Of a DNA stretch of 32,000 bases, positions 1-32,000 are shown piece after piece. The position numbers and the translations under genes were made by a program. The stretch covers positions 60,001 through 92,000 of the forward strand of contig JAXLZO010000001.1 of the NCBI GenBank assembly GCA_046350815.1, written 5' to 3'. Numbering within the stretch: the first letter of the stretch is position 1; each line of letters begins with the position of its first letter. The notes beneath the pieces are model-generated. The model was not told the DNA's origin. It made no database searches and saw only the letters and a list, made by a program, of their open reading frames with translations. This DNA is from Candidatus Saccharimonadota bacterium (lineage in GTDB: Bacteria; Patescibacteriota; Gracilibacteria; BD1-5; UBA2023).

Positions 1-678
1 ATGTGATCAGGCATAGAAGTGATTGCGCCTGATCATGAACAATTCACATTCACACATTCAAAATTCATGATTATTGATGATGCCTACATTGTATCATCAT
101 GAAACTTTGCCTACTCAAGCTTCAAAGATAACAAGGAATTTCTGATAATTTGAAAGAATGTTGAAGTTCATAACTATCTCATTCGTCTCTTTGAAAATGA
201 CAAGGAACATAAAATATTTCGTGAAATCATACCTGGAGTCTTTTTCTCTCCAGTTAATGCACGATCTACCATCGAACACGCAATAGAGAGCGCACAAACC
301 TCAATCGTACTGACAATGCAATCACTTGCAGACGAATCAATAATTAATCTACTCGAGTCAAAGGCGCAATCCGGGATAGATATATCCATATGCCTTGGTG
401 ACACAAAGAAAGTGGAATGAAACCACAAAGTAGCCGCACAACTTATAAAATCAGGAATCAGAGTAAGTGCTCCGAAAAAGCCATATATTCATACCAAATC
501 ACTCCTCATCGACGGATATGACTGGTATATAGGATCCATCAACTATACAGCTAATTCCATAGATCGAAACCGAGAACTCTGACTCTATCTGAGACTCGAT
601 GAACAGAGGTCAAAGGAGCATATGCAAGGTTATCACAAAATTTGTTCTACTCCTTACATACCAGTATGAAAAAAATAA
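1..678 (+). CDS. Phospholipase D / cardiolipin-synthase-like protein with two HKD motifs (5' end probably cut by window edge)
   Basis: Frame 1 is open from nt 1 to TAA 676-678 when TGA=Gly (six in-frame TGA). HSKFMIIDDAYIVSSGNF and HTKSLLIDGYDWYIGSINY both fit HxKx4Dx6G(S)xN. The Gly of the first GxN is a TGA codon. Confidence 0.7.
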
Positions 679-1814
679 CCCTTATGACCGCGCTCGGGGC
701 ATGAAATTTGGGTGATGAACTGATTGCTTGGTGCGAGTACCGATGTATGCGTGAATATTTTCCAGAAACACAAATCTTTGTATACAACTATGAAGATTCA
801 AATGGTCTTTTTTTAAAATTCGCAAAAAAAGACAAATCAGTACGCATGAGGCCATATTTTCCATTGAATATTTGCAAATATCCATTTCGTAATATAAGAG
901 CACTCTGGAAAATGATCTTTGATATTGCTACATCAGATCTCCTCATTATTGGAGGGGGTGGACTTTGGTACGATAATGAACTTGGACAAAACCCTCATAT
1001 TCAACGATTGCAATGGATGCTACGAGTATGGATCGCAAAAGCTTTTCGCACATCTATACTCTTTTGGTGAATTGGTATTGATGTTGATAAAAAACATATC
1101 GCAAAATATCGATCAATATTTTCTGGAAGCAATACTCAAATCATCGTGCGTGACCATCATAGTCATGATTTACTGGAAAAAATTTGAATCTCTTCAATCA
1201 TTTCAACCGATTCGGTTATTACACTTTCAAGATATTTTCAAGAACTTCTCACACAAAATAAATCAGAATCATCTGAGAAGCTTCATATTGGAATCAGCGT
1301 GCGTTCAGGGTATCACCATGATGAAATTGATATTTTGAAGGATGTTGTGGGGCAACTACGCGAAAAATACTCAAATTGTGTTATTTATGGGCTCTCATAT
1401 TCACATCGAGAGGACAATCCTATTATCAGCGATACAACGCTCCTAAAACTCTTAAATTTAGATCAAATCATCATTGATCACGCAGAGATCGTCAAGCTAC
1501 TACCAACGCTTGATATCATGATAGCCACTCGATTGCATGCGATGATCACCGCTCGTCTCCTCAAAATACCCACACTCTGCCTCTCTTATGCAAGAAAAAC
1601 ACGCGAAGTATTTGTAACACTCAATGATCTGTGATACTGATACGGCATTATCACAGATCTTCAAACACTCAATTATGAAAACATTGAGCATCTCTTGATA
1701 GAATTCGAAAAAGGAAGAAACAATTTTTGACAAACAAAGCACAAAATTCAAAGAGAAAATCTGACTGATGAGAAAACAATTCTCAATTGGATATCTCAAA
1801 AAAATCCATCATAG
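666..1814 (+). CDS. Polysaccharide pyruvyl transferase family protein (CsaB-like)
   Basis: ATG 666. Joins ORF-track pieces 708-1070 and 1299-1634 (same frame) through TGA codons. N-terminus MKKITLMTALGAGNLGDELI, plus IIGGGGL and ATRLHAMITA, are typical of the family. Stop TAG 1812-1814. Overlaps the upstream CDS by 13 nt. Confidence 0.65.
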
Positions 1815-1831
1815 CTATGATGGATTTTTTT
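1798..1831. terminator. Bidirectional rho-independent terminator (perfect palindrome AAAAAAATCCATCATAG|CTATGATGGATTTTTTT)
   Basis: Perfect 34-nt palindrome flanked by an A-run and a T-run. The centre TAGCTA carries the stop codons of both convergent genes. Confidence 0.75.
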
Positions 1832-2318
1832 GAGCACATGGACATTGAAGAAGAAATTCGTTTCGAAACCGAGAATACGTGAGACCAATTGTTTGATACG
1901 TATCAAACAAAGATCGTGCAATACTCGTCATTCCAAGTTGAGATGAACAGTATTCACAGAAATTCATATGGTATACCTCGAGCGCAAGTTTCGCTTGAAA
2001 AGTGTTTTGCCAGAAACACCATTCATCTGGAGGTTGAGCATAGAGATCCATCTCATCAGTAATACTATTGAGAATTTCCTGTTCATCATGAAGAAGTACA
2101 TCACAGTTTGACTGAGTCAACACTGCAACCCCCTGAACAGGAAGAGGAAGATAACCCTGGGTTCGTGAGAGTCGACAGAGCTGTCCATTAAACCGATAAA
2201 GTATGTTTGATTCACTTGATTGATAAGATCATCACACATCTTTGGATGTTTGACTCGCATCTACGTCCAGAAGAGTAGAGGCACTTGGAGCGTTCATATA
2301 TAGGTAATATCGAGACAT
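1815..2318 (-). CDS. Hypothetical protein (~167 aa)
   Basis: Table-25 extension of ORF 1815-2123 upstream through two TGA codons to ATG 2316-2318. A TAA at 2364-2366 closes the upstream gene in the same frame. No recognisable motif. Start is uncertain. Confidence 0.45.
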
Positions 2319-2363
2319 TCTCGACGAATAGTCCAAGAAATCAAGGGAAAATTTCCTTTTCTG

Positions 2364-3320
2364 TTATTTTGGCAAAATACGCACTGTTCAAGTGCGTGTA
2401 TCGATGCACATATGTCTTCCAAGTGGTACTGGCATTTGAGGGCTTATATGACCAAAAAGAGCATTTCCAATAATAGGGAAATCATAGTCAGCAAAGACAT
2501 CATCGAGGGTCAACCATGGATTTGTCAGTGTGGCAGCATAATTTTGTAAAATGCCTTGTTGCCATACTCACCAAACAATTCCATTGATCCGATCAAATAT
2601 CCCACGAGATTTCCAACTCATGAGCACACGACGCACACCACCGAGCGAGAGCTCACTGCATTCCTCGAGGCAAAGGATCGCACCATCCCATTTTGGCTCG
2701 TATAACGTACCATAGAGGAGATCGAGAGTAGAGAGATTACCAGCTATTATATGACCATCTGTCTCACCATGACGAAGAACTATGGGGCCAGGAAGTGAGA
2801 CAATTTTGTGAGGATAGATATCTTCATCGGCAGAATAGTCAAATACATTATGAGCAAAATGCAGCTCATAAGAATCATTCAAACCACGAAATCGCTCAAA
2901 AATATATCAGAATGATTCGAGAGATCCAAATCATCATTTCATAAGTGTTCGCATATTGGGCATATGCCATGGTTCAAGGAGTGAATGATGACTTGCTGCT
3001 AGAAGTAATGCCGTTGTATCGCTAAATCACGCGATGATTTTATGATGAGAAATCTTTGAAAAATCAATATAGGGCAGTACTTCATTCGCACATGCTCCCC
3101 CACTATACGCCCAGATCATATCAACCTCACTATCTCTGAAAAACCGATTAATATCTCTTGCTCGCTCCATCGGTGACACTCATTCAACACACGACCAAAA
3201 ACCATCTCACACAACACATGTAATATCAAAAAGTTTTTCAATAACATATAATCCATGATGGAAAAAATAATCATTTTTCGGGGGATTCTGAGAGAGATTG
3301 ATAATACCAATTTTCTTCAT
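2364..3320 (-). CDS. LD-carboxypeptidase, peptidase S66 family (LdcA/MccF-like)
   Basis: ATG 3320 (MKKIGIINLS). IAGFSDTTAL nucleophile motif (its Gly is TGA). IAGNLSTLDLLYGTLYEPKWDGAILCLEE. C-terminal FGHISPQMPVPLG. About 8 in-frame TGA. True stop TAA 2364-2366. Confidence 0.8.
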
Positions 3321-3366
3321 ACAAAAAGAATCAAAGAAATTGTGTGTATCATATGATTTCTTGATG

Positions 3367-3394
3367 AAAAAAGAAGCAATTAAGCTTCTTTTTT
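3367..3394. terminator. Hairpin terminator (AAGAAGC-aattaa-GCTTCTT, flanked by A and T runs)
   Basis: 7-bp stem with flanking A/T runs. The stop codon (3380-3382) of the minus-strand membrane-protein gene lies in the loop. Confidence 0.6.
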
Positions 3395-3770
3395 AGTGGC
3401 CTTATTTTCATCCTCGGTGCGATATCGATAGATAAACCGAAAATGTGGAATAAATATTAGAAGAGAAAGCAATCCCCAAACAGCGCTTGATATTCCTGTT
3501 TGTTTCGTTTCCAGTGATCTCTGTGTGAGCGATTGCTTTTTTGCATCCGCCATACATTGATCGTAGGTTTTTTGTGGAGCTGTCGATCCTGTCGCAATCT
3601 TGAGATTCTCAGGAGTACATTGATATTCATAGCCACCTCGATTCGTAAGATACTCCTCATCAGTGATAACAAGATGATTGAGAAGCGTAGAAAAAAGAAC
3701 ACCCAGAGAAATAAGCGAACCAACGAGACCGACGATAGTAGCAACTGCAATATAAATACGAAAAACAATA
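3380..3770 (-). pseudogene. 3' fragment of a small two-TM membrane protein gene interrupted by the IS element
   Basis: Frame reads IVFRIYIAVATIVGLVGSLISLGVLFSTLLNHLVITDEEYL...GISSAVWGLLSLLIFIPHFRFIYRYRTEDENKATKKEA*. It has no in-frame start, because a TAA lies just upstream inside the IS. The missing ATG and first codons are at 4524-4541. Confidence 0.7.
3764..3770. repeat. Target-site duplication AACAATA (left copy)
   Basis: Identical 7-mer immediately outside both IS termini (3764-3770 and 4524-4530). Confidence 0.75.
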
Positions 3771-3785
3771 GGGTCTAAACCAGTT
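3771..3785. repeat. IS left terminal inverted repeat
   Basis: GGGTCTAAACCAGTT, the exact reverse complement of 4509-4523. Confidence 0.85.
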
Positions 3786-3817
3786 GACAGGATAAATTAT
3801 CCCATAAACTTGGCTCT

Positions 3818-4510
3818 ATGATCAGTAAAACTACCTATAGGAAAAAATCACGAATTTGAGATGCAAAAATAAGAGAAATTGTGAAATATTTTTCTCTGGA
3901 TTTTACTTCAGATAAAACAGCGGTATTAACAGGTCTCAATCCAAAAACAACACAGGATTGGTATAGATATATCAGAAAGGCGATAGCCTTTCTCTGTGAG
4001 AGAGAAAAGAATGAAATATGGACTGGAAATGTTGAGATAGATGAGAGTTACTTCTGACCAACAAGAGTCCGATGAAAGAGAGGAAGGTGAGCTGGTATGA
4101 AGACAATAGTCTTTGGTTTACTCAAAAGAAACTGAAAAGTATATACTGAGATAGTTCCTGATGTAAAAGCAAGGACTCTCGTGCCAATCATTCGATGAAA
4201 ACTTCGTATAGAAGAGTCTGAGATTAACAGTGATGGATGGTGAGCTTATGATGGGCTTGTAGATATTGGATATGAGAAACACTACCGTGTTCATCACGGA
4301 GCAAATGAATTTGCAAGATGAACTCAACACATTAATTGAATAGAGTCATTTTGGAGTTATACCAAAAGAAGACTCTCTCAATTCAATGGAATCAAGAAAG
4401 TCTACTTCTACTATTTTTTGAAAGAATCTGAATTCAGATATAATTGTCGTATTCAATGAAAAGATATTTATAAGGAAGTGCTAAAGTTACTTCGTCAATA
4501 TAACCCGTAA
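3818..4510 (+). CDS. IS1595-family (ISXO2-like DDE) transposase, 230 aa
   Basis: Table-25 reading gives ...VEIDESYFGPTRVRGKRGRGAGMKTIVFGLLKRNGKVYTEIVPDVKARTLVPII...SDGWGAYDGL...HHGANEFARGTQHINGIESFWSYTKRRL...YFLKESEFRYN, the DDE_Tnp_IS1595 signature. Ten in-frame TGA. Stop TAA 4508-4510. Confidence 0.85.
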
Positions 4511-4523
4511 CTGGTTTAGACCC
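4509..4523. repeat. IS right terminal inverted repeat
   Basis: AACTGGTTTAGACCC. Overlaps the transposase stop codon. Confidence 0.85.
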
Positions 4524-4530
4524 AACAATA
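4524..4530. repeat. Target-site duplication AACAATA (right copy)
   Basis: Identical to 3764-3770. Confidence 0.75.
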
Positions 4531-4541
4531 TTAGTACGCAT
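4524..4541 (-). pseudogene. 5' fragment (ATG CGT ACT AAT ATT GTT = MRTNIV) of the IS-interrupted membrane protein gene
   Basis: Removing 3771-4530 joins this in frame to 3380-3770, giving MRTNIVFRIYIAVAT... (about 133 aa). Confidence 0.65.
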
Positions 4542-4641
4542 AAGTAGAGAATAAGGAACGTAGAGAAAGTATAGACGAAAACTCTCTCTTGCAAAATCTG
4601 ATTCTTCCCTATAATCAAATCGTTGTTCCAACCCAACCTCC

Positions 4642-4719
4642 GGCACCATGGCAGAGTGGTCAATTGCAAGGGCCTGCAAAGCTCTAAAGTCATCGGTTCA
4701 AATCCGATTGGTGCCTCCA
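4642..4719 (+). tRNA. tRNA-Cys: tRNA-Cys (anticodon GCA), CCA encoded
   Basis: Acceptor GGCACCA/TGGTGCC. D arm GCAG/TTGC. Anticodon arm AGGGC-CTGCAAA-GCTCT (U33, GCA, A37). T arm ATCGG-TTCAAAT-CCGAT. Discriminator U73 at 4716, followed by CCA. Confidence 0.9.
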
Positions 4720-4729
4720 AAAAATAGAG

Positions 4730-4761
4730 AAAAATCCAGATTATAATAATCTGGATTTTTT
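4730..4761. terminator. Bidirectional terminator (AAAAATCCAGATTA...TAATCTGGATTTTT)
   Basis: 14-nt inverted repeat with A/T runs, between the tRNA-Cys 3' end and the stop of the minus-strand gene at 4808. Confidence 0.7.
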
Positions 4762-4807
4762 CATATATATCTAAATTCTGCCTCGAGAATTCTGAATATG
4801 ATGAATA

Positions 4808-5056
4808 TTATTCATTTTTATGAAGAAACTGTTTCACAAAATTTTTCGTTAATACAAGCATAAGTCCGCCAATAATGAGGGAAACCCATGCTGAGAGAGT
4901 ATAATTATGAGGGAATACAAATACATCTGCAAGATGCCACACTCCTCGCCAAAAAAGAATGATCCCAGCTGCCACAATAAAAGCCTCGCTCATTTCTTTC
5001 CATCTATCAAGACTATTTTTTTCTTTTCGTATTATTCTCATAAAATATTTGAGCAT
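4808..5056 (-). CDS. Small membrane protein (82 aa), unknown function
   Basis: Intact ORF ending in TAA. Two hydrophobic helices (FIVAAGIILFWRGVWHL and AWVSLIIGGLMLVL). Confidence 0.55.
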   Translation of the reverse strand: MLKYFMRIIRKEKNSLDRWKEMSEAFIVAAGIILFWRGVWHLADVFVFPHNYTLSAWVSLIIGGLMLVLTKNFVKQFLHKNE

Positions 5057-5203
5057 AGTAAAATTATTTATTTCAATGAGTGTATCACATACTCAATTTT
5101 CGAGCAAATAATCCGTACATCCATGTTTCTTCTCTAAAAATAGAAAACAGATAAGTACAATTTCACGAATTTCATATAATCAATCACAATTCTTGTCTTC
5201 TCT

Positions 5204-5629
5204 ATGAAAAATAGCTTATTTCGAAATCTTCCACCACCCAATAAAGACTATACACAACCAACCCGATCAACAGTGATGTTCCAAGGAAACTTCCGAGATG
5301 AACTCCAAAAAACCATAGATCTTATGGAACAAACGATTGAAGAATACAAAGAAGATGCCTTTGAGATAGATTCAGTGATGGCTGGCGGTCACAATCTGAA
5401 AATCCGACTCACTGAGAATGAACACAACACTGAAATGATCATAAATTGTGTCTTTCGATATCATCACAAAGACGAAAAATACGGATATATTGATATTGAT
5501 CTCACTACATCTGGATTCTGAAGGAAATCAGAATATTACTATGTTGGAAAATTCTCTATCCTCGATCGTGACACGATACAAGAGAGGATTCTTGCAGAAA
5601 TCATAGAATGCATGAAAGAGATATACTAA
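5204..5629 (+). CDS. Hypothetical protein (141 aa)
   Basis: ORF 5204-5521 continues through one TGA to TAA 5627-5629 and is followed by a terminator. No recognisable motif. Confidence 0.5.
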
Positions 5630-5680
5630 ATCATGCACTCAAGATTTTGAGAAAATTCAAATTTGAATATGACAATCCTC

Positions 5681-5727
5681 AAAAAAAAAAAAGAAAATAT
5701 TTCCATAGAGAAATATTTTCTTTTTTT
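5681..5727. terminator. Hairpin terminator (AGAAAATATTTC-cataga-GAAATATTTTCT) with a 12-A run and a T run
   Basis: 12-bp perfect stem at 5692-5703 / 5710-5721. Confidence 0.7.
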
Positions 5728-5774
5728 GAAGAAATATAGTAGAGTGATCATATCAACCATCATGTACAGACTCT

Positions 5775-7340
5775 ATGTATTCAAACTTTGTATCACTCCA
5801 TGACATTCTTACCAATCAATCCATCGATAATACTAATATCAGAAGCTGGATTGAGAATAATATCGAAAAGGAAGCAACACTCCAAACCCTCCTTGCGGAG
5901 ATTCAAAATGACCCAAAATATTTTCATATATTCTTGGAATATGCGGAGATAAGTATTCGCAAGTGGAACTATGTACACCCTCAGATACTTGGTTGTATTC
6001 GCTATCTTTGTCTTCATTTTCGAGAGCTCTCCAATCACAATAGCTACATTACTGACTTCTTGAACAGCTATCAATGAGATGCTCTCTTTGCAAACAAGCA
6101 GACACTTGAGTGTTTTACTGGGCATGATCCAGAAAAACTCGATGAACATCTCCTCTATCGATTAGTGAGTTATTTTATAAGCTATTATCACAAAAATCTT
6201 CTTCTTCAAGAAAAAACTCCATTTTTTCAAAAAGCGCTTGAGACGGTCGCCAAGATTGCTCCAGAGAGAATTCATGATCTGATCGAGTATAGAATTGAAA
6301 TCTTATTTGAGTACTTTAACTACTCTCTTAAGAGTGGTTATGATTTCTATTTTTCCATCACAAAAACATGAGGAAAGAGGGTATTATCATCAGACAAAGA
6401 GCTTGCATATCTCAAGCGATTGGGTGAAGATGCCATTTTTTCAGCTATCAAAAGCATGGATTTTGATCTCTTTACTTTTTTTATCGATCGATTTGCCGAT
6501 GCAACCGGAAGCAATGGAATCCATTTCCTCGGATTTCAAGACCTTCTCTCACTCGAAAATGAAAAAAGATTTTATCTCTCTATTATCTATAAAACACTCC
6601 TATTTGATCGTAGAGAATCACATGACTTCCTACGATTCGTGCTCAATCAAATGAACAAAAGAAAAGGGAAAATCTTCATTGAAAATCGATTTGGAGGACT
6701 AGAAAATGTTCTGAGCCTTATGAGAGACTCATGAATATCAATATTTGAGAGTATTCCAGAACTCACAGAATTCGTCAGCATTGTTGATGCAAACGAGACC
6801 TACATATGGAGTTTTTGTCAGTACATTGATCTTTTTTATGATCAAATAACACTGAAATCAGAGAGGAATATTGTTGAATTGCTACACCATACCAACATAC
6901 AACATACAAAATTTAAGAAGAAGCTCTACGATTTTATCACAGTGCAGCTTCTACGATACCATGGACTCCGATCTTTTTTAGCAATTCAGGAACAATACAA
7001 TCTCATCGAAAATCCTGATGATGCGAGAGATATAAAGAAAATGCTCCTTGATACAAGTATATACCATCTCAAACGACAATCATACACCACTCTCGAAAAA
7101 TATCTCTCACTCTTATTCACCTCATTTCAGCTTCATAGTTTTGAAATGGAATCACTTATGACGAACATATCTCAATGAAATGGCAAAATGAAGTATATCC
7201 TGATGCGCGTGGTGAAAAAAAGAGGCATAGGTGAGATGAGTCCATATTCATACAGAAGCATCAAGGAAAAATGTTTCTTTCAGTCACATTTTCCACTCAG
7301 CATATATCATATGATCAAAAGAATAACGGAGAAAAAATAG
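5775..7340 (+). CDS. Hypothetical protein (521 aa), apparently helical, no recognised domain
   Basis: ORF-track pieces 5775-6077, 6165-6371, 6420-6734 and 6879-7178 share one frame. They are separated only by TGA, with no TAA/TAG until 7338-7340. Confidence 0.6.
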
Positions 7341-7369
7341 ACCTATTCATCCTATCTAACTCACTTATT

Positions 7370-7891
7370 ATGCAAGAAATCGAAGCAAAAATTCTAGGCA
7401 TTAACCCAGTTGAACTCGAGTCAAAACTCACAGCGATTGGAGCACAACGAATCATAAAAAGAACAATGAAAAATACCTTCTTTGAGAATACTGAAGGTAT
7501 TTTTCTCAGACTTCGCCAAGATGGAGATAGATATATTCTCACCCGCAAGATTATGACAGTAAGTGAGAATATTGGTATCAAATCAGCACAAGAGCTTGAG
7601 ACAGATGTATCAGATCCCGCTGCACTGATCCAAATACTTGAGAGCATCGGATTTAGCGAGTGAAGAACTCTCTCAAAGATACGAACCACCTATACCCTTG
7701 GTGACAATATTCACATAGAGATCGATGAATACCCGAATATTCCACCACTTCTCGAGATCGAGGCACCGAGCGAAGATATTATTCTTTCCCTTGCCAAACA
7801 ACTTGGATACACTCAATCTGATCTCTCCAGTCTCTCAACACTCGGACTGGAAGAACACTACGGAGTCACTCTTCAAGAAACCAACCGATAA
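7370..7891 (+). CDS. CYTH-domain protein (class IV adenylate cyclase / triphosphatase family)
   Basis: Starts MQEIEAKIL (ExExK signature). Also LRLRQDG, ILTRK, ELETDV and IEIDEYPNIPPLLEIE. One in-frame TGA. Stop TAA 7889-7891. Confidence 0.7.
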
Positions 7892-9133
7892 TTATCTAGC
7901 ATTGTCGGGTATTTTATAACGAGAAGGAGGAAGAGTGGTAAGTGCAAAAATGAAAATAATCCAATGACTCACACTCGCAATATTCAGACTGAAAAAAAGA
8001 AGAAACAAAATCATCACTTCACGCTGCCAAGGAGCCTGCATATTGCAAAATGAACGCACAAGAATGAAGAGGAAAACAGTAAATCAAACAACTCAAAAAC
8101 TGAAGAATATATCGAGGAAAATATTGTGAAAACTATGAATGGATCATCCTTCTTGGATATATGGAAGCAGGGATGCGACAGGATGGTCAGAGAGAACGAG
8201 ATCCAACGTATCTGGTCAATGTCCTATAAAGAAATGAAGTGAACTATCACTCGAGAGTACTATTCCCGCTTGCCACAAGTCAAACCTCGTCATGAAATTT
8301 CACACCTTTCATGGAAACAAAGAAATACCTACAAAAAAAGAGACAAAGAGAAGAACACTAGCACTATATCCAATCCAACGCTGATCTGAACGCAACATAT
8401 GATATCATCGATAGATGCCATATCAGACAGATAAGACAATCGCCGTCAGGCTCTGTGTGAGGAGAAGCAAGCTCAAGAGCATACATACAATAATGCATCG
8501 ATACCACGGAGAGAACGAAGAAGTAAAAACTATTGGAATCAAGAGAAGAGCATAGCCTGCAAGATAAGCAGAATTTCCAAAAGTAGCAAATACTGGATGT
8601 ACAAAAGCTGTCAAAGTATAGTTATCAAAGAGTGGATCAAGACGAAAGTATTGGATGATACTATAGAGAAAAATAGGTGGAATAGTATGTATCGTCATCC
8701 TCATAATTCTTTCATACATTGCTGGACGAAGAATATATTGCAAAATTGATCCAAAAAGAAAAAGTCACAAGAAGAACACCCCACCTTGAAGCCGTTCAGA
8801 TGATCCAATGAGTGCACCTATTGAATAGGCACTCAGTCATAGAGATAATAAAATACTCAAAGGAATAAGGAGGAAAATTGGTTTTATATGCATCTTTTTT
8901 TCTCCAAATATCATTTGCGAAACAACCAACAAACAAATACAAAGCGTAAGAGCAAGAAAAAGTACCACCTTTACGCTCTCATACGAATAAATAGGATAGA
9001 GTGGTAAATAAACGCCAAATAAATCAGTGATATGAGCAAATACCAGCGGAATAGAAACGTAAGTAACAAGAAAAATAACTCCGATGGTCTTCTCAAGAAA
9101 GGATAGTGGTGCGAGTGTATTGGGAGAGTTCAT
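7892..9133 (-). CDS. O-antigen ligase (Wzy_C) family multi-pass membrane protein
   Basis: Pieces 8837-9133 and 8423-8743 plus the downstream sequence form one frame through about 12 TGA. Contains ATFGNSAYLAGYALL, GHGPDT and IHSFHNIFLDIFFSFGVVG. Stop TAA 7892-7894 abuts the CYTH stop. Confidence 0.65.
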
Positions 9134-9272
9134 ATTTTTATAGGGTAGATAAGAATTTCTTGTATTCCATCAAACACTCTATCATTCTTGTCTGTGAGTC
9201 AGTACATATCAATGGGTTTTGCGCGATGTCATCTCCTGTGTACTCTTTTTCAAAGAAAATGCAATATAATAC

Positions 9273-9297
9273 AAAAACCTCACAAAGTGAGGCTTTT
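9273..9297 (-). terminator. Terminator (CCTCAC-aaa-GTGAGG)
   Basis: 6-bp GC-rich stem followed by a T run on the minus strand, just downstream of the stop at 9315. Confidence 0.55.
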
Positions 9298-9314
9298 GAG
9301 AGGGAAAATCAGGT

Positions 9315-9599
9315 CTAAGATGAGGGTCTATTTGGCAGATTTTGCTTTGCCTCATCCTTGATCCGATTGAGTGCTTCACTCAGCACAGCGAGACGCTTGT
9401 TATGAGTTGAAGTTTTCAACACTTCATTTTTGAAGACAGTATTGATCTTCTGGCGAACAGATTGCCACTGCTTATCCTTCCAAAGACTCACAATATCCCA
9501 AAGCATTTGATGATTTGCATCGCTCAAATGCTCAAGATCCTTTTCAAGTTCTTCGAGAATATTGGCCAAGGTGACACCATCTTGTTGTGTCTCATACAT
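9315..9599 (-). CDS. Small hypothetical protein (~94 aa), helical, TGA-free
   Basis: MYETQQDGVTLANILEELEKDLEHL... AGGAG lies 7 nt upstream of ATG 9599 (alternative ATG at 9605). Stop TAG. GC is visibly above the local background. Confidence 0.55.
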   Translation of the reverse strand: MYETQQDGVTLANILEELEKDLEHLSDANHQMLWDIVSLWKDKQWQSVRQKINTVFKNEVLKTSTHNKRLAVLSEALNRIKDEAKQNLPNRPSS

Positions 9600-9642
9600 A
9601 TCCATTCTCCTAATTTTGGATGATGATTTTATGAACAATATA

Positions 9643-9671
9643 TATTTAATCTTTTTGTGATTTCTTGTCAA
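9643..9671 (-). promoter_or_regulatory. Putative sigma70-type promoter (TTGACA-17-TAAATA)
   Basis: Consensus -35 at 9666-9671. The -10 is weaker. Confidence 0.35.
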
Positions 9672-9720
9672 ATCTATCTTAATGAGCAAATACACAAGAT
9701 GCGGTAATACGAGATATTCA

Positions 9721-9751
9721 AAAAAAGCCCTGATCAGTATTGATCAGGGCT
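9721..9751 (-). terminator. Terminator (GCCCTGATCA-gtat-TGATCAGGGC plus T6 on the minus strand)
   Basis: 10-bp perfect stem, immediately downstream of the stop at 9765. Confidence 0.75.
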
Positions 9752-9764
9752 TAGAATAAAGACA

Positions 9765-10049
9765 CTATCCTGTCGGAGAAATAGTTTTGAGCATTCGCTC
9801 AGCGCCATCATCAAGCTGCTTGTCGAGTTCGCGAATCCAATGACGAACTTTCGTCACAAACTGCAGAGCAAACTGCTCAACATATCCACGACCAAGCTTT
9901 TGATACGCAAGTTTCTGGAATTCCTCCAGAACCCACTTCGTGACAACCTTGGGCGTCTTGCATATATCAACGAAGGAACGATGCAGACCACCAAGATCAC
10001 TCTTGAAGGTTGCGGCTGTTTTTGGCTTTTTCGCCATTTTTTTCTCCAT
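9765..10049 (-). CDS. Small hypothetical basic/helical protein (~90-94 aa), TGA-free, GC-elevated
   Basis: MEKKMAKKPKTAATFKSDLGGLHRSFVDICK... A purine-rich GGTGGA/GGAG motif lies upstream of ATG 10049 (alternative ATG at 10037). A 100-nt sample counted about 47% GC. Confidence 0.55.
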   Translation of the reverse strand: MEKKMAKKPKTAATFKSDLGGLHRSFVDICKTPKVVTKWVLEEFQKLAYQKLGRGYVEQFALQFVTKVRHWIRELDKQLDDGAERMLKTISPTG

Positions 10050-10124
10050 TCCATCCACCGTTTCCGCCTTCCGATGAACAGATATTTGTGATGATTGGTT
10101 GGTGCGATTTATGCGGATCGGATG

Positions 10125-10151
10125 ATTATAGTGATAGACCTGTATTGTCAA
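10125..10151 (-). promoter_or_regulatory. Putative promoter (TTGACA-15-TATAAT)
   Basis: Both hexamers are perfect consensus. The spacer is short at 15 nt. About 70 nt upstream of the 9765-10049 CDS. Confidence 0.45.
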
Positions 10152-10295
10152 TGATTTTCAAAGAGTTCTCAACGCAAACGATATCAAAGAAAAAATATCA
10201 TTATTTTGATCTTATTGTTCTTTGATTAATCCAAGCCTTGTTCATATTACCAAAAGTACATACCTCAATATTCACTACTTGTCAAGAAGAAATAT

Positions 10296-10325
10296 TTGTC
10301 AGAGAGAGAGAGAATATGTTACAAT
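10296..10325 (+). promoter_or_regulatory. Putative promoter (TTGTCA-18-TGtTACAAT, extended -10)
   Basis: Located about 28 nt upstream of ATG 10354. A (GA)n tract fills the spacer. Confidence 0.5.
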
Positions 10326-10353
10326 TTCCACACTATATTTCTAAAATCGTAAT

Positions 10354-11493
10354 ATGTGAGGATGAGGACCAGAACAATACACACCTTCTGTAAAGGAAGA
10401 AAAAGTAAATCCAAAACCAACTGTCGAAAGTACTACGGTAGCTCAAGACGCACTAGATGCAGCAAAAACAGATACACAAAAAGATCTTACAAAACTTCAG
10501 CAAGAAATTAGCAAAGTTAAAGTAGAAAAAAATGGAGTGAGGAAGTTTACAGAAGCACTTACTTACAATCAAAATTATAAAAAACAAGTAGAACAAATTC
10601 TTGGTACACCACTATGAGAATCACGTGAGAGCACAGCAATTATAGCGGATATCGAAACACTACAAAGTAATTTAAACGTAACACCCGACGGTGCACTCGG
10701 ACCAAAAACGTTTAAGGCATTAAAGGGGGAATGGGATAAGTCAAAAGAACAAAATCCAAAACTAACTTACAAGGAATTTATAAATAATTTGATAAATAGA
10801 AAAATCGACGTTCCAACAACCCCAACCAACCCAGTTCTATTAAATGATAAACCAACCATAACAGGTTCAGTTATAACAGAGGCAGTGACAGAAACAGATC
10901 CAACAAAAGATTTAAAACTAGATAAGGATAGCAACAAAGTAATATTTGGGAATAATAGCTTTGATTTTGAATTACAGTGAGATTGGAAAACTCTTGGTAT
11001 CGACCGAGACGCATATAAAATCATAGATAACAAAAGCTCCTACGATCTCAATATCCGTTGAAAAGAAGACAATGTAAGGATTGATAAATTGGGACTAAAA
11101 GAAGCTATTAAGGATGAAAAGCAAACTATAGAGGGTACCACAATCCCAAAAAAGGGATGACTCGGTGAACCAGTGACAATCATGATCAATAAAACAGAAG
11201 GAAAAAAGGAGCTAGCAAAAAAAGAAAATAAAGCTACTGACACCGCTCCGATCAATCCTATAGCTACAAACGATAGTTCACCTAATAACATTAACATTAC
11301 TTTGTGAAATATCACATTAGATAAACAAAATACAATTCAACCAGGAATTGATACTAGGAGTTCTCTTGAACAGAATCTTTCTAACATACCGCTACATCAA
11401 GATTTTCAAGTTGATACCAATATAAGTCCAGCCTTACAAGCGCAAATAGCTATACAACCAGTACAAGACGTACTTCAAGACACGGCAACCTAA
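10354..11493 (+). CDS. Hypothetical protein (379 aa) with a peptidoglycan-binding-like segment and no signal peptide
   Basis: Starts ATG TGA GGA TGA GGA (MGGGG). Contains ADIETLQSNLNVTPDGALGPKTFKAL, which resembles the PG_binding_1 motif. Seven in-frame TGA. Includes ORF 10789-10980. Stop TAA 11491-11493. Confidence 0.55.
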
Positions 11494-11496
11494 ACA

Positions 11497-11530
11497 GAAA
11501 AGGCGACTAAAAGTCGCCTTTTTATTTTTC
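11497..11530. terminator. Bidirectional terminator (AAGGCGACT-aaa-AGTCGCCTT plus T run)
   Basis: 9-bp stem between the convergent stops at 11493 and 11542. Confidence 0.75.
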
Positions 11531-11541
11531 ACCAAATCTCC

Positions 11542-11985
11542 TTAGTCTTTGGTGTATGTCGTTATAACAGTTGAGCCCTTCTGTGCTTGAATCTTCACAA
11601 GGATATCATGCCACAAGTAAGCACCCTCTATTTGGGACACATCATGCTGCAATCCATCAATCCGATTGGGTACACCATTCATGTTATTATCATAAACAGT
11701 AATTCTCTGACCGATAGAGTGTTCTGTATTTACTACAAACCCCTCGGACATATCTTTTTCGGATTTTGAAAAAGATATTTTATCGCCATGTATGACCTGA
11801 CAAACACGGAACGGAGTACAATCCTTGTCGGGTGTGACATGAAAATTTGCTCGAATCTCCTCTATCATACGAACATTATCCGCAATGGTGCTATATACAG
11901 GATCTGTGGGTTCTACAACAAAACCCGCAACCACGATACTTGGAATCATAGCCATAACAGCTAAGATAGCAGCATGTATTTTCAT
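11542..11985 (-). CDS. Secreted hypothetical protein (147 aa), paralog of 12084-12584
   Basis: Signal peptide MKIHAAILAVMAMIPSIVVA|GF. Two Cys. Shares ITVYDNNMNGVPNRIDGL...YLWHDILVKI with its neighbour. SD-like AGAGGAAG lies 6 nt upstream of the ATG. TGA-free. Confidence 0.65.
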   Translation of the reverse strand: MKIHAAILAVMAMIPSIVVAGFVVEPTDPVYSTIADNVRMIEEIRANFHVTPDKDCTPFRVCQVIHGDKISFSKSEKDMSEGFVVNTEHSIGQRITVYDNNMNGVPNRIDGLQHDVSQIEGAYLWHDILVKIQAQKGSTVITTYTKD

Positions 11986-12051
11986 TTATCTTCCTCTTGT
12001 TGTGCCTTTTTTGGCTGGGGAAATATAGAGACATTTGAAAAATATGCAAGT

Positions 12052-12078
12052 AAAAAGAGGGTACTAACCCTCTTTTGT
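12052..12078 (-). terminator. Terminator (AGAGGGT-acta-ACCCTCT)
   Basis: 7-bp stem with a T run on the minus strand, downstream of the stop at 12084. Confidence 0.6.
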
Positions 12079-12083
12079 TCTTC

Positions 12084-12584
12084 CTAGATAGCTCCTAGCT
12101 CTTTGGAAGATAGCGGTTGAGTAGACAGACGATCTACTATACTTTTAAGAATCGCATGATAGAAGAGAATTCCATCTAATTCAGATGATTCATTGTTCAA
12201 ACCATCAATTTCTTGAGGTATTCCGTCCATGTTATCATTAAAAATAGTGATAACACCACCTGTTTTTGCTTGTTTATGTTTGATAGCGATAGCAAAGCTT
12301 TGTGGAGATTCATCGCTTGGGGCAATGAAACCTATAGAAGCCTCAGCATCAGCAAGATCAATCATACGGCAAACATCTGCAGCCACACCATCACTACCAT
12401 ATTGCAATGTACAACCATCATCAATACGAGGCTGGAGATTATTTTGAATCTCCATGATCATGCTCAAATTTTGTGCAATGATCTGGCCTGGTGGAACATT
12501 GCTCTGCAGCGGTTCTGCAGCAAATCCCGCAAAAACAATCACCGGACAGAAAAACAATATCATAGCTACAATCAGACTTTTCAT
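12084..12584 (-). CDS. Secreted hypothetical protein (166 aa), paralog of 11542-11985
   Basis: Signal peptide MKSLIVAMILFFCPVIVFA|GF. Two Cys. Contains ITIFNDNMDGIPQEIDGL...LFYHAILKSI. AGGAG lies 7 nt upstream of the ATG. TGA-free. Confidence 0.65.
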   Translation of the reverse strand: MKSLIVAMILFFCPVIVFAGFAAEPLQSNVPPGQIIAQNLSMIMEIQNNLQPRIDDGCTLQYGSDGVAADVCRMIDLADAEASIGFIAPSDESPQSFAIAIKHKQAKTGGVITIFNDNMDGIPQEIDGLNNESSELDGILFYHAILKSIVDRLSTQPLSSKELGAI

Positions 12585-12658
12585 TTCTTTTCTCCTATTT
12601 GCATACCAAAATTTGGTCCGGAGAGTATAGGAATATTTCCCAAAAAATCAAAAAATGA

Positions 12659-13375
12659 TTATTCCCCGTCTCCACTAATCAATGTACCAAAATCAAGCTC
12701 TACGTCACTCTGAGCAAACTGGTCGATATCTTCAATACGACAGACAAATATAGGTATATGTTCATCTCGGGCAAGTGCAAACGCTGATTGATCAAATATT
12801 CTCAAATTCTTCTCAATAGCTGTATCATAGCTCACTCGATTATAACGTTTTGCATCGCTATGTTTGACTGGATCACGATCATAGACCCCATCGACCTTCG
12901 TACCTTTCACCACAACATTACAATCCAGCTCGAGACCACGAAGCACTGCTGCTGAATCGGTCGTGAAGAATGGATTGCCAGTGCCACCGACACAAATAAT
13001 GGCTCGTCCTTTTTCAAGATGGCGTAGTGCTCTTCGTCGAATAAATGGCTCTGCAACCTTGTCCACTTCAATACCTGACATGATACGAGTTTGACAGCCA
13101 GCCTTCTCGATCGCATCAGAGAGAGCCACGCCGTTGATAATAGTTGCCATCATTCCCATATAATCAGCACTTGCTCGATCGATTCACTTTGCTGCTCAGC
13201 TCACTCCACGGAAAATATTCCCTCATCCTATGACGATCACGAGTTGGTTACCAGAATGTGCAATTTTTGCAACTTTTGCAGAGAGATCATGAAGAAAATC
13301 TACATCAATGCCACCATCTTGCCTACCTTGCAGTGCTTCACCAGAGAGTTTAAGGAGGAGTCGTTTGATTTTCAT
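12659..13375 (-). CDS. pyrH: UMP kinase
   Basis: MKIKRLLLKLSGEAL...LVIVIG-G-GNIFRG...GTGNPFFTTDSAAVLRG...VDGVYDRDP. Joins ORF pieces 13223-13444 and 12659-13159 through TGA. Confidence 0.9.
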
Positions 13376-13413
13376 AAAAAGAGAAAGAGAGAAAAATAAA
13401 ATCCCAAAAGGGA

Positions 13414-14013
13414 TTATCGAGTGAGCGTCAGGACCCAGAGACAAACAGAAACCACAAATGTTACCATCAGTGTGATGACGAGAGTCTTGACGAGGACATG
13501 TTCTCGTTTGAGAGAATTCTCAAGAAAAGATACTTTCTCAATCATATGATTTTTTTCTTCTTCTCACTGAGATTTTGCACTCTCGAGAAGAAATGTTGCT
13601 TTTTTATATTCAGAAATACTGATCGTATTTTTCAACTCCGTCTCAGATTGCCCAAGTCGATAGGAAAGTTCTTGGATCATTTTATCTTTTACGGCAATTT
13701 TCTCATTTGCCTGATCATAAAGCTCACGATAATTCACCATATCTCTCATAGTATGTTTTGGAGTGGAGTGGAGTGTTACAACCGCTTCATCTTGTGTATC
13801 AACATAAGAATCTGAATCACCTGTCATAATAACAAAATCCTCCTGAATACCTCCGACACGAAGACGCTCAACATCTTCATCATGTAGATAGAGTTTTTTA
13901 CCAAGTTTACGAGATCGAATCTTGTTTGACTTAATATAGCGATCAATCGATCGGGTTGATACACCGAGAAGCGTTGCAGCCTTCTCTCGATCAACAGAGT
14001 ATGTACTTTCCAT
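13414..14013 (-). CDS. HTH (excisionase/MerR-like) DNA-binding protein with coiled coil and C-terminal TM anchor (199 aa)
   Basis: LLGVSTRSIDRYIKSNKIRSRKLGKKLYLHDEDVERL at the N-terminus. ORF 13564-14013 continues through a TGA to a hydrophobic tail LVITLMVTFVVSVCLWVLTL. Stop TAA 13414-13416, followed by the hairpin AATCCC-aaaa-GGGATT. Confidence 0.55.
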
Positions 14014-14064
14014 AGATGAGATTTTAGAGAGTCTAGCAAAAAATAGGGAGAAATCAAGAAGAAG

Positions 14065-15672
14065 TTATGATCAAATGAGATCCTCCACAAACCACGGATA
14101 GAGGTGGTAGTTACGCTCATTTCGTAATTGTTCATCTCGATAGTAGCGAGTGAGCTCACACTCTGCACGAATATAATACTCGAGTTGCCCGCTCATATTT
14201 CCATCTATAAAAATGAGTTCAGTCAGATCCTTGGATCGATCGATGAGATATTCCTTGAGTTGGGCTGGAAATGGCGAGAGACGTTCGATAATGATCGCCC
14301 CATATTCTGGATGATCTTTGCAAAGTCTCTCCATAAGATATGCATTGTACCCATAGAGGATAAACATTTTTGTTGCATCCGGATTGATCGTATAGTATCC
14401 TTTCTGAGTGTAGCGTTGATTGCAATGTTCAATTCCTGAAAGCTTCTTGAATCGCTTCTCAGTCATTGCTTCTTTCATCTCAGGTTTCTCACTGGTAGCC
14501 CCATACTCATCATGCTCGTATGAAGTCGCAATAAACTCACCATTTGCCAATCATGGTATAGTATATGGTGATATTCCATCGGTCTCAGCGAGACTATAGC
14601 GAGCAAATTTTTCATCAGGATGCTCTTCAAATTTTCCACGAAAAATCGGTGCAGGTTCGAGTGATTCAGCATCCAAACTCAACATACTTTCACTAAACTG
14701 CTTATCAACCAACACAATAACTGGATGCTGCAGAGTATCGGAAATATTGAGAGCCTCTCAAATCAAAGTGTAACCACGCTCATAGGTTGATGGAGAGAGA
14801 ACTATCGGTTTTGTATCACCAAAACTCGCATTAAGTGCATAGAGTAGGTCTGATTGCTCTTGAAAGGTCGGTGTTCCGGTTGATGGTCCAGCACGTTGCG
14901 AGAGAACATAGACACCACCAATTTCTGCCTGATGAGAATACGACAGAGACTCACTCATAAGAGCAAATCATCCACCACTTGTACCACACATAGCGCGAGC
15001 ACCTGCAAATTTTGCGCCGAGCATCGCCATAGCAACAGCAATCTCATCTTCTCCTTGGATGAAGGTGATCTCTGGATGCTTGACAACTTCATCGATAAGG
15101 GTGCTTGCAGGGGTCATTGGATAGGCAGAATAAAAATTCATTCCACTCGCAAGCGCCCCTCTTACAAGTACTTCATTCCCACCTACAAATTCACGAGAAT
15201 TTGACTGATACGAACCGCCATCATAGCAAGCCTCATCGATAGATACAGCACCAGCTCTCAGTGCACTGAGATTTTCATCATTGATTGCCCAGAGTGCTGT
15301 CTTTGCGAGAAAATGTTCAAATTCCGAGAGATTCAGTCCAAGGAGAGTTATTGATTGCCCCAATAAATACATATTTTTACGCTTGTAGGGCAAAGTTTTA
15401 TCCATCACAAATGTTTTACTCAAGTCATACACTGCCTCATTCTTCGTAACACCAAAAGTATCAATCGAGAGAAAGACATCAATAGAGCGAGAGAGAGCAG
15501 GAGCATGATCTCGATCAAATGCGAGGAGGAAAAGATTATTATCCCCCTTAACGGTCGATGCATATTCACGATCTCACATAACTCTATAACCAAGATGAGA
15601 GAGATATCATCCAAGAATCACCCCAAGCGTATTAATACCCGTGCCAGCAGCACCAGAAAAAGCAATTTGCAT
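14065..15672 (-). CDS. 2-oxoacid:ferredoxin oxidoreductase, fused gamma/alpha subunit (KorA/OforA-like)
   Basis: MQIAFSGAAGTGINTLG (gamma domain). GNEVLVRGALASGMNFYSAYPMTPAS and GTSGG-G-FALMSE (alpha domain). Five ORF-track pieces share one frame. True stop TAA 14065-14067. Confidence 0.8.
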
Positions 15673-15673
15673 A

Positions 15674-15706
15674 CAAAAAAAGAGAATACACACAGTATAT
15701 TCTCTT
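15674..15706 (-). terminator. Terminator (AGAGAATA-9 nt-TATTCTCT plus T7 on the minus strand)
   Basis: Downstream of the def stop. The T run ends 2 nt before the start codon at 15672. Confidence 0.6.
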
Positions 15707-15744
15707 GTGAAATGTTTGCAAAAGGTCTTTTTTAGTAGAGCAAA

Positions 15745-16242
15745 CTATAGCATTGGCTGTGGGGATTCATCCAACTTATCCACAAAAAGTATCCCATCAA
15801 GATGATCAATCTCATGCATCACCACACGAGCCGCAAATCCAGTAAGTTTGATTTTCTGAGATTTAAAATTCTCATCAAGATAGTGAAGTACGATCCAAGT
15901 AGAGCGAACAACGATTCATTTCTCTCACGGCACCGAGAAGCATGCCTCTTCTTCACGACACATTTCATTACTAGCTTCCACAATACATGGATTGATCATA
16001 CCAGCAACTCGACGAATTTCATATCCATCCGGCGTTTCAGTACCGAGCGCACAAGCAATAACTCGGAGATTCACACCGGTTTGAGGGGCAGCAAGACCAA
16101 CGGCGGTATCGTTAGATTTGACCCAATCGACAAGTTCTCTTGCGAGTATTTGAGCTTGCTTTTGTGTTGTTGAATCAACAAGAGTGCTTACCACACGCAA
16201 TATTTGATTATCGCGACCGGTTTGGATAGAACGATTCATCAT
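15745..16242 (-). CDS. def: Peptide deformylase
   Basis: GLAAPQTG, EACFSVPGEKG and HEIDHLDGILF motifs. Two in-frame TGA. Stop TAG 15745-15747. Confidence 0.9.
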
Positions 16243-16279
16243 AGAGAAAAGAGAAGAGTATAAATTATATAAGTAATCA

Positions 16280-16320
16280 AAAAAGCACAAAAGAAAAACA
16301 CTGGACCGAAGTCCAGTGTT
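16280..16320 (-). terminator. Strong terminator (AACACTGGAC-cgaa-GTCCAGTGTT, UUCG loop on the transcript, long T run)
   Basis: 10-bp perfect stem, 27 nt downstream of the stop at 16347. Confidence 0.8.
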
Positions 16321-16346
16321 GGTATCGCACCGCCTCCACGGCACGA

Positions 16347-17669
16347 CTATTTTTGATGATTACGTATGCGGGTAAACTCAGCGATCAAGGCGTCCAGTTG
16401 CACAACCTGATCTTGGGACAACTGTGGTATAGCAGCTGCTTCGATTTCTGCGATTTGAGCCTGCAACTGATTTTGTTGAACACCAGATTGCTCCAGATCC
16501 AAACTCGACTTTTCCACAGCCCCTTGCAGGGTTTGTACTTCTTCACGGGCCGTAAGCAATTGCTGCTCAAGTTCATCGACCTTAGCATGTGCTAAGGTCA
16601 GATTTTGCTGTTGTTGAACAAGGAGGGCTTGAACCTCCCCTTCAAAAAGCTTGGCTTTTTGAAGCTGATCCTGCAGATCATGCAGGATCGGGTCAGCTTC
16701 ACGACTTTTTTGAACCGAGCCGAACAGGGCAGCTGCTAAGCTGTTTGAGAGGCTTGGTGGCGTTGGCTTCTCTTTCACGATATTTTCCTCCTCCGCTACA
16801 GCGGAACCAATAATTCGATCTAATTTCGGCTCATAGTGAACCAATTTGCTAATAGGCTGATCCGCCTCCTCATCAGACGGACCCTCTTCAGCTGCACGGA
16901 TTTCGGCCGCAATCGCTTCAAGAGCAACCACTTCCTCCAGACGAATACCGAGGAGATCTTTATCGATCTTCCCATCGGCTGTAACGAGCCCCTGAATTGT
17001 ACACCAGTGATGGCGACACAACTCCAGATTCTCACCAACCTGTGGAAAAACACTAAGGATCATGCTGTTGACGCCTCGAGTGCACACTTCGCTTTTCAGC
17101 TTTGCATACTCACTCAATGCCACGATGAACCGGCGTGCCAGGGGATGATCAGGATGAGCAACACAATCTTGAGAGATTTCATGTGGCTTACGCTGCATGA
17201 GCTGCTCACGTTCAGCATGAGTGTTGGGTACCCACGTATCACAAAGCAGATCCATAACCTGGTTACTCTTGTTTGTCAGAGCATTCCTGAGGAGTTGTAA
17301 TACCCCTTCATCCCCCCGAAAGAACAGTACTGAATCAGTACGCTCCCCAGCAAGCACCAAAAACTCCGCGGGAGTGGTCTCAGTAGCAATAGTAACTGCA
17401 ACAGGGTTGTTACGATTTACCCAGAGTTTCCCACGCCCATCCTTGGAAGACCGGGCATTCCGAATAACCGTCAGGTCCATCTGCTGCGACCCCGGGATCT
17501 CATCCAGAAGATCGGAAATTTGCTGGTGCAAAAGCCGGTTCTCCTCAAAGAGTTTCCAGAAGAAGTTCCCAATCGCGCGGATTGGGTTTCGAAGTTCGAG
17601 CACGGATCCACTATGCGGACCCACTAACTGCAATTTTTCCCACACTTGTGGGCTTTGCGCTATTCCCAT
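16347..17669 (-). CDS. Hypothetical protein (440 aa): globular N-terminal part, acidic linker, Q/L/E-rich C-terminal coiled coil. GC-rich and TGA-free.
   Basis: Uninterrupted even in the standard code. GGAGG at 17675-17679, 5 nt upstream of ATG 17669. A 100-nt sample counted about 49% GC, against about 37% in the adjacent gene. Has its own promoter and terminator. Confidence 0.75.
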   Translation of the reverse strand: MGIAQSPQVWEKLQLVGPHSGSVLELRNPIRAIGNFFWKLFEENRLLHQQISDLLDEIPGSQQMDLTVIRNARSSKDGRGKLWVNRNNPVAVTIATETTPAEFLVLAGERTDSVLFFRGDEGVLQLLRNALTNKSNQVMDLLCDTWVPNTHAEREQLMQRKPHEISQDCVAHPDHPLARRFIVALSEYAKLKSEVCTRGVNSMILSVFPQVGENLELCRHHWCTIQGLVTADGKIDKDLLGIRLEEVVALEAIAAEIRAAEEGPSDEEADQPISKLVHYEPKLDRIIGSAVAEEENIVKEKPTPPSLSNSLAAALFGSVQKSREADPILHDLQDQLQKAKLFEGEVQALLVQQQQNLTLAHAKVDELEQQLLTAREEVQTLQGAVEKSSLDLEQSGVQQNQLQAQIAEIEAAAIPQLSQDQVVQLDALIAEFTRIRNHQK

Positions 17670-17762
17670 GATTGCCTCCAAGGCGTAATGGTTGTCTTGT
17701 TATAAATCCTGTTGTATGTAAATTACTAAGAGAAAATCCTAGCAACCCACACCAACAAGATC

Positions 17763-17790
17763 ACTATATATAAATATAATTACTTGTCAA
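17763..17790 (-). promoter_or_regulatory. Putative promoter (TTGACA-16-TATAGT)
   Basis: The -35 lies inside the last codons of the upstream 667-aa gene. Predicts an ~85-nt leader for the 440-aa gene. Confidence 0.5.
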
Positions 17791-19783
17791 TATCTTCATG
17801 ATATATTCCTGCATCACGGAGATTTTGAAGATAGAGCTGACATGCTTGCTTTGAGCTTCGCAATGATTTTTGTTTTGATTGAGCGTATTTCTCAACAAGA
17901 GTATAGAGCGATTTGAATGTCTGATAAAAATCCGCCCTGTAGAATAATCCTGGAATATGCGAAAGAGGCGAATCTTCATGCTCAAGTATTTCAAACAGAT
18001 TCTGATTGATTTTATCGGATCGATTGTGTGGATTCATTTGATGATCCTGTTTTCTTAGCAGATAAATCTCTCGCCAAGAAAATTCTGTAGTTTCAGACAA
18101 TATTTTTCCCTCTTCAATTTTTTGAATGAAAAAATAGAGAAAATTGCGCATAGCATCACTCGTTCGACCATCACCTTTGCTGTCATTTTTGTCAAAAGTA
18201 GAACTTATAAACAGCTTTTGGACCATTTTGATGTGTGCAATATATTCTTTCTGTAGATCGGTTAATACCATCGATTCCTCAATATCCAAAGAATCATTAA
18301 AAAGAGAATTCTGGGCAGGATGATGTGGATCACGATTTTTATGGGCCCATTTTCTTTGTTCATCCATGACGTGAAGCTCCTCCTTTAACCTATGAATCAT
18401 CTCCGTTATCTGATGTGCCTCATCTATAATCTGATTAATCACTTGAACCTGTGCTATAGTTTGTTGTTGTTTGTTCTTAAGAATATCAAGATCATGTTCT
18501 ATACCGTCTTCTATAGCTTGAAGATCTGCGAGTGCATGGATTTTCTTTGTTTTTTCCACGCTATGACATCGAACGCGGCGTTTATCCATATTTTTTACGA
18601 TCTTTGCAATTTCGATATCAGTTGAGGTCTTTGTAGATGTTACCAATACATCTACTTCATTCGATACTGGTCACACCATCATCGCATGAGAATGTAGTGG
18701 TAATTTCTGATTAGTATCTCAAATTTGCTCTCTAACAAATGCTTCAGCTTTATTTTGAATATCTTCCCATTCAATCATGGTTTGGAAAAAATCGAGAAAA
18801 AAATGATGATCATGAAGATTATCTGGAATATCCGGAAGATGCTTAATAGAATCTTTGAATGTCTTAATCGAATCACGAAAATATTGCTTTTTAACCGGGT
18901 CAACAATTCTATGATGAAGTACTTTGTATGTATCGATTTTTTTACTAATAGCCACTTCCCTTGCGTGAGCACATACAATCATTTCTTTTATAACCAAAAG
19001 TAATACGGCATCATATGCCCTGGTAAGTAACATGTCACTTACAAAATCGTCACGTTGCTTATCTGAAAGATCATCCCAAAATGGAAGTGGTTGATACGGT
19101 TCTGGTAATTCAGCTGGTTCTGATGTTTCTGATATATCAGACAATTCTCATAATCATTTTTCTCTCTGGCTCCAATGACGCAATTGCTCAAGAGAGTACT
19201 TCATTTGAACGAAATATTTAAACCATTTTTCAAATGTCTCATCAGAAAAATCATTTTTTGGTAATTGATTTTTTTGCCAAATAACACTTTGAAGAGGATC
19301 TCGATGAAAATGAGCCGCAAAACTCAACATCTCTGAGTGGTAAAAAATCTTGGAAAAAACAGATTCATGCGTATCAAAAATAATAAAAAGATAATGATAC
19401 ATGATGAAGCGTAATTCAGCCGATTCTATGTCTCATTCACTATTATCAAGTAAGCCTATCGAGTGAATCGCTCGAAGCGTAAATTCATACCACATACGTA
19501 TCCTTGGACGAAGTCATTCAAGAAACTTATCAAAAGAATGTTGTGAAATCCTCGTAATAGCATCAAGAGACTCCTGTGAAAGTAATCTAGGAGGTAATTT
19601 CTCTTCCTGTCCCTTTGTAGTATCTTGAAGATCATTTTGCTCAAGGATACCATGAGTCTGTTGAGATGTTCCAGATTGGATTTTTTGCCACTGATCAACA
19701 AATTCCCAAAGAGGTATATGGTCATCCGGTATACCTTCTCTTCATGAGAAATCATCAGGCTTTATGAAATTTTGCTGAGACAT
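17780..19783 (-). CDS. Large hypothetical protein (667 aa), no recognised domain
   Basis: Standard-code ORFs 17780-18646, 18719-19144 and 19154-19402, plus upstream sequence to ATG 19783, are all in one frame. They are joined only by 7 TGA codons, with no TAA/TAG over 2004 nt. Starts 13 nt after the pilB stop. Confidence 0.7.
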
Positions 19784-19796
19784 AAAAATATTTCAA

Positions 19797-21167
19797 TTAT
19801 TCAACAACTCGAAAAAGTTCCGTAAGATCAATTTTTCCTCGCAATGCTTTGAGGATTCCATCTTCTCTCATGAGAATAAGATCTTGTTTGCGTGCCATGA
19901 CAAGAATGTCTTGCGGTGCTGCACCAGAGCGAATCGCCTTGCGAATTTCATCATTAAATGCAAGTACCTCATAAATACCGATACGACCTTTATATCCAGT
20001 ATTTCCACATTCTTCACAACCATTTGATCGATAGAGTTTGTATCCCTCTTTTCGTGCACGGATCATAGATGCCATACCAATTTCCCGCATAACCCATTCA
20101 ATCAACTCTTTCTCTGCCATATCCGGATCATATGCTATCTTGCAATGAGGACAAAGTTTTCGAACGAGTCTTTGAGCAATGATAATATCTACCGCGGATG
20201 CAAGCAAATAGGGTGCAAGACCGATATTGAGAAGTCGTTCAAGAGTCTCGACTGCGCTCTTGGTATGGAGTGTTGAGAGTACAAGATGTCCAGTAAGAGC
20301 TGCCTGTACAGCTGTATTTGCTGTCTCATGATCACGAATCTCACCAACCATGATAATATCAGGATCTTGTCTGAGTAAAGCCTTGAGGCCCGTCTCATAG
20401 GTATAGTTATTTTTTGGATTTACCTCAGATTGTACGATTCACTCAAGTTCATACTCAATCGGATCTTCAAGGGTGATAATTTTTTTATCGGGAGTATTAA
20501 GAGTTGAGAGGAGTGAATAAAGCGTCGTTGTCTTACCTGATCCGGTAGGACCTGTCACGATAATCATTCCCGCGGATTTCTCAAATGTCTTCTCGATTTG
20601 CCTCTTTGCTGTCCAAATAACTCCAAGATCAACAATGCTTGGAATATTTTTCACACTATCAAGAATGCGACATACGGCATTTTCTCACCATTTTACCGGA
20701 AGTGTTGACACGCGAACATCAAGATGACCATTGGTGTCATCGATTCGATATTTTCCATCTTGTGGTACATCTGTAATATTGAGCTTGAGATTTGCACGAT
20801 ATTTCATGCGCTCTATAACGAGTTTGTATTCAGTAAAGGTCAAATGAAAAACCGTCACAAGCTCACCATCGATACGAAGTCGAAATGGAACACTCGTCTC
20901 ATAACACTCAAAATGCATATCAGAAGAACGTAGACTGAGTGCTCAACGAGTGATAAGTTTAAGTGCTTTGTCGGAATCTTGCTCTTTGAGACATTGATGA
21001 ATAAGTGCTGCAAGCTCATCAAAACGCGCTGATTGAAAACTGTTTCATGGTTTCTTAATAGCGTTTTTGAGCTCCTCAACCTGAGTGGGAGAGAGATCAA
21101 CCGGAGCGGCTGGAGTGACAGAAGAAGATTCTGTAGATCCAGGAGATACTTGAGGAATGTCAGTCAT
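19797..21167 (-). CDS. pilB: Type II/IV secretion ATPase (PilB/GspE family), 456 aa
   Basis: Walker [34 protein letters not shown]. Tetracysteine CPHC...CEEC. Three ORF pieces share one frame through TGA. Confidence 0.85.
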
Positions 21168-21243
21168 ATCAAAATCCTACCATATTTTTTCATCAAAAAC
21201 AAAAAAATGCCAAAAGTGGCACAAATATTTCCTTGACAAGATA

Positions 21244-21948
21244 TTAATATCAATCCATGAACATAAAAGCAACAACTGGAGTGACCGTTTCGAGACGCAA
21301 AACTCGACTTCCAAGATTGACGCTCAAAGCATCTGGATTTTGATAAAACATCGTCGCTTCTTCTTGACTCCAACCACCTTCAGGACCAATAAAAAGCGTC
21401 ATGCCTTGTTCATCTTCCACATGTTCCACCGCTTCATTTATAGGAATAGTTTGTTCGCTTGTGTGGAGAAAAATACATTTTCCTTTGCTACATTGAGGAA
21501 AATCAGACAACATGGAAAGAGAGACAAGATCGGAACGGCCACATTGCTCAACTGCCTCCATGGCAATCTTCTGAAGTCTTGCAACCTTCTTCTCATCAAG
21601 GTGACGAATTTGAGAATATTTTGATGGAAAAAAAATAAATTCACTCACACCACACTCCACTCATTTTTCTACTATATATTCTAATTTTTCAAATTTATTT
21701 GGAAGAGCTTGAGCTATGCATAGATATTTCTGTGGATTTGCAAGAGTCTTGGTGGTATCAAGAATCGTGTATGTGCATCATTTTCTATCTATAGTATCAA
21801 CAGTGATAATTGACTCGAATCCATTTCACGAGAAAAACAAATATTCTCAACCAACGCGGGCTCGAAGAACACGGGTAATCTGATGATAGAGTGGATGATC
21901 CGATGGAATAAATCAGGACTGAAAATCAGGATAGTACATTCGTTGCAT
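21244..21948 (-). CDS. rsmE: 16S rRNA (uracil1498-N3)-methyltransferase
   Basis: LFIGPEGGWSQEE and LGSRVLRLETV motifs. N-terminal PUA-like part recovered through five TGA. Its ATG lies 1 nt after the murE stop. Confidence 0.75.
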
Positions 21949-21949
21949 A

Positions 21950-23260
21950 TTACTTCTTGATATCAGATTTGTCCATTTCTGCAAGAATTTCTTCAACTAC
22001 CTTTCTATCATTCCACTCAATAGAGCCTTGATTAGTTACCATTACATTCTCAGCTCACTTGCCAGCCAAGAGAATAATATCCCCAGGCTGCGCTCGAGTA
22101 AGTGCTGTTCGGATAGCATCATAACGATGAAATATAACCCAAAAATCTTCTCATTCCTTGCGTGGTATACCTGCTGCCACTTCTGAAATAATCTGGAGTG
22201 GATCTTCAGTATAGTTATCATCCTCGGTGAGGATGATACAATCAGCATATCTATCAACTACTTTTCCCATTTTTGGTCGTTTATCACGATCACGATCACC
22301 CGTGGCACCAAACAAAACGATAAGCTGCGTATCTGGCTTTTTATAGATATGCAGAGTATGAAGCACACTCTCAAGAGAGGCTTCCGTATGAGCATAATCA
22401 ATGTATATTTCGAGTCCACGGTCATTCTCTACCTCTTCCATACGACCATCGAGTGGTTCAAAATTTTCCAGTGTTTTCTTGATACTCTCGGTTGATATGC
22501 TCTGTGAAACAAGTACCGTCACGGCACAGAGCATATTCTCAATATTATATTCTCAGCGAAGTTTGGATGATATGGGTAATGACACAGAGGGCATGCGAAT
22601 TGTAAAATCTACCCCCCTTTCTCGATATGTTATATTTTTTGCTCGTATCTGAGCATTGTCAGCTCGTATTCCATAGGTCATCACTGCATCAGAAACTTCC
22701 CCAGTAAATCTATCTGCTTCTTGCATATCGAGATTCACAACTGAGACTTTTCGCACTCCACTCTTGCGACGAGCGTAGACCAGTGACTTAAAAAGGCGAA
22801 GCTTGGTACGAATATAGTGTTCCATAGTGCCATGCAGATCAAGATGATCTTGGCTAATATTCGTCACCGCAGCCACATCAAAATCAATACCCCAAATTCT
22901 CTGATAGTAAATAGCATGGGAAGATACTTCCAGGACAAGATACTTTACTCCGAGATCTTGAGCCTGCTTGAGAAAACGAACAAGAGTAAATGGATCTGCT
23001 GAGGTCATCTTCGTATTATTTGTCTCCCATACACCACCAAGATAGGTTCGTAGCGTTGAGAACATCGCAACACTCTCACCAGCATCGATGAGTCATTGAG
23101 TGATAAGATTAGTGGTGGTGGTCTTTCATTTTGTCCCCGTAACCCCGATAACAATCATATCTCGAGAAGGGAATCCAGCAGCATATTGAGCAACAACAGC
23201 ACGAGTAAAGTGATAGAACTTTCGAATAGGATTGCGTAATCCAATAAATTTGAATGACAT
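21950..23260 (-). CDS. murE: UDP-N-acetylmuramoyl-L-alanyl-D-glutamate ligase (MurE family), 436 aa
   Basis: GVTGTK-G-KTTTT P-loop (Gly is TGA). DYAHTEASL. GATGDRDRDKRPKMG. LTEDDNYTEDP sits at the position of the DNPR motif. Confidence 0.8.
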
Positions 23261-23383
23261 GATGATAATTTTCTGCCATTGTAGTATCTCATGTTAATAT
23301 TGCAAGCAAGAACCGAGCTTCATTCTCATTTGCAAGAAATATGCTTGAGTATATCATACGAGTATTATTTTCAGCACTGTTCT

Positions 23384-23932
23384 ATGTACCTCTCTGATCG
23401 TGATATTCTCCTGTCCTACGAACGAGGTGAGATTACTGTTTCTGATTTCGATATCAGCCGCCTCCAACCAGCCAGCTACGACATCAGACTTGATAACTAC
23501 TTTCTCATACCGGACAAACATCGAACACCCGTCGTTGACCCGGTTATGAAGGTATTTCCCACCTATCAAGAAGTCACTCTCAATGATGATGAAGTCTTCA
23601 TACTACATCCAAACGACGTCATTCTTGCACGTTCGTACGAAACCTTTGGCTCATCGAATCTTCTTATACAACTCTCTGGCAAGTCTTCACTCGCGCGCAT
23701 AGGCCTTATCATCCATAATACAGCAGGAATTGTTAATCCCGGACATACACTTCAGATGGTATTTGAACTCTGTAATCTCTCTCAGATCCCTATTGTTCTC
23801 AGACCAAAAATGTCCATAGCACAACTCCTTTTCTCCCCTCTTACTTCAGAACCGATATCTCCTTACGGATCAAAAGGACAAGCCTACCATACTAACAATT
23901 GGCAGGTATCGTATAGAAATGAAGAAGTATAA
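23384..23932 (+). CDS. dcd: dCTP deaminase
   Basis: MYLSDRDIL..., ASYDIRLDN, SGKSSLARIGLIIHNTAGIVNPG and RPKMSIAQL align with the Dcd family. The start is taken at the internal ATG of ORF 23291-23932. Confidence 0.85.
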   Translation: MYLSDRDILLSYERGEITVSDFDISRLQPASYDIRLDNYFLIPDKHRTPVVDPVMKVFPTYQEVTLNDDEVFILHPNDVILARSYETFGSSNLLIQLSGKSSLARIGLIIHNTAGIVNPGHTLQMVFELCNLSQIPIVLRPKMSIAQLLFSPLTSEPISPYGSKGQAYHTNNWQVSYRNEEV

Positions 23933-23935
23933 TAT

Positions 23936-24625
23936 ATGAAAAGTAAACAAAATATTTACGAAAAAATGAACAATTATAGATGGAGGAAAATAGGGTATTT
24001 TCGGTATTTTGTGAAATCTTACCTTATTAAACCTTATATCTTTTTTTCAATATATATCTTAGCAACGTATCTATCATATATTTTTGCAAACTATGATAAT
24101 AACCCATTTCAATATATACATATAGTTATATCTGTGTTGATTTTTCCGATACTCGTATATGGCTTTATGAAAATTGTTTACTTTAAATTTAACATTATTT
24201 CAAAAGAGTATCTAGAGAAAATCATACCGATAAATGATTTTCTTCTAAAAGAAACTCAAAGAGTTTTTTCTCTAAAAAAATATAGTACCGATGAAATCAT
24301 TGAAAAAAGCACTCAAATACAAAAGCATATTTTAAGTTTATCGCGAATACGTAAATATTCCTTTTGGTTTGATACAAATCAAAAGGATCTCGTCGGAAAT
24401 TACATAAAAGAAACTTCAATCTCAATGCTCAATATTTTAAGAGCTCTTCAGAAAAAACTTTGAGAACAAGTTGAAAAAGAGAAGAATATTCTCCAAAGAC
24501 AGCAACTTGAAGTAAAAGAAAATATCACTGGAAATAATTATTTGAATCAAGTATCAGAACTACAATCAAATCGATTAAAAAGACAAATCGAGCAATTTGA
24601 GAAGCTCCAGAGAATTCTTCATTAA
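23936..24625 (+). CDS. Hypothetical membrane protein (229 aa), very AT-rich
   Basis: Two hydrophobic helices (IFFSIYILATYLSYIF and IHIVISVLIFPILVYGF) followed by a helical tail. One TGA. Stop TAA 24623-24625. Confidence 0.55.
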
Positions 24626-24637
24626 TTTCGTTAAATT

Positions 24638-25216
24638 ATGAATCAAGAAATCATCTTCGTAACCGGAAATCAAAACAAATTTCGGGAAGCACAGCACTAT
24701 CTGTGTAACTATAAACTCAGTATGATAAATATTGATCTTCCTGAAATACAAAGCGTTTACGGAAGAGAGGTAATTCATGCAAAGCTTCAAAGTGCTATGA
24801 AACAGATCAGACAACCATGTTTTGTTATGGATAGCTCTCTCATGATCAGCGGACTCTGCAAGCACTGAGAAGAAAAATACTTCCCGGGGGCTCTGATTAA
24901 AGACGTATTTGAAAATATGTGAGACAAAAACATTTGTGAATTTGTAGCATCAAACGGTGATACAAATTGCTTATGGAGTGCTATCATTGGATACCACGAT
25001 GGAGAGCAAGAGTACTTTTTCGAATCATCTCTTGCAGGGAATATAGCAAACAGTCCGCGATGAGAGTATTGATACAACTGGGATACTATTTTCATACCAA
25101 AATGACAGCCAAATGAAGCATCTCTCACTTTTGCAGAAATGAGTTTCGAAGAAAAACAAAGCTACACACTCACTCCCGATCTCTATAAGCAATTTCGAGA
25201 GTTTTTAGAAAAATAA
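24638..25216 (+). CDS. rdgB: Non-canonical purine NTP pyrophosphatase (Ham1/RdgB family)
   Basis: IIFVTGNQNKFREA and PRGEYGYNWDTIFIPKG...TFAEMSFEEKQ. Six in-frame TGA. Confidence 0.7.
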
Positions 25217-25395
25217 GCTTCATAAAAAGAAACACGCGAAAGAAGCTCAAGATGAAAATACAAGCCCAGCGAGTGGAACAGTTGTTGCGCGTCGGGTATT
25301 GTGTATTGTTTCCACATGACAAGGGGGATCAAGGGGGTTTGTATTCTGCATTCATCATTCCTGTGTAAACTGGAGTCCCGCGATGGATGATAGAA

Positions 25396-25420
25396 GATCC
25401 CGAATCAAGTTCAGGATGAC
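25396..25420 (-). repeat. Hairpin repeat copy a (minus-strand reading GTCATCCTGAACTTGATTCGGGATC)
   Basis: Member of a 24-25-nt family GTCAT(C/T)CC..GG(G/A)ATC. Its first 19 nt are identical to copy d. Confidence 0.6.
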
Positions 25421-25445
25421 ATATATTTTAAGATTCATCTTAGGA

Positions 25446-25478
25446 AATAAAAACCCTCATGAAATTCATGAGGGTTTT
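25446..25478 (-). terminator. Terminator (AAACCCTCATGAA / TTCATGAGGGTTT palindrome)
   Basis: 13-bp arms with a T run on the minus strand, 17 nt downstream of the stop at 25495. Confidence 0.75.
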
Positions 25479-25494
25479 ATGTTATCAAATCAAG

Positions 25495-25929
25495 TTATTT
25501 TGCTTCACAATTCACCATCCACTGGATACCGTACTTATCAGTTACCGATCCGTAGTAAGCTCACCAGAACATATCAGCAAGTGGCATAGTAATAACTCCT
25601 CCTTCAGAAAGCGCCTTAAAGAGGCGATCTGTCTCACTACGCGTATCAGGATGGAGAGAGATATGGACATTATTTCCCATAGCAACGCTAAATCCCATCG
25701 ATGCAGGGGCATCCGTACCCATGAGCATATGACCACCAAGAATGGGAAGGGCTATATGCATGATCAATTTTTTATCCACATCACTCAATGTTGGCATACC
25801 TTCCGCAGCAGGAATATCACCAAATCGATGGATTCATCCAACAAATTCTCCCCCAAAGATAGATTGATAAAACCGAAAAACTTCTTCTGTGTTATTTGGG
25901 AAGTTAAGATACGTTCATGTGTAGGACAT
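25495..25929 (-). CDS. VOC (glyoxalase/PhnB-like) family protein, 144 aa
   Basis: MSYTGTYLNFPNNTEEVFRFYQSIFGGEF...MHIALPILGGHMLMGTD...MPLADMFWGAYYGSVTDKYGIQWMVN. Three TGA. Confidence 0.7.
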
Positions 25930-26033
25930 AGAGAAAATATTAAGAGAAGTTCGCAGGAAAATTCTACTCTTTTTTTGATAAATGGAAATAAAACCACTAT
26001 TCCCTATACTCAATTCAAATAGTCCAATAAATT

Positions 26034-26405
26034 ATGAATATAATAATACAAAGAGTGACTGAGAAAAGTCCTCAACTTGCTCAGTTTCAAACAGAACAAT
26101 TCGCTATTGCTGACAAGGAACATTGGGGAAATGAAATTCCAGACGTTACAAAATACTACAGCACTTTTGTAGTCTACGATGAATGTGGCAATATTATAGG
26201 TGATGCCGAATGTATACAAGACAGTGGTTGCTTCTGTATCGACAGTATTCAAGTCAGTCATGATCATCAATGAAAATGAGTCGGAACAGCACTTCTGAGT
26301 GAGATTGAAAAATTTGCCCAAGAAAATCATTGTCACAAAATCTGGCTTGAAACAGTCGAGTGATGGTGAGCAGTTGAGTTCTATCGTTATAACTGATTTG
26401 AATAG
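26034..26405 (+). CDS. GNAT family N-acetyltransferase (123 aa)
   Basis: HQ-G-K-G-VGTALL (Q/RxxGxG/A, both Gly are TGA). Ends AVEFYRYNGFE. Confidence 0.7.
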
Positions 26406-26486
26406 GTTGCAATTCTTAAACAGCACTACTCAGAGAAAGATTGTTATATCTTCTCAAAGTTTCTCGAAAAGAGATAAACAAAATAT

Positions 26487-26510
26487 AAAAGAGTCCTCAA
26501 GGACTCTTTT
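26487..26510. terminator. Bidirectional terminator (AAAAGAGTCC-tcaa-GGACTCTTTT)
   Basis: 10-bp stem between the convergent genes at 26405 and 26524. Confidence 0.75.
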
Positions 26511-26523
26511 ATATTATAGTAAA

Positions 26524-26700
26524 TTATTCACCAATATAGCTCGCTTCTACCGAATCAGTTGTGAGAACACTTGGAAGACCGAGTGCTTGAGCTTGACTCA
26601 TCACAACGACAGAGAAGAGGAGCATAAAGAGAAGGGTTTGACGATGGCACTTGCGAGAGTCCGCAATCTTCATCTTGAGAAATGAACGAATAGAATTCAT
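26524..26700 (-). CDS. Candidate small secreted peptide (58 aa)
   Basis: Not in the ORF track because it is under 60 aa. MNSIRSFLKMKIADSRKCHRQTLLFMLLFSVVVMSQAQA|LGLPSVLTTDSVEASYIGE. Has a signal-peptide-like h-region and an AxA site. The terminator lies directly downstream. Confidence 0.4.
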   Translation of the reverse strand: MNSIRSFLKMKIADSRKCHRQTLLFMLLFSVVVMSQAQALGLPSVLTTDSVEASYIGE

Positions 26701-26848
26701 ATGTATGTAATAAAAAGTACATATTTAGTCTAGTATACTTTTGCGCTCCGTGCAAGAAAAGAACTTGCCATTTATACTATTTATGTTAATTTTATCTAAA
26801 AAACTACTTGCGAGAGTTTGTGTGACTGGGGTAGTTATTCTTGTATAT

Positions 26849-26872
26849 GTCATCCTCACATAGGCGGGGATC
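26849..26872 (+). repeat. Hairpin repeat copy b (GTCATCCTCACATAGGCGGGGATC)
   Basis: Same conserved ends as copies a, c and d. Confidence 0.55.
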
Positions 26873-26890
26873 TACCACTATCAGTCACAA

Positions 26891-26914
26891 GATTCCCGTC
26901 TACACGGGAATGAC
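26891..26914 (-). repeat. Hairpin repeat copy c (minus-strand reading GTCATTCCCGTGTAGACGGGAATC)
   Basis: Perfect 8-bp stem ATTCCCGT/ACGGGAAT. Lies 18 nt from copy b in inverted orientation. Confidence 0.6.
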
Positions 26915-26981
26915 AAAATTTCATAGTATTATTATCTATCATTGATCTTTACAGCAATGATATAAATGGTATAAAAAAGCT

Positions 26982-27683
26982 CTATCACTTTATCTCTCGT
27001 ATCACCCGATTGATATCATCATAGCGAAATCATTTTCTCTGGAGTTTTGCAAGCTCCTTTTCAGATGAGGGAACACCGTTTCGCTCAAACATTATTCTCA
27101 AAGTTTCTCTATCATCAACACTACTTATAAGATGATCGATCACCGTTTGGACTTCACGATATTTTGTTATGAGATTCATACGAATCAACGAAACACTCTC
27201 TCATTTGATGATCGATCGCTCAATCATGGACTGAATTCTCATATCTCTTTGCAGGTTTTCAGTCGAACTCGCAGCGAGAATTTCCGAAGATATAGTTCGT
27301 ATCATACCCCGTTGAAATCATCGTCTCATAAGCCGAGCCTCTATTTGTTTTATCCCAAGACCAAATCCCAGACCCGCATCTATGTTCGTGCGAATGATAT
27401 ACGGTTCATCAATATATTCTCGCACGAGATCAAGCACCTCACTCACCATGGAAGAATCATCACATCGCTCTCTGAGCTTACATTCAAGACGCGATAGACT
27501 TGGCATATATTTTCCGATATACCAGATTGCATAATTATGGAGTTTTTGTTTGGATTGCATATACTGAGAAAAAACATGGAGAATTCTATTATGCTGCTCA
27601 TTGCAAGCCTTGTTGCTCTCATAATAATATGAGGATGTATCATCAGTATATATATTCCTTATAAAAGGAAGAAACTCTTTCAA
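26982..27683 (-). CDS. recX: RecX-family regulatory protein (start uncertain)
   Basis: AIWYIGKYMPSLSRLECKLRERC, IEARLMRR-G-F and a C-terminal KLQRK-G-FRYDDINRVI fit the repeated RecX helical motif. TTG start at 27683, or an internal ATG. Confidence 0.55.
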
Positions 27684-27701
27684 AAAATTGCCAAATCAAC
27701 C

Positions 27702-27992
27702 ATGAGAGAACTTACCCTTCTAGAATCAAAAGAAAGCTCTCATTTTGAATATTTTCTCGCATTAGATGTACTCGTAGACAAAATGGTTCGACAGAGCGGA
27801 TACAGCGAGAGTTTCGGTACGAATCTCAAGAAAAATCCACCAATACTTGCAGGATATATCAACGAAGTATGGAGATTTCATAAAATCCGCAATAGTCTTG
27901 CACATTGATGAGAACTTCAAGTTTCTCTCAGAGAGCAATGTACTAATTATGCACGTCTCATTAAAAATATATGCAACGAATATACCTCATAA
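27702..27992 (+). CDS. Small hypothetical protein (96 aa) with an Rx4H (HEPN/DUF4145-like) motif
   Basis: WRFHKIRNSLAHGGE. Two adjacent TGA. The 3' end overlaps lspA by 22 nt. Confidence 0.45.
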
Positions 27993-28450
27993 TCCTCAGT
28001 ATTATTCTGAGTTCGGGAATTGTGCTTATCGATCTTTGGAGTAAGTCATGGGCAACCTACTATCTTATGAATAGGGAAATGCCATTGATTGGATCATTTA
28101 TCAGCCTCAATCTCCATCATAATAGTGGTATTGCGTTTTCTCTCCCCATTGTTGGATCTCCACTCTTGGGTATCACCACCATCTTACTCATAGGTGTATT
28201 AGCAAGATGGATATATGTAATTTATAAAAGTACTCACTCGACGAAAGAACAAATCATCGAAATAATAGCACTTGCGATGATACTCGGTGGTGGTATCGGA
28301 AATGGATACGAACGATTCATGCAAGGATATGTTATCGATTTCATAGATATTTCTTATTTTGCTATATGTAATATTGCGGATATATTTATATCTTTTGGAG
28401 CAATCCTCTACGTTATTCTCTCATTTTTTACCCATGAACGAGATCAATAG
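27971..28450 (+). CDS. lspA: Lipoprotein signal peptidase (signal peptidase II)
   Basis: NSGIAFS, GGGIGNGYERF..GYVIDFI and ICNIADIFISFG motifs. Confidence 0.85.
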   Translation: MQRIYLIILSIILSSGIVLIDLWSKSWATYYLMNREMPLIGSFISLNLHHNSGIAFSLPIVGSPLLGITTILLIGVLARWIYVIYKSTHSTKEQIIEIIALAMILGGGIGNGYERFMQGYVIDFIDISYFAICNIADIFISFGAILYVILSFFTHERDQ

Positions 28451-29204
28451 TGGTATAGCACTTGAAATCAAGCTTGCGCCTCCACACTACGAATTTTTTA
28501 CATTTCTCGGTGGCACCCTCGGAGCTCTCGTAAGTGGAGTCATCGGAGCTATTCTTTCTTTTGTGGTATTTGGAGTATTTATCTCTAAAATAGGAGTTGA
28601 AAATGGTGCAGGGATTCTCACCTACTTCATACCACTTTTTGGTTTCCTGATCGTTTGTATTACCCTCTCGATTAATCGTCTGATTGCACGGGGCTTTCTT
28701 TGACTTACTCATGTATGATGATGAGAAAATGGAGTAAAGTATATACTCTTATCTGGACTCTTTGTTGCCATTGCAACTATTCCCTTTTACTTAGCACTCT
28801 CATTTATTGAGACTATTCCTGTGACACTTATATTCGCACTTCATGTACTTCTTCAAGTATTTGTCACGGAACTAGTAACAGGTATTCTTGGGAATTATCG
28901 ATATGTTCTTCTTATTGTTGGATCTAGTATTATCTGATTGATGGTATCAGCTGGCGTTCTTCTCATTGTATACAACATCACGAGTGAAACAGACGGAAAC
29001 AAAGAGCTCTATTCGCTCATAGGAGCGATCGTTGTATCAATTATGGGAACTTATACGGGTAAATATTTTCTCGAATATATTTATTCGCTTCTCTATCAAA
29101 TGACTGGGACAGATCCTCTCTCACGCGTGATCGATGATCTCGTCGAAGAAGAACAAAGACAGATACGAGAGAGTCAGGCAAAGCTTACAAGATTTTCATC
29201 CTAA
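28434..29204 (+). CDS. Multi-pass membrane protein (256 aa), unknown function
   Basis: ORFs 28359-28703 and 28938-29204 share a frame. ATG 28434 overlaps the lspA end. Contains the run TGA TGA TGA (GGG). Confidence 0.55.
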
Positions 29205-29209
29205 TATTT

Positions 29210-29758
29210 ATGCACACTATCGTACGAGAAATCATCGAGAAATACCTCGAAACAAAAATACTACCGACCATTGAAAATATCAAGAGCTTTCAAAAAGAGC
29301 TTACTTGGCCGACAGAAAGTAGCATGATATTTGTCACGCTCTACCATGGAGGTGAGATTATTGCAAGTGCTGGTACGATACAACCACGTCACCAAGATCC
29401 AAGGGAAGAGCTCCTGGATTCAACACTATCTGCACTCCGTGATGACCGACTTATGAATGCTATCTCAGAGCCAAATGATCTCAAAACAACACAGATTCGA
29501 GTCGATGTGATCCCACTTTCAAAGAGGCAAGTAATAGCACGAATTACGGATATCGATCCAAAAAATCACGGAGCAATGATTCTCTCACAAAATCACCTCA
29601 AGGCAGCTATTCTCCTTCCAAATATCACGAATATAGCAACCACAAGTGATGAAATCTTCTTTCTACTCACCAAGAAAGCAGGGCTCGATCCCGAAAAAAT
29701 TACTACAGCAGACTATACTCTCTATAGGATTGAGAGCGAGAAATATTCTGATTTTTAA
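29210..29758 (+). CDS. AMMECR1-domain protein
   Basis: MIFVTL..G, LRDDRL, IRVDVIPLS, NHGAMIL and AAILLPNI follow the AMMECR1 pattern. The usual RGCIG Cys is absent. Confidence 0.55.
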   Translation: MHTIVREIIEKYLETKILPTIENIKSFQKELTWPTESSMIFVTLYHGGEIIASAGTIQPRHQDPREELLDSTLSALRDDRLMNAISEPNDLKTTQIRVDVIPLSKRQVIARITDIDPKNHGAMILSQNHLKAAILLPNITNIATTSDEIFFLLTKKAGLDPEKITTADYTLYRIESEKYSDF

Positions 29759-29776
29759 GAATATATCCTGCAAGCT

Positions 29777-30574
29777 ATGCAACTTGAACTTTTTGAAATT
29801 TCTGGAATTCCTATTGGGATCAACTTCTATGGCCTCATGTATGCCCTTACTTTCGGTTGCGGATACTATTTTCTCTCAAGGCAAAATCTCTGGAACCCAC
29901 GAGGACTTGAGAGATCAGTAATATGCCTTATTCTTGGGGTCATACTTGGTGGACGTATCGGATATATCCTCATCTACAATCTTGCCTACTATCTTGAGCA
30001 TCCGCTCAAAATATTTGCCATATACGAAGGAGGAATGAGTTTTCACGGTTGACTCATTGGAGTGATAATTGCAACCTTTTTCATTGCTCGCTGACTTCCA
30101 CAGTCTGATTGGATCAATTATGCAAGGTCATTTCGAGAGAGATTCCTGATACTTATTGACCATCTTGCTTTGATAGCGCCATTTGGGATTGCTCTCGGAA
30201 GATTTGGTAATTATATGAATCATGAGCTCCTTGGAGCAAGTGGCTATACCTGACCACTTGCGGTAGCGATCAATAACATTTCCTATTTTCCATCACCACT
30301 CCTCGAGATGTTACTTGAAGGAATTCTCCTTGGAACCATTATTCTCTGTATATCAATTTTCAAAAAACAAAGACGAAGTGGAACACTTGCTCTTATATTT
30401 GCTATTGGATATAGTATCGCTCGTTTTATTTCCGAATTCTTTCGTGAACCAGATGCACAACTAGGATATCTCCTTGGAGGAATGAGTATGGGACAAATTC
30501 TCTCCATCGTGATGTGTATATTTGGATCTTTATTTCTTCTCTCTTTGATGTATGCGCCGAATCGAAAAAAATAA
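29777..30574 (+). CDS. lgt: Prolipoprotein diacylglyceryl transferase
   Basis: YEGGMSFHG-G-LIGV (TGA at the conserved Gly) and LGRFGNYMNHELLG. Pieces 29777-30052 and 30308-30574 share a frame. Confidence 0.9.
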
Positions 30575-31151
30575 TGCACCTCTCACCAAAATCCTCACTG
30601 TCTCAGCCATTATTGTTACCATGCTCACTACTGCAGAAATTGCAGGTTATAGCAATCTTGGACTCTGGCAATACACTGGAATTCAGTTGAATAATATCAT
30701 AGATACTATCGTTCAAGGTCTTTTTATGCCACTACGTCACGCTGGAGTGCTCCATCTTCTGGGCAATCTCCTATTTCTCTGGTATTTCGGTGGACCAATC
30801 GAGCGATACATCGGTACCTATGGTTATTTTATAGGATATATTCTCACGCTCATTGTGACACTCATTGGACTCTCACTGTTTGCACAATGACCAACTGCTG
30901 GAATGAGTGGATTCTGACTTGCACTTCTCACTTTTCTCGCCATGCATCTGACGAAAATACATTCATCAGAAGCAAAAGGAGCATGGGTATTTGTCGTACT
31001 CAATATTGCCATGGGACTCTTTGGAGGAATATCACTCACAGCTCACCTCTTCGGTGCAATCGGCTGAGTTATGTGGTATCTCGGTTGGAGAGCACTCTGA
31101 TCACCACATACCAGTGAGAATCTTAATCTACCTGGACTTTCGACAAGATAG
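30552..31151 (+). CDS. Rhomboid-family intramembrane serine protease
   Basis: HLLGNLLFLWYFGGPIE, AGMSG-F-G (GxSG) and AHLFGAIGG. Overlaps lgt by 23 nt. Stop TAG 31149-31151. Confidence 0.7.
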
Positions 31152-31188
31152 GATGAATCTTTTAGTTTACTTTGAATAACAAAATACA

Positions 31189-31214
31189 AACCCCCTTATC
31201 GGGGGTTATTTTAT
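31189..31214 (+). terminator. Terminator (AACCCCC-ttatc-GGGGGTT plus T-rich tail)
   Basis: 7-bp GC stem downstream of the rhomboid gene. Confidence 0.7.
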
Positions 31215-31216
31215 CT

Positions 31217-31241
31217 GTCATCCTGAACTTGATTCAACATC
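31217..31241 (+). repeat. Hairpin repeat copy d, 3' arm degenerate (GTCATCCTGAACTTGATTCAACATC)
   Basis: 22 of 25 nt identical to copy a in the opposite orientation. Confidence 0.55.
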
Positions 31242-31248
31242 TTGATTC

Positions 31249-31833
31249 CTACTCAACTGATTTCACCTCTACTTCCAATGTAAGAGACTTTCCGGCAAGG
31301 GGATGTTGTCTCGGATGTGAGAGGACTACAAATTCATCATCAAGAATCTGTTTGATAGTATACTTTTGATTGTTCCAAGTCGTAGTGGCTCAAGTTGCAA
31401 TTTTGTCTGGATCAAACCATTCTTCCATACCGGAAGCATCAGATCGAGTGATCTGTGATCTTCGGACGATATCTTCTTGTTCGGCAGTTCCATATGCTAC
31501 GGATGGATCGAGAAGTACCGATTTTTTGTCTCAGGATTTCATACCAAATAACTGTCGATCAAGCTCCGGGAGTTTGTTGTAAGATCCGAGTTGTTCCTCT
31601 TTTCCGATATGTATCTGTATTCAGAGTTTTTCTTGAACAATAACACCGGAAGAATAGAGACGATAATCGATCATTGCTACGGATCCTGAAGCAATCGCAA
31701 TAAGGGGTTTTGATACTCTATCATCTTTCTGCGACGAGAGAGTCGTTTTCTCCGATGAATTACCACCTGAAAGCGAACAAGAGGCAAGGGCGAGGGCGAT
31801 GATTGTGAGAAGGGTGGTTGTTTTGATATGCAT
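31249..31833 (-). CDS. FKBP-type peptidyl-prolyl isomerase lipoprotein (SlyD/FkpA-like)
   Basis: Lipobox LALASC after MHIKTTTLLTII. C-terminal HPLAGKSLTLEVEVKSVE is typical of FKBP PPIases. Three TGA. Confidence 0.7.
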
Positions 31834-31842
31834 AGTGCAAGA

Positions 31843-32000
31843 TTAATAATTAGCAGTTCATGATATGGTACTTTGAACAGAAGATCAATCATCGTTGTAA
31901 CATGTCAGTGTTGTATTTACAATAGGATTGATGTGGCTTATTGCTACACTATAAGTACCGGTCGTTGCTACATTATTCTGATAACCTGAGAGATTACAAT
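31843..32000 (-). CDS. 3' end of an unidentified gene (5' end outside the window)
   Basis: Table-25 frame reads ...NNVATTGTYSVAISHINPIVNTTLTCYNDDGSSVQSTISGTANY*. Stop TAA 31843-31845 lies 9 nt before the FKBP start. Confidence 0.3.

Follow-up and report, generated by a model that had tools for sequence, protein, structure and literature searches.

Five open reading frames (ORFs) lie on the minus strand within 8.4 kb of the window, the whole stretch of 32,000 nucleotides that was analysed, flanked by pyrH, OFOR, def, murE and pilus genes. Each forms a single-gene unit, or cassette, with the following parts.

9272..9611, minus strand: cassette 1, whole unit (SD, ORF, terminator)
9611-9606, minus strand: cassette 1 Shine–Dalgarno (SD) site AGGAGA, 6 nt to the ATG
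9599-9315, minus strand: cassette 1 ORF, 94 aa, helical, 1 Gly, stop TAG
9298-9272, minus strand: cassette 1 terminator
9725..10151, minus strand: cassette 2, whole unit (promoter-like site, SD, ORF, terminator)
10151-10122, minus strand: cassette 2 promoter-like site TTGACA-18-AATCAT
10047-10043, minus strand: cassette 2 SD GGAGA, 5 nt, then ATG
10037 (or 10049) to 9765, minus strand: cassette 2 ORF, 90-94 aa (90 aa from the SD-led ATG), stop TAG
9752-9725, minus strand: cassette 2 terminator
11497..11996, minus strand: cassette 3, whole unit (SD-like site, ORF, terminator hairpin)
11996-11992, minus strand: cassette 3 SD-like site GAGGA, a weaker match, 6 nt to the ATG
11985-11542, minus strand: cassette 3 ORF, 147 aa, signal peptide, 2 Cys, stop TAA
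11523-11497, minus strand: cassette 3 terminator hairpin
12053..12651, minus strand: cassette 4, whole unit (weak promoter-like site, SD, ORF, terminator)
12651-12624, minus strand: cassette 4 weak promoter-like site
12596-12591, minus strand: cassette 4 SD AGGAGA, 6 nt to the ATG
12584-12084, minus strand: cassette 4 ORF, 166 aa, signal peptide, stop TAG
12076-12053, minus strand: cassette 4 terminator
12659..16344, minus strand: native contrast genes among the cassettes (pyrH-like kinase, HTH protein, OFOR subunit, def)
16297..17790, minus strand: cassette 5 (gene 5), whole unit (promoter, SD, ORF, terminator)
17790-17763, minus strand: cassette 5 promoter TTGACA-16-TATAGT
17679-17675, minus strand: cassette 5 SD GGAGG, 5 nt to the ATG
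17669-16347, minus strand: cassette 5 ORF, 440 aa, C-terminal coiled coil, stop TAG
16320-16297, minus strand: cassette 5 terminator

The original prediction had described all five genes as SD-led and monocistronic; an SD is indeed seen in 5/5, 5-6 nt before the ATG, and each gene has an intrinsic terminator of its own. For the gene given as 9765-10049, the SD and the TGA-free state hold but the start at 10049 does not, as the SD-led ATG lies four codons downstream in frame, at 10037. At first-ATG starts, the base at -1 is A, A, A, A and C in the five genes and T in their native neighbours, although gene 1 has T at -1 when read from its SD-led ATG at 9599. At the genome-wide density of such genes, about 0.23 would be expected in 8.4 kb, and no integrase, flanking repeats or prophage context was found near them. 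Cassettes 3 and 4 are tandem paralogues (31% identity, E 1e-16). Cassette 1 has no family in Pfam or PHROG and scores below 0.9 against everything in the ESM Atlas; cassette 2 has no Pfam family; a structure model of cassette 4 (pLDDT 65) has no PDB fold match at E <= 0.001; and the model of gene 5 (pLDDT 55) is below the quality usable for a fold search. The GC content of gene 5 is 49.7%, with GGG making up about half of its Gly codons.

An absence of TGA had been claimed over some 940 codons of these genes. We count 0 in-frame TGA in 941 codons, 48 of them Gly codons, where 15.1 would be expected from the per-codon rate or 11.2 from the Gly share (P(0) ~3e-6). The same genes contain 78 off-frame TGA, so the depletion is confined to the coding frame. 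The native neighbours that we examined (pyrH, OFOR, def, murE, T2SSE ATPase and others) are SD-less and TGA-using, as had been proposed, with no SD pairing below -6 kcal/mol and 1-11 TGA each. Without exception, the native genes at 12659..16344 lack an SD, carry T at -1 and contain in-frame TGA.

The association between SD use and TGA avoidance extends to the complete 1.28 Mb genome. Here, starts were called at the first ATG, blind to the SD, with a decoy control; this replaced an SD-aware choice of starts over 50 codons, which had returned mostly chance matches. TGA/Gly is 0.076 at SD dG <= -9, followed by 0.17, 0.18 and 0.20 with decreasing SD strength, against a baseline of 0.24-0.27. The quasi-binomial odds ratio is 0.53 (p 3e-5) and 0.54 once the window genes are removed. 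Permutation with matched lengths yields P < 2e-4, and the association persists when length, GC3 and codon score are controlled for. Decoy SD-like sites within genes (n=36) have a TGA/Gly of 0.375 and are code-11-open in 2/36 cases, so that the association is specific to true 5′ SD sites, with no TGA depletion at decoys. The clean division of genes into two classes that had been envisaged is, by contrast, not found: most of the 180 TGA-free genes are SD-less, and the most TGA-poor genes of all, rpoB (1 TGA in 95 Gly codons), EF-G (0/56), EF-Tu (0/39) and DnaK (0/51), have no SD. Ribosomal-protein operons are strongly TGA-poor as well.

Defining the SD-led class by an SD and 50 nt or more of intergenic spacer upstream gives 38 genes. 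Thirty of these are code-11-open over at least 80% of their length, compared with 11.8 expected (0 of 200,000 simulations reached 30). The class has 0 in-frame TGA in 4361 codons, against 0.016 per codon elsewhere and 0.032 and 0.042 per codon in its own other two frames. The first code-11 stop in the 30 genes is TAA in 17, TAG in 7 and TGA in 6; four of the six TGA-first genes have a terminator hairpin after the TGA and ahead of the next TAA/TAG, and in a fifth a TAA follows two codons on, then a terminator. Promoters matching at least 10/12 sigma-70 consensus positions precede 50% of the class and 16% of controls; terminators within 90 nt follow 67-71% and 28-30%, respectively; T at -1 occurs in 12/30 and 433/605. 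The class also differs from controls in GC3 (0.378 versus 0.322, p 5e-5) and coding score (0.107 versus 0.163, p 1e-5), and nearly all of its members lack a Pfam family. It consists of about 30-35 scattered single-gene cassettes, ~3% of genes, including the five in the window. There are no flanking repeats around the cassettes, no enrichment of membrane proteins among them, no general physical clustering of the class and no multi-gene foreign TGA-free island anywhere in the genome.

The pattern recurs in G020, a genome from another genus of the same family, in which 34/45 SD-led genes are code-11-open against 18.4 expected. TGA is the first stop, with TAA/TAG soon after, in 8/34, and five terminal-TGA genes there have the TGA-then-terminator layout. 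G027, which belongs to another family within the same order, replicates it only weakly: the class has very few members there (5 code-11-open versus 2.0 expected, P 0.017), and TGA/Gly shows no overall effect. The lower coding score of the cassettes is seen in both genomes; the GC3 difference is absent in G020. Only 2/30 cassettes have a homologue in G020, compared with 162/385 (42%) controls (p 6e-5), and three G027 cassettes have no homologue in two same-genus and three same-family genomes.

Gene 5 was not found in 40 related species genomes, its orthologues (58-93% identity) coming from metagenomes, and the eight homologues of cassette 4 (68-95% identity) are likewise all metagenomic; a metagenome scan for homologues added one short orthologue only. 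Neither gene has homologues in 185,579 species genomes or relatives in IMG/VR viral contigs or GenBank phages, and a PHROG search gave no match below E 0.05. An identifiable donor lineage was not found, homologues of the two occurring only in a few metagenome contigs (58-95%). A pyrD-like cassette has only distant plasmid matches (23-28% identity) and 35 homologues that are all unnamed metagenome proteins, from which, therefore, no donor can be inferred.

An orthologue of gene 5 at a metagenome locus (L002, 81% aa identity) retains GGAGG-5-ATG and has 0 TGA. The two genes differ with a dN/dS of 0.19 and a dS of 0.58; the SD core is conserved while the SD flanks have changed, and synonymous Gly changes are among GGN codons only. 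Gene 5 has only 2-4 GGA codons. Gene 5 is under purifying selection, an old, selected gene within its genus-level clade. It has been retained through a dS of 0.58, its SD intact and its frame free of TGA, which could mean that selection maintains this state; so could the finding that paralogues 3 and 4 have both remained SD-led and TGA-free despite divergence to 31% identity.

The translation apparatus of the host bears on how such genes are read. The genome's own 16S 3′ tail ends ...GGACUAUCUCCUUUC, giving an anti-SD core of UCUCC rather than CCUCC and therefore making AGGAGA a perfect match; the tail CUAUCUCCUUU is conserved across three genomes. The anti-SD is retained even though GGAG at -12 to -10 occurs at only ~3% of starts genome-wide. 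Among SD-blind first-ATG starts of this genome, the strongest SD is that of rpsU (dG -14.0; -15.6 in G020), although one cassette SD reaches dG -16.1 if starts are picked by SD. An extended rpsU SD (dG at most -9) is present in 19/30 relatives. The rpsU product is below the Pfam threshold; its identity as bS21 comes from PDB matches (E 0.0015-0.28) that are all bS21, the most similar being the F. johnsoniae protein. Native SD-led rpsU contains in-frame TGA in four relatives (G025, G027, G035 and G037), and in one of the two rpsU genes that were translated, from G027 and G035, the TGA is at a conserved glycine. SD-led genes can therefore carry TGA=Gly, a mechanistic coupling of SD use to TGA avoidance is not supported, and the two features most likely coincide in the cassettes through shared origin. 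In two cassettes, the SD reaches into the AUAG portion of the anti-SD, which is lineage-specific; this suggests that they are tuned to this lineage and not to ordinary bacteria. The next base downstream of GGAG (A 18, G 11) shows no clear difference from the intergenic background and is thus uninformative on tuning to the altered anti-SD.

We favour, with a probability of roughly 0.58, a reading in which the cassettes are genes from a mobile, fast-turnover pool that have been kept, or have arisen, readable in code 11. Each is a single-gene unit of promoter, SD, ORF and terminator; with no internal TGA, it would read alike in a standard-code and a TGA=Gly cell, and the final codon ahead of the terminator is sometimes TGA. 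The two features, an SD and the avoidance of TGA, would coincide because both derive from the same source, and some cassettes, such as gene 5, would then persist as working genes. We infer a mobile or phage origin for the cassettes, which are probably translated by this cell's ribosomes via the retained anti-SD. Horizontal acquisition, one of the two origins first suggested, fits the atypical codon score and GC3, the 2/30 cassettes shared with G020 and the private promoters and terminators. The original prediction as a whole is partly supported: its association holds and a horizontal origin fits, but a dedicated high-expression class and a clean split are not supported.

A possible but doubtful alternative is that the cassettes are long-standing residents in which selection maintains code neutrality, purging in-frame TGA and keeping the SD. 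They might have to work in standard-code cells too (shuttling by phage or DNA uptake between episymbiont and hosts), or their products might be needed when tRNA-Gly(UCA) decoding is compromised; a ribosome subpopulation with a free anti-SD may translate them. The comparison of gene 5 with its 81% orthologue agrees with this, as do paralogues 3 and 4, with 20 Gly codons between them, and the strong rpsU SD, extended in 19 of 30 relatives as in the Bacteroidia bS21 system (PMC9976891). Yet the low number of GGA codons in gene 5 means that few TGA gains would be expected anyway, and turnover is very high, with 2/30 cassettes common to two genera and 0/3 within a genus. Moreover, ~20% end in TGA and then a terminator; because a terminal TGA should here yield read-through or non-stop products, such cassettes are not tuned to this host.

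A related proposal, which we consider unlikely, is a standing chromosomal gene set held by selection readable in both codes: SD-led, without internal TGA and sometimes TGA-ended. If it were true, one conceivable reason is that such genes are exchanged between standard-code cells and bacteria with TGA=Gly; another is that they would be expressed correctly only under conditions that alter TGA reading, such as infection by a standard-code phage, and TGA-terminated cassettes would give proper products only in such conditions.

The dedicated high-expression class that had also been suggested, in which the SD would raise initiation and TGA, as a slow or rare codon, would be avoided, is unsupported and in our judgement very unlikely. 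TGA is avoided in genes expected to be highly expressed (rpoB, EF-G, EF-Tu and DnaK) and the cassettes have strong promoters, but those TGA-poor conserved genes are SD-less and codon-adapted (PC2 +0.36, score 0.247), whereas the cassettes are near bulk codon usage (PC2 +0.08), have a low score (0.106) and are not conserved. Six metatranscriptome runs contain 9-14% of the sequence words from 9000-18000 as a whole; for RNA runs, a word share below 0.2 did not count as evidence. Terminal TGA followed by a terminator is also left unexplained by high expression.

Less probable again is a TGA with two meanings, a real stop in SD-led mRNAs and hence unusable inside them. Nine SD-led genes from two genomes do have a terminator hairpin after their first in-frame TGA and ahead of the next TAA/TAG, but the genome has a single class-I release factor with an RF1-type PxT motif (PET) and no RF2; tRNA-Gly(UCA) is present; SD-led rpsU has TGA at a conserved Gly in a relative; and tmRNA and SmpB, also present, could clear non-stop products. 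Finally, chance or a gene-calling artefact, through short ORFs that are often TGA-free (47% of SD-less genes of 80-110 codons) and random SD-like strings (about half of raw GGAG matches at first ATGs are expected by chance), can be dismissed given the length-matched, Gly-position-based and decoy controls and the replication in G020.

Reassignment of a stop codon is usually regarded as a barrier that genetically isolates a lineage. In this genome and in a second genus, ~3% of chromosomal genes ignore that barrier, carrying universal bacterial expression signals and nothing readable by the altered code alone. The combination of an SD, no in-frame TGA and a terminator of its own offers a simple signature for the accessory or imported gene pool of Gracilibacteria, and the cassettes are a natural test case for the fate of foreign TGA stops in recoded cells.

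Among known systems, the class links chromosomal genes with the published code-11-compatible phages that are predicted to infect Gracilibacteria and Absconditabacteria. Of the phages predicted for Gracilibacteria, 34/38 are of this type, free of in-frame TGA (Liu et al. 2023, mBio; PMC10746230). Shared are the absence of in-frame TGA, the same reading in both codes, a TGA=Gly host and different stop codons close together at gene ends (6/30 here, 8/34 in G020), although each of the five genes in the window has TAG or TAA, not TGA, as its stop. Unlike those phages, the cassettes are single chromosomal units between housekeeping genes, without phage genes or any homologue in the viral collections that were searched; the integrated prophages are reported as code-25 only, and SD use is not described in that paper (PMC10746230). 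With phage morons and the horizontally transferred genes of recoded CPR bacteria, the cassettes share autonomous promoter-ORF-terminator units, atypical composition and narrow distribution. In Vampirococcus, 126 such transferred genes are reported, and a foreign UGA (TGA) stop is predicted to become a Gly read-through (PMC8080830). The cassettes differ from both in having no prophage context or identified donor and in that at least gene 5 is old and selected. Translational selection, under which rare codons are avoided in highly expressed genes, has TGA-poor genes in common with the cassettes (rpoB, EF-G, EF-Tu, DnaK and ribosomal-protein operons), but its class is SD-less, conserved and codon-adapted, and the five genes are none of these.

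Finally, the SD-blind system of Bacteroidia shares with this genome a near absence of SDs with the anti-SD kept and an rpsU that has the strongest, extended SD. In that system, bS21-free ribosomes read SD mRNAs, and the extended rpsU SD is a hallmark (PMC9976891); in F. johnsoniae, essentially rpsU alone carries an SD (PMC7797042, PMC9976891, PMC13000453), whereas here there are ~30 further SD-led genes, in another phylum and with an altered anti-SD core (UCUCC). By analogy, the extended rpsU SD suggests that this CPR lineage, too, may use Bacteroidia-style SD-blind ribosomes with autoregulation of bS21.

The complete genome (1,283,673 bp, GC 38.9%), of which the window covers bases 60001–92000, carries 1158 genes under code 25, in which TGA is read as glycine, at a coding density of 86%. 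TGA is a sense codon genome-wide: its 6088 in-frame occurrences account for 1.6% of all codons and for 23% of those for glycine. The genome encodes tRNA-Gly(UCA), tmRNA and SmpB, together with a single class-I release factor bearing an RF1-type PxT motif (PET); RF2 was not found in it. Both 16S copies end in ...GGACUAUCUCCUUUC, a tail shared by two relatives, giving an anti-Shine–Dalgarno core of UCUCC and an ideal Shine–Dalgarno sequence (SD) of AAAGGAGAUAG. Separately, there is a strong start context at base −1, which is T in 67–69% of genes in this genome and in G027, from another family of the same order (native window starts at 13375, 15672 and 16242 are examples); in G020, from another genus of the same family, this base is T in 44% and C in 32%. 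The T is mostly absent from the SD-led cassettes.

Five such cassettes lie in the window:
9315–9599, minus strand, gene 1
9765–10049, minus strand, gene 2
11542–11985, minus strand, gene 3
12084–12584, minus strand, gene 4
16347–17669, minus strand, gene 5

The SD motifs assigned to them in the original prediction are present in all five, 5–6 nt before an ATG, with one adjustment: the SD of gene 2 stands, but the ATG that it leads is 10037, which lies 12 nt downstream of the claimed start. Their 941 codons, 48 of them for glycine, include 0 in-frame TGA (expected 11–15, P ~3 × 10−6), as predicted; 78 TGA occur off-frame. Each has its own terminator, in keeping with the proposed monocistronic layout, and the gene 5 promoter is near-consensus. 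The housekeeping genes interspersed with and flanking the five (pyrH, an OFOR subunit, def, murE and a T2SSE ATPase) are, as had been claimed of native neighbours, without SD pairing and with TGA, and have T at −1. DNA of this region recurs in roughly 14 DNA sequencing runs, and part of it in wastewater and sludge metatranscriptomes. Gene 4 has eight close homologues, and orthologues of gene 5 reach down to 58% identity. In the one gene 5 orthologue compared at the DNA level, GGAGG-5-ATG is kept though the motif flanks have changed, TGA is absent and dN/dS is 0.19 at a dS of 0.58, which on sequence grounds marks gene 5 as a real gene under selection rather than debris. Searches of Pfam, PHROG, structure models and the ESM Atlas assigned a function to none of the five.

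Several lines of evidence extend this pattern to the whole genome. Starts were set blind to the SD, at the first ATG of each gene, and SD strength was taken as the pairing energy (dG, kcal/mol) between bases −19 to −3 and the 16S tail of this genome itself. A GGAG peak at −12 to −10 is confined to around 3% of genes. The TGA share of glycine codons drops stepwise as the SD gets stronger: from a baseline of 0.24–0.27 it goes to 0.20, 0.18 and 0.17, and to 0.076 at dG ≤ −9. With length, GC3 and coding score as covariates, quasi-binomial regression gives an odds ratio of 0.53 (p = 3 × 10−5), and of 0.54 once the window genes are removed; the observed deficit was reached in 0 of 5000 length-matched resampling draws. 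Of 36 decoy SD-like strings inside genes, only 2 were open in code 11 over at least 80% of their length (code-11-open), and TGA is not depleted in the decoy set (TGA/Gly 0.375). Together, these results bear out the predicted association of SD presence with TGA avoidance.

The clean two-class split that was also proposed is not supported, because TGA avoidance extends to SD-less genes. TGA is scarcest in rpoB, EF-G, EF-Tu, DnaK, a DEAD-box helicase and BipA, and the ribosomal-protein operons are likewise poor in it; all are conserved, codon-adapted and without an SD, so there are two unrelated TGA-poor populations. In a transposase-like family of 30 paralogues with a median length of 230 aa, one of them located at window 3818–4510, TGA encodes 44% of the glycines, roughly double the figure for the genome as a whole. 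In direct contrast to the cassettes, this mobile element is tied to code 25; it probably accounts for an AGGA peak at −29 in around 2% of gene starts.

Requiring an SD and a spacer of 50 nt or more upstream left 38 genes. TGA is absent from 24 and restricted to the last fifth of the ORF in 6 more, giving 30 code-11-open genes compared with 11.8 expected from the genes' own glycine positions. The remaining 8 have dispersed TGA. Among them are housekeeping genes that probably match the SD by coincidence: a class I W/Y-family tRNA synthetase, a family A DNA polymerase, CysRS and a class IV aminotransferase. Median length among the 30 cassettes is 121 aa. Hardly any belongs to a Pfam family (a GC3-rich DHO-dehydrogenase-like gene and a DnaJ-domain protein do), and they show no paralogy among themselves apart from genes 3 and 4. 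Compared with controls, they more often have near-consensus promoters (50% versus 16%) and close terminators (67% versus 28%), with rarer T at −1, higher GC3 and lower coding score, and less often a homologue in a same-family genome (7% versus 42%). Among enzyme genes, the clearest case for import is the SD-led DHO-dehydrogenase-like gene (genome 758762–759754, minus strand, locus L018; GC3 0.58, 32 glycine codons, no TGA), but the homologues found pointed to no donor.

In 4 of the 6 cassettes with terminal-only TGA, an intrinsic terminator separates that codon from the following TAA or TAG; in a fifth, TAA follows two codons after the TGA, with the terminator next. The same arrangement, a terminator preceding the next true stop, occurs in five terminal-TGA genes of G020. 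Cassettes with a terminal TGA and hairpin should yield read-through or non-stop products in this cell. Those with the hairpin directly after the first in-frame TGA and before any TAA or TAG are:
519804–520169, this genome
1028783–1029253, this genome
1155047–1155598, this genome
1195842–1196300, this genome
gene at 152568, G020
gene at 190237, G020
gene at 496780, G020
gene at 873659, G020
gene at 907454, G020

G020 (1.27 Mb, GC 43.5%) has 45 SD-led genes, 34 of them code-11-open against 18.4 expected, a count that simulations never took above 31, and terminal TGA marks 18% of its SD-led genes versus 4% of other genes. Just 3′ of pyrH, both genomes carry an SD-led cassette (window 12084–12584; G020 9867–10517); the two are non-homologous, suggesting a recurrent insertion spot. 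In G027 (GC 35%, TGA/Gly 0.37) the class is tiny, with 5 code-11-open genes versus 2.0 expected (P = 0.017), and the overall effect of the SD on TGA/Gly is absent; three of its cassettes had no homologue in the same-genus and same-family genomes searched. The class amounts to about 0.5% in G027, compared with about 3% in the family of this genome (f1).

We favour, with a probability of roughly 0.6, the reading that the five genes and their class are autonomous cassettes of shared origin, from a gene pool readable in code 11. Active selection for code neutrality, the main rival, strikes us as rather unlikely. An intrinsic incompatibility between SD and TGA, or the use of TGA as a stop in SD-led mRNAs, is argued against by the coexistence of SD-led initiation and TGA decoding as glycine in a native gene, rpsU, as judged from the sequences of relatives.

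Among SD-blind starts, the strongest SD of this genome, as of G020, precedes the gene of a 66–67 aa protein whose PDB matches are to bS21 only, that of Flavobacterium johnsoniae being best:
352716–352916, plus strand, outside the window, rpsU (bS21 homologue, 66 aa; loci L008 and L114–L143), SD GGGAGAUAGGAG, dG −14

An extended SD that matches the altered 16S tail of the lineage by complementarity stands before rpsU in 19 of 30 relatives and is lost in one subclade. In-frame TGA occurs in rpsU of the relatives G025, G027, G035 and G037 in the search listing; two were translated, and in G035 the TGA falls on the conserved glycine of KEGE.

Our literature search found no paper describing such a class of chromosomal genes, or the SD of rpsU within this lineage. 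Glycine read-through of foreign TGA stops was anticipated in work on recoded CPR bacteria (PMC8080830). In Bacteroidia, the anti-SD is hidden by bS21, bS18 and bS6, and bS21 controls its own gene, rpsU, by way of an extended SD (PMC7797042, PMC9976891, PMC13000453); the pattern here matches that system, and by this resemblance a similar bS21 autoregulation may operate in this lineage. The nearest counterpart in the literature (PMC10746230) to cassettes from a code-11-readable gene pool, the origin favoured here, is the TGA-free phages whose predicted hosts are Gracilibacteria.

Follow-up and report, generated by a model that had tools for sequence, protein, structure and literature searches.

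A G+C-rich, TGA-free gene between pilB and def in a code-25 bacterium evolves fast while keeping its composition

The window analysed here, a 32-kb stretch of DNA, carries between pilB and def a gene for a 440-residue protein whose G+C-rich, TGA-free coding region is atypical for its host. This composition is not decaying: it is maintained through synonymous turnover among alleles, in a protein that evolves fast under net purifying selection. With the orphan gene upstream, the 440-aa gene forms a hypervariable block between the conserved pilB and def; no other part of the locus evolves as fast as these two genes, a point that an earlier, sequence-only reading of this DNA had overlooked. In our judgement, the chances are about even that it is a native, lineage-specific gene of a code-25 bacterium of the Gracilibacteria/Absconditabacteria kind, whose transcript has been selected for strong, long-lived expression. 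The features on which the argument draws are listed here.

16287..16320, minus strand: intrinsic terminator with 10-bp stem, UUCG loop and U-tract (stem AACACTGGAC-UUCG-GUCCAGUGUU at 16320-16297, then a U-run)
16333..16337, minus strand: a second GGAGG within the 3' UTR, ~10 nt past the stop codon and 5' of the terminator; found in both allele clades
16347..17669, minus strand: coding sequence (CDS) of the 440-aa gene, ATG start, TAG stop; GC 0.497, G3 0.30, no TGA
16350..16694, minus strand: C-terminal Q/L/A/E-rich long helix, putative coiled coil, residues 326-440 (AlphaFold2)
16695..16883, minus strand: acidic, indel-rich linker, residues ~258/263-325, probably disordered (pLDDT < 50, pI 4.8)
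16884..17669, minus strand: N-terminal region, residues 1-262, poorly modelled alpha/beta followed by a confident helical sub-domain (145-255)
17670..17757, minus strand: 5' leader, about 87 nt from the predicted transcription start, with a long 5'-terminal hairpin (~17710-17757)
17675..17679, minus strand: Shine-Dalgarno GGAGG, 5 nt 5' of the ATG, read directly from the sequence
17763..17790, minus strand: sigma-70-type promoter TTGACA-16-TATAGT, score 11/12, its -35 box lying over the 3' end of the upstream orphan (last codons and stop)
17780..19783, minus strand: upstream 667-aa orphan, of normal AT-rich composition, with 11 TGA codons

Composition and codon usage of the 440-aa gene

The genome reads TGA as glycine (code 25), with TGA codons at invariant glycines of pyrH (G-x-GNIFRG) and murE (GTK-x-KTT). 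The sequence-only reading had described a 440-aa gene at 16347-17669 that is GC-rich, lacks TGA and is bounded by a composition step, and every element that it listed was found where it had been placed. The gene has an overall GC of 0.497, where the 26 other ORFs of the window average 0.384 (sd 0.038, maximum 0.439; z = 3.0); GC3 is 0.480 against 0.319±0.037 (z = 4.3), and G at codon position 3 reaches 0.30 against 0.15±0.03 (z = 5.4). In 100-nt bins, GC passes from 0.29 to 0.47-0.56 and back to 0.27 exactly at the ends of the CDS; the leader and 3' UTR have 27-29% GC, the step following the coding sequence only. The third-position excess is of G rather than C on the sense strand, and the bias is thus strand- and frame-specific.

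These features bear on the idea of a recombination hot spot with GC-biased gene conversion, at which frequent exchange of alleles within the hypervariable block would drive AT-to-GC fixation. The locus is mosaic, in that dS values of pyrH, rsmE and pilB are discordant for the same genome pairs and P0006 is a chimeric allele, but the orphan that co-varies with the 440-aa gene in this block is AT-rich (allele GC 0.345-0.36, 11-12 TGA codons), and both the coincidence of the GC step with the CDS borders and the frame-specific excess of G over C count against conversion, which we regard as decidedly improbable.

The claim that the gene lacks TGA proved correct: none of its 21 glycine codons is TGA, where ~4-6 would be expected. 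With TGA making up 21% of local glycine codons, this absence has P = 0.007 (0.002 on a per-codon basis); in the window allele it is not independent of the overall loss of codons ending in A. Six alleles that are roughly independent have 26 GGA and 0 TGA codons between them, against a background TGA/(TGA+GGA) of 0.39, and the resulting 0.61^26, or about 3e-6, indicates that TGA is avoided specifically in the 440-aa gene.

Several codons that are rare in the genome are enriched in this gene, namely CGG (22% of Arg codons vs 2%), GGG (52% of Gly vs 9%) and CTG (29% of Leu vs 7%). This counts against tuning for strong expression, as classical translational optimisation would not predict it; the CGG and GGG enrichment is absent from the L010 clade of related loci, which keeps the other features. 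A reassignment of CGG to tryptophan, reported for Absconditabacteria and some Gracilibacteria (PMC8629427), was rejected here, CGG aligning with CGT, CGC, CGA and AGA at conserved arginines in the 440-aa gene, pilB, murE, pyrH and POR. Antisense ORFs inside the CDS were judged spurious, on the grounds of low stop-codon content. Under translation table 11, the 440-aa gene is among the few called at full length.

Relatives of the locus and the question of origin

The gene order pilB-orphan-440-aa gene-def recurs in all related loci recovered (L001-L013, L018 and L019). Housekeeping flanks are 90-96% identical between relatives, whereas the 440-aa gene retains only 65% and 31%, and identity of its protein between relatives ranges from 31 to 93%. 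The gene exceeds its flanks 5- to 15-fold in dN, and its dS equals or exceeds theirs; dN/dS is 0.12-0.33, which shows that the gene is truly protein-coding. Alleles are separated by a dS of at least 1.3, or by saturated dS, without any drift toward the AT-rich composition of the genome: all alleles have a GC of 0.45-0.50 and a GC3 of 0.42-0.48, against 0.25-0.38 in neighbouring genes, and all are TGA-free except that of L008, which has a single TGA.

This distribution decides against one of the two explanations that the sequence-only reading had offered, recent horizontal acquisition of the cassette, with a bacterium or phage of standard code as donor. Like the compositional islands left by horizontal gene transfer (HGT), the locus changes abruptly in GC and codon usage over just one gene, and the gene is TGA-free and self-contained, with its own promoter, Shine-Dalgarno and terminator. 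Unlike such islands, it is syntenic in every relative found, in alleles down to 31% identity; its composition is not ameliorating and has outlasted synonymous saturation. No donor emerged, as there was no homologue outside the locus among 1.8 billion representative proteins, GTDB genomes, IMG/VR and GenBank phages. An exhaustive profile search of the 1.8 billion representatives added one further clade and one spurious repeat protein, leaving the family confined to two clades, both at the pilB-def locus. Marks of mobility are likewise lacking (no integrase genes, no flanking tRNA, no bounding repeats, the only tRNA and IS element lying 12 kb off), and we consider recent transfer highly improbable. 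The closest pilB in GTDB is only 43% identical, placing this lineage without a close relative there, and GTDB genomes hold no homologue of the 440-aa protein.

An ancient acquisition, for example of a domesticated standard-code phage gene whose foreign composition was frozen by strong constraint, would place the anomaly in the common ancestor of the alleles, all of which carry it. The host translation machinery is reportedly no barrier to phages that infect both candidate-phyla-radiation and other bacteria (PMC10746230); such phages would, on our inference, use the standard code. The gene has, however, no viral homologue in IMG/VR, GenBank phages or BFVD and no PHROG match, and with its protein and synonymous sites both evolving fast nothing is frozen. 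We consider this origin unlikely; the same fast evolution implies that the composition is actively maintained, whatever its origin.

Least probable of all, to the point of being negligible, is an assembly chimera in which a GC-rich fragment of another organism was joined into an AT-rich contig. The sharp compositional step would fit such an artefact, as would a public contig (L026) that holds the 440-aa gene alone, but more than 10 independent assemblies (JGI, ENA, Logan, NCBI) join the gene to the orphan and to def at identical points, which excludes misassembly, and the promoter spans the orphan's stop codon.

In a recoded genome, an abrupt shift of composition confined to one gene thus need not mark foreign DNA. 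That such an island has been kept by selection through complete synonymous turnover calls for caution with HGT detectors, and also with gene callers on code-25 genomes.

Expression signals and mRNA folding

The TTGACA-16-TATAGT promoter noted by the sequence-only reading is the sole site in the 32-kb window, both strands considered, to score 11/12 or more. Its sequence is unchanged in L001 and L007-L009, and L010 and L013, which form the 31%-identity clade, carry TTGACA-N17-TATAGT. The start predicted from this promoter gives a leader of about 87 nt, in line with the ~85 nt proposed earlier; the window leader folds at -34.7 kcal/mol (z = -3.2), and those of L001 and L010 also begin with a 5'-terminal hairpin, built from different sequence.

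A canonical GGAGG had been called rare in this DNA, and it is the only full one among 26 gene starts, the others having AGGAG (one), GAGG (one), AGGA (one) or no motif (22), counts that rest on approximate gene-start assignments. The GGAGG of the 440-aa gene is kept in all allele clades; promoter and Shine-Dalgarno are both invariant at 60-77% allele identity and still present at 31%. Shine-Dalgarno-like motifs precede three of the six TGA-free genes of the window and one of the remaining 20 (hand-calculated Fisher test, p ~0.03), an association with TGA avoidance that fits tuned expression. The other two TGA-free genes with such motifs, at 11542-11985 and 12084-12584, are without G3 enrichment, which counts against it.

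At the other end of the unit, the 10-bp UUCG-loop terminator of the earlier reading is present in the window, and the hairpin recurs in L001 and L009; the aligned excerpt of L007 stops inside it, and L010 and L013 have another hairpin and U-run at this position. Both the 5' hairpin and the terminator hairpin are therefore retained as structures despite sequence change. The stretch containing the second GGAGG is non-coding, since the window and L001 have it in different frames with respect to def, and an extension of def through the terminator was rejected on the same grounds.

The coding region itself folds more tightly than its amino-acid sequence demands. Mean minimum free energy per 150 nt is -47, against -40.7 in synonymous-codon shuffles (z = -5.4); the corresponding z is -4.4 for L001 and -7.1 for L010, and 24 other genes of the window range from +2.1 to -3.35. 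One instance is the LAxAK hairpin of this mRNA, in which TTA/GCT are replaced by TTG/GCC.

Excess folding in three divergent alleles, together with 25 compensatory pairs where shuffles give 17±2.4, would also fit a coding region that doubles as a functional structured RNA. A related possibility is that rare G-ending codons (CGG, GGG and CTG, at 4- to 10-fold enrichment) and TGA avoidance make translation dependent on particular tRNAs or conditions, an idea comparable to bldA/TTA control in Streptomyces. With divergence taken into account, however, covariation among the alleles does not exceed that in control genes, RNAalifold-based counts of conserved helices are circular and come close to those obtained for control genes, the region has no match in Rfam, and the L010 clade dispenses with CGG and GGG enrichment while keeping the other features. 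We hold these possibilities, taken together, to be unlikely, though somewhat less so than an ancient acquisition.

Selection for a strongly and durably expressed native transcript would account for these signals as follows. The gene would be transcribed as a monocistronic unit, with a near-consensus promoter, a stabilising hairpin at the 5' terminus and the sole canonical Shine-Dalgarno found in a genome where most genes have none; its coding region is G/C-enriched and unusually base-paired, and a strong terminator ends it. GC-richness, mainly at G3, and avoidance of TGA(Gly) would then follow from selection on the mRNA and its decoding and not from foreign origin. Precedents exist in S-layer genes, whose promoters are strong and whose mRNAs exceed average stability 6- to 10-fold (PMC8056022), and in the stabilisation of mRNA by 5'-terminal stem-loops (Emory et al. 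1992, as cited in PMC8056022).

High expression and mRNA stability of the 440-aa gene are in this case suggested by sequence signals. The second explanation of the earlier reading, a specially tuned, highly expressed gene, accordingly stands in part: conserved promoter, Shine-Dalgarno, 5' hairpin, terminator and structured mRNA all fit it, whereas slow evolution and reduced dS, its other marks, are not what the alleles display. Highly expressed proteins usually evolve slowly, and the 440-aa protein does the opposite. Ribosomal-protein and EF-Tu genes, whose codon usage would serve as the yardstick for such tuning, are absent from the window and from every related locus recovered, and the contig that carries the 440-aa gene by itself (L026) is at most a hint of high abundance. 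The gene may be among the most strongly expressed of this uncultured Gracilibacteria-like lineage, yet it is among the fastest-evolving, and it offers a natural test of how the cost of decoding TGA(Gly) and mRNA structure shape genes after codon reassignment.

The absence of TGA from essentially all alleles, consensus sigma-70 promoter, Shine-Dalgarno, terminator and foreign codon usage would also suit a cassette meant for decoding by a cell with the standard code, expressed after transfer of DNA or RNA in the bacteria on which this episymbiotic or predatory lineage lives as prey or host. Agrobacterium T-DNA genes are built in this way for expression in the recipient and not in the carrier, and they serve as an analogy for this reading only. 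The likeness lies in a TGA-free gene with a canonical Shine-Dalgarno, fit for a translation system other than the carrier's, and if the analogy held, rapid diversification would reflect an arms race with the host. Unlike T-DNA, the 440-aa gene has neither border repeats nor linked transfer machinery, and DNA delivery to prey is not known from these bacteria; we consider this reading very improbable.

Predicted products and their likeness to known systems

The product is predicted to be a cytoplasmic, acidic protein of 49 kDa, globular in its N-terminal part, with a disordered acidic linker that leads into a coiled coil of ~110 residues at the C-terminus. This agrees with the layout that had been read from the sequence (N-terminal domain, acidic linker, heptad region). 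Two AlphaFold2 runs gave an overall pLDDT of 55 and 60. In the model used for this layout, residues 150-250 reach a pLDDT of 85-89 and the rest of the N-terminal part, including its first 140 residues, is of low confidence; long helices span residues 310-413 and 419-439 (pLDDT 70-87). Alleles are distinguished by insertions and deletions within the acidic linker.

The earlier remark that the protein has no recognisable motif also stands, with no match in Pfam, PHROGs, PADLOC or PDB sequences; the sole weak PDB matches are to coiled coils (SMC, keratin, lamin, NEMO) and are compositional. Foldseek comparison of the AlphaFold2 models with PDB and BFVD returned nothing below E = 0.01. No secretion signal was found, the N-terminus (MGIAQSPQVWEKLQ) not being hydrophobic, and Pfam detected no anchoring domain. 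A candidate Cys/His metal site (C169, H175, C218, H220/221, C223) was rejected because the P0013 clade does not conserve it. The orphan is equally without family match: sequence and profile searches of Pfam, PHROGs, PADLOC and PDB gave coiled-coil noise only, and the same holds for P0013.

Native genes of two kinds invite comparison. S-layer and other major structural protein genes, such as sap and eag of Bacillus anthracis, are monocistronic, with a very strong promoter, a 5' stem-loop leader, a stable mRNA and a strong terminator (PMC8056022), a build that the 440-aa gene shares, its abundance and mRNA stability being predictions. Both S-layer proteins and the 440-aa protein are acidic and vary markedly between strains. 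Unlike the former, the 440-aa protein has no signal peptide, SLH or other anchoring domain, it has several cysteines and a C-terminal coiled coil, and nothing indicates export. Crescentin and FilP/Scy, bacterial proteins rich in coiled coil or akin to intermediate filaments, are cytoplasmic, lineage-specific and fast-diverging, with a head domain and a heptad-rich helical rod; the 440-aa protein, with its putative coiled coil, would resemble them in these respects. It differs in that only about a quarter of it is predicted coiled coil and in having no sequence or fold match to them. On the reading of a native, strongly expressed gene, the product would most likely be an abundant structural or scaffold protein, acting with the 667-aa orphan upstream.

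Polymorphic toxin-immunity pairs likewise consist of two adjacent genes that co-vary strongly between otherwise near-identical genomes. This identity was rejected for the present pair: divergence is spread over the full length of both proteins, the most conserved part of the orphan is its C-terminus, and there is no toxin or immunity domain. A length of 440 aa is, moreover, large for an immunity protein. Paralogy of the two genes was also considered and rejected. Placed beside pilB, the gene of the pilus ATPase, such a variable pair deserves early attention in the search for host-interaction or cell-architecture proteins of these episymbionts, and its two members vary in step, the identity of the orphan tracking that of the 440-aa gene at 72-73% against L007 and L008 and 33% against L010.

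Genetic code and composition of the target gene

TGA encodes glycine in the genome from which the window derives (genetic code 25): gene calling with the standard bacterial code (table 11) breaks up nearly all genes, long open reading frames (ORFs) emerge once TGA is taken as a sense codon, and TGA occupies invariant glycines of both UMP kinase (pyrH, 12659-13375; GxGNIFRG) and MurE (21950-23260; GTKxKTT). TGA makes up ~1.4% of codons and 21% of glycine codons in the window, and the closest named relative found for any window protein is a Candidatus Gracilibacteria MAG (38% identity, for an FKBP lipoprotein). An additional reassignment of CGA/CGG to tryptophan, described for Absconditabacteria (PMC8629427), was considered and rejected, as CGA codons are plentiful and orthologues have arginine codons where CGG occurs.

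The genes discussed here are arranged as follows:

16347-17669, minus strand: target gene, 440 aa, between the orphan and def
17780-19783, minus strand: orphan, 667 aa, directly following pilB
15745-16245: def, flanking the target gene on the side opposite the orphan

The sequence-only reading had described the target gene as GC-rich and TGA-free, with a composition step at its borders, and all three properties are borne out quantitatively. Its GC content is 0.497, versus 0.384±0.038 in the 26 other window ORFs (maximum 0.439), its GC3 is 0.480 versus 0.319±0.037, and GC in 100-nt bins is 0.47-0.56 within the coding sequence (CDS) and 0.29 and 0.27 on either side, the steps falling exactly at its ends. 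TGA accounts for none of its 21 glycine codons (P = 0.007 given the local share). The main part of the excess is G at codon position 3 (0.30 vs. 0.15±0.03, z = 5.4), with A3 depleted and C3 and T3 about normal; GC1 is also high (0.66), because the protein is rich in E, Q, A, L and V, and GC2 is ordinary.

The share of GGA among glycine codons falls as well (10% vs. 34% locally), so in the window allele the loss of A-ending codons explains part of the absence of TGA. Six roughly independent alleles together contain 26 GGA and no TGA codons, versus a background TGA/(TGA+GGA) of 0.39; the avoidance of TGA is therefore specific. The genome-rare codons CGG, GGG and CTG are enriched 4- to 10-fold over their local share, which classical translational optimisation does not predict, but which fits selection for RNA pairing, G being able to pair with C as well as U, or for a different property.

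Conservation, divergence and the question of import

Homology searches with the target protein recovered only 11 protein clusters (58-100% identity), and an exhaustive profile search across 1.8 billion representatives yielded just one further clade, comprising cluster P0013 and its relatives (~30% identity). Recent acquisition from a standard-code donor, one of two explanations originally offered for the composition, is refuted: every target-bearing contig shares the order murE, rsmE, pilB, orphan, target, def, POR, HTH, pyrH, and all target alleles are GC-rich (GC 0.45-0.50, GC3 0.42-0.48; neighbours' GC3 0.25-0.38). Across GTDB species genomes, IMG/VR and GenBank phages no relative turned up, and no bounding repeats or mobility genes were found around the gene. 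Because the same junctions recur in many independent assemblies, the concern that the locus is chimeric is likewise excluded. The otherwise syntenic locus carries lineage-specific insertions. In L010 and L011, a transposase gene plus three small ORFs separate target and def (L010 11794-14429). The insertion between POR and HTH in L001 (11516-14380) encodes a 954-aa protein with 29 TGA codons, a prepilin-type N-methylation motif and RCC1/WD40 repeats.

The target alleles are TGA-free with the single exception of L008 (GCA_020049755.1, allele 3531-4838), whose one TGA lies at W83, a position occupied by tryptophan (TGG) in the window clade and leucine in the P0013 clade. Under table 11 this codon broke the gene call in two (80 and 315 aa). 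A W-to-G change or a sequencing error could account for it, or it might hint at UGA/UGG ambiguity. A more exotic alternative, that the gene is a cassette intended for reading by a standard-code host, retains a small residual probability.

Among the window, L001 and L010, identity is 90-96% for MurE, PilB, POR, Def, PyrH and the HTH protein, whereas the target protein is 65% identical between the window and L001 and only 31-32% between either and L010. The orphan drops in parallel, to 33%, and both proteins diverge over their full length. Target dN exceeds that of the flanks 5- to 15-fold; its dN/dS of 0.12-0.33 (flanks, 0.02-0.10 in nearly all comparisons) indicates a real gene under net purifying selection, yet fast-evolving, with dS not reduced. 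Four-fold sites of the window and L010 target alleles are 26% identical, which we take to be about chance level, versus 39-67% in flanking genes; this makes the allele classes look older than the backbone, which recombines. Mosaicism is further indicated by discordant dS in pyrH, pilB and rsmE, and by a chimeric allele (P0006).

At rsmE (21244-21948), the window protein is 65-68% identical to those of L001 and L010, which are 92% alike; the adjacent murE and pilB stand at 93-96% identity, making rsmE the second stretch of the locus that has diverged or recombined. In the window, L008 and L010 the orphan is one uninterrupted ORF; its L001 version is split into three overlapping calls (5880-7893; 268, 129 and 297 aa), suggesting frameshifts or assembly errors there.

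GC3 has remained ~0.15 above the genome through at least one turnover of synonymous sites; the target composition is therefore not a leftover but an equilibrium under active maintenance. The orphan, which lies in the same block and evolves as fast, is AT-rich with 11-12 TGA codons, so the anomaly is not accounted for by rapid evolution or by biased gene conversion linked to recombination; it is a property of the target CDS itself.

Expression signals and mRNA folding

The promoter, the canonical Shine-Dalgarno sequence (said to be rare here) and the terminator proposed from the sequence were all located:

17790-17763: promoter TTGACA-16-TATAGT, the sole site scoring ≥11/12 across both strands of the 32 kb
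5 nt from the target ATG: Shine-Dalgarno GGAGG, the only full one among 26 starts
16333-16337: second GGAGG (L001, about 9319-9323; L010, about 11445)
16320-16297: terminator, 10 bp, UUCG loop

A Shine-Dalgarno motif is wholly absent at 22 of the 26 window gene starts (start assignments being approximate), the exceptions being the target, 12084-12584, 11542-11985 and, weakly, pilB. No change in promoter, spacer, Shine-Dalgarno or first codons (ATGGG) is seen among alleles at 60-77% identity. The 31%-identity clade retains TTGACA-N17-TATAGT, GGAGG and ATGGG, along with a hairpin and U-run at the terminator position, but the hairpin is a different one. All three leader types are predicted to form a long hairpin at their putative 5' end, from differing sequences. 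The putative expression signals are more strongly conserved than the target protein.

The second GGAGG, ~10-20 nt past the stop and before the terminator, is kept in both allele clades, and the ATG following it is taken by table-11 callers as a false def start. An invariant Met-Gly N-terminus (window 17664-17669) in all alleles, even at ~30% identity, might be explained by Met excision or by the context of initiation; position 6 is Ser or Thr in several alleles, and the likeness to the eukaryotic N-myristoylation motif is probably coincidence. One public contig (L026; ENA ERZ22160008, 1401 nt) holds the target gene alone, starting 57 nt upstream of the ATG, within the leader, and ending in the terminator-hairpin loop; it could derive from an assembled transcript, or from assembly having broken off at the hairpin and AT-rich flanks.

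The target CDS has a mean minimum free energy (MFE) per 150 nt of -47.0, versus -40.7±1.2 in synonymous-codon shuffles (z = -5.4; L001, -4.4; L010, -7.1), whereas the 24 other window genes have z between +2.1 and -3.35 and native energies between -18 and -37. One example is a hairpin over LAxAK codons, where L018 carries the synonymous pair TTG...GCC for TTA...GCT. RNAalifold on seven alleles yielded 220 local pairs with 93.8% of cells paired, and 25 compensatory pairs versus 17±2.4 in shuffles. Because the RNAalifold structure was drawn from the alignment on which it was scored, and the covariation term in control genes is similar, specific conserved helices are counted as unproven; selection for mRNA folding in general is supported.

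S-layer genes are among those with abundant, long-lived bacterial mRNAs, built from a strong promoter, 5' stem-loop, strong Shine-Dalgarno, structured body and strong terminator (PMC8056022). By sequence and predicted folding, all five elements are present in the target unit too. We propose that the target transcript may be tuned for abundant, long-lived expression, and that this selection would maintain both composition and TGA avoidance. Such a specially tuned, highly expressed gene was the other explanation originally offered; it is supported by the conserved promoter, Shine-Dalgarno, 5' hairpin and terminator position and by the excess folding, but is unproven. Weighing against it, the enriched codons are genome-rare, dS is not reduced, and fast evolution is unusual for abundant proteins, barring surface, antigenic or coiled-coil structural ones. 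What emerges is a native single gene kept at a foreign-looking composition, its reassigned codon absent, its RNA folded and its protein out-diverging all neighbours: a variation on known expression tuning, not a new kind of system.

In the window, TGA avoidance associates with Shine-Dalgarno-led genes: such a motif precedes 3/6 TGA-free genes versus 1/20 others (Fisher p ~0.03, hand-calculated). The minus-strand genes 11542-11985 and 12084-12584 encode small secreted, probably paralogous proteins of 147 and 166 aa whose N-termini resemble signal peptides. Neither gene contains TGA, nor do the L010 counterparts, and a Shine-Dalgarno-like motif precedes each; they lack G3 enrichment, and may belong to the same high-expression class as the target.

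The target protein and other features of the window

The target protein is acidic (pI 5.1, 49 kDa) and has no signal peptide. An AlphaFold2 model, built with a 14-sequence alignment, comprises:

residues 145-255: confident helical sub-domain
residues 258-325: acidic linker, disordered
residues 310-413 and 419-439: long helices

For the first 140 residues the model gives no resolved fold. No match to any family, defence system, phage protein or structure was found. A Cys/His cluster conserved in one clade was discarded as a candidate feature, being missing from the other. Architecture and co-variation suggest that the target may serve, together with the orphan, as an abundant scaffold or cytoskeleton-like protein of the cytoplasm.

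A better candidate for recent insertion than the target gene is a 229-aa ORF (23936-24625, plus strand; 26% GC) wedged between dcd and ham1, which has no family match and is not at that position in L010 or L001. An IS1595/ISXO2-like transposase (3818-4510, 10 TGA codons) adjoins the window's only tRNA, tRNA-Cys GCA (4642-4719); judging from contig coordinates, a 28.5-kb public contig from the same organism appears to end near this pair.
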